In this document: positions 1 to 64,000 of the stretch, one piece after another
Layout: the number at the start of each line of letters is the position of its first letter
Numbering within the stretch: position 1 is the first letter of the stretch
From: Proteromonas lacertae
Lineage: Eukaryota
Direction of reading: 5' to 3'
Assembly: GCA_002245135.1 (NCBI GenBank)
Contig: NGBS01000009.1
Location: 62,001-126,000 of the forward strand
Length of the DNA: 64,000 bases
Program-made: the position numbers and the translations under genes
Notes under the pieces: generated by a model
The model's database searches: none
The model's input: the letters and a program-made list of their open reading frames with translations, nothing else
Told to the model about the DNA's origin: nothing

Positions 1-3000
1 ATAAAGATATAAAAACAACAAATATACCATAATATTTCTAATGATGTTGTTTTACCAGCTCCATTTGGTCCTAACAAGCCAAATATTTCATTTTCTTTTA
101 CTTTTAAACATAAATCTTTAACTGCAGTTTTTGTACTTCCTCTTGATTTAAATATTTTCTTTAAATTCTTTATATAGATCAAATCATCCTTTTCTACTCC
201 TTTCATCACAGAATCATTCAATTGTTTTATATCTTCATCCATATCATCATCTATATCTACTGTTGTAATTCCTTCTTTATCAACTAATTCAGAATATACT
301 TTTTCTTTAGAACAGGTAGGTAACTGTGGAAAATGTATATTATTGATATGAAAATATACTGTAGAATAATCATGAATCATTATAATCATCAATCCAATTA
401 TCAAAAGAATAGTGGAAATAATAAACATCCAATAGAAACATTGGTTAATCTGAAAATCACCATTAATTACATCACTTCCATACTAAAATGAAATATAAAA
501 ATAGAATTATACTGCAAGAAATCCAGTAACAATATGAGCAAAAGCAAATGGTGGTAATAACTGTAAAATAAGTGGATATTCTGTTTCACTAAAAAGAATA
601 TATATACTACAAATATATATACAATTCCATCACATTTGTAACAACAGCTGGAGCAATAAATATAATCAAAGCAAATGATCTTTGAAACTGCTTTACTTCT
701 TATTATTGAGGCAATGAAGAAAATAATACAAACTTGACAGTAAGACCATAAGAAATATGTCAAAAACATCCACAAATAATTCGCTGAATCATAAGCAATT
801 GAACCAACAATTTTACTATGTTTATATATATATATATAATTATTATACTTCAATATTAACAACAATATGCAACTTATAAATGGATAAATGAAACAATATA
901 TGGCATTACCAATAACATATGTTGAAAAATTCAAACCATGTAACTTCATTTGAGGCAATAATCTTCCATTCAATTCTTCAACTATAATTGATAAGCCTGG
1001 AGACATTAACATTAACATTGTTAAAATGGAGAAAACTGATTGTAATTTACCTCCTTCAGGATCATATAAAGGAATATGCTCAAAATCTGGAAATGTGTAA
1101 TATGAAACATCAATAAAACTATCATTTTCTTTATTTAACAGCTATAGAGATTATATTAACAACAAAAAATACTTTATATTGAGAAGCTAAGCCATTATCC
1201 ATCATATTTGCATATATGAATGAATCACATATTGAATATAATTTCAATGAATCAGAAGAGTAAGCATAATAACATTTTGAATCATAATCATTGGATGAAA
1301 TCTGTGTTGGATTCTTACGACTATTTAGATTATATTATAAACACTTATATATATACTAAATTGAATAATCAAAATCGATTCTATTGGATGATTGTTGTAT
1401 TCTGTCAAATTTTAATCCTCCAACTGGATAATTTTCATCCACAATTGAACAAAAATCATTAATTGAATCACAATTGACTTTATTATTTATTGTATTAATA
1501 CCAACTATATTATCTCCTAAAATATCATTGGAATATTTAAAATCAACTTTGAATTTTGTATCAGTATATTCTCCATCTAAATTATCATCAACAATACCAC
1601 TGAAATTCCATGAATCAATACTATCTTTTACAGCAGATGTATCTATTAATATCCTAACTGCATTATTGTCATGACAATTAGTAGATGAATATGCACTAAA
1701 TACAAAAAATATATTAATAAATATACGCTAAAGTACTCTTTATATTGACCCATTTAAATTCATTACGATCATTGTAATGACTATCACATTCGCTATACAT
1801 ATTATCAAACTCTCTTATAAAGTCATCAACATTACAATAATTATTGTGACCCTAATGAATATATACATATGATATGAAAATATATACTCTTCCTTTGCAT
1901 AATGGTGCATCATTGACTTTTGCTCCAACTAAAGCAGATACTAATACAAGAATAACAAAAAAAATAAAGGCACAACAATTACTTTTCTTTGATTTAAGTT
2001 GAATATGAATATTCTTATATAGAATTGCAGCTACTTGAGATGTACAAGTGATATGTGATTGTTTAACCACTGAATTAGCTATATTCATTGCTTTATGAGA
2101 AGTTGATTTTTGGTTTGTTAAATCTTCTTCATTCTTTTTATTGTTTATATCTTGATCTGGAACTCCATTACCATCACCACCTACTTCAATACTTCTACCT
2201 TCAGCGCAATATTGACATACTAAATCAGCTACACCAACACCAATACCATTAGATGTAAATAATGTGACAAAATCAGGTTTATGTCTATTGCATAATGGAC
2301 AAACCATTTCTTTATTCTCTTTATTTCCTTCTTCATTAATTGACTTATCTTTTGAAATTAATTTCATAAATACATCTTCCAATGTTGTACTACTAATACC
2401 CCATTCTTTGATGCCTTTATATGTTTCATTTAAGTCTTTGAGAAAATCTGATAAATGTAACAACAAATTAGTTGGAATTGATATTTCTAAAGTTCCCATT
2501 TTATCATATACTACACTTGCACCAACAAAATGTCTTTTCACTATTACATTCAACTCTTTCACATATTCTTTACTGCAAGTAATTCTAATCAAATAACCAC
2601 TACCAAAATGATTCTTCAAATATAACGGAGTTCCACTTGCTCTAACTCTTCCATCACTCAATACACAGATTTTATCTCCCAAAACATCAGCTTCTTCCAT
2701 TGAGTGAGTAGTCAATAATATAATCTTATTATTCTTTGTTCTTTCAATTAAATCCCATATCATTCTTCTACTTACTGGATCCATTCCAGTTGTTGGTTCA
2801 TCTAAGAATATTATTGATGGATCACCAACTAATGCTAAACCTAATGACAACCTTCTTTTCATTCCACCACTAAATGTTGTTGCATAATGATTTCTTTCAT
2901 TTGATAAATTTATTTCATCTAATAATTTCGATGTTCTATAATCATGTCTGCTTCGAGGAATTCTATGGAATATACACATCAATCTGATATGTTCTTCAGC

Positions 3001-4890
3001 TGTTAATACATCCCATAATCGATCAAATTGTGGACAAATTCCAATTATACTTTGAATCAGACCAACTTCAGTTCTAATATCACAACCATTGATAAATGCA
3101 TTACCAAATGTGAGGTTCAATTGACCTGATAAGATTGAGATTAATGTTGTTTTTCCACTTCCATTTTGCCCTAATAAAGCTGTACATTTTCCATTTTCAA
3201 ATACTTGACTTACTTCTTTCAAAGCTCTAACTGTTCCAAATGATTTTGACAATTTGTGAATGATTATACTTCTTTCATCATTTGATTGTTTCTGTAACTT
3301 AGCTAATGTATCACCTTCATTCACTTGTTGATTATTATTAGCATTTTTATCCCAATATGATCTTTTAAACATAAAGAATAATCCTTTTCTTGCACCTTGA
3401 GAATTATCCAATGATTGACTAATATACCAAGTAAATACTAAAAGAATCAATGAAATTAGAAATTCAAACAAAAAAATGTTTGAGCATTTCACTGCTTCTA
3501 ATTCATTCACTTCTTCAAGTGAAAGATCTGACCAATGAAATTGAATTAACGACTTTGCACTACCTCCTGAATGAATAACTGTCATAAAATTATAAATGAG
3601 AGTTATATAATGATATGATGGGAATATGACAAGTACGATTTTCATTCCAAAGTTACCATTATAACTATATATATATATATATATGGTGATATATATATAC
3701 AACTTGGTAAAAACCCCATAAGCTCCTGCATTAAATGAAACAGTAAAGATCAATAATCCAATTCTATAAATGTAATATATTACAATATAAATATACAAAA
3801 CATAATTAATTCTTGCAGACTTATCAATAAAACTACAAAAGAATGAACCATACGAAAAGAACATCAACATTGTTAAGAAATATGTAACAAATGAAACACT
3901 AAAATCAACATATTTAAACACATCCATATTACATATAAAACCTAAAGCAATTGTAATAAGAGCAATTAATGCAGATAAAATAACAGATAATATAAAATAG
4001 GAGATCCAATAAGCGCTTTCATGCAATCCAATCATTCTCAATGTTTTTAATAATTCATTCTCTTTTTCATACAAAATGTAATTCATATAAACTGATAAAT
4101 TTAATATCATTCCACAGCAAAGTACCAAACCACAAGCCATTACACAGATTGTATAGTCTTTCGAATATGCACTATTATCTTTACTACTAGATAATGATTT
4201 CATTTTCATCAATGATGGATTAATTGAAATTTCCTTTCCTGAAGAAAAAGACATTATTGCACTATCTATTGTCGCCTAAAATAGATAATAATAAACAATA
4301 ATAAAATACAGTCAACTTAAGTGTGATAGAACTAACACCATTTCTTTCATATCCCTCTTCTACATGGTTAAAAGCATCTCCTATATTTGTTGTTGTATTG
4401 TAATATAAATTGTATTTGGTATTACTATCGAATTCTACAATATTTCTTAACTTTCCTGGGTTATTGAAAAGGTATTCTAAGGCTACTTTTTTATTCTCAA
4501 ATATTGTATTTGAAATTCCATTCTTGTTCATATAAGAGGATGTATAATTCACAATTTCATCATTTTTGCGATCTTCATTATAAAATAGTCCAACAAATGT
4601 GCAATACTCTAAAAAATATCAGATGGAACATATATACGATTTATTTTTAAGTTCAAAGCATTGTAAATGTTACAATTGTAAAAATCAGCTCTAACTAGCT
4701 TTGCTTCAGGAGCAGAATAACTATAATGTTAATATAAACTATACCTAATAGTTGTTATCAAATAAGTAACAATTGTTGACAAAATTGGGAAGATTAGGAA
4801 GTAAATGGAACTTGTCCATTTTCTGTAGAATATCTTAAATGATTTATGCAATAAGCATAAAAATTGATTAGCCCAATTAACAATATACAT
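1..4890 (-). CDS. Full-size ABCA-family ABC transporter, multi-exon, 3' end runs off the window start
   Basis: NBD1 has GQNGSGKTT, FSGGMKRRL and LDEPTTGMD. A second TMD follows, then NBD2 Walker A GPNGAGKTT at about 45-75. Exons join through ~30-nt GT-AG introns; one +1 disruption near 674. Confidence 0.93.
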
Positions 4891-5941
4891 GAATTGATAG
4901 GAATATTGATAAGAAAATTGAAAATAAAAATAAAAAACAAAAATATTGTTTCATGAAACGATCAAATATTGTTTTGATAATGTTAAAACAATGTTCTACA
5001 ACATTTTCATTAAATAGATATAATATGATAATGACTATAATGTTTAAATAATGTCTTGTTTTTACTCTTTACATTCTATATACACGTATTGTCTTTGATA
5101 ATATAATCAACATATTCTATTCGTTTCTTTCATATAAGTCATATATCACTACTCCAAATAATCCAACCAAAACATTTATCTGTACTATATCTCAATAGTG
5201 TATCCAGATTTTAAAAAAATACATAAACTTAATTCTGTTTTCTAAACAATTAAAATAGTTACATTTGTTTTAAAACTGTTTGAACATACTAAGAGTGTGT
5301 GATACTTCCATTTTTCTACACTTCTTGGTTGATTTAAGTAAAATTGAAAGTAACATAATTCAATAAATAATATAATAGAATTTATAAAGAGATTATTACT
5401 TCTTTTAATTTTTAGTATTTCTGACTGTCAATTACACAAACAGAAATTTCTAGAATTCTTTATCATCATATTCTTCAGATGATGAATAAATATAATATTA
5501 AACTTAAATATATCAATAGTTCACATTATTCTCAACAATTTATGATAATGTTTATGTAATGTAGAAATAAAATGTCATACCACTGTTGTGGACAAAATAG
5601 TGTAATATCTGTTAATTTTAAGGTGAATAGAGTATATCTCAAGCTAGTCACTAGTTTTTAATTCAAATTAGCTTATCTACCGAGATAATTGAGTAGTATT
5701 GGTATGTTTAAATATTTGGTAAGTGGTGATTATAATATTATTGTTTATTTTACACAATAATTTATGATCATCTACATTATGGTGTTTAGAATTGCGTATA
5801 TCATCATAATAGTTGAAATATATAGCTCATATTCCATTACTGTTTAGAAATGAAATGAAATATCATGTGTTTTATAAAAAGTCGTTTCAAACCTTTATTT
5901 TTTTTTATTAGTTGTTTTATAACAGTTAACAAAAATCAAAT

Positions 5942-8900
5942 ATGAAAAGATCCTTTGTATCAACAGTTGTGTGTATGATTATTATTATTATTATTTAATA
6001 GTACTATGCATGGCAAGTTGTTCTTGTGCTTTGACATTCGATTATGAAGATATGCATCCTTTTTATGTGGTAAGAAGTGTAATTACCGAAAATAAACCAA
6101 ACCCTCCAAAAGAAGGATCATACACTGTTTCACCAGACTTACCAGATGGTTTATCACTTGATTCAAAGACAGGATATATTTCCGGAATTCCAACAGTTCA
6201 ATCTTGGACAAGTCATACAATTGTTTATAATGCAGGTCAAGATGATCAAGCATCATGCATATTGATGATAGTCTGTATATTTATCAATTATATATATAAT
6301 TTGACTAGGTATGTCTGCTCCTGTTGTAAATTGTGGTGTATCAAAACTAACAACAGTCTCTCTTATTAATACAGTTATTACTTGTACTTCAACAGGTGAT
6401 GCTTCCGATGATAGTTGGTCAATGACACCCAAAGAAATCCGAGGTGTTACTCAAGATGGTTCCTCTTTGACATTTCGAAATTTCAATCCTCAAACTAACA
6501 TGAAAATTACTATTGAAGCTAGAAATGATGCTGGAACTGGAAGTTTTGACATTGATATTGTTAAAGTAGAGAATCCTGAATTAAAGGATGGTATATTTGT
6601 AACATTTTATGATTTGGAGACAACGAAATGTGATAATTATTATGATGGTATCCCTACATATGAATTTCCATTTGAAGTTCCAATGAATAATTTAGATAAC
6701 TTAACCAATTATGAAAGTTGGATTCAAAAAATGCAAGTATCACCTTGGGGTATAATAACAACATTTAATGGTACAATGGATGGATTTATCAATATTGAAA
6801 CAGCTGGTGATTATACCTTTTATATGCAAACTGGTAATGAAATGAATGCTAGAGTGTTTATTGATGATGTTGAAGTATTATCTGATTGGAGTGAATGTAA
6901 ACCATGGAATGATGATCCAATGAAGAAAACAGTGAAATTAGAAAGTGGTTATAGAAGAGTGATAGTAGATTTTATGGGAGGTGAAGGATTAGATTTCAAA
7001 TTTGTATTAGATTATTCCACTGCAGGAAGTAGTATAAGAAAAACCATTCCATTTAAATATTGTATATATATATATATTGTTTATTATCTGAATAGATTAT
7101 TCGAATTTTAATCCAGTAATGTTTCTATCTGCTGATACTGCCGAAGTTAGTTGGAAATTAGATGCCTTTAGTTTAACTCCAATACATGTATCAAAAGGTA
7201 AAGCTGAAAGTTGTTGGATAAGTAATAATGTTGAATTACCAGAGGGATCTGAAGTAACAGTGAGTGGTATAACAGGTCATCCAGCAATCTATGATGGATT
7301 ATACAGAAGTTAAAATCAAATGTAAAAATCAAGACAGTGAAACAAATGAAATAGCCTTGAAACTTCGTGTTACAGATACTGTAGTTAATGGAGTAAGAGC
7401 TTATTATTACAAACCTTATAATTTCGATACTAGTTTAAATACAAAATATGGTCCAGAAGTTGATGGTATTGATCCATTATATATTCAAAAACAAGATCAA
7501 CCATTCATTCAAGAAATTCAAGAAAAACCTCATCCTGAAGGACTAAGTATAGAAATTCTTGATGATTATGGTGTTTATTGGGAAGGTTATCTTCATCCAT
7601 TACCACAGGATTTAGGATTAAACAATTTCAAAGTTATTGCAGATGGTGGTTATTGGGTTTGTTTTAATCATAAAGAAGTATTAGCTAAGCCAGGAAGAAA
7701 TACAATTGAAGATGAATGATTCTTTGATTTTAATATGACTGATGATGATTATTTGGTTCAGATTTATTTTGTTTCACATAATGGTCATGCATCTTTTCTC
7801 CTATCTAAAAAATTAAATACACAAACTGAAGAACAATACAGTGATTTTCTTCCTTTCAGATATGTTCCAGTAAATGATTATTTCCTAATGACTCAAAGTA
7901 CAGCGACATATCTTAATGGTCAAACAGTAGAGAATCAAGCAATTCCAGTTGAAAGTTTTGGATGTAAAGGAATAAGTGTTGATCCACCATTACCCAATGG
8001 TTTAGTTGCACATTGTTTACCAAGTTCATATATGCCTGTAGTTATTAGCTCATAAAATCAAAGTTACAAGTACACTTGATAAATCTATTTCAACTACTAT
8101 CTATATATCTGTGAAAAGTATAATTCATTTATTTTTATTATCTTAAATAGCTGTTCAATCACCAGCAGATTTTTATGTAATAGATCTTCAAACTGGAAAA
8201 GAATATACTGATTCAATATTCTTAGTTGTAGGTGAATTCTATGATCTTCAATTCCATGTGAAATCTGGTTATGCAATTGAATTTAGAGCTGAGAATATTC
8301 CAGTTGGTTTTACATATGATTGGAAATCATCAACTCTTTCAGGAAGTCCAAGAGAAAAATTAAATACAAAAGTGACGAGTAACTGCAGTTGTTCTTCCTT
8401 CTGATGGTGATAATAAACAATTTGAATTTGGAATAAAAGCTGAAGGTGGATGTGAAAGTGGGAAAAGACATTCCTTCCATTTCAGTAATGATTTTGTTGA
8501 TAATGGTCAATATTTAATGTTAAGAGTAACAGCTTCAAATGGTACAATAGTTTTAAATAAATATGAAAAGAACACAGTTAGTTTACCTCGAACTTACAGT
8601 ATGTGTCTTCCAGTAGATACTTATACAATATATATAAGTGGAATGTTTGATTATGTATTTACTGTTTACAATGATGGTGTAAGAATCTATCGATATACTG
8701 GTGATTTTCCTGTTACTGATTCTCATACAGTTGTACTTAACACAGGTATATATTATTTAATTATATGTAATTGAATAGATCCTGTTGAACCTAATTTTAA
8801 ATATATTACCAATAATGCAACCTATTATCAAGGTAATCAAATCCTATTAATTCCAACAATAGAAACATTTGTTGATTATTTCACTATTACTCCTTCAGCA

Positions 8901-11900
8901 TTACCAAGAGGTATTAGATTCAACAATATAACAGGAAGAATATATGGAACAGCTCGTTTTATTACTAATGCAACAACATATACAATCACAGCTATAAATG
9001 ATAAAGGTCGAAAGAGTGTAGAAATGATAATACATATAATTCCTGATACTCAAGAAGATGATTGTGAAAATGCAGGAAAATTCTTGATTGGATTAACCTT
9101 AGCTGTAGGAAAAGAATATGATAGACCAGCTTATCAATTAATCAATTCAAAAGATGAAGTTGTATTTGAAAGAGTAGATAATACATTTACTGAAAACTCA
9201 ATAAACAGTATAAAGATGTGTATAACAAAAGGATGGTATACATTGAGATTGATTGATATAAGTGGAGGTGGTTGGGGAAATTCCAATATGACAATCTATG
9301 CAGGTAATTCCATAATTGGTAGATATACTGTGTCTTATACTGATAATGGTGAAGTAAATATAACAACTGATTGTATATATTAATTGTTTTATAATTTCTA
9401 TAGTTACATATTTGATGGATACTCGAACACAATGGCAATATAATCGACAATATGTTCCAAATTGGGAATTTAAGAACTTCACTTTAACATGGCCAACATC
9501 ACCAATAACAACATTGGCTCAACCTCCACTTACTATGCCAACATATTATTTGAGATATCCATTTATCATTCCCAAATTATGACAAATATTCAGGTTATTT
9601 CCTTCGAATTAAACATAGATCTGGTGTAATTGTCAGAGTAAATGGAAGAGTAATATTCAGAGATAATTTACCAGTTGGTGATGTCAATGAAAATACTCCA
9701 GGAGATACTGCTTATGAAAGAGCGAGAGAAGAGAATTTCATATTACCAATCGATGATTTAAATGAAACAGCAATAATAACTTATGAAATTCATAAAAGTC
9801 CAACGGATGATAATTTCCCAAATGAAGATAGATTTTTTATATTCCCATTAGATGGAGATAATGATGAAGATTGTATTTTAGTTACACTTTATGGTGGAAG
9901 TGTAAGTGATTCATCTAGTAAAAGTTTTGGTAAATATGAATCATCTTTTGCTCATGCAGCATTTGATTTATCAGTTGAATCATCATGGGATGATTATTAT
10001 GGAGCAGTAGATGGTTATTCCTATGCTGATTATACATTTGGTAGTAATAATCATTTCGCCTTTAATCAATTCACAATGAGAGCTGGTACTAGTGCAACAA
10101 ACACATTATCCAATGAAAGTGTCATTAACAGGTACAACAGATACATCGACAGTGTCGATTGGTTCATTAGATCCAGTAAATTATTTCATAACAAAGAAAT
10201 ATACACCAGGAAGAGCAACCTTCAACGTAGATCCTTATACATTATATAAAAGTGTAAGAATTGATATACCCAAATCAAACCAATATGATTATGTTAATAA
10301 AGGAATGGAAGTGAGAGAAATTGGATATCATTTATGTCGTACAAAGAAGTGTGCAAGAAATTCCATTGAAAATCTTCCAGAAGGAATATCCAATACATTT
10401 TTTAAAACAAATTGTTCAAAGCCTGATTCTGCTGGTGAAAGATATTTTTATTGTTCAAACTTTGCTTTATGGATTGAAGCAAATTCTACTTGTGGAGATC
10501 CACCAAAATTCATTAATTCAGTAACAACAGCATATTTAGATGCTGGAGTTGCTTATGTAGATGAATCAATATATGAAGTAACAGGAAATCCAACATTTTA
10601 TAGTTATTCATGTTCTGATTGTGAATCAGGTAAGTTTATTCCTGGATTGTTCTACAATCCGTTAACTGGTTTAATATCAGGAACTGCTTATAAAGGAGCT
10701 ACTTATTCAATTAAGTTTACTGCTAGAAATAGCTATGGATCTGGTGAAATAACAATGACAGTAGTTGTTCGATCTTCTAATGATATTATCATATATGAAT
10801 ATAAACCAACAGTATCATTTAATCTTTATGCAGAATTAAATGAACAAATATTTTGGGTAGAAAGTAGTTCACCTGTGAGTTATACTGTTGATTTACTTCC
10901 GCTTGGTTTAACAATAGATTCTTCAACTGGTTTTATTAAAGGAAAATCAACAAGACCAGGAAAGACGATAAGTCTATTCACTATTTCCAACACAGCTGGA
11001 AAATCAACAACAAGAACTGTTGAAATTACTATTGCATTACCTAATGAACCAATAATGGTTGAATCTGTAGATAAATTAGATTTAGTCTATATGATGGATT
11101 ATGATAATCAATATCCAATATTATGTTATTCAAATCCCTTAACTTATAGCATTGATAAGAATTTACCAGCCAGTTTAACTTACAATGCAACAACAGGTGC
11201 AATGAAAGGAAAAGTAACCGCTTCAGCTCAATCAGCAGTTAGCTACAAATTCTCTTGTACAGGTAAAAGTCAAACAGTTTCAAAAGATATTTTAGTATCA
11301 GTAATTCAAGGTGATGATATTCCAGTTGTAATTAGTCAAAATGAATCTGTAATCTTAACAACAGGGCAAGAATTATTTAATGAGAGATTCTTTACAGTGA
11401 GTGGATCAAATTTAGTTTATTCAATTACTCCCACATTACCAAGTGGAATAACAATGGATTCTAAAACAGGAACATTTAGTGGTTATGGCAAAGTAGATAC
11501 TCAAAATACAACTTATACAATCAATGTATCTAATGGTAAAAACTCAATTCAGATTAAAATGTTAATAGTAGTAGTAAAAAGTGAAAAACCAGTAATTCCT
11601 GATTCAACAGTAAAGAAAGATATAGAAGTAGCAACAGGAACAATGGTGTCAATACAATTATTTGATGCAGTTGGAGATGGTTTATCAGTATCAATAAATC
11701 CGCTATTACCTGATGGTTTTATAATATCTGCTTCTGGATATTTACAAGGACTTTCAGTGGTTGATGTTGCAAAACAAGATTATGTAATAACAGTAACAGA
11801 TTCAAATGGAAAATCAGCAAGTGTAACAATCAAATTAGAGTTTAAAGCAAAGAAATGTCCAGCTAATGATGGTTTTCCTGAAACTCTAGTAGGTGATCAA

Positions 11901-12176
11901 GCAGTAATAAAATGTGGAGGAGGTCGATCTGGTTTTATAATGAGAAGATGTATTTATGTAGATGGGAATGCAATCTGGGAAAGTCCAATTGATGAATGTT
12001 CAGGAAGTACAACAGGTGCTTTAGTTGGAATAATAATTGGTTGTATAATATTGGGAGGAGTTGTATTCTTAGGAGGTTATTGTATTTACGTCAGAGTAGG
12101 TGGAAGAACAAAACATGTTCGAAAAACAGCTGAACAAATGGTTGATGCTTCAAAAGATGCTGGTGTAAGAATTTAA
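5942..12176 (+). CDS. Large type-I membrane surface protein with putative Ig (He_PIG-like) repeats and PA14-like domains; frame-disrupted as assembled
   Basis: Spliced N-terminus MKRSFVSTVVLLCMASCSCA resembles a signal peptide. Repeated LPxGLxxDxxTGxISG motifs, PA14-like segments (GFINIETAGDYTF; YGVYWEGYL) and a C-terminal TM helix. Five +1 shifts and one in-frame TGA (7717-7719). Confidence 0.8.
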
Positions 12177-12433
12177 ACATTCTGTAAATTACTTCTAAAT
12201 AATAATTTCATGTTATATGGATATTTTGATTTTTACTCTAAGTGTATAAAAAAAGAGAAAAATGAAGAAAAAAAGTGAAAAAAAGTTTGAGTGGAGTAAG
12301 AAGCGTAACCAACTCCTCTCTTACTTTTTTTTACTTTCGTTTGCTTAGACAACTTGCATATGAGTGATTTTTGTAGTTTCATTATAGATAAATCATTTTT
12401 ACTGTTACATTTTAAGATTTTCATCGAAAGAAG

Positions 12434-14674
12434 ATGATATTTAGTAAATATATAAGTGATAATGGGTATATTCTTTGTGTATAGATGTTATAGGATGATA
12501 TTTGATGCAGTTGACATTGGTTTAGGTGATTTAGTGTTAGAATTAGGTAATGGAGATAAAGTGAATGTCGTAAAATCAATGATGTGTTACAGTAATGAGA
12601 CATTCAGAAAATTGATATGTGACACTCAGTGTGAAAATCCACTCAAAATCGCCAATGCAGTATCTAAAGACAGTTTATGTATGTTAATTAAGTATTATGG
12701 AGGAGGTAGAATAGATATAAATGATGAAAATGTTAGTGATTTATTAATTTAATGTTTATTCTATAATGAGAAAGAGTTATTATGTAAACTATGTAAATAT
12801 TGTATTAATCATCTAAATTTGAAGACTGTGGAATGTATATTAAACAATTTGGAGTTGTTCAAAACTGAAATAACCAAAGAATTGATGATGAAAAGTAAAG
12901 AGTTTATAAAGCACAATTGTATTTATTTATTATCAAAAGAAGAGATAATGACAATATCTATCGATGGAATAAAAGAAATCCTCTTAACAAATGATCTAGT
13001 ATTGAACAATGAAAATCAAATATTATATGGATTAATAGAATATTATAAACAAAAACAATATGAAATAGAGAGTATAATATAATAAAATATAATTTAATAG
13101 ATAATAAAGAAAAAAAAGACCAGTTTGAAGAATTATTTAAATATGTGAATTGGGAAAATGCAATAATCAAACCAAAATTATTTAAAGAATTTAAATTTTT
13201 AAGCCAAATAATGGAGATAGTTTCAGAATTACCAGATAATCCAATCAATCGTGAATATTATCCAATTCCAGAAATATCTAATCCGAAATTATCAAAATAT
13301 TTATATAAATACTGTTTTAATCCAAATCCATTACTGAATGATGAAAGTATTTACAATGAAATAGATGGAAAAGATATAACTGAAGAAGATGTGAATAGAA
13401 CATTAAATTCATCAAATTTGAGATTAGTGAAAATTATAATTATAACGCTAAACAAATGCAAGAATCAAATCAAAAGTATATATATATGAATTGTTTTAAT
13501 ACTTTAAATAGTTGACGGAAGAATAGCAGCAGATGTTCTAACTCAAATAGTAAGTGAATACAACAAGTTTGAAACAAGCAGAAATAGAAAATAATCTTAC
13601 ATTAAAATCACTTCTATATTTCCTAAATGATGAAATAATTACTGGGATAAACAACATGTATGGACATAAAATATTGTTTGATATTGTCAATATTAATCCA
13701 TTGTCACCTAATACTATCAGTTTAATATCATCAAATATGAAGAGATTAAAGATATTAGAAGATGAAAAAGTAAAAGAAGAAATGAGAGAAATAATAAAAG
13801 ATGAAATAGTTCAAAAAATACTACTAAATCCTTTAACATATTTTAAATATTCTTCCGATAGAATTTATTTCGATTTTAATGGAAGATAAATCAATAAAAT
13901 GTGAACATGATGGAGATGATTGTGAATTTTCAATTTATCCAAATGTTACTGATGGTTTAATATTAAACAAGAAAACTGGAGAAATTATTGTAACTCCTTA
14001 TCTTAAATCATCAATATTTGAATATGAAATAAAATGTAAACAATTCTACATTGAAAAGACTTTCAAAATGTTAATAATTAATTATGTTTTTATAGATGAT
14101 TATTGTACTGTTGGAATGACAATTGATAATAATGGTAAAACAATAAAAGGTGATAATAATAATTATGGTCATTGTTATTTGAATGTAAAACTGGAAAAAA
14201 GGTGTTTATAGTATTAAATACAAAACAATATTTAATGGATGTAATAGACCAGGATTTGGTGTTTCAACAGTTAATAACTATAATGGGGAAAAGATTTATG
14301 AAGATGAAAATTCTTTATCCATTTATACAGCTGTAATATCAGATAATATTAATTCAACAACTACAACAACAGCAACTGGTGGTTTTTTAAGTTCAACTTC
14401 TAAAGCAAGAATGAAGGTTGCTCGATTTGTTCAGGAAACTAGTAAATTATTTGGTTCAAATCAAGTAACAAATCCAAATTATACTTATAATAATGGAGAT
14501 ATTTATGAATTGATATATGATATGGATAAAAGAAAAATCTTCAATAAAGCAAAATGATGGAGAAGAAGTTATAATATTTGAAAATATTCCATCTCCATTA
14601 TATCCTTTTGTCTTTGTTGATAATGCAAGAGATATATTCTCAAACTATCAGTACAGTATAGAAATAATCAATTA
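12434..14674 (+). pseudogene. BTB/BACK + Ig-like + SPRY-like protein, disrupted (pseudogene or assembly errors)
   Basis: BTB/BACK-like motifs (IDINDENVSDLL; ILLTNDLVLNNENQI) and a SPRY-like end (IFENIPSPLYPFV). In-frame TAA at 12750-12752 and four +1 shifts. Confidence 0.65.
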
Positions 14675-14947
14675 ATCAAATATATAAATAACTATTATTA
14701 TTTTATATAAAACTATTTTGATATGTAAAAGTTTTGTAAATTCAACATTGTTTATTAAGAAATTATCAATGATTAACCTAAAATAAAGATAAACTACATT
14801 CAAAAGTATATCCCATATCACAATAACCAAGCAAACATTATATTTAGCTCATTTCTCACTCTAGATTTTAAAATACAAGCAGTTACATTTTTTAAATAAA
14901 GCTTGAAAAGTTTGAATTTTTGAAAATCCGTTATATACAATTTCTTG

Positions 14948-16370
14948 ATGTCTTATCGAGAATTGAGACGTAATAATTTTTTGAATAATTTATTATAGGT
15001 TTTACTGAAATTATGCGATCTTTGGGTTATCCTCATAAGATCTCAGTATTAAAATTCAAATTTTATTGATAGGTTGACAGTTTTAGAACCCCTAACTTTG
15101 AGCTTGTAGCTGATTGTTTATACTGGTTAACTACTAGGTATATTGTATGGTTGTATTGTTATTTAGATATGATCCACATATAAATATATCTGATGAGTAT
15201 AGTACTGAAGAAGATAGAATAAATTTACTAACTACAATAGCAGAAGTATTTTTTGAAATTCTATTTTCTAGAAAATGGCTAGTTTGGCTAGAATCCGACT
15301 AAATACAAAAAAACTTTATGCGGCAGAGGGTCATGCAGTACGTGAATTACTTAAAATAGCAAATATACTATATAAGTATCAATAATCAAAATTTACTCTA
15401 TTGTAGTGCACATATTAATACAACAGATGATGATACAATTGAAGATGCCTATGTAGATGATGAAAAGAGAATATCAGTAGATACAGCTAAAGATTTATCC
15501 AATGGAATTAGAGAAAGTGGTGTAAAACTATATGATTTATTAGGCGAAGAAAGCCAATTATCAGCAAGTAGAGCAAAAACAATATCTTTCTTAGATACAT
15601 CAGGCATTGGAGGTGATTTAGCAGCTAAGTATAAAGAATTGATTTTTTTTAATAAAAATAGAAAATTAAATGGTTTAATAACATCAGCAGAAGCTAATGA
15701 AAAACAATTAGATGCACAAATAGACGAATTAAAGAGAGATAAGAGTACTTTTGAGAAGAAATTAGAGAAAAAGAACGAAGATTATGAAAGATTAGAGAAA
15801 AAGATCCATGAAACTCGTAATTTCAGACCTGCTTATATGGATGAGTATGAAAGATTAGAAGATGAAATGAGACAGATTTATGCAGAATATTTAAGCAGAT
15901 ACCGTAATTTAGATTATCTAGAAAAACAATTAGACAAATATAATAGACAAGAAGAAGAAAGTGCTAAAGCAGCTCAGAAAGAATTAAAGAAATTACAAGA
16001 CAAAATGAAGAGGGATATAATAAAGGCAACAAAAGAGAATTTAGATGATGTTGATGAAGATGATAGTGAATCAGGCTCAGATTCAAGTGAAAGTGAATCT
16101 GGATCTGATGAAGATGAGAGTGATGGAGAAGTTGCTGGTGGAGGTCGTGGTGGTTATAACAGAATGGGAGGTAATGGAGCAAGAGGTGGTGCTGCAGGTG
16201 GTGGTGGTGGTGATAGAGGTAGACCAGCTGGTCAGAATGGTGGTGGTAGATATAATATAAGAGGTAATATGGCTGGTGGAGGTGATTCTAGTCCATCTGA
16301 TAGTGATTCTGATGATGATGACGATGATGATGATGATAGTGATGTACCATCTAGTGATGAAGATAATTAA
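14948..16370 (+). CDS. CLUAP1: Clusterin-associated protein 1 / IFT38 (IFT-B subunit)
   Basis: Spliced product starts [19 protein letters not shown]...[12 protein letters not shown] and contains [12 protein letters not shown] plus an acidic tail. Six short introns; frame intact. Confidence 0.93.
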
Positions 16371-16450
16371 ATTTTTATATATATTTTTGGAATATTCTGT
16401 TGATTTTGGTTAAATAAAGAATTAATATGTTAATAAGAGTTTAAAAGTAG

Positions 16451-17686
16451 TTATGTTAATTTATTTTGGCAAGAAGGGCATTTATCATCCATTACAAATT
16501 GATCATAGCAGTTTTCGTGAATATAATGAAGGCAATTCTTGAATTGGTATACATTCACAGTTAAATTCTGTCCACAACATATACACTTACCACCTAATGG
16601 TGGTCTATTAATAGCAGTAGCTACATCGTTCAAATCAGGTACATCACCAACAACATCAGGTAATGCTCTATTATATGCATCACTATGTAAAGTCATTGAA
16701 GCTTCTTCTTGTGTAACTGTTGGTAATCTTGAAGGAACAATATTACCGTGATGTCCGATAGAAGATGGTCTAATACTCCCACTGACTATATTAGACACTG
16801 CTCTATTCTCTATATCACTCAATGTACCTCTTTCATATGCCCAAGGAAGTGGAATAATTGGAGATCGATGGAATTTGGCTATTAAACATATATATATATC
16901 AAAAATATACCATAAGCAAAAACTGTTCTAACATAACCAGTACCTACATTTGTTTGTGATAATGAGTTTGCATCAATCACATATCTTCTACCATATGCCA
17001 TCTGATTGATTTTCTTGTTGAATTCTTTGGCTATTGTTAAATTAACACATTGTTCTGGTGGATATAATCTCACTTGTCTACCATATTCATCTCCATCATC
17101 ATCAAATCCAAATACTATTAATCATAATCATATAAAAATATATACATTCGCCTTCATATTTTATCATTCTTACTACTGTTGCACTATAGTCAGAAGTACG
17201 ATAACATGCTAATGTATTCCAAATTGTGCAAGATTCACCATCTCTGTTGATTTTTACACTGTTACCATAATTTGGTATTGATTGTATAGCTCTCTGAATT
17301 TCTATTGTGTAAACCATCCAACTACCATCATAATATTCATATTGGTCTATAAATAAATAAATTTGAATAAATATACCACTACTGTTCTTTCTGATTGGTT
17401 TCATATTACCGCTTGTGTTGTTTATCTCAATATAACCTTGATAGACCACAAAACTATACGTCAGTGTAAAAATGAAAAGCAATACCTGTCTCTATTACCT
17501 TTATTATTAGCACTGACTGTTACAGTTAATATAGACTTTGTCATAGCTGCATCTATAGCTTTATTAGCTTCTATGAATATATAAAACAGCAAAATACCAT
17601 CTCCAAAAGGATAGAACACTCCTGGTCTAATTGAATATCTCTCATAAACTATGTTATTGTATGAAGACTAAAATAATACCATTCAT
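16451..17686 (-). CDS. WWE-like repeats + C-terminal RING finger (Deltex-like E3 ligase architecture)
   Basis: WWE-like segments (YEYYDGSWMVY; YVIDANSLSQTNVGTGYVRTV) and RING CICC...CLHYIHENC...CPSC. Frame intact after splicing six introns. Confidence 0.65.
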
Positions 17687-17815
17687 TATGAAGAAAAATG
17701 AATCTAAAGTAAAAAAATAAAAAATCACTCAAATCAAGCTAATTTTCATTTTACAGTGAATGTCTTACTAAATACAAACAAAATGAAAGAAAACATATTA
17801 AAAAAAGGGAAAACA

Positions 17816-19143
17816 TTAAAACCACGGAGGATCTGGAACAGTATATTTCCATGATTCACTCTAAATAATATATAAATAAAATAAATACTTCATATTGTAA
17901 TGCATGTAGATAAATTTCATTGTAATCCAATTGAGAATCACAAAATCCAGCTAAATTTTCATCCTCACCTCTATTCTGAATGATACAAAATGGACATATT
18001 CTATTCCAATCAATATTCTCTAAATCAATAGTTTCTTTCTTCACAGAATCATCAACTGTATAATCAGAAAACGGTTTAACATCTCTATTAAACTCAAGAT
18101 TATACTTAGGATTATATAATGGATCATTGGTGATAGGAAATCCAAGATATTTCAAATGCAATCTAATCTGATGCGTTCTTCCTGTAACTGGAATACATTT
18201 AACAATTGAAGTGTTTTCTTCATCATTTTTCTTTATAAATGTGAATTTTGTAACTGTATTTTTACCTGTTTCGATTGTCTGATAAGTTCCTTCGTGATGA
18301 CTTACAATATCTGTTGGAATTGTAACAATTACTGTATTATCTTCCCATTGAATATATTTACTCTTACTTTCATCATAAAAAGAAGAATGTTTATATTCAT
18401 CTTCATTCCCTGGGAATTTATTATCAACTTTAGCAAGATAAGTCTTAATAACTTTATCATTTTCAATTAAATTACATATTTCATGAGCAACAGTTGAGTT
18501 TTTAGCTAACATTACTAAACCAGATGTTAATCTATCTAATCGATGAATAATAAATAATGGTGTTTTATTCTGTTCTTTTGCTAGGATATATAATACACTG
18601 TTATATCTAAATGCACCTGAAGGATGTATTGGAATTGATGGAGGCTTGTTTATTACAATATAATCATCATTTTCATATACAATTGTAACAGGAAAATTTA
18701 AAACAGGTGGTTCGTTTATAATAATGAATTAAAAGAATTAAACTATTTCAAATATATGTATTTATTTATTCAAAAGATATGTCTATGAGAGATATGAGTA
18801 ATAAAATCACCATTCTTCAAAATGTAGTTTTCTGTTATTTGTTCTGAATTAACCATAATTAAGCCTAATTTAATAGCAGATTTATAATAATTTAGTGAGT
18901 AAGAATGGTATTCTTTTTCAAACATATCGATAATTCTCATTCCATACCATCTCTATTATAAAAATAAACATTTTTATAATAACATACACCTTTACAGAAT
19001 GTCTTATATTCATATTTATAAGGTTTTACACATCTTTTACTCTCTTTTATCTCATAGTCTGTCTCATTCAGATTAAGTTCATTTCTATTTGTCGAATATT
19101 CATGTTGTTTTAGTTTTCTTCTCTTAGTTCCTACTTTAATCAT
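17816..19143 (-). CDS. RluA-family RNA pseudouridine synthase (RPUSD2/Pus9-like)
   Basis: Motifs HRHEPPV, NKPPSIPIHPSG, HRLDRLTSG and TGRTHQIRLHL. Contains a 65-nt non-canonical intron. Confidence 0.92.
18716..18780 (-). other. U12-type (minor) intron with AT-AA termini
   Basis: 5' end ATATCTTT, branch-like TTCTTTTAAT near the 3' end, terminates ...TTATAA. Removal restores HRHEPPV. Confidence 0.8.
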
Positions 19144-19233
19144 GATTTTTTAATTGGACATGATCTGTTCTTTTCGGAAATGTTTGATTTGAAAAAATTG
19201 TATAACTGAAATATAAAGATTTATTTTTTTGGA

Positions 19234-20060
19234 ATGACAGATTCAAAAATCCCTCTTGATGTAATGAGTATGATGGGGTTATAACGTATTATATTAAATA
19301 GAGCCATGCAATTTATGTGGCAAGATAATAACTGATTCTGTTTATGTGACATTTAAAGATAAGATTAGTCACAAAGAATGTTTCAAATGCTCAAAATGTG
19401 GAAAATTATTAGATGGACAAGAATTTCAGGTTGAAAGCGTAAAATTCTGTTATTTAATCTTTTTTATAGGATAAATTATACTGCATTGACGATTACAAGA
19501 AGTATTTCTGTAAACATTGTGCAGTTTGCGGAGAGGCTTTAATAGGAAAGTTCTATCCTTGTGGTGATAAATTCTATCATGATAAATGCTTTGTTTGCAA
19601 GGACTGTGGAAAGAGTGTAGTTAGTGGATATAAAGAATCTCCACCAGATGCTGATCATGATGTTGGTATCTTCTGCCCAGATCACTATTACGAACATTTT
19701 GGTGAAATCTGTACTGCATGTGGTAAAAGATGTCATGCACAAGTTGAGATATTGAGGGATTATAAGTACCATCCAGAATGCTTTTCTTGCTGTGTTTGTA
19801 AGAAACATCTTGAAAATGGTGAATTTAAAGTCCAATTTAGTGAAGATAATCAACCTCCAAAGATATATTGTACAGAACACTATGGAGAATTAGTAGCTCC
19901 AAAATGTTGTGGATGTAAAAAGCCTTTGGAAGGAAGTTATGTTACTGCAAATGGAAGTACTTATCATCACGAATGCTTCAAATGTGAAAAATGTGGTAAT
20001 GTCATTGAAAAATCCTATGCTATAGTTGATGGTAAAGTTTGTTGTCCAAATTGTAAGTAG
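19234..20060 (+). CDS. Four-LIM-domain protein (paxillin-like LIM array), paralog 1
   Basis: Four CxxC...HxxCFxCxxC...C LIM units; two introns. Confidence 0.9.
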
Positions 20061-21202
20061 ATTTGTATGAGTAAATGAATATTTGATTTTTTTTAATATT
20101 ATCTGTTTTGTAATAATCAGAATAATGAATAACCTACTCTTTTGTCCATACAGTTTAATACATACGATTTGCTTTTCATTTTCACATAACTCTAAAAGAA
20201 TCAATAACAGAGAATAATATCATACAATACACAATGCAATTAAAGAATAACAATTCATATTTAATAATACACGTATTGTTCTGTATTATCTGTCTTTCTT
20301 TTTTGATTTATTTTCTCTCTATATATTTATTATTGATTATTAATTCCACAAATATCCATCTAAAAGATGAATATAAAATCCATAAATGGTGTATTGTTGG
20401 TATTGAACACTTCAATTATTTAAACAATAATATACTATTCAGATATATAATATTATTCACATTTTTATACTTAATCATGATTTATTGTTGATTAACCATT
20501 TAAGAACATCCTACAGTTGTATATTTTTAAAAACTAGGTTATAAACTAATATGATTTTCATATACTTTCATAAAACCAGTAAGATAAAACTTGAAAATGG
20601 TTAAAATGAAAAGAAAAAAGGTGTTAATGATGAAAAAACATACTAAAACGAAGTATAGAAATTCCTATTTGCAAAATAGATATTATTTTTTTGAAGTTTA
20701 CAGTAGAATATCTGAACGAAATGAATTGTATAAACTCTTTTTTTCTATTTTCAATCCCTTTATATGATTATAATCTATTAACTGTAGAAAATTATTATAT
20801 TTAAGGTAAGACAGTATGAAATACTGTTTATATTACATTCAAAGGTAAAGTAAGTTAGAAAGAGTGTTTAAAATGCTGAAATATTAGATGAGATTGAAAA
20901 GTTCAGTTTTATTGTTAATCTTCATTTATAGAAAATGGATAATATTAATAAGTTTATTTTAGTGAAGATAATCAGTAGTAATGTTGTGGTTGTTAATAGT
21001 CTTTAAAAGGATATTTGTCATTATAAGAAGTAGATTTAGTAAAAGCAGAGTGTAGTTGAATAATTTATTTTATTATAATGTTACTTGTTTGTTATAAATG
21101 ATATATTATTGTGTAATAGTATATTATAGAACATATGTCCAACCTAAAAAATCGGACAATTCTGTTTTTATTGTTGTTTTTGAGTATTAATCAAGCAGTT
21201 TA

Positions 21203-22108
21203 ATGGGTAATTGTTCTGGTAAAAATGCAACATGTATATATAATTGCTTTTTGATAGTTATATTCACTGTTGAGACTAAAATGAGATGAATTGCCTATTC
21301 TTTAGAATTATATATTTCTATATAATTATATTTTAATAGCTGTATCAGGATGTTCTGTTTGTGGAAAAGAAATAACTGATACAACAGTCATTTCTTATAG
21401 AGACAAGAAATGCCATAAAGCATGCTTTAAATGTTCAAAATGTCACAAGGCCTTAGATTTAAACGGATTTAAAATCAATAATGTATTGTTTAAAAGAAAC
21501 TAATTTTTAATTAGGATAAACTATATTGTGTAGATTGCCATAATAAAGAGAATGGCATGAAATGTGCTGTATGCAAACAACCATTAACAGGTAAATACTA
21601 TCCTTGTGGAGATAAACTCTATCATGAAAAGTGTTTTAAATGCAAAGATTGTGGTAAAAGTGTAGTAGATGGATACAAGGAATCACCTCCAGAAGCTACT
21701 AGTAATATTGGTGTATTCTGCCCCAAACACTATTATGAACATTTTGGTGAAACCTGTACTGCTTGTGGTAAAAAAATTCAAGAAAAAACAACAGCATTAA
21801 AAGATTTTAAATACCATCCTGAATGTTTTGCTTGTTGTATTTGTAAGAAGCAATTGTCTAATGGTCATTATCATACAAAGTATGATGATGAGAAAAAACC
21901 TCCTAAAATATACTGTGATAAACATTATGATGAATTATTTGCACAAAAATGTTGTAAATGTGATAAACCTTTAGATGTGAAATATGTTACAGCTAATGGT
22001 AAAAATTATCATCATAAATGTTTCAAATGCGAGTTTTGTGGTAAAGTGATTGATAGTTCATATACCACAGTTGATAATAAAATATGTTGTCCAAAATGTA
22101 AAAAGTAA
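21203..22108 (+). CDS. Four-LIM-domain protein, paralog 2, with N-terminal MGNC
   Basis: Tandem paralog of 19234-20060, sharing YPCGDK, GYKESPP and HYYEHFGE and both intron positions. Confidence 0.9.
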
Positions 22109-22235
22109 AGTATAGTTTTTATAAGAATTTATATATATAATTCCTTTTTCATTTGTTTGTAGTGAGAAAAACAACAAAAATCAAAATATATGAAAATATA
22201 GTCGTTTTATTCATAAAAATCGTTTTTTTATTAAA

Positions 22236-22832
22236 ATGGATTATAAACCACCAAACAACCAGTTTTTCGGATTAACAAGTCTAGGAGCTAATTCATTTGA
22301 TCCATCAATTATGGATTATCTTAGAATAAGTAATTTTTCAAACGATGAAATTAGAATTTCTTTCAATAGAATAATAAAAAGAGATGCACCTGGAATATCG
22401 CGAGATGATGTATTTATTTTTAATATTCATTTGTAGATATTCTATGTTTTGAGAGATATGTATCATGGACCAACTCCATCTATACAAGAAGAAGCTGATA
22501 TAATAAGCCAGAATTGTCCAAATGATGTAATTACATTAGAAGACTTTTATAAAGCAGCAGATGTGGCAAGAGAGAAAATGAAGGAAGAACCTATGGGTTT
22601 GCCAGTGACAAAAGAGTTTACATCAACAAATCAATGGAAATTTGTAATGACAAAGCATATCCCCTACAAATATGATCCAAGAGATAAACAGAAAGTTCCA
22701 ATGACAATGTCACAAGAAATTGGATGGGATAAAGAATTCTTTGATTCAACAGAAAAACCATATTTTCCTTTAAATACATCAGAAGAAACAAGATTTGCAG
22801 AAGCTATGATAAAACAAGGAGAATATTTCTAA
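22236..22832 (+). CDS. EF-hand-like protein with C-terminal PxTxSQEIGW motif (FAM183/TEX49-like ciliary microtubule inner protein candidate)
   Basis: DPRDKQKVPMTMSQEIGW...FPLNTSEETRFAEAM; one intron. Confidence 0.5.
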
Positions 22833-22874
22833 ATTAATTATTAGTGTATTTTATTTTAATTATTGTAGTTTTCA

Positions 22875-24024
22875 TTAATCAAATTCGAAATCTTCTTCAT
22901 GATCTAATAAACTATCTAGAAAATCTGTTGTATTTGTTTCTGTAACATCTGAAGATGTAATACTCTCTTTATTATTAACATTACTAACATTATCATCATT
23001 TTTATTATCTTCAACTACATTTTCTTTATTGACTTTATTAACATCATTTAATATCATTACTTTCGATTTAGTTGGAGATTCTATCACAGGTGATTGTATA
23101 ATACTTCTATTTAATTCCTTTTCAATTTGTAGATGTTTATTTTCTTCAACAATCATTGGTTTATTATTGTTATTATTATTATTTTTCATTCTTCCAACAA
23201 ATGAAGAATATCGAATATATTGATATGTAAAAGGCGGTGGATAATTAATACTATCATATGGTGGTAGTAATGGTAAAGATAATCCTTCACATTCCATATT
23301 ATTATCCGTTATTATATCAATATTGCTTAATGACCTTTGAAGTATCTTAATATTTGTATTATTGGTGTTATATTCACTAAAAGATTGAGATCTAAATAAT
23401 GTTTGACATGTACTATTATAAAATGTAGGATTAGTAAAAGAATTTTGAAAACATTGAGGTTGTATCTATACATGTAAAATAAATTAAGAACAATTGAAAT
23501 ATATACATCTAAATTTTTATCAATCTCTTTAATTATTGCATTTCCTTCTTCTTCATGTATTTTCATTCCATTTAATAATCTTCCTTCAATTATATTGTCT
23601 AGATTCCTTAGTTCCACATCACCAAAACCTAACCATTCTATATCTGCATATGTATGCTTCATCACATGGATTTCTTCAGATTTAAATACTTGAAGTACTT
23701 TTGCATAACCTCGAAAGGCTTTTAAATGTGAGTCATAGAATATTATAATCACTCTTAGTTTATGATCTAAGCATATCTTTAAGTTCTTAAATGTAACTTC
23801 ATTAACTAACCATAAATTTAATTGTACTGCTTCGAATAGAGTATCAGGTTCTTCAATAATTTGGATGAAATATTCTGTATTGACCTTCTAATAACTAATA
23901 CAAATAATCATACCACAACATCTAAACTAGGTGGAGTTTCAATTTCCATTTGCTTATCACCATCTATCACCAACTCAACAACATCATCATCATCGCTTTC
24001 TACATCATATTGATTAGCTGACAT
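22875..24024 (-). CDS. Divergent YTH-domain-like protein
   Basis: YFIQI...NLWLV...VIIIFY...FRGYAKV...IEWL...NGMKI...GNAII follows the YTH motif order. Two introns; frame intact. Confidence 0.5.
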
Positions 24025-24066
24025 TTGTATGGTCAATTACACTCCAAATTTACACATTAGCTTTTA

Positions 24067-24837
24067 ATGTCAATATTCATATTACATTTTGAAAATTCAA
24101 CCGAAAAGGATATAAATAAATATATAAAAGAAGTATAGCATAATTATTCTATAATAGATGGAAGCTTTTATTAATTCAACTAAAAATCCGCACATTCAAA
24201 GAGAAATGGAATATAAAATAGAAAATAGTGTTTTAACAATTGTAGTTGATCGATCCTACTATGTTCCACTATCTGAGTGCTACTCTAACATGTTAGTTAA
24301 AGTAAGTAAATATTCATGGTTTATTTTATTAAATAGGATGTAGTTCAATGTTTATATGAAGTATCTACTGTTTTAAGAATATATCAAAAGAGACAATTAG
24401 TTCATAGCAACATTGATATTTATTCAATTTTTCATTCTTTAGATAATAATTACACAATTTTACCATTATTTTTTAACCCTCAAATTTCTTTTTATTCAAC
24501 TAAATATTTAACATTACATTCACCATTCTATTCATCAGAGCTATTCCAACAATGTCCAAATGTTAATGTCCAAATAGATATGTATAGTTTAGGTATTACA
24601 TTGTATTATTGTATAACTCACAACTTACCTTATTATTCTAATAATATAAATAATTATAAATCCAGTAGAGTAGTGAATAAAATCACTGTATATGAGCCAT
24701 TGGATAATATAATAAATAATTTAATATCAAATCAAACCATATTACTACCCACTGATATTTTAACAACTTCATTAATGCAAACATTCATTAATCTACCAGA
24801 TAATTGTGATTTACCTAATATTCTACCAGAATTATAA
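24067..24837 (+). CDS. Small protein-kinase-like pseudokinase
   Basis: LVHSNI in place of HRD, YSSE in place of APE, IDMYSLGITLY, and LPY. No recognisable DFG or Gly loop. Confidence 0.6.
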
Positions 24838-24918
24838 GTTATTATGTTTTTGTTGGAATATTTAATAATTAAAAAATAAATAATAAAAAATAAAATATAA
24901 AATAATAATGTATTTATT

Positions 24919-25783
24919 TTATTCTGCACATTTGTATATTTTTGAATTATCATAAGTTATTACTTTTTCATATTCACTCTTCTTCTCCAATATACTCTCT
25001 ATATAAATAAAAATAAATTAATAGTAATATATATATATATATATATATACCAGCATTAATTCTCATTGCTTTGGCTATTGTTGTTACTGGAATTGGAGTT
25101 TGAAACCATGAACCAAATTTCTCATTTCCTCTTGCTTTATCTCCTCTACCTAACAATCCAGGTTGATATATTTCAAGAGAATCAAAATTCAATGTTTTAA
25201 GATTCTCTTCAATCATTCCTTTGGTTTTCATATATTGAAGCCAGCTATTTGGATTAGCTCCCACTGATGATATTAAACTAGTATGATTTATTCCATTATC
25301 CTTTGCGAATTTTGAACATTTTGTTATAAATCCATATTCGATTTTATGAAATTGAGACTATTTAAACATAGAACTTATATTGTAATTATACAGCACCACC
25401 TGCATCAGATCTAGTTGTACCAAAACATGAAAAGAAATAATCATGATCTTTGAAATAATCGGCATGATTGTCAATTTCATCAACTGTACTTATCTATTCA
25501 TATTATTATGTTGTATATATTACATACAAGCTGAACTAATCTTCCACTTTTTTCGTTCTCTTCGACTAAACTCTGATTCTTACCCTCACCATCATACTTT
25601 CGTCTATACAATATTCACCATTATATTAATTATATACCTTCCAACTGTAGTAATTTTAGACCATTTAGGACTGTTTAGCAACTCTAATACCAACTCTGAA
25701 CCAATTGCACCAGTGCCTATCAAATGAAATTAGTAACAGATACTTCCTATAATAATAGCTTTGAAAAGTGAAGTTTCTGACAT
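24919..25783 (-). CDS. HTATIP2/TIP30-like NAD(P)-binding oxidoreductase
   Basis: IIGSTGAIG, FSCFGTTRSDAG, SSVGANPNS and IYQPGLL; five introns. Confidence 0.88.
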
Positions 25784-25910
25784 ATATAGAATGAAGAAGA
25801 GTGTTTTTTTTTTGTTTTTTTTGTATAGATTAACGAATCTATTTTTAGAACAACAAAAAAACAAAAATAATGGTGATACTCATTAAACTAATAAATACTT
25901 AATTAACTAT

Positions 25911-26941
25911 TCATAAATTCGACAGGTACAAGCTAAAACTATCATCGTTATTCTTGAGAACAAAAAAATCAGAGTGACTATTTTGGTTATAAATGTTTTA
26001 TATGATTATAATAATAACATACCATCTATTTTCATATAAATATAACAATTTAATATATACTTCTTACATCTAGAATAAAATCAATCAAACTTTAATACTC
26101 TCTAAAAATAGTGTAAATATATGAATAGAAAATACAATCTAAAAAATATGGTTTTGCATTATTATATACATTCTATATAAAGGGTAATAATAATTATTAA
26201 TACGGTCTAATCAATTTAATAAATTATATAATACATACATACTATAAATTAAGTTATATATATATACTCTCTATTATTAAAAGAATATATTAATTTATCT
26301 AAATAAATATATGTTATATACGGTATTAAACAACTATAAATTGATAAAAAATATATATATATAAATAGTTATACATTTCAACTCTATAATATTTATATTA
26401 ACAATATTTATTATACGGTCTATAAATCATATTACAATTTTTTATATTATACATTCTATCAATAATAGATGATAAAAATACTCTTTTGGTCTAACAGATT
26501 AACATAATAATTATTATACTCAAATCCTAATATTCTATTATATATTATTTATTTATATAATTATACTGACTATACATTATAGAATAAGTATTTATACTTG
26601 CTATTACAATAAAACAATTAAAAAATATTACTATATACCATCTACAACATTATATATATTATTATACTTTCTAATAACATAATATTATATTAAAATTAAC
26701 ATACGGACTAAAGAAATGTGAAAATAAGTAAACTTACCATTTTATATATTGAATGGATAACAAATATTCTGCTGCTGATTTATATGATTCAATTGCATCA
26801 TCTCCAATATATTTTGTATCTAATTAACCAGATTAGTTGGTTTAGTGATTATATGATACTAAAATTGAATAAAGAACATTGATCTTGCTCAGCAAATCCA
26901 TCATCCATATCTTGCGAGGAACCATCTGGTATTTCGTCCAT
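25911..26941 (-). CDS. Micro-exon gene encoding a 108-aa acidic protein with a CPKC-x25-CKKC zinc ribbon (22 exons, 19 of them 3-15 nt)
   Basis: Regular tag|exon|gtat pattern. Spliced product: MDEIPDGSSQDMDDGFAEQDQCSLFNFNTKYIGDDAIESYKSAAEYLLSIQYIKCPKCNQILGFEPKEIPVEICLIPDIPILECKKCHSDFFVLKNNDDSFSLYLSNL*. Confidence 0.85.
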
Positions 26942-27088
26942 ATTATCAAAACAAAATAATTCCGAAACGAATATATTTTTAGCAATATAAATAAACATGT
27001 AATTAATAAATATTCATTCCCTTTATTCAATATATACAATCACAAATACGTTATACAATAAATAAAATAAATAAATTCACAATTCTAA

Positions 27089-28528
27089 CTACTTCTTTTT
27101 CATTTCTAATTCAAGCAAAATAAACGACATATCAGGCAATGCATTACCTTCTCTATCATATGCTTCCAACAACTGCAACAATACTTCAGAACATTCTCTA
27201 GTAGTCTCCGATTTAGCAACTACTTCACGTATAGTTTCATTCGTTAAAGTTCTCCACACACCAGAACTACAAATCACAATGAATTTATCATGATCTGCTA
27301 ATACCTGCTGACTCAGATCGGGAGTACCAATAACACCTATCGTATGTGCAATATTATCTCCAATAGAACGACTTACATACAATCCAGGAATCTTTAAATC
27401 ACTTTTTATATATAACCTTGGTATACTGTTAATACTTTTATCTGGATATTCTGGAGCTTCAATTACACCACCATATGTGATTATTCGTGCCTTTTCTTCA
27501 ATATTTTCTGGTAGATGATCTTGTGTAAGTTGGAATATATTTCTATCCAAGACATTTCCTGTAACTACAATTGCTCGATTATCACCTAAATGAACTACAT
27601 ATAATAATTTCCTTCTGAATAAACATAATGTAAAACAAACACCAGTAAAATCTAAATTAATTTGACAGTTGTCATATATTTTTGATTCGATGTTATTAAA
27701 TACGTTTTTCATACACTGAGGGAGATTGTAAGGCCATGATTCTTCTGATAATAATGTCATTAATATTGTCTTGGCTGTAAACTATAAAAAATAAAATAAA
27801 AATGAATTTATTAATATAAATAAGGAATAACATATTTAATTATATGTATATATATATATATATACTTCTGCTAATTCATGTCCATATTCTCCATGACCTG
27901 ATATTATACCAAATATCATCGTTTGAGTTTCTTCGTCAGAATATAACATAATATGATCCATTGGCTGTCTGTTTGGATCGTAAGGGTATATACACTTCAA
28001 TGAAGATGATATAAACGATTCTATTGGTGCATATAGTTTTAGATCTGATTCTAATGGAGGTGGAATCTTCGGAAGACTTGGAGCTGATTCATCCCTTGCT
28101 ATTGGTTTCATTGGCAATTCAATAAAGTGATTATTATTATCTTTTTGCCTATCTAGTTCTTGAGCTTCTTCTAATTCATCATATTCTTCTGGAATTTCTC
28201 TTGATGAGTATTGAGTGACAGATTCTTCAGGAAGTTCCATAGATGAGTATTGCGTGACTGAATCTGTTGTTGAATCAGCTGTTGAATCTGCATTTGACTC
28301 AGAATCTGCAGTTGTTCCTGTCATAACAGAATCACCTCTTTCTCTTCCAGCACCAAATGCTCCATCTTTATATCCTGCTATTGAAATTCTTCTTCGACTG
28401 TTTTGCCTTGATAAACTCCCTAAACTCCCTAAGTTCTTTAAACTTTCCAATCGCATAATGCTATGTCTACTATTCGATTTACCGATAGCATCTAATCTTA
28501 TGAAACTTCCTTGTTGTCTGTTTAACAT
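27089..28528 (-). CDS. PP2C/PPM-family phosphatase-like protein with degenerate metal ligands
   Basis: HLGDNRA, LTQDHLP, PGLYVSRSIGD. SGHG and SSGVW replace DGHG and SDGVW. Confidence 0.85.
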
Positions 28529-28644
28529 TTTAAAAAAATTCAAAACGAATATAAAAGTTTGATTACTTGTTTGATAAGATAATAAACAAAACAGTATAAT
28601 AACGTAATAAAAGACATTTAAGAATATATTAGGAAAAACACATA

Positions 28645-29667
28645 TTACAGACTTTTTGGTCTATTATTTCTGCAGAATTGTTTCATTTTATCATACACTA
28701 TTGAATAATAATTCAAAAATATATACCTGCATAATTGATAGCCATAGCTGGAATTGCTTTTAAAAAATTAGGTAATAGTCCACGATAATATCCTCTAATC
28801 CCTTCTAACCTCCATATTGTTTTAAATACATCAAACATTCCATTATATCTATTTATAGCATCACCCTTCATTCCTTGTATCTGCAGTCTTGTTCTGGCTA
28901 AATGTAACGGATATGCTGTGATTTGTGCAGTAACTGAAGATATTGATCCTAATAGCAACAATGTAAAAACACTGGGATCTCCACCATAATATTTTTCATA
29001 TAAATCTCTAAATAGAGAGAATAAACCTAAATCAACTCCTGAATAAGGTATCATGCCTAGCAATGATGCTAATAATCCTTTATAAAGCGCTTTTGGTCCT
29101 TCTTCTTTAATTATATGGGCAAATGCGTCAATTATTCCATCATAATGTGTCAATGAGCCTGATATTGCCATTCTTGTTTTAATTACATCCAATGGGTAAA
29201 TTACCAATTGAGTTAATGTTCCAGCTATTTATGATTATATATATTTAATGTAATATATATATATACCTATTGCTCCTGATAAAAATCGATCTATTAGAGA
29301 TGCACGGCCTGGTTTTATTCCAAATAATGCTCTTGTCTCCTCATATAAATAAAATTTCAAAGCTGTTTCAGGTGCTATCTTAATACAATTTGTACCATTA
29401 CCTCTATTTAGAATTGAATAATATAAAGAGATTAAAAAAATACTTAAAAAAAGCTTTTAAACCTTCTTTTTTCCAAATATATTTAATGCATTGCCGTACT
29501 GATACCATAGATTTCCCTTCAACTTTCACCTGTGACTGTATTAATACTCGAATTCTGTCCAGTGGAGCTGTACTTGTTCTAGACACAACTCCAGCAACAC
29601 AACCAGACAATAAAACACTTATCGTAGTATATCTCGCTCTCATTTGCTTTCTTTTTCTTTCATCCAT
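28645..29667 (-). CDS. Mitochondrial carrier (SLC25; ATP-Mg/Pi or CoA carrier-like, no EF hands)
   Basis: Three carrier repeats: APLDRIR, YPLDVIK, YPLHLAR; also GNGTNCIKIAPE. Start codon uncertain (29667 or 29643). Confidence 0.9.
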
Positions 29668-29992
29668 TTTGTCAAGCCTCAAGTCAAACAAAAAATATGT
29701 TAAGTAAATCCATCCTGTGTTTCTATTACCTTATTTTACAATAGGAAATTTGTTGTAAAAAAAGGTGCGAATTATGTTTCATCTTGTAAATGAGTTTTTA
29801 TACAGCAGTTATTCGTTTCAAATGTTATTTGATACTAACTGTTTTTTATGTTATTTTGATCGTTCACATATTTTATTCAATACCTAATATACTTACTATT
29901 CCTCTAAGTGATGATATTTTCAAGTTTGAATTTTCTCTCTCAAGCTTTTATTCAAACCATTTTATTATAAATCTTTTTTTCAACACATAGAG

Positions 29993-31539
29993 ATGTTGTC
30001 CAAGTATTTTGAATTTATTATTTATATCCAGACAAGATCATCCACTTATTAATTGGAATAAAACAAAATGGGAACGATGGATTAATGCTCCTCAGATATC
30101 AAAGCCTATCGCTAATACTCCATTTATTATTATCAAAGCGCCTTTATCAACTAGGTATATTTATTTGTATTTATAAGTTAGTTATGAAACAGAATATGGT
30201 TTAAATTCTTTCACAGTCGATAATCTACTAAACTTTTGTATGGAAAAATGTTGGGAGATAAAGTATGTTATAAATACATCCTTGACAAACTCTTTTTATC
30301 ATGATACAAAGTATAGAATAGTCAATTATTGTTATTTAATTAATATAGTGAATGGAAACAATGGGATATAGAATATTATCAACTGCCTGGAAATAACACA
30401 TTCATTACATCAAAAGATGTAGATGTATTTGAAAAAGTATAATCATTTTTTTATTGTATTTTTATTCATTATAGTATTGTGAGAATAAAGAACCATTAAT
30501 ATGTTTATTTGATGATTATGGCTGTAATAATTCTGTTCTATTAGTTATCTGCTATTTAATAGATGTATTACATGTTGATATAATAGATGTATTCAAGAAA
30601 TATAAGAAAAGTCTACATTTAAAAAATAAACTATTTTACCCATTTTATTATGATTTTTTATCAAAACGTTATCACACAGATATCATTAAATATTTCCCAA
30701 TTCCAAGTCCACCAGTATGGTATGGTGATATAAATAGCGAAGATGATAGTGATTATAAGAAATTACTAGAAAATAAGGATAATGAAAACAGTAATAGAAA
30801 TTCATCAAAATCATATCCTAAATATTCACCATTACCTTCACTTCCATTTACATTGTTATTATCAGAAGATAAAATTAATGAAATTAAAAGTGCTTATGAA
30901 AAATTAACTAAATTCAATACATTTTGTGGTTGTGAAGTGATAGATTATAATCCAAATGAATTAAATGCTGGTTATTGGATTACTTTTAAATCTGTTGGTA
31001 TTAGATTACAATTGTTTATTTATAATAATGAATCTTTTATTATTCAATCAAAAGATGATTCAGGATCATTGAATATAATTAGTGTAAATTTGAATTTATC
31101 AAATCTCAACAACACTCTGTTAGATGGAATATTTGTTGAAGAGAAATTGAAAGATAATTCTACTCAATTCAAATTATTATTGTTTGATATTTTATATTTA
31201 AATGGTGAGTGTGTTTATACACAGAATATGCAAAATAGAATTAATTTAATAATGTCAAAAGTGATTGAACCACAAAAGAAAGTTACATTAATTCAAGATA
31301 CTGTAAAGGTTAGATTTAAAGATTGTTTTTCTTTGAGGAAGATTGATTTTCTATTGAATTCAGTATTACCACAGTTGTTACATAAAACTGATGGGATTAT
31401 CTTTGTTCCAAGTGGAAAAGGTTCTTTGAGAAGTGATGGATCAATAAAACCAATGAAATGGAATGAAAGTAATGAATCTAAAGATAAAATGGTTTTAAGA
31501 ATAAAAGAAATACTCAAGGCTAGTGGGACAAATATCTAA
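29993..31539 (+). CDS. mRNA capping enzyme-like protein (triphosphatase-like + guanylyltransferase-like), degenerate and truncated
   Basis: WERWINAP...IANTPFIIIKAPLS N-terminus; TFKSVG, TLLDG, LLFDIL, HKTDGIIF and MKW motifs; four introns. Confidence 0.7.
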
Positions 31540-31693
31540 TTAATAATGGAAATGTAGATCTTTTTATTTTTAACAATTTTTTTTGTAAATTCGTTTTATA
31601 TGCGAAACAAATGCCAATGTGATAAGTAAATACAACATTTAATTGAGTTTTGAAGGTTTGAAAAGATATAACGGCTATAATCAAAAATAATAA

Positions 31694-31706
31694 GCTTGAG
31701 GCTTGA
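31694..31706 (+). promoter_or_regulatory. Tandem GCTTGA-G-GCTTGA candidate promoter element
   Basis: The same 13-mer occurs at 35644-35656; single copies lie upstream of many other genes. Confidence 0.55.
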
Positions 31707-31757
31707 TATTCTCGTTTCATTTTTTAAATTTCAAAATTCTATAAACACTTAACAATA

Positions 31758-32430
31758 ATGGAAGGAAAAGAATCAAAATATATGGAGACTAAGTGTGAAG
31801 GCAAAGCAAGGACATCTGGATTAGAAGATACAAAATCAGAATCAAAGAGAGCGCCACTTCCACAAGGTGAAATAGAAATTACAAGAGATCCAAAAGCTAT
31901 TAAAATCGTTGAAGGATTTAGAATGTATTATTATTTGAAAGATTATCATTAATTATAGTTTGTCAATGAATATGAGAGATGGAGACACAGGTAAATTGAT
32001 GTGGGAATCTGATAAATGGGGTGCTGACTTATTTAGAGAAGAAATAAAAATACATATTCCAGGATCAATATTACAGTGTAAAGTAGTATCTAGAGAAATA
32101 GAATTTTCATCAAGAGAATTAATTCAAAACCTTAGAATTGACCAACATGTTTATTTCCATGGTAAAATAATCGAAAGTATTAATTTTCAAATTATTCTAT
32201 TATTATAGCTTGGAATTTCGTTTTTGGATTTGTCATTCCTGGTTCAAAGAATTCATGGCAAAATACTATCAAAGCAGCTGATCAAATGGTTCTCACACCA
32301 AAAATGTTAGAGTATTAATACATTTATTTTATATAATGTAAATAGTGGTAATGTTACAATTGAAAGTTGCTTCTATGACGATGACTATTTGATTGCTAAG
32401 TGTTTAATTAGAGTTTATTATGATGCTTAA
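31758..32430 (+). CDS. PDE6D: Prenyl-binding protein PDE delta
   Basis: MNMRDGDTGKLMWE, ILQCKVVSREIEFSS, WNFVFGFVIPGSKNSWQ, GNVTIE. Confidence 0.93.
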
Positions 32431-32587
32431 TCAATATGAAATTGGTTGATACAAAATCTTAAAATTTTATTTTTAATTGATATTTTATTATTGTGCTTTT
32501 GACATAATAAAATAAAATCAAATTTTAAGACAAAAATCAAAAAATGAAAAAATATTGTGATTATATTTTTGTTTTGTCTCAATATAT

Positions 32588-33757
32588 TTAGTCTTCATCT
32601 TTTTCTTCGTCTTCTTCTTCCTTATTTTCATTGTTCTTAGCTTCTTCTTCACTAGCTTTGTTCTTTTCTTCTTCTTGTTTATCATGCATAGCTTTTTCAG
32701 CATCCTTCTTCTTAAAGAATGTTTCTTTGGCAAAAGCTTCAGCTTCTTCTACTGAATCTGTGATAATAATATCATCAAATAATGATTTTGCTTTAACTTG
32801 CCATAATTCAAAACCAACAAATTGACATTCTTTGCATACATTGTAGACAGTGTTATCTTCAACATAATCTGGGTTTTCAATCTCTGGATGAACCCATTTA
32901 CCTTTATAATCTGGATTCTTAATCATCTTTGGCTTCCATTCTCCTTTGTATTCTGGGTTTGGAATCATTGGAGCTTCCCATTCACCATCATCTTCATCAT
33001 TCCAATCTTCTGGTTTTTTAGCATCTGGATCTGGGATATTGGCTGGAATATCATCATAACCTTCTGGTTTCTTGTCTTCTGGATCTGGAATTTCTTCTTC
33101 ATCTACCCAATCGGATGGTTTTTTAGCTTTTGGATCTTTAATCATCTTTGGCGGTAAGAAATCCCAATCATCGAATAATGAACCTTTCTTTTTCTCTTCA
33201 TTATCAATTCTGAATTCATAGGTATTGTCTGGGTTGATGATTAAGGTGTATAAATGGGTTAATTCATCAGTTTCTACTGGAGCATTGCTCTTCATTAATA
33301 AGTTCTTACCTTTGTAGTTGAAAATGATGTGTGTCTTTCTGGTTCCTGAACCACAGACATCTGGACCAAACATAATTGAATAGTCAGAATCTCCTCCGAA
33401 ACTTTCTTGATCTAATCCTGATGGTAATACTTTGATGTAAGCACCACCACATTCTGGAGATTCTTCGAATTTAACTGAATATTGAATGACTAGTGTTTTA
33501 CCTTCATTGTTGAATGATTTACCAATATCAGCAGAAATACCATAGAAACGGTGATCATCTTGGGTTTGGATACCATTGTCGTTCTCGTCTCCATACCATT
33601 TACCTGGGGTTTGTTTCCAAGCTCCCATTTCATTATCTTTCTTCCAATTGGTACTCTTTACCCATCTGCTTTCCCAGTCTCCTTCAAATTGTTCCTTGTA
33701 GTAGACTTCAGCAGATGCAAGTGCAAGACATGCAAGAATAAGGCAAACAGCTTTCAT
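32588..33757 (-). CDS. CALR: Calreticulin
   Basis: Signal peptide, ECGGAYIK, IMFGPDVCG, P-domain repeats and acidic tail. CDS is intronless; probable 5'UTR intron. Confidence 0.97.
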   Translation of the reverse strand: MKAVCLILACLALASAEVYYKEQFEGDWESRWVKSTNWKKDNEMGAWKQTPGKWYGDENDNGIQTQDDHRFYGISADIGKSFNNEGKTLVIQYSVKFEESPECGGAYIKVLPSGLDQESFGGDSDYSIMFGPDVCGSGTRKTHIIFNYKGKNLLMKSNAPVETDELTHLYTLIINPDNTYEFRIDNEEKKKGSLFDDWDFLPPKMIKDPKAKKPSDWVDEEEIPDPEDKKPEGYDDIPANIPDPDAKKPEDWNDEDDGEWEAPMIPNPEYKGEWKPKMIKNPDYKGKWVHPEIENPDYVEDNTVYNVCKECQFVGFELWQVKAKSLFDDIIITDSVEEAEAFAKETFFKKKDAEKAMHDKQEEEKNKASEEEAKNNENKEEEDEEKDED

Positions 33758-34038
33758 TTCCTATAAAAATAGATAAGGATGGATATAAAAGATATAAAAT
33801 GCAAATAAAGCAAAAAAATATTGAAGATCATATAAAGAAAGCATTAATTATAAGCATACAATAAAGTTGTTCTCGAAAACAAAAATTAATTACAATTGTT
33901 CGATTCTGATTGGCTGATTTTATTCTTGAATTTGGGGTATGAAAATTTTCGTAATTATTTTTTTCATGTTTTTTTTCTTGTTAAAATAACTCACATACAG
34001 TTGTAATACAATATATAATAAAGAATTTTATTAAAGAC

Positions 34039-35612
34039 TTACTGACTTAACTTCTTCATTTCTTTTGATAATCTTGATGCTAATTGAATAAAGTCATTAG
34101 CATAGTGTTTTTCAGCATGTTGACTTTCTACATTGATTGTATCCTATAGTAGAATATAAAAAAATCAAAAAATATACATCAACAACAACAAAATTGATTG
34201 GTAATGAGTATTTCAACAAAGAATTACATAAGAGTGTACTACTAGAATCCAATTCATAACAATAAGACTTCCATTTCAAACAATGTATATTATTTCTTAC
34301 ACTATCTTCATTAGCATTTGATTTTAATTTCGCTAATTGACTGATTGGTAAAACAGTGTATAATTTCAATATTGAGTGTAATAATGGAACAGTCTCTTGT
34401 TGTTGTATATCATGGAATAGTACTTGTTTCTGTGTTAAGCTAATAGAATCTGTTGGTGGTACATTTACTGAAATATTGTAATTAATAAAGTAAGTTGGAA
34501 AACATGAATCATATAACTCTGATAATGGTTTTACTCTTTCAGAATCACCTCTTTGACTGGAGTAAATTAATTCTTTTGCTGAATCTGACAAGCCATCAAC
34601 AAACCTATCAACTCTTTGAACTAAACATAATGAATGCTATTTATAATAAATATATTAAGATATATATATATATATATACAGCTATTGTTAATAAAGCTTT
34701 AATTTTATCTAATTTCTTTGTATTATCACCTTCAAATTTACCAAATAAATGCATAGATTGTCCCATATAAGTGAACATCTTCACTGCATCTTTGTATCTT
34801 CTTAACATTAAGTAATTTACACCTAAATTGTATAAGAATATATAGGAACAAGTTGGTGATGATAAATATGGTTCACTTCTATCTAATTTCAGTGGTTTTA
34901 CTACTTCAAGAGCTGCATAATAATCACCAGTTAACATATGCACTTTGTGGAGGAAGGTTAAAGCGAAGAAACCTAAATGGATTTTTATCTATTTAACAAT
35001 AATAAAAAGAATTAAATACATTATCAGTATCTGATGAATCATGAGCTTCATTCAATATATTATAAACTTTTGACTTTTCTACAATATTCTCAAGGGTTTG
35101 AATAATATGTAAAGTTGTCCAATATTCATTGCCTTTTGGTATTTCAGTTGATTTTTGAAGAGTTTCGTAATGTGATTCATAGTGATATATGAACTCTTTC
35201 ATTATGTCAAATGTCCATTCTATACTTAAACCAAAGGATGGATGTTCTTCTTTTAATATTAAATCGAATATCTTTTTATAACATTCTGCTGTTTGGATTC
35301 TTTCTTCAACTGTCATTGATCCTTTTCTTGCAAAATTTTGACGTAAATTTAGTTCAGCATACACTGCGAAAAAGAATTCACTGTTTATTCCAACATCTTT
35401 TAATTGATCAACCTTAGGCCAATTATCAAATTCTGGAGCTGGGTCAGTTGCATTGCATATTGATGTGTAATGAGTTCTTAAAAATGGACCTTTATTATCT
35501 ACAATAGCTGAACAGATATCAGCCCAATATTTGATATTTTCTGGTAATTTTGATTCAGTATCAGTGTTTTGATTATCTCTAAAATATTATATTCTATATA
35601 AATATACGCCAT
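34039..35612 (-). CDS. EIF3L: Eukaryotic translation initiation factor 3 subunit L
   Basis: EWTFDIMKEFIYHY, HMLTGDYYAAL, YLMLRRYKDA, SILKLYT; four introns. Confidence 0.85.
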
Positions 35613-35643
35613 GATGAGATTTTCAAAATGCAAATATTTATTG

Positions 35644-35656
35644 GCTTGAGGCTTGA
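35644..35656 (+). promoter_or_regulatory. Tandem GCTTGA-G-GCTTGA candidate promoter element
   Basis: Lies in the 85-nt divergent spacer between eIF3L and AcpS. Confidence 0.55.
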
Positions 35657-35697
35657 AAATTAATTGTTTGATTTAACAGAGTTACAATGAAATAATC

Positions 35698-36135
35698 ATG
35701 TCAAAAATATGGGGAATAGGAACAGATATAGTACAGATATCTAGAATTAAGATAACATATGAAAGATTTGGGATGAGATTTCTGAAAGAGCATATAATCC
35801 GATGGAAATAGCAAAATTTAATTCTAAATCGATTAATCAATTCAATTATCTTGCATCAAGGTATTGTTATTCATTATTGTATTAGATGGGCAGTTAAGGA
35901 GGCAACATATAAAGCAGTAGGACAAAAACGAATCTTATTCCCTGAAATTACTGTTAAACACTCTATTACCCACCAACCTACAATCTGTTTTTCTGGAAAT
36001 GCTTTGTCAATAGTAAAAAATCTTGGAATTGATGTGAATGTATATTATTTGAATTATCATCAATAGAAAACTCATTTGTCAATTTCAGATGATGGTGGTT
36101 TTGCTATTGCTTATGTTATACTTGAAAAAGTATAA
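35698..36135 (+). CDS. AcpS-type 4'-phosphopantetheinyl transferase (one base missing as assembled)
   Basis: GIGTDIV, YLASRWAVKEATYKA and HLSISDD. A -1 shift is needed at about 35787 (CTGAAAGAGCA). Confidence 0.85.
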
Positions 36136-36366
36136 TGTTATAGAGTAAATTAGTTTATTTTATAATTTATTTTAGTTAATAATTCAATTATTATTGTTTT
36201 TCTATTGTATTGCATATTACTGTTTTATCTAATTTAATGGAGCAATCTAAGATATAAATAATAGAATTATATCATAATATGCGCTACAACATTAAAAAAA
36301 TAGAAAAATATGAATGTTAGAAGCTTGATTTAGCTTGAGTATTTCATATTTTTTTCTTCTTATTTT

Positions 36367-38478
36367 ATGAATATAATTGAACCTAAAATTCTTGCTCCAA
36401 GTTCATGTATCATTATTTATCCTATAGTTTTGTATATATAGCAAAGGACTTTGATTTAACTCCAATAACTGAAAGCTTAAAGTTTTGGAAAACATTTAAT
36501 CTGGATGAACAGAAATTGCAATTAGATAAAATTGGAATTGAAATTCCCAACAAAAAATCCCTCTCAATAGAATCTAGAAAAAAGCTTGCAGAAGAAACTA
36601 AAAAATTTCGTCAACAGCCAGATGAATCAAAGCTTAAAACGATTGGATCATTGATGAAATTATATCAAGAAGAAATCGATAGATTGACAAACAGATCTCA
36701 GTATATTAGTAGTTAATATTTCGTATTGTATAGAGAAGCAGAAATAGCATTCTTAAATATTTACAAATCATTATATGATGCACCAGATCCAGCAGCAGCA
36801 TTACAATTAGCTCAACAAGTAGCAATTCAATATCAAACCAAAAAAATAGAAAATGAAAAACTCAAAAAAGAAATTACAGAGTAAAAATACTATATATTAT
36901 GTTTATAGTTATTCATCAGAAATGTCATCATTACAAAATCAAGATATCACAATCAGAAATCTTCAATCAAGACTCGAACATCTTCAAGCCGATTTTCAAG
37001 TTCAAGTTGATAATTTAGTCGCACAAAAACTACAAGAATCCAATACTAATTCACAGAAAATACAAGAAGAATACGAGCAAAGAGAAAGTCAATTAAAATT
37101 ACAGCTTCAAAAAGCATTACAGGAGTTGGATATAATGAGATTAACAAATCAAAGCAATAACTCATTTGCTATTGATGAAATGGTGAGTGAAACAAAAGAT
37201 TCACAAAATCAAGTAGAATTACAATTACTCAGTGATGAATTGGATAAAGTGACTGCAAGAAATGTTGCATTAGAAAAAGAGTTGAAAGATTATAAAGAAA
37301 AATTTAATGATAATAAATCCAATAGATCTTCTTCACTTGAAATGTATACTGACATAATCAAAGAGAAAGATGGTGAAATAGAATCATTATCATCAGATGT
37401 AGCTAGATATCAAGTATATATATTAATTATTTATTTATATTTTCTATAGTCTTTACTTGATTCTACTAATGCGAAAAATACAGCAGTAATTGCAGATAAA
37501 GATAAAACAATCAATAAACTGCAAATATCACTTAATAAAGTTCAAGCTGATTTAGCAACAAGACCAACAACAGAAGAATTAAACAAACTTAAAGCGAAAT
37601 TACAAGCAATTCAAGCAATAGAATATGGAGTAGAAGATGATGAAATTGAAGAATTAGAAGATGATGATCTTAAAGAAATTAATAATGCATTAAAACAGAA
37701 GTTAAAGAAATTAGAAACTGAACTTACACATGTAAAGTTATCTAATACAGATTTAACTAAAAGAGTAGAAAACGCTGAAGCTATTCAATTGAAACAAGAT
37801 GAACAGATTAATGATTATAAAGAATTAGTATCAAAATTAGAGAGTGATTTATCAGGACAAACTGTTATGAGTATTTTTCTATAGATATATATATTTTTGT
37901 AAATAGGTAATGTAACTGGTGATGGTTCTGCATTATTATCATCTGTTTTACAAAGTGATATTATTATGGATGTATATATATATATTTATATATTTAATTA
38001 GAATGTTGGAAGTAATTCAAACTCATCTTCAATGGAACAGATCTTTAAAGAACAAAGAGACAGATTTAGACAAAGAATGCAACAATTAGAAGTTGATAAA
38101 CATACTTTATCAGCCAAAATATCAGCTTATATAAGAGAAGTAGATGAATTGAAATCCGATAACTTGAAGTTGTATGAGAGAATAAAGATACTTCAAAATT
38201 CTACTACTGCTAATAATCGCTCTAAATTAATACAATCTGATGATGTAATGCAAAGATATGCTAATGAGTATAATTCTCAGTTAAATACATTCCCTGTAAC
38301 TCAAGGTGATCCATTTAGTAGTAGATATGGTAGTTTAGGTAGTTTTGATAGATTTTTATTGAGGATTACTCGATTATTGTTTAGTGGAGTATTAGGAAGA
38401 AGAGTTGTATTTATTTATCTACTATTCCTTCATTTATTGGTTTTCTTTACTACAAATATGGCAGCAAGTTCATCTTAA
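36367..38478 (+). CDS. Golgin CASP/Coy1-like coiled-coil tail-anchored protein
   Basis: SRKKLAEETKKFR, YQEEIDRLT, APDP, LQNQDITIR, QRDRFR, DNLKLYERIK and a C-terminal TM with YLLFLHLLVF. Confidence 0.92.
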
Positions 38479-38584
38479 ACAGATAATTATTGTAATTATA
38501 TATAGATTTGTGTTTTTTAAAGGAAATATTTTAAATAATCGATATATAATATTATTAAATTATTAAATTTACAGGACATTATAA

Positions 38585-40491
38585 TTATAGAAGAATACTG
38601 ACAGATTGTTCATATATCATTTCATTAGCATAACCATTTCTACAAACATGTTTAATTGTCTTGTACATACAATAAAATAGGATTGAAATGTTAAATGAAT
38701 ATATCCAAAAACCCAAATAACTTAACAAAAAAACATTATTCATTTCATCATAAAAAAAACACTTCTTCTTCCTTGTATCTAAATTTAGAAATAATATCTG
38801 TAACAATCTACTATTTTTATCATAAAACTTTAACGATGTAGAATAAACAATATCTTTTTTACATTTTGAATTGAATTTAAATCTCAAAATATTATTGGAT
38901 GATGAAAAATTCTGTAGATTGGATAATATTGAAACACAACTTGTATTACTAACAACAACATGGTGTATTTTACCTTCACTGTCAGTTTTTGTAAGTGACT
39001 AATAGAGAATATTCTAAACTTTTCTTTCTATAATCTTTACTCCAATCAACCATATAATCAAAATCTTCAGCAAACGAATAAATTGGTCCAGAATATCTAT
39101 ACTCAACTATATTTGTATTTATTATCATTATATCTGCATTCATAAAAGAATTCCATTTATCAGTCACATAATTTCCGTTGTATTTAGCCATTTTAGTATA
39201 ACATATTGTATTTGATTGTCGATAATAAGAAAAATTCTGTAAATACAGATGTAAATTATACACTAAATCTGATTCATAAATGAATATAAACGAATTAAAA
39301 GATAAACTATTAGAAATTGAAGAATAATATGGTTGAGTTTGATAAAGTTGTCCATCATATGAAACTAACTTATATATTCTATATTTCTTATAATTATATA
39401 ATGCAATAGAATTGTGGAGTATTACTTTCCCATTTCTTATATTTTGAATAATTCTATTAACATCATCATCTTTATCATTTCTATATTGATAGAAAATAGA
39501 ATATGAATTTAATATTGATACTTGACTATCAACTACATTCTTTATTATATTATTAATTCCTAAGTATTTGTTAATGTAATTTATTCTAACCCAACATCCA
39601 TACATTATTATATCATTACATTTATCTATCGTATTAATAAATGAGTTGCTAGTCAAATCATTACCAGAAATATACTCAAACTTATCAATATTCATGAAAT
39701 TCTTATATAAAATCATAGTTGATGATGTATTAAAAGTTGCACCAATAAAACAATAATTTATAACTTCCTTCGCTTTACCTTCTACTGTTATATTCACTAC
39801 ATTAACAAATGAATAGGATAATCTTGAATTACTCATTTCAGATACTAGAAAATATATATCTCTTCTATCAGTATATAGCGATTCACCTTTTAAAAATAAA
39901 CCACTTATTTCGTTGAATTCATTATTATTTATTCTGTATATTAGAAAAGGAAATTTGTTATTGTTATTTGCAGAGTGCTCTACATCTTCAATTTCTATCA
40001 AAACAAAAAATAATCCTAAATGAATGATTGTACTGTTTGATACTTCATTTATTAATGGAATTATATTCTTATAAATCATTTCTGATTGAAGTGTTACATG
40101 CATATTATATATGTATGATTCATACATGGATGATATAATTAAACTATCTTTTTCATCTTCTGAAGTTGAATATATAATTTCACCATCAACTATTATTAAG
40201 AAATATATATTCACTAACCTAGAATCCCTTAAGACATTTATAAAACTACTATTTGTAGTATTTTGATAATAAAGTGTTATGCAAAGTCTCTTGTCCATTT
40301 CCTTCAACAGTTACATTTTCAAGATTACGATAGTACATCATCCATAACGACATATCTACTGTGTATTGTTTTTCTAATCTGGATGAAGTGTTACTTCGAA
40401 AAATTGCATCCAACTGTTCATTATCATATAATTCAACAGATTTTACCTTGAATAGAAATATATAGACAAGAAATAATGTAATAAATAACAT
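38585..40491 (-). CDS. Intronless predicted secreted/membrane protein of unknown function with two +1 disruptions
   Basis: Signal-like N-terminus. Three ORF segments can be joined by +1 shifts at about 40250-40300 and about 38988; hydrophobic C-terminal segment. Confidence 0.5.
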
Positions 40492-40566
40492 TCAATAAAA
40501 AAGCTCGATTACTGTTTGATAATTGAAAAGATGTTTTGGAAGATTTCGAGTATTAATAAGTATTTG

Positions 40567-43500
40567 ATGGAGAGAAGCCGTTTAAATTTGGACGTATGAT
40601 TGTTGTTTAATATGAAAATAGGAATATAAAGTGTTGAAAGAAGGTGTAAATGAAGTTTGTATTAGAAGTAATAATAAACGAAAACTGATTAGGATATTTA
40701 ATATAAGTAATTCAAGTGAGCTAATTTTTAGAAATATTGAACAAAAGTATTGTTATCTGAGTAATATTTCACTTCCTTGTGTTATTACTTCAAAAACATA
40801 TGTAGATGAGTTATATAAATGCTTAATTATGAAGAGAGATTATTATTGTCGAGATTTAGAAGAGATTATTCAAAGTGAATCATTTTCGAGAGATACTTGT
40901 AAAGTGATACTTTCAATATGTAATATGTTGATAATATTGAGTGAGTATGATGTGATTGTTGTTAATTTGAAGAGTTCAAATGTAGTATATGAAAGAGATG
41001 ATGATGTAAAGATTATGTGATTTATTCTTGAATGAAGTAAGAAGAGAAGAAGAAGAGAGTTTGTATGATATCTGCTTCAAAAGTCCAGAAGAGTTGAATG
41101 GATTAGAAGGCAATGATAAAAAGTTTAATATGGTCAATTGGTTGTATTTTATATGAAATATTGTTTAAGAAATTACCGTTTAATGAAGATGATAATATGA
41201 AATAAGACAATTAATAATATACTGAGATGTAAATACAGTTTTGATATAGAATGTGATGATTATGATATGAAAGAGATGATCAAAAGAATGTTGAAATTGA
41301 AAAATGAAGATAGATTGAGCTTAATAGAGTTGAAAAAAGAGATGATAAAGATGTGTGAAATAAAGAAAGATAATGATGGTTATTTAATGATAGTGAAAGA
41401 AAGAAAAGAAATACTATATAATAATGATTTGGAAACTCTAATAACTTCTGCCAAAAGAATTTTATATTGAAAATCATGAATATAAAAGTATAAATATATA
41501 TAATATTTGAAATAATAATGATTAATAGAAATTCGAGATGATTTAATAAAATTTTACAATAATAAACCCTAACGAAAAAGTATTGTCATTATTATTGATA
41601 ATGAAATTACACAAAAAAGATAATTCAATAAGTGATAAATTAAACTTTCAAATTCATCACCAATGTAAAGGGGAAAAATGTAATTTAGATGAAAAGATCT
41701 TTAATATTAGTAGTATCATTCAATCGAAAATGAAATAGCTGCATTTTATTCACATTATATGTTTGTTTTTGCTGAAGAAGGAATGAATTATATGTTTAGA
41801 ATATTTAAAATTAGTGAATAGAACAAAACTTCAATTCCGTATCTTTTTTATTATTCAATTGATTTAGATTGGATTAATATTCCAATTAAACAACAATCAT
41901 TATTCGGATCATGTTTTTCCCAATTAATATATTTGCAAGGAATTAGATTTATCATTTTGTCGTCTTACATATCATTTCGTTGAATCATTTATAGAATCAA
42001 TTCCATCTATGAAATTGAAATATATTAATTTTTGTTGTATATATTTTGTTGATTATTGTTCTGTAATAGTTAATCCAATTGGAATAAAGGGGTTGAAATT
42101 ATTACTTCCCTATTTTCCATTATTAATCAATAACAAAAGTGAGTTAATTCTATATGGAATGAAATTAAATGATGAATCAATATCTTTAATGTTAAACTGT
42201 GGAAATATAACAAATAATAATATCATATCACTTGCTTTAGGAAGTAATTTAATAAGTGATAAAGGCTTAGAATTATTATCTTACTAATTTCAATCAATTT
42301 CCTAATTTGAAGCAATTGAATCTTGTAAATAATCATATAAGTGACAAAGGAATAATATCTTTATCTGAAAATCTATCCCATTTAAAAGACTTAGAATATG
42401 TAGATATATCTTTAAATAAAATTGAATATTTCGGAATCAAAACATTGTTTACTAACACATCAAATAACCCCAAACTTCACACAATTAAATGTGATATATA
42501 TAAAGAAGGAATACTTGAAGATATTGAAATTATGAAATCAGACAAATGTAAAGAAATTGAAAAGATTAAATCTGAGTAGTATAATTTATTATTTTATTTC
42601 TATTATGTAGATAGAAATCTATCATTCAAAAGAATAGAACTGCTGATTAACAATTTATCTTCATTTTCCCTTCCTAAAACAACTGTTTTTAAATGGAAAT
42701 TTAATAGGCGATTTAGGAATGAAACTCTTGTCTCCACATTTGCATTTATTAAAAGATGATATTGGTAGAATGAATTGTTCAAGTATAATATTATTATTAT
42801 TTATTGTTTAATAGAAATGGGTTTATCTTCAACTGGATTTAATTATTTATTAGATGGTTTAAAGAATTTTAATGAAAAGATCATGTTAGTTGATGTAAGT
42901 GAAAATAATATTGATGCAGATGGGATAGAATATTTGCTGAATTATGTGAAAGAGAATAACAATAGTTAAAAAGTTGCAGATTCATGGTATATTATTACAT
43001 ATTTAATATACTTATGAAATAGATAACCCAATAGGTAATTCTGGATTTAAATTATTATTAAACAATTTAAATTTGATAGATTATTTTGGAATAGTAAATT
43101 TGAGTAATTTATCAATAGATGATGAAAGTGTGATGCTGTTAATAGACATTAGTTCGATAAAAAGATGCAATGCAAATAAATCTCAATGGAAATAATATTC
43201 ATATGAAAGGATTGAAATTATTAGAAACAATGGAGTTTCTATCTATAAATCCATTAATAGATGTGAAATGTTCATCATGGACAAATGATGAATTGGAATA
43301 TTATTTGAATGATTGTATTAAAAAGAAAAGATGTTATTATGATTTTTCGAGTATAGATATTTGTTTATAATGAAATAGATCTAAACATCAGCGATTTTCA
43401 TATTGCATTAGTTAAACAAGTTAATTATGATAAATTAGATTTATCCAATAATAAAATCACTTATAAAGGATTAAAAGAATTATTTGATACTTTATCAAAA

Positions 43501-43958
43501 GATGTAATATATATATTAATATATAATAATGAAATTGGAGATGAGGGAGTAGAGATAATATGTAAAAATTTGGATATATTTGTCGAAACAGTCAATTTTG
43601 ATCCAAATTCATTAAATCTTTCAAGTATTTTCTGATTATATTTATAATCTGAATAGACATTGGAATGAGTGAAAGGGGATTGAAAATGTTAATAGAAAGA
43701 TTGAAAGGTTATGAACAATTAGAAAAAATGAATATATCAGGAAATGAATTAGATGAAAATGAATTAAGATTAATGAAAGAAAACCAAGAAGTGTTTTTAT
43801 ATTTAGACGAATTATCAATAACAGTAAAAGAGAATATAGATAATACAGTACTTAAATCATTTTTAGAAACATTTTCAACAATTAGATTAATCAAGTTAAA
43901 TGGAATTTCAGAAGAAAAAAGGAAAAAATTATCAAAAGAATTCTTCAATATTGAATAA
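40567..43958 (+). pseudogene. Pseudokinase + leucine-rich repeat (RNI-like) gene, heavily frame-disrupted
   Basis: NLKSSNV, KSPEE, IWSIGCILYE and many LxLxxNxIxDxG repeats; about 12 +1 shifts. Confidence 0.7.
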
Positions 43959-44024
43959 TTAATACAAATAATATTCTATAACAATAATAATAAAATGAAA
44001 ATTTTTAGATTATTATTCTCCATT

Positions 44025-45947
44025 CTATTCATCCATAAAGAAGTAATTTCCACTACTCTTTTGTTCTTTATCTTTTATTGAATCTTTCTTGTTGATTCGA
44101 GGTCGGAAATTTGTTGGATCTCTTCTAAAGGTGATTTGTAAAGCATTTAAAAATTTATTCATTCCACTTAATAATGGTTGAGGAGAAGCTGCACAACAAT
44201 CTCGAGCAGGAATTCCAGAATATACTACTACACGATCAGCTAAATAAGTTGCCATTATAAAATCATGCTCTACTACAAAGCCAGTTTTCTTTGAATGTAA
44301 TATAAATCGTTTTATTACTTTCGATGCAACTATACGTTGTTCAGAATCTAAATAAGCAGATGGTTCATCGATTAAATAGATATCAGCAGGTTTACCTAAA
44401 CATAAGGTTATAGCTACTCGTTGTAATTCACCACCAGATAAATGCGTTACTTCTTGATCATATAATGGCTTCAATATTCATAGGTTTAAGAACATCGGTG
44501 TTAAATTGAGGATGTAAAAATGCAGCTTTGATTTTACTTAATAATAACATTCTAACAGTTCCTTCAAAATGAGGACTGATCTTTTGAGGTTTATAACTGA
44601 TATTTAGCTGAGGAACACTTACATCTTCACCTTTCTCTTCTTCATCACTTTTTATTAAACCTGCTAACATTCGAATAAATGTTGTTTTACCAGTTCCATT
44701 TTCACCCAATAATACGATTATTTCACTATCTTTAAATCCACCAGCTTCAATTCGTAATTTGAATTCATTATCTTTAGTTTTTAATGTTTTAGTCATTGAA
44801 GGATAACTATATTGTTTTATTGTATTCTTCTTCTTTTCATCATCTGTTGTTTCAGCAATTTTAAATGTTAGACCTTCTTCTCGGAATCTCAAATTTTCAG
44901 TTGGAACAAATCCACCTAAGAAGATATTAATACCATCTCTAACATTGAATGGCATTGTTACTACACCATAAGCTCCAGGAGTTCCATATAATACACAAAC
45001 AAAATCAGATAAATAATCTAATACAGCTAAATCATGCTCAACTACGATTACATAACCTTCTGGTAAATCACTTACGATTGATCGAATTACTTCAGCAGCT
45101 CGTAATCTTTGTCGAACATCTAAATAACTAGATGGTTCATCAAATAAATAAACATCACTATCAGATATTGCAACGATACAGATTGTAAAACGCTGTAATT
45201 CACCTCCAGATAACATCTCCACACTTCGTTCTTGTAAATAATCTAAATCTAATAATGGTAATAGAATATCTAATTTATGACGTTTATCTTTTTTTCTTAA
45301 TATTTCACCTACTATTCCTTTTACTGCTTTTGGAATATTATCTACATATTGAGGTTTTATTGAAGCTTTTAAATTGTCTTCTACGATCTTTTTGAAGTAG
45401 TTTTGTAAATCACTTCCTCGGAAATAGGTTAAAATATCACTCCAATCTGGAGGACTTTCAAAACGACCTAAATTTGGTTTAACTTTTGCAGATAATATCT
45501 TTAAAGCAGTCGATTTGCCTATACCATTTGTTCCTACTAAACCTAATACTTGACCTGGACGAGGTGTTGGTAATCTATGAAGTTTAAATGCATTTGGTCC
45601 AAAACGATGAATTACTTCATTATTTAAAGCCTATTCAATGTAAATTAGATATATCAGAATATACTTTTGGTAAGTTGATGATGGTGATTGCTTCAAATGG
45701 ACATTTTTTTACACATATACCACAACCAATACAAAGTTCTTCAGATATAAAGGAAATTTTGTCTTTTTTAGTTACTTCAATGCATAATTTGCCTTGAGCA
45801 TTGACTGGACAACTTCTTTTACAATCTAATGCGCATCTGGATGGTTTGCACTACGAATATAAGCAAATTCAATATAGAATGATATACTTTGTCTGAATCT
45901 ACGATAGCTACACGAGTATTTTCGTCCTGGGCTCCTTTCTTACTCAT
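44025..45947 (-). CDS. ABCE1: ABCE1/Rli1 ribosome recycling ATPase (one extra base at about 44460 as assembled)
   Basis: Fe-S cysteines ([13 protein letters not shown]), GTNGIGKST, two [17 protein letters not shown], and FRPRINK. Confidence 0.97.
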
Positions 45948-46055
45948 TATTCTAAACAAATGCAATTTGGGTGTTACAAAAAATTATCCCCAAAATTTTC
46001 GATCAAATCAGTTTGAAAATTTGAAATTTGAATTTAAAATAGCTATTATTCTGCA

Positions 46056-46646
46056 ATGAGTCAATCTGAATCTCCAATTGCCAATTTAAATGAAACACAA
46101 TTACAAAATGATCCTTCCATGTCAATTGATGATAGTTTTGCTCCACCATCTTGTCATCCAACAAAGACAACAAATGAATCAATTGATTCATGCTGCGAAT
46201 CCATTAAAAACACCACTTGTCAAACAACTTCGTTTGGACGATTTAGAAGGATCTTCTTTTTCAATCCCAGCAACACCTATATCAACAACCAAAATACCAT
46301 TTAGCAGAGTATCAACTCCAACTTCATTGATGAAATCATATTTGACCAGATCATCATGTAAAGCAAGAAGAATTATATCTCCTCAACATTTTCAGCCCAC
46401 TATTACTATCAAACCAAAATTCACCATTATCTCCCCAACAAAAACAAAAGATATTAATAAATGAAGAAGATAATAATATCACAATATACAATGATGATTC
46501 AAATCCACCTTTATTAACAAACAAACCAACAATTCATTTTGGAAGTGTTTTATTAAATGATAAAGAAACCAGTTCAATATTATTAAAGAACAACAGAAAA
46601 AATGAAATTACATTGAATCTAGCAATTATTGATGATAAAAATGAAT

Positions 46647-46688
<42 letters not shown>

Positions 46689-47990
46689 GTTTATTTATTT
46701 AGAGTAAAAATGGTTATAAATTACTATGTGATTCAGTTGTTGAATTAAAAAGTAATGAAGTTAAAGAAATATTCGTACAGTTCAACCCAACAACACAGAA
46801 TCAATATATCAGTCTATTAAACATTGAAGTAAAATTATTAAGTGAAAAGAAAGAAGGAGAAGATATAATAAAGAATAAATTATTATACAAATATATGATT
46901 CCGTTGAATGGATTTGGTGGAAAATGTGATATTAATGTATATTTTATTAATTTATTTCATTTAATAGTGTTTTGTATATAATGATCCAATGAAATTAGAG
47001 TTAAATGGTAATGAATATGAAAATATTATACTTTTAAAGAATATTGGCACAAGAAGTGGTATAATATTCAGTATGATTGATGATCCAGAAAATATGATAA
47101 ACGAAGAGTTAAAGAAATCAATAGAAATAATTCCAAATAATTTGATATTACACAGTGGTGATGAGATCAATATTAATGTATCAATAAATAAAGAAATCTA
47201 TGAGAAATACTGTATTAATGAAGGTATTAAATTCACCATTCTAATCGCTTGGAATGAAGAGATCAATAGAATGAAAACTTATTATAATATGAAAGATAGT
47301 AGTGAATTATTAAAGTTAATGAAATCTAATTATGTTATAGAAAGTGATATTACTGAAGATGAGTTGAAGTTTATAAATATTGAAAGTGAAAAAATGGTAA
47401 TGGATTTAAGAATATTAAATGAAGAAGATAATAAAAACACAATAAAAATATTGAAATTAAATGAATTGAACAGAATATTTGAATATTTCCACTATAATGA
47501 GAGTATGAATAGTATATTTATTGATTGTGAAATTACATCAAATAACAATATAAAATCAGAAAAAATAGACAATGTTATAAACAAACTAGAAATGATAGAA
47601 GAAAATGGATTATTATTATCTTCAGAAAATAATAATGAAGATAAAGAAAATAAAGATTCAAATAATATCAGTAATAAGAGAGAAGGTGTTTTCTTTAATG
47701 ATACCTATATTGTCTTCCCAAGTTGTCGATTAGGTGAAACTGTTACACGAAATGTTAAATTATGTAATCGATCTCCCAATAAAGTGACTGTTCAATTACA
47801 TCAGTTACAATTGCCATATATATTACCTAAGATAAAATATCATTTGAAGCCTTATACATACACTAGAGTGTTAATTTACTTTAGCCCAAGAATTGAGAGT
47901 GATATTGGTAAGAATATAATACATTTGAAAGGTACTGTAACTAATTGTGTTAAAGTTGAAGAAATTGAATTGAATCTAAAACAAAATTAA
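46056..47990 (+). CDS. Cep192/SPD-2-like ASH-domain centrosomal protein
   Basis: IHFGSV...ILLKN, VQFNP, YMIPLNGFGG, and a C-terminal FPSCRLGETVTRNVKLCNRS ASH-like domain. Two +1 disruptions (about 46190 and 46462). Confidence 0.65.
46652..46686. repeat. (TA)n microsatellite within an intron
   Basis: Uninterrupted TA run after the GT donor; shorter runs occur in many other introns. Confidence 0.9.
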
Positions 47991-48102
47991 CTATTCTTCT
48001 TTTTGTGATTATTCTATTGGTTATATTTAAAACACACAAACACATTAATATTATTCAACACATTAAATTAGTAAATTATACTTAAATAGAAAAGATGACT
48101 CT

Positions 48103-48832
48103 CTAATTATTAGGAATAGGATTTGTGTTTGGATCATAAATGATTTTCCTCCTCCTCTCTCTTATTCTAACCTTCAGAATGGAAATTTTACTAACATCAT
48201 ACAATGTACCAAGATGTCCAACTAATTCCACAATTAGAAAGATAGTTGAGAAAAACAATACTACCCATACCCTGTCCATATTATTTCTATATGTCTTTAG
48301 TAGATTATTAACTCTGTATCCATACATCCTCTTTTCTTGTATTAATAAATAAGGCCATTTTGATTCGACATATTTACTTGAATTACCTGGAGTAACTTCA
48401 TTGATTATATAATATAAAGCAATTAAAAATAATACAATAACAACAGTCTATAAATAAATAAATATAATAAATAAATATATATATATACTGTAATAAGCAT
48501 AGAAACTGCATTAACTCTATAATCTTTACAGAAATAACCAAATAATGATATTAAATCCAATAACAACAATAAAGCACTAAATGGAATGAGGAAATATGAA
48601 TAATTGACATTCATATAAGGTATATGATCAACATAACATAATTCATAATAACCACATAGAATACAAGGAACTGATAAACTACAGATTAAAGTGCCAAATA
48701 AACCAACATTATAAATTATAAAATAAACTATTAATAATAAAATAGAAACATAGAATATATACAAATGTGATAACTGTGTTGTATTTGTTCATACCATTGA
48801 TTATTATGTCCAAAATTACTCAACTAATAAAT

Positions 48833-48865
<33 letters not shown>

Positions 48866-49566
48866 TATACGAGTGGTCTAGATGCATTCAATATATTACA
48901 ACAAACATATGCTATTAACACTATATAATTGATTATATAATATGCAGCAGTCCAATCCCAAAGTAATCTTCTACCACAGGTTGTATTGTCTGTACTATAT
49001 AGCCAATAACTACCTAGTACAAACCAGAATAGTCGTAGAAATATGAAGAATAGTATGACTATATAATATGTTCTTAATCTTTCACTATTTTTAATATTTA
49101 TAAATACAAAAAATATACATTACTCCAACTTCATCTCCATCCCATAATACCATCAAAAACATAATCATTGAGAGAAAACATAGTATAGATTCTATTAGAA
49201 GGAAAATATGTATTGCATATTCACACGATCTCCCTATTTAAATGATATTTAATAAAATAATGTCGATACATTCTGTAATACTTATCACAAATCCAGCAAG
49301 ATAGTATCCAAACAATAAAAATAATGAAAAAACTAATTTTGTAATATATAACACTTTATACAGTATATAAATTTCTTACACATTGATGTATAGAAGCTGC
49401 AAACGATATCAACTATCTTATTTACGTTTAATACATAACTTACAACATCAAATACTATTTAATATTAACAAAGTAATGTACATGTTATGAGTTCAAGGTG
49501 CGGATCAGTAATATCATTCTGATATTGCGATGACATATCATTTGGTGGATTATTCTCTGTCGACAT
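48103..49566 (-). CDS. Multi-pass membrane protein of unknown function
   Basis: Several hydrophobic exons join in frame through short GT-AG introns (WFVLGSYWLY...C). Confidence 0.6.
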
Positions 49567-49751
49567 ACCTCTAGTTTCTTCAATAAATTTATCAAAAATT
49601 TAAAAATAGTTTGACTTAACTTGGCTCGGATTTCAAGCCCTCCAATAAGAAGTTGCATGTGTTTTTGACTTTTTGAAAGACCTTAATGTATGAGAATAAT
49701 AATATATATAACCTATCTAAATGAATATTTGCTTATATCTATATAGTCAAA

Positions 49752-50204
49752 ATGCGTATGAACGTATTGAGCGATGCTCTTAAAACCATTTTCAATGCAG
49801 AGAAGAAAGGAAAGAGACAAGTACTTGTCAGACCATCCAGCAAAGTTTTAATAAAAGTTTTACAAGTTATGCAAAAGAATGGTATCATATTATGAGATTA
49901 ATCTGATTAATAGGTTATATCAATGAATTCGAAGTTGTAGATGATCACAGATCAGGAAAAATTGTTATTAATCTCAACGGAAGAATTAATAAATGTGCTG
50001 CCATTTCACCAAGATACGATATCACAATTGACCAATTAGATCAATTAGCTAGTACTTTATTACCATCAAGACAAGTATTAATGTTCATTTTATAGTATTA
50101 AATAGTTCGGCCATGTATTACTTACAACAAGTATGGGAATTATGGATCATAATGAAGCTAGACGTAAGCATGTTGGTGGAAAATTATTAGGCTTTTTCTT
50201 CTAA
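49752..50204 (+). CDS. RPS15A: 40S ribosomal protein S15a (uS8)
   Basis: [10 protein letters not shown]...[12 protein letters not shown]...DDHRSGKI...[11 protein letters not shown]; two CDS introns and a 5'UTR intron. Confidence 0.98.
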
Positions 50205-50393
50205 GAAGCTTTGTTAAAGTCAAAACACAAAACTATTGATATATATTTTTTGGATTTGAGGATTGATTTATAATTACCATAACAAGAATGAAAAATTCTA
50301 TTCTTTTAGCTTTTATATTACATAATTTAATGATTAGAAATAAAGTCATTGTGTTTTGAAAATAAAACTGTTTTTGAAAAAAATTGAAATTTC

Positions 50394-51201
50394 ATGAAGA
50401 AGACAACTCAACACACAGCAAGTATAACATCTTTGTTTTTAATGTATAAGCCAAATTATCTGAGAAGAGATTTGATTCACATAAAACAGCTAATCCTTTT
50501 TCTACTAAAGCATTCAAGACGTATATTTGATAATTATTTTTCTGAAGAACATTCGCCAAGAGTTATTCAGCTGGAGATATACCATGTCGAATAGATCATG
50601 GTGGATCAGGAATTAACAAAGTTCAATGGAGTACACCTCCAGAAGTATTTATTTATTCATAATAGCGTAATAGGAACTAAATTATACACAACTATTACCT
50701 ATATTTGCCGATGGTCTTCGTGAAACAGATCATCCCTATTGTTTTTTAGCTAGACAAGGATTTATAGAGTTATGCAAAGCAGCAGAAGGCGCACCAATGA
50801 AAGTAACAGCAATATTACCAGCTGTAGTTCAATCTTTAAGAGGAAGTTTTATATCTAAAGATAATGGTGTATTTGAAGCTTGTTTAAATGCTTTAGAGTA
50901 TAAAATTTTTAGTTTAAATTTACTAGAGCATTATCTAATGTTGTAAAAGAAGCATTAAATCCACATTTGAAAGTTTTATATATCATTTTTTATTGAAATT
51001 TTAAGATTTTTAATAATTCTTTAATATATTTCAATAGTTCCTGTTTCAAGGAAATATCTAGAACCAAAACATAGAGAACAAACACAACATATATTAGAAG
51101 TATTATTATTATTATTATTAACATAATAGACATTAGAAGCAAATGGAGGGCCAGATTCAAAAGCAATTATTAAATCTAAAGTACCAACTTATATGGTATG
51201 A
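50394..51201 (+). CDS. PACRGL: PACRG-like protein
   Basis: GDIPCRIDHG, FADGLRETDHPY, LNPHLK, IIKSKVPTY. Includes an AT-AA intron. Confidence 0.88.
50980..51034 (+). other. U12-type (minor) intron with AT-AA termini
   Basis: 5' end ATATCATT, branch-like TTCTTTAAT, terminates ...TTTCAA. Restores HLKVLLVPVSRK; the overlapping GT-AG option is out of frame. Confidence 0.75.
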
Positions 51202-51570
51202 AATGGATGAAACAATCAGATGAGTAATAATAAATTATTTATTAAATATTAATTATATTGGCAATAATTAATACATTTAAGATTTAGTTGGTTTGATTCA
51301 TCATTTAATTACCTCATAAAATAAATAATGTGCCATAGTTTCAATCATGCTCTTGTTAAATGGTGTTAATAAGCATATTTATTGGTGTAAGACTTTAAAT
51401 TGCGTAACCGTTAATAATTATCATATTCTCATATATTGCATATATTGATCATATCATTATCTTGCATTTACTATGAAGTATGCATAAATAAACACATCAC
51501 TTCATGTTAAATTTACAAACGTTTGAAAAAAGCTTGAATTATTTAGTTTTGGAGGGAATTTAAAAAATCA

Positions 51571-52182
51571 ATGTCTGAAGGAGATACAAAAAGTATATAG
51601 AGTTACAACTATATTCATTTAGCAGCCACATTACCAGAAAGTATATTAAATAGTCCAGAGAGAAAAGAAGCATACACAAAATACCCAAATGGCACAGAAG
51701 TGGAAGATAAATATTTGAAGAGAGGGTTAAAAAAGTGGAATGGAGAATATAATGAAATTTGTGAGATTTGTGATGAAGGTGGTGATATACTTCTTTGTGA
51801 TTTCTGTAATTTAGTATTCCATCCTGAATGTTTAATCCCTCCAATGAAAAAAATACCAGAAGGTAATTGGGCATGTCCAGAATGTTCTGCCGATGTAGAG
51901 AAGATAAAGAATGCACCTTCACCAAAGAGATCAACTCGTGGTAGATCAGATGGTCAAGCCAAGAAAAGAAGAAAGCTTTCAGAAGAGGAGGAAGATGATG
52001 AAGAAGTTGTAGAAGAAGATGATGAAGAAGAAGAGTATGAAAGTCCAAAGAAAGAAGAAAAAAAGCCGAAAAAGTCGAAAAAAGTAGAAAAAGAAGATGA
52101 GAAGAATGAGAAGAAAGAAGACAATAAAGAAGAAAAAACAGAAGAAAAAAAGGAGGAAAAACCTGTAGAAGAGAAAAAGTAA
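51571..52182 (+). CDS. Small PHD-finger protein with E/K-rich tail
   Basis: CEICDEGGDILLCDFCNLVFHPECL...WACPEC; one intron. Confidence 0.9.
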
Positions 52183-52247
52183 ATAATTAGTCATAAAACA
52201 TCATATATTAGAATTAACACTATATTTTCTTGTAATTGTACATCAAC

Positions 52248-52821
52248 TTATAAAAAATTACTCATATTTTCAACTGTTCTTCTTTTACCTCTATGATCTG
52301 TTGTTCCATAACCTAAGGTCAGTATAGCAGCTGGAATATAATCATTAGATAAGCCTAAAACATCTCTTAAAGCATCTTCATCAAAAGCACCAACCCAACA
52401 AGATTCTATTTAATTATAATTCACATTTTATACGTATTCCACGAGCTTCAGCACTAAGTTGAGCATAGGTGCATGCAATATTAGCATCAGTGAAACAATA
52501 CCTTTTTATACCTCTTTCTTTATATTTTTTACCAGAAACATTTGGAAGAGCAGAAAATATCAACATGACTGGTGCTTTGGCAATCCACTCTTGTTCATAA
52601 GCGATTTTTTCAATTTTACTCTTAAGTTCATCAGATTGTACAACAGTAACGAAATATGCCTGTAAATTGCCTGCAGTAGGACAGGTAGTTACTTCCTCAA
52701 GTATTTCTTTAATTACTTTTTCTGAAATCCTCTTATCTTCATATCTATCATAAAACAGAAACTATCTATACTCTCTAACTGAATGTCTATTTATAACCAA
52801 ATTATGGAAGGCTTCTTGCAT
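52248..52821 (-). CDS. Nitroreductase-family flavoprotein (absent from the ORF track)
   Basis: NRHSVREY, CPTAGNLQ, DANIA, SCWVGAFDE, LTLGY; two introns. Confidence 0.92.
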
Positions 52822-52911
52822 TTAAAATCGACTTTTAAAATCTTAATAAATCAAATCAATATCAAGCTTATATTATTTTTTATTCTTTATTAATTCTCTT
52901 TACAAATAATG

Positions 52912-53691
52912 TTAATAACGACAACAATAATTATAATAACTATTAGATGGTTCTGATACGTTAACAACCTTATTCTTCTTCTCTTGTTGAGCTAATAAAT
53001 CAAATGGCAAACTATTATTCATCAAATAAAAATTAATATACTTTTCCAATACTTTAGTAGCTAATGTACGAAATGGTATATCTATATTTATTCCACTCTT
53101 CGAACTTGTTTCAAAAAAATCAACTCCAATTGAATTGGCATAATCTCTTGCAAATTCAGCTGCAACACTTTTACATGCTGTTAAATCACATTTTGTTCCA
53201 ACTAATACTTTTGGAATATTTGGGTTACTTTCGTTTACTTTAGTTAACCATTTATTGACATTTTGAAATGATTCTTCACTAGTTGTATCATATGCCTATT
53301 CATAAACATTTACTTCATTCTAATACTAATATTATTCCATGTGCATTTTGATAAAAATTCTTTGTAATTGTGTTAAATCTTTCTTGACCAGCTGTATCCC
53401 ACTATTAATGATTATAGAAACGGTATAATCATACTATTCTGAGCTTACATATTTTATTCATTATCACTTCTGTTTTACATTTCTAAAGAATATTATTTGT
53501 TTTTCACTATACCATATCAATCCCTATTGTTGAGATATAGTTTTGTACAAATGTATCATCTGTATATCTTACAAGTAAGCAGGTCTTTCCAACTCCTGCA
53601 TCACCGAATATAATGAATTTCATTATATAATCACTACAATACATACTATAAATTAACAAAAATACCATTCTAAACTATTTTCATCTGACAT
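52912..53691 (-). CDS. Rab GTPase (Rab1/8-like, divergent; absent from the ORF track)
   Basis: GDAGVGKT, STIGID, WDTAGQERF, GTKCD, ETSSK and C-terminal CCRY; five introns. Confidence 0.93.
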
Positions 53692-53761
53692 TAAATTAAT
53701 AAATAATAAATAATCAAAATAGAATTTAAAATAAGAATCAAGCTGTTCTCAAATCATTTAG

Positions 53762-55695
53762 ATGAATTGTATGATTTATTTCATTATATATTATAGTAAG
53801 AGAAGAGGATATAGTTGGATTATATAAGCATTTGGAAAAGGAATCTGAAGAACAAAATGAAGTATTTCAATTATTCTATTCTATGAATAGTTGATATTAA
53901 TAAGAAATAGAACTGCAATAAACAATATTTTCAATCATACTCATACATTTATATCTGATAAAAGTTTTCAATGTGTATTCTACACTACACTTATTGATTA
54001 ATAGGCAGATTATGGAATTACAATTCCAAAAAGAGAAAATGTTATTCATCTAGCAGAACTTCCACTAGTTCCAAAAATGTTTAAGTATAAATAGCTCTAT
54101 TTTTATAATAATGTTTAGATATCACCTATGTAGCAGAGTTGTGCATGGTAAAGAACGTCCAGAGTTAGATTATTTACCATATATTGACGATGATCACAGA
54201 ACTGTCAATTTCGAACAATATGATTCAATTAAATGTGGAAAAGAGAAATTAGCATTATCAGAACCAGAAAAATTAATGTTAGACGTAATATCGGCATCCG
54301 ATTGCTCAAAATATTACAAACTAATAAAAGATAATATACTCAATACACTCTCTGATCATTTATCTAGGAGTAATCCAAGGCTGAAGTATGAACAATTAGA
54401 AGAAGAATATAATCATTTAGTTGAAGGAAGAGAATTATACACTTTTAGACATTTTTACAGTGGAAATCCAAATTGTACTTGTAGTTTATGTACATATTGT
54501 TCAACACCAAGGTCTGTAAGAGAAATGAAAGAATTAATGGATGTATGATATATATATATATATATATATATAATTATAAAATAGATGATTCCTGTTATTC
54601 CAAAAATCAATAATTCCACCAATTCTATTGTTGACATTACTACTCATTTATCATCATATCGCAAATATTTCTGTAGACAATGTTATTGTTATAATTGTGA
54701 ATTACATGATACAAATCAACCATTACCTGCTAATCATGGTAATAAATATAGAACAATCGAAACTAATAATAATGGTACTGAAGAAGATGATGATAATGAA
54801 AATGATAAAATTCCATTAAAACTAACCAATTGTACACCTAAAGAAGCAGTAATATTCACAGAATTATATAAATTATTATCTCTCAAAGAAATGAATATAT
54901 TAAAAACCGATACTTCAACAAGAACAACAACCACTACGAAATTAAGTTTAGAAACTTTCGTACCATGTAATCATTCAGGTCCTTGTACTTCGCAGAATGA
55001 TTGTATATGTAATCATCAAAAACATCAATGTGAAAAGTTCTGTGGTTGTTCTTTAGATTGTCCTAGAAGGTTTAAAGGCTGTAATTGTAAAGCAGATGCT
55101 GAATGTAATTCAATGAAATGTACTTGTTATGCTTCTTCTAGAGAATGTGATCCTGATGTTTGTAACTGTTATCATACTAATGAGAATGGATCTTTAGGCT
55201 TAACCTGTGATAATATGAACTCACAAAAAGGATTTCAAAAGAAATTGTTGGTTAAACCTTCACATATTCATGGTTGGGGTTTATACTTAGGTGAAGATTG
55301 TGAGAAAGATGAATATATTGCTGAATATAGAGGAGAATTTATATCACAAGAAGAAGCTGAAAGACGTGGTTATATCTATGATAGAAAAGGAATTAATTAT
55401 TTGTTTAATGCAAATAGAGAGTCTGTTTTAGATGCAACTAAAGTGGGTAATAAATTGAGATTTGCTAATCATTCGAATAATCCTAATTGTTATGCTAGAA
55501 CTAGATATATTAAAGGCAATCATAGAATATGTGTTTATGCGAAAAGAGCATTGAAAATTGTATATATATATATATAATATTGTTTTGATATAGAATGATG
55601 AATTAACATTTGATTATGGTTATAATGAAGAACATGTACAGCCACAATGGTTTTCCACTTCTAAAAAGAGGAAGAGAAAGAATGATGATGAATAA
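53762..55695 (+). CDS. Enhancer of zeste-like H3K27 methyltransferase (CXC + SET)
   Basis: FCRQCYCYNCELH, CXC (CEKFCGC...RECDPDVC), SET (HGWGL, EYRGEFISQEEAERRG, RFANHS, ELTFDY). Confidence 0.9.
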
Positions 55696-55767
55696 TTAAT
55701 ACCCTAATAACAAATCAAAATATTTCAAAAATTAATTATGTAATTAAAAATAATAATAATATAAAAA

Positions 55768-58700
55768 TTAATGAAGACTATCATATTCTTCTATTTTCTT
55801 ATTTGCAACTTCCAACCATTTTCTAGCTTTTGGAATCCAATCTTTACCTAAATTACTCAAAGCCTTTGAACTATTTCTTCTAATATCCACCATCTTCTTA
55901 TGGACATTCTCTCCTTTAATTTCGATTGCTTTTTCTTTTCTTGTCTTTCTTTTCTGTAATTCATCTCTTTTACCTAATGCAAATTTATCATATTCTTCTC
56001 CATGCTTTACTTTATAACTACTAACATCACTTTCTATCTCTTCTAAGAATTGTTCTAATTCTTTCTTACTGATCTTCTGTTGACTATATTCAATTTGTTT
56101 CTGTCTTTTCAATTCATTCATTTCTTCAACATATCTACTTATATCAGATTCACATTTATCCAATTCATCTAATAATATCTTTTCTATTTGTTCATTATCT
56201 TCAACCATCAATCTCTTTTGATTCTCTTCAAACACTGCCAATTCTTTATCACATCCATTTATCAAATTCTCTTCTTCTTCTTCAATCTCAGTTCTTTCTT
56301 CCATTATATCTAATATCTTTCTATGTAATTTCATTCCTTCCATTCTTAAATCTCTACCATAGAATTTATTATGAGCTTCAGTAATTCTTGTCAAACATAT
56401 GTTAATATCTTCACATAAACTTCTCTGACAATCTTTGATTTCTTCTCTTCTATTCATTCTCGCACTTGTTATCCATTTAATAGCCATTGCCTTACTTGCA
56501 CTACTTAAATACAATCTGTCATGTGGAATTGATAACTCACCTGATCTTTCTCTTAATTTAATATTGTAAGCTCTTCTTGCACGTTTTTCTTTACGTTTTT
56601 CATCTCTTCTCTTTGAATCTTCAATGCATTTCTGTTTATAATCTTCACTTTCTTGAATAGCTTCATCACTTGGTTTTTCTATTTGATATTTAGTTCTCAT
56701 TATTGTTAACCATTTCTTTAATAATAAATAATCAGTTGTTCCTTCCTTGATTTCTATTGGATCATAGACATTTTCAAATTCATCTTCATCACTTTCTTCA
56801 TCACTATACTCTTCATTATGAATTCCTCTTTCTAACTGAGCTTCATTTCTACAATATTTACATCTTGTTACATAATTAGCATTCTTTCTGAAGAAGAATT
56901 GCCAATCAAATTGTGAGATTATATCATCTGCACTTCTTGTTTCTCTCTCATATTTATTAATCAAATCCTCTAATCCATGAGTCAATATTCTTCCTTCAGC
57001 ATCACATAAATCAACTATCAATTCATCACTATTAAACTTTCTATTACAAACACTACATATTTCTTCTTTATTATTCTCCACAATTTCATCAACATAACTC
57101 TTATAGATTCTTCTTCTTCTCACTTTTTCTAACCAAAATTTAGCTATATCTCTTGTCTTTGGTGTTATATTCTTTCTTTCCCACATTCCTGTTCTGAACT
57201 TTTCTTCTGCTTCATCATCATCACTTACTTCATTTTCTTCACCTAATTTCTCTTTTCTTACCCGTAACTTATTATAAATTGATTTTATATATTCTCTTGT
57301 ACTCTTATCATCATATAATGGTGCTTCTAATGTTCGTGGTGTTAATAATTTATATAAATGATCCAATATCCATGTCTTATTGCTGGTTAAGAATCTTAAT
57401 CTAAATCTGTCTGAATTTAAGGCATTTAGTTCTAATCTTTCTTTCTCTACATCTAATGATCTTCTTATTCCTAAAGTTGCTTTTTCACCAGCATCATCAT
57501 CAACATATCCATCATACTCTTTTCTACTCCATATTCTTAACAATTGACATAACACAATTAAGAAGTATTTTGATATTGTCACAAATAAAAACATGAAGAA
57601 TAATAATGGGAAGAACATTGGATCTGAGAGTGGACTGAAATACACATTAGTACAGATGAAATAACCAACAATTATTGAGAATATTCCACTAACATACAAT
57701 GTATTGATGAAGTAATATTGAGATGAAAAACACAATTTATCAATAATTCTCAAACTTTCTGTCAAACTATCATCCAATTTTGTAATATACATTGACCATT
57801 GACATTCTCTCATTCTGAATCTTTGATTATCAAATCTTAAGAAATCAGTCATTCTATAACCATACAACAATTCCATTGCACTTAATAAGAATATCTCCAT
57901 AATAAACACTGCTACTAATAATATGAAGAAATAGATAACGTAATAATAAACCCAACTTAACTTAATATCAAATTCACTGTAAATTGGAATCTGTAAATGG
58001 AATACTCTTATTAATAATAAAGCGAATGGAATTAAGTAATAAACATGTAAATCAACAGTAAACATAGCGAAATTCTCTATTATTGGTTCTACACTTTCTT
58101 TATCTAATTCAACTAATCTTTTTAATCTTCTCCATTCTGCTTCTTCTTCAATTCTTTCCCTTTGAGACATTTTGTGATGATTTTTACACTTTCTTCTTAT
58201 TGCAAATACCCATTTAGGCCATCTTTTAACACAGAATAATATTAATGGAGTTATATACATTCTATTGATTATTGTACATCCCATTATGATGAAGTAACAG
58301 AAAATAAAATCTAATAAATCATAGGCTGATAAAGCTACAAACATTGGAACAAATGTAACCATAATATCTAATGGAATTGCTAATATAAAATCTCTCAAAT
58401 AAATCTTATAAAATGTAGTGATTATTAACTGACATATTTTCATAATACCAATGAATAAGTAAACTCTTTCTTTAAACCAATGTGAAAATGAGAATTCTAT
58501 TGCAGTAATACAATATATTAAACATAACATCGTATAGAAGAAGAAGTAACTTCTCTTCCACCAATGAGGTCTCCAGTACTTTGAATATTCTCTTTTCTTA
58601 TCTTCATCACTATCATAAAATGTATTATCAATATTTGGCATAAATATATATTCTTCTTTCTTCTTATCATCAAATGATTCAGTTGGTATAAACACCTTCA

Positions 58701-61700
58701 ATCCTTGGAATATAATATAAACACCAATTATTAAGAAACAAGTTCCCATTCTTCCATTTTTCACTGCAGCTATTGTTTCTTCAGACATTACTGATGTATC
58801 ACTCCAATCTCCTTGTTTATCTTCAAAACTAATTGGATTTGGCTCTTCTACTGGATGATCGGAGGAGAATACTTGGAACCATATCCATATCATACCACAA
58901 CCCCATAATAATGGAGTTAAACCAGTGATTATACCGATTAATGAGTTAGGTAAAACTGCTGCGAATAATTTACAACAATTACAACATGGAGGATTTCTTA
59001 ATAACGTAATGATTCTATGGAATAACCAGAATATAAATCCTATTACAATTAAACCTAAAAATATCATTCCTACGAAGAATAAATAGATTGGCCAATTGAA
59101 TTCGAATAAATTGAATAACTCATACCAATTCAATGGGTAATATTGTATATCTAATGTATAATTTGTACTATTACACTTCAACACTGGTGGATCATAATTA
59201 CTGAATCTTTCTTCTTCTTCTGGTTTATGTGTGATTGTACAGAAATCATAAAATTCAACAAATGAATCTAACAAGTATTTCTCATTCTTTTCATCTTGTT
59301 TATAAGCAATAAACAATTTAATATTTCGTGGAACCATTGTATCTTCTGAAGCATGTTCTGACACTTTAACTGGTATTAAATCATCAGTATCTAATAAGTT
59401 ATGAACAGCGCTTGTTCTACCCCATTCACTACCATCTTCTTTACCATAATAATCTCTTGAATTCATTGGATACTTGGTTAAATAGAATAATATTGATTCT
59501 TCTTCTAATTCAAACCATCTCTTTAAGTATCTAACTCTAAATATTTCTTCTTCATAATTACATTTCAAATGAATTCCATCACATTTATCAGCATGTGGAT
59601 CTTCTTTTGTTTCATCTTTCTTTGGGAATTGCTTTATAACAGTTGTATTATCATAATCTACTATATTACAATCAGGATTATCTTCAGTCATTTTACCAAT
59701 GAATATATTATTATCATATTCCTCACATTGAGAGAAATAAGGTAAATAAGGGAATGCTATATATCTTCTTTTTACGAAATAATCCCAAAATGTTGAATAA
59801 TATTCCAAATCTTCAGCATAATCACCTCTTGAATAAATTGATTGTGAATTATCACTATTATTGAATGGTAATATTGTTCTATTGTATTTCTCTAATTCTC
59901 TTTCTCTATAACCTGGATCACCAACGTCATAATTAACTATATGATTAATTAAGGCTGTTCTTTCTAACACTTTGAAACTATCTCCTGCTTTTCCATATTT
60001 GTAAATGTTTACTGGTAAGTTGTAAGGTAAACCATAATGTGGTTGAATTAATTCTCTATTTATCACAGCTAAGAATTGTGTTGCTTTTTCTGTAACATTC
60101 ATTATATCTTCATCTGGATCATAATTACTTCTGTGTGGGTAAAATATTGATAAATCTGATGTATTATGTAACTTTGCAAATGCTAAGTAATAACCACCAT
60201 GAATTAATTCCATTGTAAAAATAACTTTGATTCTGGTTTGGGCTTGAATATTGACTTGAACCATTGTATGTTTATCATCAAAATAAGGTTCAATTGCTAC
60301 ATTCTGTGAGAAGTACGAAGGCAATGGATGTGGAATACATTTACAACATTCTGAACATAGGAAACCTGATTCTGTTTGTGTTTTATTATTCGGCCAATCA
60401 CAGGATGGATGTTCATATGAATTTTGATAATTACATTCATACATTGGCGGACATGGTGTACAATTCATATACACTCCAATTCTATAATGTTGACCATATG
60501 TAAAATTCTGTTGTAACATTGATAAATTCATTGTTAATGTTGCTATACCATAACCATCTAATTCAAAGAAAGGTAATCCACTTTCTTGTCCACTGAATAT
60601 CTTTAAATGCTCATCATTTGGTTGTAAGTATTCATTATCTTCATACACTGGAACTAATCTTTTTACTACTGTAACTTTATCTTTTGGAACAAAACAGTCT
60701 TGATAATTTGTTGCAAAACCATTGGTTGTTGTTCCATTTGGACATTTCAAGGATCTTTCACATTTACATATATCTAATCGATATGGTACATACTTTGTAT
60801 TATCAGTTTCAGTACTACTTTCATCAATATCTTCAATAAATTTGACATAATTTGGTAAATCTTCATCTAAATTGTCTATTAAATCTAATGCCCAGTAATA
60901 ATCATATATGTTTAAATCATATTCTATCCTATCACTTTCTATTTCTGCTTCATTACATTCTTCAAAGTAATCTAATCTTGTTGTATCTCTACAATATTTC
61001 TCTCTTCTTTCATGTTCATATTCTTTCTTTACAGCTTTACTAAATTCATGGAAATTTGGGAAATGTATCTTTTGTTTGTATGTAAATTGTAATGTAGTTC
61101 CATTAGTATAATCTTTTCTTTCTTCTAATCCATAAGTAACATTTGGTTCAAATACACATTGCTGTTTACTTCGTGGTCTTTCAGTACATTTCCATAACCT
61201 ATAAACATCTAATATTCTATCAATCTGAGCATTGCAATCACAATCTCCTCTTAATATTACATTATAAATATGTCTCCAATAACTATCTCTACCACATGTT
61301 AATTCAGCTAATTTCTGTACACTCACTTTACCTACAGAACCATCTTGTAATTGATAGCTTTGATATATATTAGACAATGAATCATTCAATGCAGCAATAC
61401 ATCTTTCATCATGATATACCAAATCACCTACCTCTTTCATTATTCTTTTACTTTCAAATGTTTCATTCATCCATACTAAAGCATTGAATGGATCAGCTTC
61501 ATCTCTTGTTAAATGTCTTCTTAAAGAATCCATTGCCATTGTTCCTTCATATGGATCACCTGTTCCTGTAGGACAATAATAACCAATTGGACATGGGAAA
61601 TCATATTTCAAATCTTCTGCAGTTGCTGCTGGACAGTAATAACCTACTGGACATATTGATTTATATTGACTGAATGGGTTTAATAAGTTATAATCTGGTG

Positions 61701-64000
61701 TTGTACCATCATCACATGCATAACCTGGTTTACATGATACTGCTACTTGATTATCAGATCCTGTACTTTCATAACAAACATAACCTTTGGGACATAATAC
61801 TGAATGTGTTATTGTATCAAAATTACAAATATAATCAGCTTCACAATCACCTGGTATATATTCTGTGGATGTATCATTCATGAAATAACCATGTTGGCAT
61901 TCAGTGTAAAATGAATAATCTCTAAATGTTGGTAAATCTATAAATAAAGAACCTCTACCAAAGAAACCATAATATTTATCTATTGTGCCATGACCTTGAT
62001 GTGTTTTACCTGTTAATTTATAAGATGAACCATAATATTGTCTATATAATTGATACAAAGGAGAACCATCAGCTTGTGGATTGTAATAACATTTTCCTAT
62101 TGGTAATCCTTCTTCATCATAATCTACTGATCTTATATTTGGTTTACCTGTAGTATCATTCACTGAAAGTAAACCCCATTTGTATAACTTTCCAGCTTGT
62201 TCACAATCATATTTATTAGTAATTGCTGGATATTCTGACCATGCTGTTGGTAAATCTTTCTTACTACAAGGATCAACAATTCCTTCTACTGGACAAACAA
62301 TACCTGGAGGACATCTATTACATTCACTCTTATCTCTCAATTCATAATTCTTACCCCAAGTACCTTGTGGACAACCAATACAAACTACACGATTCAATTT
62401 ACCATCAGTGAACTTATAATCATTATTACGATAAGTTCCTGGCTTACACACATTTGATTTAGACATTCCATCATTCTCACATTCTGTACCTGGTGGACAT
62501 CTGTAACATTCTACTGTCTGTATTGTTGGAGCATAAAAACCAGGAGCACAAACTGCACTTTCATATAAACCTGGTAAACTTGAATAATGACCTTTTGGAG
62601 TTGGAATTGGAACTGCTGTACCTTCTGGACAATAGAAACCAACTGGACATAATCCCATACCTTTAGCTGTTGTACTACCTAATTCACAGTAAAAACCTTC
62701 ATGACATGGTTGTGCATATAAGAAATCACCTTTCTTAATTTCATCATAACCAACTCCTCCTGTACAATATGATCCTGGTCTACAAGGATAAGGTCTTAAT
62801 GTTGTATCATTTCTAAATGGATCTGATGTTAATGTACCATTTGGACAATAATAGCCTGCTGGACATCTTAGATTTGGCGCTTCTAATCTTGGTTTACTAC
62901 ACACCATACCTGGTGCACAAATGGCTGGAATTAATCTACCCATTCCTGGACAATAATAACCTTCTGGACAATCATTACAAAGTGTTTGTTGATTCTGACC
63001 ATTGTAAGTACCTGGAGGACATAATTCTGGTTCTATTAAACCTCTTTTTGGACATTGTGTACCTACTGGACATGGAATTCTTTCACCAAATGGACAGTAA
63101 AAACCTTCTGGACATAGATTATCTCCAAATTCACTTGGTCTTCCCATACCTTCAGGACAATACATTGATTCTTGACATGGTTGTGGTGTTGTGAAGTTTA
63201 ATAATACTACATCATAGAATGCAGTACCTGGATAACAATAAGTACCAGCTGGACATGGAACAGGTCTTCTTAATGAGAAATCATATGATGAATAATCAAA
63301 TACATAATCTGAAACTAATAAATCATTTTCATCTGGTAATCTATAACATGAATCATCTAAACAATATCTTCCTCTTATTGGTATAAAATCAGTATCTGGA
63401 TCTAATGGTAAATAGTGTAATTCTTGCCAATATCTCTGTGGCATATCTGAATAAATAAAACCTATATCAAATGATGAATTATCCCAACACATATGATTTC
63501 TTGATCCTAATACCATATCTCTTGGTTTTGAATCTTTATTTGGATGAACTGTACTTCTTCTTTCTACATGACTGAATGATGGACTAAACTGAGTTGAATA
63601 TACTGGTGAACCACAAGTTGTTGCTGTTGTTGCTGTACCTTCTAAACAATAATGACCTTCTGGACATGGTTGATCTGCTACAGCTACACCTGTTACTTCA
63701 CACACATAACCTGCTGGACAAATACGTGGAACTGGTAAACCATATTCTGGACAATGATATCCTATTGGACATCTTAAACAATCAGCTTGACCATAAAGTG
63801 GTTGATAAGTACCTGGTGGACATAATGTGAAATTTGTATTACCTAAACCATTACAATAAGTACCTCTTGGACAGATTAATATTTCACTCAATTCATTATT
63901 TGGACAATAATAACCTTCTGGACATAATCTCTTAAATTCTAATGTATTTCGGTTAGTTGTATAATCCAAACCATTATTGGATATTTCTACATAAACATTA
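55768..64000 (-). CDS. Giant GCC2/GCC3 (ephrin-receptor-like) cysteine-repeat multi-pass membrane protein, 5'-partial
   Basis: ORF of more than 2733 aa with many CPxGxYC repeats, multiple TM helices and a coiled-coil tail. The frame stays open to the window edge (VYVEISNNGLDY, IPT/TIG-like). Confidence 0.85.
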   Translation of the reverse strand, partial: NVYVEISNNGLDYTTNRNTLEFKRLCPEGYYCPNNELSEILICPRGTYCNGLGNTNFTLCPPGTYQPLYGQADCLRCPIGYHCPEYGLPVPRICPAGYVCEVTGVAVADQPCPEGHYCLEGTATTATTCGSPVYSTQFSPSFSHVERRSTVHPNKDSKPRDMVLGSRNHMCWDNSSFDIGFIYSDMPQRYWQELHYLPLDPDTDFIPIRGRYCLDDSCYRLPDENDLLVSDYVFDYSSYDFSLRRPVPCPAGTYCYPGTAFYDVVLLNFTTPQPCQESMYCPEGMGRPSEFGDNLCPEGFYCPFGERIPCPVGTQCPKRGLIEPELCPPGTYNGQNQQTLCNDCPEGYYCPGMGRLIPAICAPGMVCSKPRLEAPNLRCPAGYYCPNGTLTSDPFRNDTTLRPYPCRPGSYCTGGVGYDEIKKGDFLYAQPCHEGFYCELGSTTAKGMGLCPVGFYCPEGTAVPIPTPKGHYSSLPGLYESAVCAPGFYAPTIQTVECYRCPPGTECENDGMSKSNVCKPGTYRNNDYKFTDGKLNRVVCIGCPQGTWGKNYELRDKSECNRCPPGIVCPVEGIVDPCSKKDLPTAWSEYPAITNKYDCEQAGKLYKWGLLSVNDTTGKPNIRSVDYDEEGLPIGKCYYNPQADGSPLYQLYRQYYGSSYKLTGKTHQGHGTIDKYYGFFGRGSLFIDLPTFRDYSFYTECQHGYFMNDTSTEYIPGDCEADYICNFDTITHSVLCPKGYVCYESTGSDNQVAVSCKPGYACDDGTTPDYNLLNPFSQYKSICPVGYYCPAATAEDLKYDFPCPIGYYCPTGTGDPYEGTMAMDSLRRHLTRDEADPFNALVWMNETFESKRIMKEVGDLVYHDERCIAALNDSLSNIYQSYQLQDGSVGKVSVQKLAELTCGRDSYWRHIYNVILRGDCDCNAQIDRILDVYRLWKCTERPRSKQQCVFEPNVTYGLEERKDYTNGTTLQFTYKQKIHFPNFHEFSKAVKKEYEHERREKYCRDTTRLDYFEECNEAEIESDRIEYDLNIYDYYWALDLIDNLDEDLPNYVKFIEDIDESSTETDNTKYVPYRLDICKCERSLKCPNGTTTNGFATNYQDCFVPKDKVTVVKRLVPVYEDNEYLQPNDEHLKIFSGQESGLPFFELDGYGIATLTMNLSMLQQNFTYGQHYRIGVYMNCTPCPPMYECNYQNSYEHPSCDWPNNKTQTESGFLCSECCKCIPHPLPSYFSQNVAIEPYFDDKHTMVQVNIQAQTRIKVIFTMELIHGGYYLAFAKLHNTSDLSIFYPHRSNYDPDEDIMNVTEKATQFLAVINRELIQPHYGLPYNLPVNIYKYGKAGDSFKVLERTALINHIVNYDVGDPGYRERELEKYNRTILPFNNSDNSQSIYSRGDYAEDLEYYSTFWDYFVKRRYIAFPYLPYFSQCEEYDNNIFIGKMTEDNPDCNIVDYDNTTVIKQFPKKDETKEDPHADKCDGIHLKCNYEEEIFRVRYLKRWFELEEESILFYLTKYPMNSRDYYGKEDGSEWGRTSAVHNLLDTDDLIPVKVSEHASEDTMVPRNIKLFIAYKQDEKNEKYLLDSFVEFYDFCTITHKPEEEERFSNYDPPVLKCNSTNYTLDIQYYPLNWYELFNLFEFNWPIYLFFVGMIFLGLIVIGFIFWLFHRIITLLRNPPCCNCCKLFAAVLPNSLIGIITGLTPLLWGCGMIWIWFQVFSSDHPVEEPNPISFEDKQGDWSDTSVMSEETIAAVKNGRMGTCFLIIGVYIIFQGLKVFIPTESFDDKKKEEYIFMPNIDNTFYDSDEDKKREYSKYWRPHWWKRSYFFFYTMLCLIYCITAIEFSFSHWFKERVYLFIGIMKICQLIITTFYKIYLRDFILAIPLDIMVTFVPMFVALSAYDLLDFIFCYFIIMGCTIINRMYITPLILFCVKRWPKWVFAIRRKCKNHHKMSQRERIEEEAEWRRLKRLVELDKESVEPIIENFAMFTVDLHVYYLIPFALLLIRVFHLQIPIYSEFDIKLSWVYYYVIYFFILLVAVFIMEIFLLSAMELLYGYRMTDFLRFDNQRFRMRECQWSMYITKLDDSLTESLRIIDKLCFSSQYYFINTLYVSGIFSIIVGYFICTNVYFSPLSDPMFFPLLFFMFLFVTISKYFLIVLCQLLRIWSRKEYDGYVDDDAGEKATLGIRRSLDVEKERLELNALNSDRFRLRFLTSNKTWILDHLYKLLTPRTLEAPLYDDKSTREYIKSIYNKLRVRKEKLGEENEVSDDDEAEEKFRTGMWERKNITPKTRDIAKFWLEKVRRRRIYKSYVDEIVENNKEEICSVCNRKFNSDELIVDLCDAEGRILTHGLEDLINKYERETRSADDIISQFDWQFFFRKNANYVTRCKYCRNEAQLERGIHNEEYSDEESDEDEFENVYDPIEIKEGTTDYLLLKKWLTIMRTKYQIEKPSDEAIQESEDYKQKCIEDSKRRDEKRKEKRARRAYNIKLRERSGELSIPHDRLYLSSASKAMAIKWITSARMNRREEIKDCQRSLCEDINICLTRITEAHNKFYGRDLRMEGMKLHRKILDIMEERTEIEEEEENLINGCDKELAVFEENQKRLMVEDNEQIEKILLDELDKCESDISRYVEEMNELKRQKQIEYSQQKISKKELEQFLEEIESDVSSYKVKHGEEYDKFALGKRDELQKRKTRKEKAIEIKGENVHKKMVDIRRNSSKALSNLGKDWIPKARKWLEVANKKIEEYDSLH

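Follow-up and report, generated by a model that had tools for sequence, protein, structure and literature searches.

A predicted gene in a stramenopile-like protist with 19 consecutive micro-exons, 14 of them 3 nucleotides long

In the 64-kb stretch of DNA that we analysed (the window), we found a predicted minus-strand gene at 25911–26941 that has 22 exons, 21 introns and a 327-nt coding sequence (CDS) for a 108-residue acidic protein with two CxxC pairs. Its middle is a 760-nt micro-exon array (25978–26737) in which 19 exons alternate with 20 phase-2 introns of 26–51 nt. We consider it probable that these 20 ordinary short introns are removed one after another and that the 19 micro-exons are constitutively kept, which would yield a 108-residue, predicted zinc-binding product. 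That the gene is real, actively maintained and built from this exon chain is very likely when the first three explanations weighed below are summed. The original prediction for this locus, a real and extremely fragmented gene, is supported by the match of its introns to those of the window, by the gene model, by the reading frame, by codon-position bias and by the paired CxxC motifs.

All exons are read from the minus strand. Exon 1 (26860–26941; 82 nt) starts with ATG and encodes an acidic N terminus without a hydrophobic signal-like stretch. It is separated by intron 1 (26820–26859; 40 nt, phase 1, posterior 1.0 in the gene model) from exon 2 (26738–26819; 82 nt), the last two bases of which are the first two of the first cysteine codon. 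Micro-exon 1 (26705–26707) completes this codon, Cys 55, and is the sole exon whose skipping yields a stop; micro-exon 2 (26668–26670) lies in the first knuckle; micro-exon 3 (26639–26641) begins Cys 58 and has a weak frame-shifting alternative donor at 26631; and micro-exon 4 (26598–26600) completes Cys 58. These four are 3 nt long, as are micro-exons 5 (26567–26569), 8 (26453–26455), 9 (26417–26419), 12 (26268–26270), 13 (26239–26241, with a frame-shifting alternative donor at 26234), 14 (26204–26206), 15 (26170–26172), 16 (26136–26138), 17 (26099–26101) and 19 (26023–26025), the last of which begins Cys 87. The longer ones are micro-exon 6 (26520–26534; 15 nt, with a weak frame-shifting alternative acceptor at 26527), micro-exon 7 (26482–26490; 9 nt), micro-exon 10 (26375–26383; 9 nt), micro-exon 11 (26322–26333; 12 nt) and micro-exon 18 (26061–26069; 9 nt), which carries Cys 84 and, with an internal alternative donor and acceptor, is the least certain exon. 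The last exon (25911–25977; 67 nt) ends in TGA, with stops at 25907, 25903 or 25899 in other parses of the model.

The micro-exons therefore comprise 14 exons of 3 nt, three of 9, one of 12 and one of 15, which give 96 nt when joined; in one run five 3-nt exons stand back to back, and in another six. All 19 are multiples of three and all 20 array introns are in phase 2, so that each 3-nt exon supplies the third base of one codon followed by bases one and two of the codon after it. They fall within the definition of a microexon as an internal exon of 1–15 nt with canonical spliceosomal introns on either side. With 21 introns in 327 coding bases, the intron density is 64 per kb, whereas about 3 per kb are predicted for the rest of the window. 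All 22 exon coordinates of the original prediction were right, as cutting the window at them gives GT..AG at every boundary; its 20 introns of 26–51 nt around the micro-exons were likewise recovered (21 in the gene when the 40-nt intron 1 is included), and its 327-nt CDS translates into 108 residues. It had overlooked five alternative splice sites, two inside 26061–26069 and three other frame-shifting ones.

The array introns are the organism's normal introns. For comparison, we used a codon-plus-splice-site model trained on the rest of the window with the locus excluded, which gave 120 predicted introns (22 of the unfiltered 120 longer than 60 nt); a filter of at most 60 nt and at most 25% G+C left a clean training set of 85, all of them model predictions and not transcript-verified. 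Predicted introns in the window are mostly 25–45 nt long and run from GTAT to TAG without a strong branch-point motif. The median intron length at the locus is 32 nt, compared with 33 nt for the 85 window introns (p = 0.79). All 21 introns of the gene are GT..AG, with the 42 splice dinucleotides intact; the donor is GTAT in 20 of 21, compared with 75 of 85 in the window (donor score 7.1 bits in both), and the acceptor is TAG in 21 of 21, compared with 81 of 85. The array had been described as repeated units of TAG, micro-exon and GTAT, and this held at every acceptor and at all donors except that of the first array intron, which starts GTAAG. Acceptors at the locus scored below the training set, which was scored on its own model (5.5 versus 7.2 bits). 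The splice sites lack an exon-side consensus, with G at exon position −1 in 13 of 85 and at +1 in 12 of 85, and the signals thus lie in the intron.

Run without a minimum exon size, this gene model recovered the parse of the original prediction, with a posterior of at least 0.85 for 20 of the 21 introns under the default prior. The array parse beat a single long intron by 71 bits, whereas 300 shuffled regions reached a maximum of 8.3 bits and 5 introns. Across the joined 96 nt, the frame that the flanking exons impose is free of stops and each of the other frames has three, and translation places CxxC at residues 55 and 84 of the predicted product with a spacer of 25 residues, in agreement with the stop-free, two-knuckle reading first proposed. 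G+C by codon position was 0.39/0.33/0.06 in the joined exons, compared with 0.41/0.35/0.16 in window genes, and the codon score of the joined exons was reached by none of 20,000 base shuffles. When exon order was shuffled 200,000 times, 1.7% of the products were stop-free and 0.04% were both stop-free and endowed with two CxxC. Single-exon skips leave the frame open in 18 of 19 cases; 14 retain both CxxC pairs and 5 of 19 remove one. For 19 of the 21 introns, retention of that intron alone would truncate or shift the product.

The array also stands out from its surroundings by composition and spacing. Micro-exons have a G+C content of 26%, compared with 9% for intron interiors (p = 2e-5). The 760 nt contain 14 instances of TAG-N3-GTA, compared with a mean of 0.62 and a maximum of 5 in 5000 dinucleotide shuffles, and no TAG/GTA pairs at spacers of 1, 4, 5, 6, 8, 11, 13 or 14 nt. 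The original prediction had suggested scanning the genome for arrays of the AG-N3-GTA type; we ran such a scan over the 64-kb window and found consecutive units at this locus alone, with all seven matches to three consecutive 3-nt units lying in the array and none in 100 shuffles. Outside the locus, the smallest of 56 other internal exons between consensus short introns was 47 nt, and a motif scan gave three short candidates, all of which by eye sit inside open coding frames; the array is thus exceptional in its own window. On the minus strand at 55768–63974, we observed a very long, nearly intron-free open frame of Cys/Pro/Gly-rich repeats (predicted exons of about 6.0 and 2.1 kb). YAG-N3-GTA matches at 62387–63644 are codons of this frame and hence not micro-exons.

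Repeat structure was also sought in the array. Tandem Repeats Finder detected nothing beyond short two-copy matches. Mean pairwise intron similarity was 0.23 in the array and 0.26 among unrelated window introns, and 90% of 300 random sets of 20 reached the locus value; the array introns nevertheless resembled each other a little more than their shuffled versions did (2 of 300). Identical triplets formed four pairs, compared with 2.9 expected (P = 0.31). Together, the two-copy-only repeats, the dissimilar introns and the triplets without excess identity rule out a satellite or a recent tandem duplication. A structured RNA was also considered and rejected, the best Rfam match having an E value of 0.95.

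The predicted product has a pI of 4.1 and no signal-like or membrane stretch; its highest 9-residue hydropathy within the first 30 residues is −0.01, by a hydropathy test rather than a signal-peptide predictor. Small and acidic, it is probably an intracellular protein of the C4 zinc-ribbon type that is not secreted and has other proteins as binding partners. Zinc binding and the ribbon itself are predicted from the CxxC motif and not from a family match or a fold. The product resembles C4 zinc ribbons (ZPR1, eIF5/eIF2-beta, the RPB9/TFS N-terminal ribbon and Zn_ribbon_4-like domains) in having two CxxC pairs around a loop, but it scored 4.7–10.6 bits on locally built profiles on which their own members score 39–154 or more. 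The ZPR1 zinc finger (PF03367) shares its spacing, with a spacer of 25 here and of 25–26 in 14 of 14 archaeal sequences. Membership of this family was rejected at 5.3 bits on a local profile built from 14 archaeal matches rather than the Pfam model (members at least 91; 31 of 500 cysteine-fixed shuffles as high). We also rejected eIF5/eIF2-beta (PF01873; local profile from 30 archaeal matches), with 4.9 bits compared with at least 154 for members and 8 of 500 controls as high, and the RPB9/TFS N-terminal ribbon (PF02150; local profile from 26 of 30 loci), with 4.7 bits and 25 of 500 controls as high. Zn_ribbon_4 (PF13717) gave 10.6 bits (members at least 39; 2 of 500 controls as high), and because its 19 training matches all lie below the Pfam cut-off, this score reflects only a generic likeness to small ribbons.

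Searches with other parts of the gene gave no homologue. Exon 2 had only a sub-threshold match to MIT in Pfam (14 bits, cut-off 30) and no match in the PDB. The open frame containing exon 1 had no match among longer proteins and no usable Atlas match; its one match among 1.84 billion representatives (P0135), an HYR-like repeat protein, was rejected because the score sums five weak repeat matches, including residues outside exon 1. A pattern describing the micro-exons of the first knuckle had no matches in viral contigs, and its 22 matches in metagenome contigs were simple repeats or unrelated DNA, with no homologue among them. This pattern would miss distant relatives, as it demands the same intron positions and GTA/TAG sites.

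In the mechanism that we favour, each intron would be recognised across itself (intron definition), its GT pairing with the next AG. The introns would be removed in series, as two spliceosomes cannot occupy both sides of a 3-nt exon, and with each step the micro-exon would be absorbed into a longer one. An intron of 61–104 nt would be required to skip one micro-exon, and only 4 of the 120 predicted introns are in that range; the narrow intron length (about 25–45 nt) suggests that GT pairs with the next AG, with inclusion as the default and skipping rare. Twenty-one serial steps would make output steeply dependent on splicing efficiency: by arithmetic rather than measurement, 0.95 per step gives 34% overall.

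One rival account also takes the gene as real but treats it as a device for diversity like that of Schistosoma micro-exon genes (MEGs), in which frequent in-frame skipping would vary the length and residues of the loop between fixed zinc knuckles. Such a design would fit the restriction of all 19 exons to multiples of three in phase 2, although the 85 other window introns use all phases (35/28/22), and the tolerance of the frame to 18 of the 19 single skips, 14 of them with both CxxC pairs preserved. We nevertheless think it unlikely, since the introns that skipping demands lie outside the main length class, the knuckles are themselves split over micro-exons so that five single skips lose a CxxC, the product has no signal peptide by hydropathy, and the 64-kb window holds no paralogous array. 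A different possibility concerns only the 3′ end: the array would be spliced as described up to micro-exon 17, and use of another site in the 9-nt exon would give a different C terminus that lacks the second CxxC. Both the internal donor and the internal acceptor of 26061–26069 leave 2 nt and shift the frame. The alternative donor was the choice of the first whole-window model, which took a 2-nt exon at 26068–26069 and fused the gene into the next one, and its parse trailed the full one by just 6 bits; a posterior of 0.14–0.30 was assigned to the alternative acceptor at 26063. In the cleaner model, the acceptor of the 9-nt exon had a posterior of 0.67 and the TGA at 25911 one of 0.14–0.35, and a low intron prior brought several 3′ introns down to 0.4–0.75. 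The gene model is blind to cysteine pairs, and the multiple-of-three rule together with the second CxxC would favour the 9-nt reading. An altered 3′ end would violate the rule kept by the other 18 micro-exons, would use an AAG acceptor where 81 of 85 introns end in TAG and would leave one CxxC unpaired, and we regard it as very unlikely. A copy of a Blastocystis-type 3′-end motif lies 55 nt past the stop; as the motif occurs in only 1 of 28 predicted genes, it was set aside as support.

We attach similarly little weight to the idea that the 760 nt are removed as a unit, whether as one long intron or in steps that discard the triplets, or are a relic no longer in use. The product would then be the 76-residue protein, without CxxC, that results from joining exon 2 directly to the last exon, a join that is open and in frame, as originally noted. 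This reading is the one that lost by 71 bits in the gene model. Against it stand also the coding signature of the triplets, which encode two CxxC, and the intact state of all 42 splice dinucleotides; a ratchet point would require a TAG directly followed by GTA, and the array has none. Least probable of all, to the point of being nearly negligible, is that the array is a chance pattern of AT-rich, low-complexity DNA or a degenerate satellite. Three TAG-N3-GTAT units in a row do arise from simple repeats in large collections, as we saw when a generic three-exon pattern, used purely as a chance control, matched more than 121 stretches in viral contigs (5 for a narrower version). Against this stand the shuffle tests on sites, units, codons and gene-model score, the short two-copy limit of the repeat matches and introns that are no more similar to one another than random window introns.

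We compared the constitutively spliced array that we favour with known systems. Like Schistosoma MEGs as described in one report (10.1101/2023.06.21.545858), it has a run of 10–20 tiny exons, mostly multiples of three, that forms the middle of a small protein and is overlooked by gene finders. In that account, however, most MEG exons measure 15 nt (within a range stated as 3 or 6 to 81), whereas 14 of the 19 here are 3 nt; MEG introns are 0.1–5 kb, compared with 26–51 nt; MEG products carry a signal peptide, are secreted and are alternatively spliced, whereas the predicted product has no signal-like stretch and has a paired-CxxC core; and MEGs are confined to flatworms of the Schistosomatidae, whereas the array is in a stramenopile-like protist. 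As intron size, signal peptide and lineage all differ, the array is not a MEG.

Isolated ultra-short exons offer a closer parallel in mechanism. These include a 1-nt exon of Arabidopsis APC11, for which serial intron removal was proposed (PMC4674806), plant microexons of 1–15 nt, which are often constitutive and domain-encoding and for which serial removal is supported by read data (PMC8831610), and the 3-nt exons reported for hth in Drosophila and MAP4K5 in humans (PMC7392893, PMC8632122). As here, they are too short for spliceosomes on both sides, and intron definition with serial removal has been proposed; in the texts covered they are, however, singles or an adjacent pair (5 + 12 nt), whereas here 19 in a row make up most of a predicted domain. 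Recursive splicing similarly removes a stretch in many ordered steps at close 3′ and 5′ splice sites, but ratchet points, according to 10.1101/006163, are zero-length AG/GT sites in very long introns that add nothing to the mRNA. In the array, the sites are 3–15 nt apart and every intron is tiny; of 23 TAG in the 760 nt, none is directly followed by GTA and 14 have GTA after 3 nt. Since the spacers are coding, this is not recursive splicing. The array would work like serially spliced microexons and resembles a MEG in layout, and its extreme was not found in print: the full-text literature that we covered, mostly freely readable papers and main texts only, contained no array of consecutive 3-nt exons but solely isolated exons of 1–3 nt or two adjacent ones, in agreement with the original statement that no array dominated by such exons was known.

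The single phase throughout the array would follow most simply if an intron together with whole codons had been copied locally again and again; alternatively, introns may have been inserted into a gene that already existed, while skips that shift the frame were selected against. Near-identical introns, sought in the array as a mark of recent copying, were not found, and with dissimilar introns and no excess of identical triplets any copying must be old. A broader proposal, which is possible but which we hold to be rather doubtful, is that a folded domain with all four predicted metal ligands is encoded at about one codon per exon, that the array grew long ago from intron-plus-codon modules that have since become unrecognisable by divergence, that the 21 serial steps would act as a steep gate tying output to spliceosome efficiency and that such genes may form an unrecognised eukaryotic class that standard annotation misses.

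If the favoured reading is true, 21 introns in 327 coding bases would be a new extreme of gene fragmentation, and the spliceosome would be able to cope with many 3-nt exons in succession, provided that the introns are short and define themselves. The limit of minimal exon size and the order of intron removal become directly testable in a 1-kb minigene, and the array could serve to test in nature whether introns multiply by local module duplication or by insertion, and why they keep to a single phase. The whole zinc-ribbon core would be lost to gene finders and to read aligners, and similar genes may therefore hide in other short-intron protist genomes.

The window is eukaryotic, with about 27% G+C and long open frames under the standard code. 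Its calreticulin has relatives that are 98% and 79% identical, and named stramenopile relatives at 59–63%; in a 121-row, midpoint-rooted tree of this one gene, it shares a clade of six tips with Blastocystis sp. (support 0.92). Cluap1 is a cilium gene, and we observed a Cluap1 gene on the plus strand at 15360–16370 (PF10234, 117 bits). Blastocystis has lost nearly all cilium genes, according to PMC10690189. The presence of Cluap1, combined with the grouping of calreticulin with cilium-gene-poor Blastocystis, suggests that the host is likely a flagellated relative of the latter.

Upstream of the predicted gene lies the last exon of a PP2C phosphatase gene (27089–27781, minus strand; PF00481, 92 bits), whose stop is about 150 nt before the ATG. 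The downstream neighbour (24974–25783, minus strand) starts about 130 nt past the stop; the exon tested against Pfam had only an unrelated sub-threshold match, and by eye we take the product to be a candidate NAD(P)-binding protein of the HTATIP2 type. Elsewhere on the plus strand, tandem paralogous Cys/His-rich exons at 19470–20060 and 21515–22108 resemble LIM-domain repeats by eye (candidate), and 5572–12176 encodes a large predicted surface protein, likewise a candidate judged by eye, in which Ig-like modules recur and the C terminus carries a membrane anchor.

Follow-up and report, generated by a model that had tools for sequence, protein, structure and literature searches.

Symmetric micro-exon runs, phase-2 runs and isolated 3-nt exons are already known, from the MEGs of schistosomes, the bicycle genes of aphids, and plants and fungi, respectively. 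According to the accessible parts of the published descriptions, the exons of MEGs are mostly 15 nt long, lie between introns of 0.1–5 kb and make up as much as 75% of the coding sequence; MEGs encode secreted proteins, form multigene families, and exon skipping has been demonstrated for them (PMC4015677; bioRxiv 10.1101/2023.06.21.545858). Bicycle proteins are described, as far as the available text of the two reports goes, as secreted effectors with CYC motifs, encoded by genes with long introns and comprising hundreds of paralogues under diversifying selection (bioRxiv 10.1101/2021.09.24.461719; 10.1101/2020.10.28.359562). Micro-exons of 1–15 nt in plants and fungi mostly occur singly (27 three-nucleotide exons in 26 Coprinopsis genes), and about half of those in plants are multiples of three (3n), in mixed phases, in the portions of the reports that are available (PMC8831610; PMC12230235). 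In the open-access literature we found no account of runs of 3-nt exons between introns of about 30 nt, or of the locus described here, and none of micro-exons in Blastocystis.

The window, i.e. the whole stretch of 64,000 nt of Proteromonas lacertae DNA that was analysed, has a GC content of 27.4% and contains no N. A GC content of 27.0% is given for the genome of this organism, and nearly all flagellar genes are described as lost in Blastocystis, in the accessible part of the source (PMC12129017). Three cilium genes of the window score above Pfam cut-offs, namely Cluap1 (14948-16370, plus strand), a FAM183/SPMIP11-like gene (22236-22832, plus strand) and ParcG (50394-51201, plus strand), which indicates that the organism is flagellated. 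The calreticulin encoded in the window has relatives at 98% and 79%; among its named matches two long entries from a plant and an insect come first, followed by Blastocystis sp. (63%) and several stramenopiles.

On the minus strand, the gene under study is flanked by a PP2C gene and an oxidoreductase-like gene, the latter presumably HTATIP2-like (Pfam gave no significant match). Searches for close relatives of the neighbourhood returned none: none of 38 candidates for the oxidoreductase exon, one of 1472 for PP2C with 28% identity, and, in a scan of 103 metagenome stretches, one bacterial-looking match of 39%. An Rfam search of the locus gave no match at E<=1. The predicted structure of the gene is as follows.

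26860..26941, minus strand: predicted coding exon 1, 82 nt, with the ATG at 26941 and an acidic N-terminus
26820..26859, minus strand: predicted ordinary intron, 40 nt, phase 1
26738..26819, minus strand: predicted coding exon 2, 82 nt, ending in the TG of Cys55
26708..26737, minus strand: array intron 1, 30 nt, splitting the Cys55 codon
26567..26707, minus strand: five 3-nt exons with introns 2-5, giving, codon by codon, the first CxxC knuckle and the residues after it
26070..26566, minus strand: introns 6-18 with exons of 15, 9, 3, 3, 9 and 12 nt, then six of 3 nt
26023..26069, minus strand: 9-nt exon, intron 19 and the last 3-nt exon, giving the second CxxC knuckle
25978..26022, minus strand: array intron 20, 45 nt, splitting the Cys87 codon
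25911..25977, minus strand: predicted last coding exon, with TGA at 25913-25911

A fusion of this gene with the downstream oxidoreductase, via a 91-nt intron and an exon made of an A/T run, was judged to be a gene-finder artefact.

The array as a chain of splice signals

From 26737 down to 25978 on the minus strand, 760 bp hold 20 predicted introns and 19 internal exons, the introns being distributed over 33 codons. All introns read GTA...TAG (19 GTAT, one GTAAGT) and are 26–51 nt long. The internal exons measure, in order, 3, 3, 3, 3, 3, 15, 9, 3, 3, 9, 12, 3, 3, 3, 3, 3, 3, 9 and 3 nt (96 nt in total); 14 of the 19 are 3 nt long, with runs of five and of six in succession.

This intron array is real as a chain of splice signals. 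If introns and micro-exons are chained without any frame rule, the longest chain comprises 20 introns here; elsewhere in the window no chain on either strand exceeds 4, and dinucleotide shuffles (n=1000) reach 10 at the most. Twenty YAG sites have a GTA no more than 18 nt away, 18 of them at a 3n distance; shuffled sequences give 3.2 on average and never more than 11 (n=5000). A gene finder trained on other genes recovers the array parse unaided. The identical 20 introns are also returned, at three intron-opening rates, by a frame-blind model that uses splice signals, length and base composition only and was trained on 97 predicted introns outside the array; its posteriors are at least 0.93 for 19 introns and 0.76 for intron 14. 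Therefore, the 3n symmetry is not circular.

The first-pass annotation of this DNA had described the micro-exon lengths as multiples of three throughout and the introns as uniformly phase 2. Both descriptions are correct: the former applies to 19/19 exons, also in the frame-blind parse, and the latter to 20/20 introns in the sole stop-free frame. The uniform phase exists because all exon lengths are 3n; this is one property with an inherited phase rather than twenty facts. The alternative internal AG/GT sites in three exons, mentioned there as a caveat, are weak (posteriors 0.05-0.24).

Introns are short in the entire window according to the gene finder (median 32 nt, mostly GTAT...TAG). Compared to the 97 ordinary introns, which are themselves predictions from sequence, the array introns do not differ in median length (32 vs 32 nt, P=0.99), donor score (P=0.58) or acceptor score (P=0.25). 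An array scan for repeats found one weak repeat of 31 nt and 2.2 copies.

The usual eukaryotic donors are GTAAG and GTGAG. Donors in the window are mostly GTATA or GTATT, a preference that may reflect altered U1 or U6 pairing. The donor of array intron 1 (26737-26732, minus strand) is the sole GTAAG among 164 predicted introns of the window, and none of 101 ordinary introns with a GTA donor carries it. Intron 12 (26321-26271, minus strand) is the longest of the array with 51 nt; within it, a TTTAG at 26299 precedes an AT-rich segment that lacks GT, and the intron may represent two former units of which one lost its donor.

Several other genes of the window were noted. A large predicted surface protein (5942-12176, plus strand) consists of repeated Ig-like units, and the first nine introns predicted for its gene share phase 1, a second and ordinary example of a uniform phase. 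A tandem pair of similar LIM-like zinc-finger genes lies at 19234-20060 and 21203-22108 (both plus strand), and their predicted exon structures match (34/137/591 and 31/143/594 nt). An Ezh2-like gene with SET, CXC and MCSS domains (54069-55577, plus strand) was missed by the gene finder used here. A single open frame, longer than 2700 codons, occupies about 55790-64000 (minus strand) and continues past the end of the window; it has hardly any introns in a genome rich in them, and its product, with numerous CPxGxYC-type repeats and several hydrophobic segments, has the appearance of a mastigoneme-like or surface protein. A candidate second array at 62-64 kb was rejected, as it falls inside a long open frame.

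Coding evidence and the predicted zinc ribbon

Joining the two upstream 82-nt exons across the phase-1 intron with the array and the last exon gives a predicted product of 108 amino acids. Selection on the spliced product, as proposed in the first-pass annotation, is supported. Over the 33 array codons, G or C occurs 13, 11 and 2 times at codon positions 1, 2 and 3, and none of 20,000 base shuffles equals the codon usage of the array. Each of the other two frames of the joined array contains 3 stops, and if the order of the exons is permuted, only 1.8% of the permutations stay free of stops.

This bears on a reading of the locus as a decayed or non-coding relic, in which the gene would end after 55 amino acids at the TAA in intron 1 and the array would be an untranslated or unspliced AT-rich tail. 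The array region has 16% GC, and retention of intron 1 indeed places an in-frame stop directly after exon 2. On the other hand, splice sites are intact in 20/20 introns despite fully diverged interiors, and a relic would be expected to show neither the 3n spacing nor the GC pattern by codon position nor two CxxC motifs. We regard it as highly improbable.

Bases at the exon junctions had been read as signs of selection. The counts of exon starts are accurate (A 14, T 4, C 1 and G 0 of 19), but the absence of G is not significant (P=0.08 under window codon usage), and neither is the equally correct absence of exons ending in TA (P=0.33 under window codon usage). Three exons had been said to end in TG; two of these are among the 19 internal exons, and the third is the upstream 82-nt exon. 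The excess of A at exon starts is significant: 8.0 are expected from the first two codon bases under window codon usage (P=0.0025) and 10.1 given the amino acids, and A follows 14/20 array introns vs 10/28 ordinary phase-2 introns (P=0.04). Such an excess may serve to keep a GT from overlapping with the acceptor, or may suit the uridines of U5 loop 1, U5-exon pairing being treated in the accessible part of one source (PMC8283771). By virtue of this excess, most skips from the Cys donor create TGA; skip-joins from the two upstream TG donors do so in 14/19 and 12/16 cases, and skipping of the TCC exon does create TGA at the first Cys as had been noticed before.

The joined frame encodes CxxC-x25-CxxC, and the array spans exactly Cys55-Cys87, introns 1 and 20 splitting the first and the last cysteine codon. 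Most of the 25-residue stretch between the knuckles is encoded in 26070..26566 (minus strand), including the IP and D-I-P-x-L-x-C motifs common to YgiT-type fingers. The YgiT/MqsA family was picked after the sequence had been viewed, and a home-made YgiT-type profile was built from 63 of 73 candidate motifs from bacterial loci. On this profile the score of the spliced protein is 16.5 bits, vs 45-82 bits for members scored in-sample; the curated cut-off of 20.2 bits for TIGR03831 belongs to the official model and thus to another scale. None of 2000 shuffles with fixed Cys (maximum 16.2) and none of 1000 permutations of the loop exons (maximum 11.7) reaches 16.5 bits. Profiles of IS1595 (18 sequences), Trm112 (30) and Zn_ribbon_4 (14) were tried as well and fit worse (9.0, 6.7 and 8.6 bits, respectively), and members of these three families reach at most 11.1 bits on the YgiT profile. 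The closest YgiT-type members are stand-alone proteins of 73-84 amino acids that align end-to-end, with 28% identity over 39-43 residues and E 0.002-0.006 in a database of 63 sequences. The HMMER match to the profile broke into two pieces.

This data is suggestive of a zinc-finger domain that resembles the bacterial YgiT/MqsA type (TIGR03831, PF15731), which is a resemblance and not a membership. Shared features are the CxxC...CxxC arrangement, IP/LP in the first strand and, in the alignment, [DNG]-[IVL]-P-x-x-x-C-x-x-C in the second strand. The protein differs from this type by a spacer of 25 residues between the CxxC pairs (27-30 in bacterial members), an acidic N-terminal extension and its eukaryotic host, and by the PP2C and oxidoreductase-like neighbours in place of a toxin-like one. 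Every single exon skip (19/19) scores below the full product on the profile, with the smallest losses for exons 8-10 and the largest for exons 1 and 12-19. The first-pass annotation had proposed possible loop-length isoforms between the knuckles. The full product outscores all single skips and 1000/1000 permutations, which suggests that this stretch is patterned as a beta-hairpin and does not form a free loop.

Hydropathy gave no indication of a signal-peptide-like or membrane-like stretch in the 108-residue product: the best 8-residue mean in the first 30 amino acids is 0.42, the best 19-residue mean is 0.98, and 8 of the first 25 residues are D or E. Exon 2 has a weak match to the MIT domain (E=0.062, under the cut-off) and no match in a PDB search. 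A weak match of the exon-1 frame to a repeat protein (E 1.5e-4) was judged to be due to chance.

Serial splicing, exon skipping and the origin of the introns

Based on this dataset, we consider it somewhat probable (roughly 0.55) that the locus is a working gene whose introns are spliced serially, and mostly constitutively, to mainly one 108-residue CxxC-x25-CxxC protein. Splice sites would be paired across each intron of about 32 nt (intron definition). A 3-nt exon is presumably too small for two spliceosomes at once; neighbouring introns would hence be removed in turn, and the exons already joined would then serve as an upstream exon of normal size. We would expect the product to be an intracellular protein that binds zinc with a beta-hairpin ribbon of YgiT/MqsA-like type. 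Plant coding micro-exons, too, are mostly included, in the accessible part of the source (PMC8831610). Splicing of the array into this frame, in whatever manner, is very likely in our judgement, since two of the alternatives discussed below, a splicing-capacity gate and the colonisation of an older domain, also imply a spliced product.

The first-pass annotation had taken the symmetry of the exons as evidence for a diversifier. In a combinatorial reading of this kind, similar to schistosome MEGs, the exons between the knuckles would be skipped in combinations to yield a library of zinc ribbons with varied hairpin lengths. All 19 exons are 3n in the frame-blind parse, and all 4096 subsets of exons 6-17 leave the frame open with both CxxC (3712 distinct products). 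Skips of exons 8-10 cost no more than 1.5 bits on the YgiT profile, the family spacer itself varies from 27 to 30, and MEG exons are symmetric and skipped, as far as the available text goes (PMC4015677). However, the symmetry does not discriminate, as frame-preserving duplication gives 3n lengths under constitutive splicing too. A single skip requires a merged intron of 61-104 nt, 2-3 times the usual length, and lengths above 60 nt are found in 4 of 101 ordinary GTA introns; in favour of skipping, a few introns of 83-106 nt are predicted in the window. The knuckles are split as well: skipping of exon 1, 2, 3, 18 or 19 destroys one of them, and random skipping at 50% keeps both CxxC in 2.6% of the products. 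Neither a hydrophobic leader in the product nor, within the 64-kb window, a paralogue of the gene was found. Hence, we consider combinatorial diversification unlikely. The related statement that a skip deletes one residue in frame needs a correction, in that the neighbouring residue can change too (e.g. exons 3, 5, 13 and 19). Among 190 skip-joins, only 26 create a stop, and a skip of the whole array is in frame and would give 76 amino acids.

A splicing-capacity gate or delay may be considered as well. It is compatible with serial splicing and can sit atop it; the array would be kept because the yield falls as the 21st power of the per-intron efficiency, and intron 1 would act as the switch. 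By simple arithmetic the intact yield (p^21) is 0.81, 0.65, 0.34 and 0.11 at 99, 98, 95 and 90% per intron, which makes the idea arithmetically plausible, the same arithmetic applying to any intron-rich gene. Retention of intron 1, with its singular GTAAG donor, or skipping of exon 1 both end translation at the first Cys, 18/20 single retentions shift the frame or introduce a stop (introns 9 and 12 read through), and the array covers precisely the stretch from the first to the last zinc-ribbon cysteine. Against a gate, nothing that connects the protein with splicing or stress was found, and such a function seems improbable as the reason for which the array was kept.

For the origin of the array, we hypothesize that a single phase-2 intron was copied locally and repeatedly, each time together with 3n bases so that the frame was kept, and that this would have happened long enough ago for similarity to be gone. 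A tandem copy of intron plus exon within a coding region would have to add 3n bases, even with constitutive splicing. Uniform phase 2 would be inherited from the founder intron and therefore gives no sign of exon shuffling. The 97 predicted ordinary introns are distributed over the phases as 36/33/28, and thus phase 2 is not a genome habit. Recent tandem duplication, or a young introner family, was rejected: neighbouring introns are not alike (mean z 0.22 for 190 array pairs vs 0.35 for 600 ordinary pairs, with no distance trend), and z exceeds 3 in 1/190 array pairs vs 10/600 ordinary pairs. Array introns being no more alike than ordinary ones, the array is either old or arose otherwise, and a duplication would have left no trace. 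Moreover, duplication adds codons and fits badly with an old YgiT-like domain, given that the spacer here is the shorter one.

This difficulty leads to a third alternative, in which introns colonised an older, possibly bacterially derived YgiT-type finger by insertions without added codons, of which only the 3n-spaced ones were kept. The end-to-end likeness to stand-alone bacterial fingers, a spacer no longer than the bacterial one and the mutual unrelatedness of the array introns are in line with it, and the Atlas neighbours of a bacterial member are, among the matches listed, bacterial or mostly archaeal clusters. However, independent insertion would place 20/20 introns in phase 2 with P ~1.6e-11 (at a phase-2 share of 28/97), which would require a register-keeping process or strong selection; a shared target sequence at the junctions was not found, and the YgiT link is again one of resemblance. 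On these grounds we think colonisation very unlikely. In a more far-reaching combination, a folded domain, perhaps of bacterial YgiT type, would have been colonised codon by codon in triplet register from the first to the last Cys, and kept as a spliceosome-capacity switch or as a library of hairpin variants. We find this combination doubtful.

Comparison with known systems

With 20 introns in 33 codons and its runs of five and six 3-nt exons, the array lends itself as a test substrate for the way in which a spliceosome deals with back-to-back introns that have almost no exon in between, including the order of removal, U5 contacts and the marking of exon junctions. A second question is how introns multiply in place with their phase kept. 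The whole array fits into a 760-nt amplicon. Genes of this kind are easily missed by standard annotation and by short-read aligners; hence, more of them may hide in protists with short introns.

Isolated micro-exons in plants and fungi are the precedent for spliced exons no longer than 3 nt, and coding ones in plants are usually included, as far as the available text of the reports goes; here, in contrast, such exons form an array, with 19/19 being 3n and in uniform phase. Aphid bicycle genes, in the accessible descriptions, have 5-25 micro-exons with almost all internal exons in phase 2 (20/21 introns here) and two cysteine motifs in a small protein. They differ in that the present protein has CxxC pairs and not CYC and no hydrophobic leader, and the gene has tiny introns and single-codon exons. 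The lineage is unrelated, and the parallel is one of layout only. Schistosome MEGs, again in the accessible parts of the reports, are similar in having 10-20 very short, mostly symmetric 3n exons in a row in the gene of a small protein. Here, 14/19 exons are 3 nt long between introns of 26-51 nt, micro-exons contribute 96 of 327 nt (29%) of the coding sequence, and hydropathy points to a product without a signal-peptide-like or membrane-anchor stretch.
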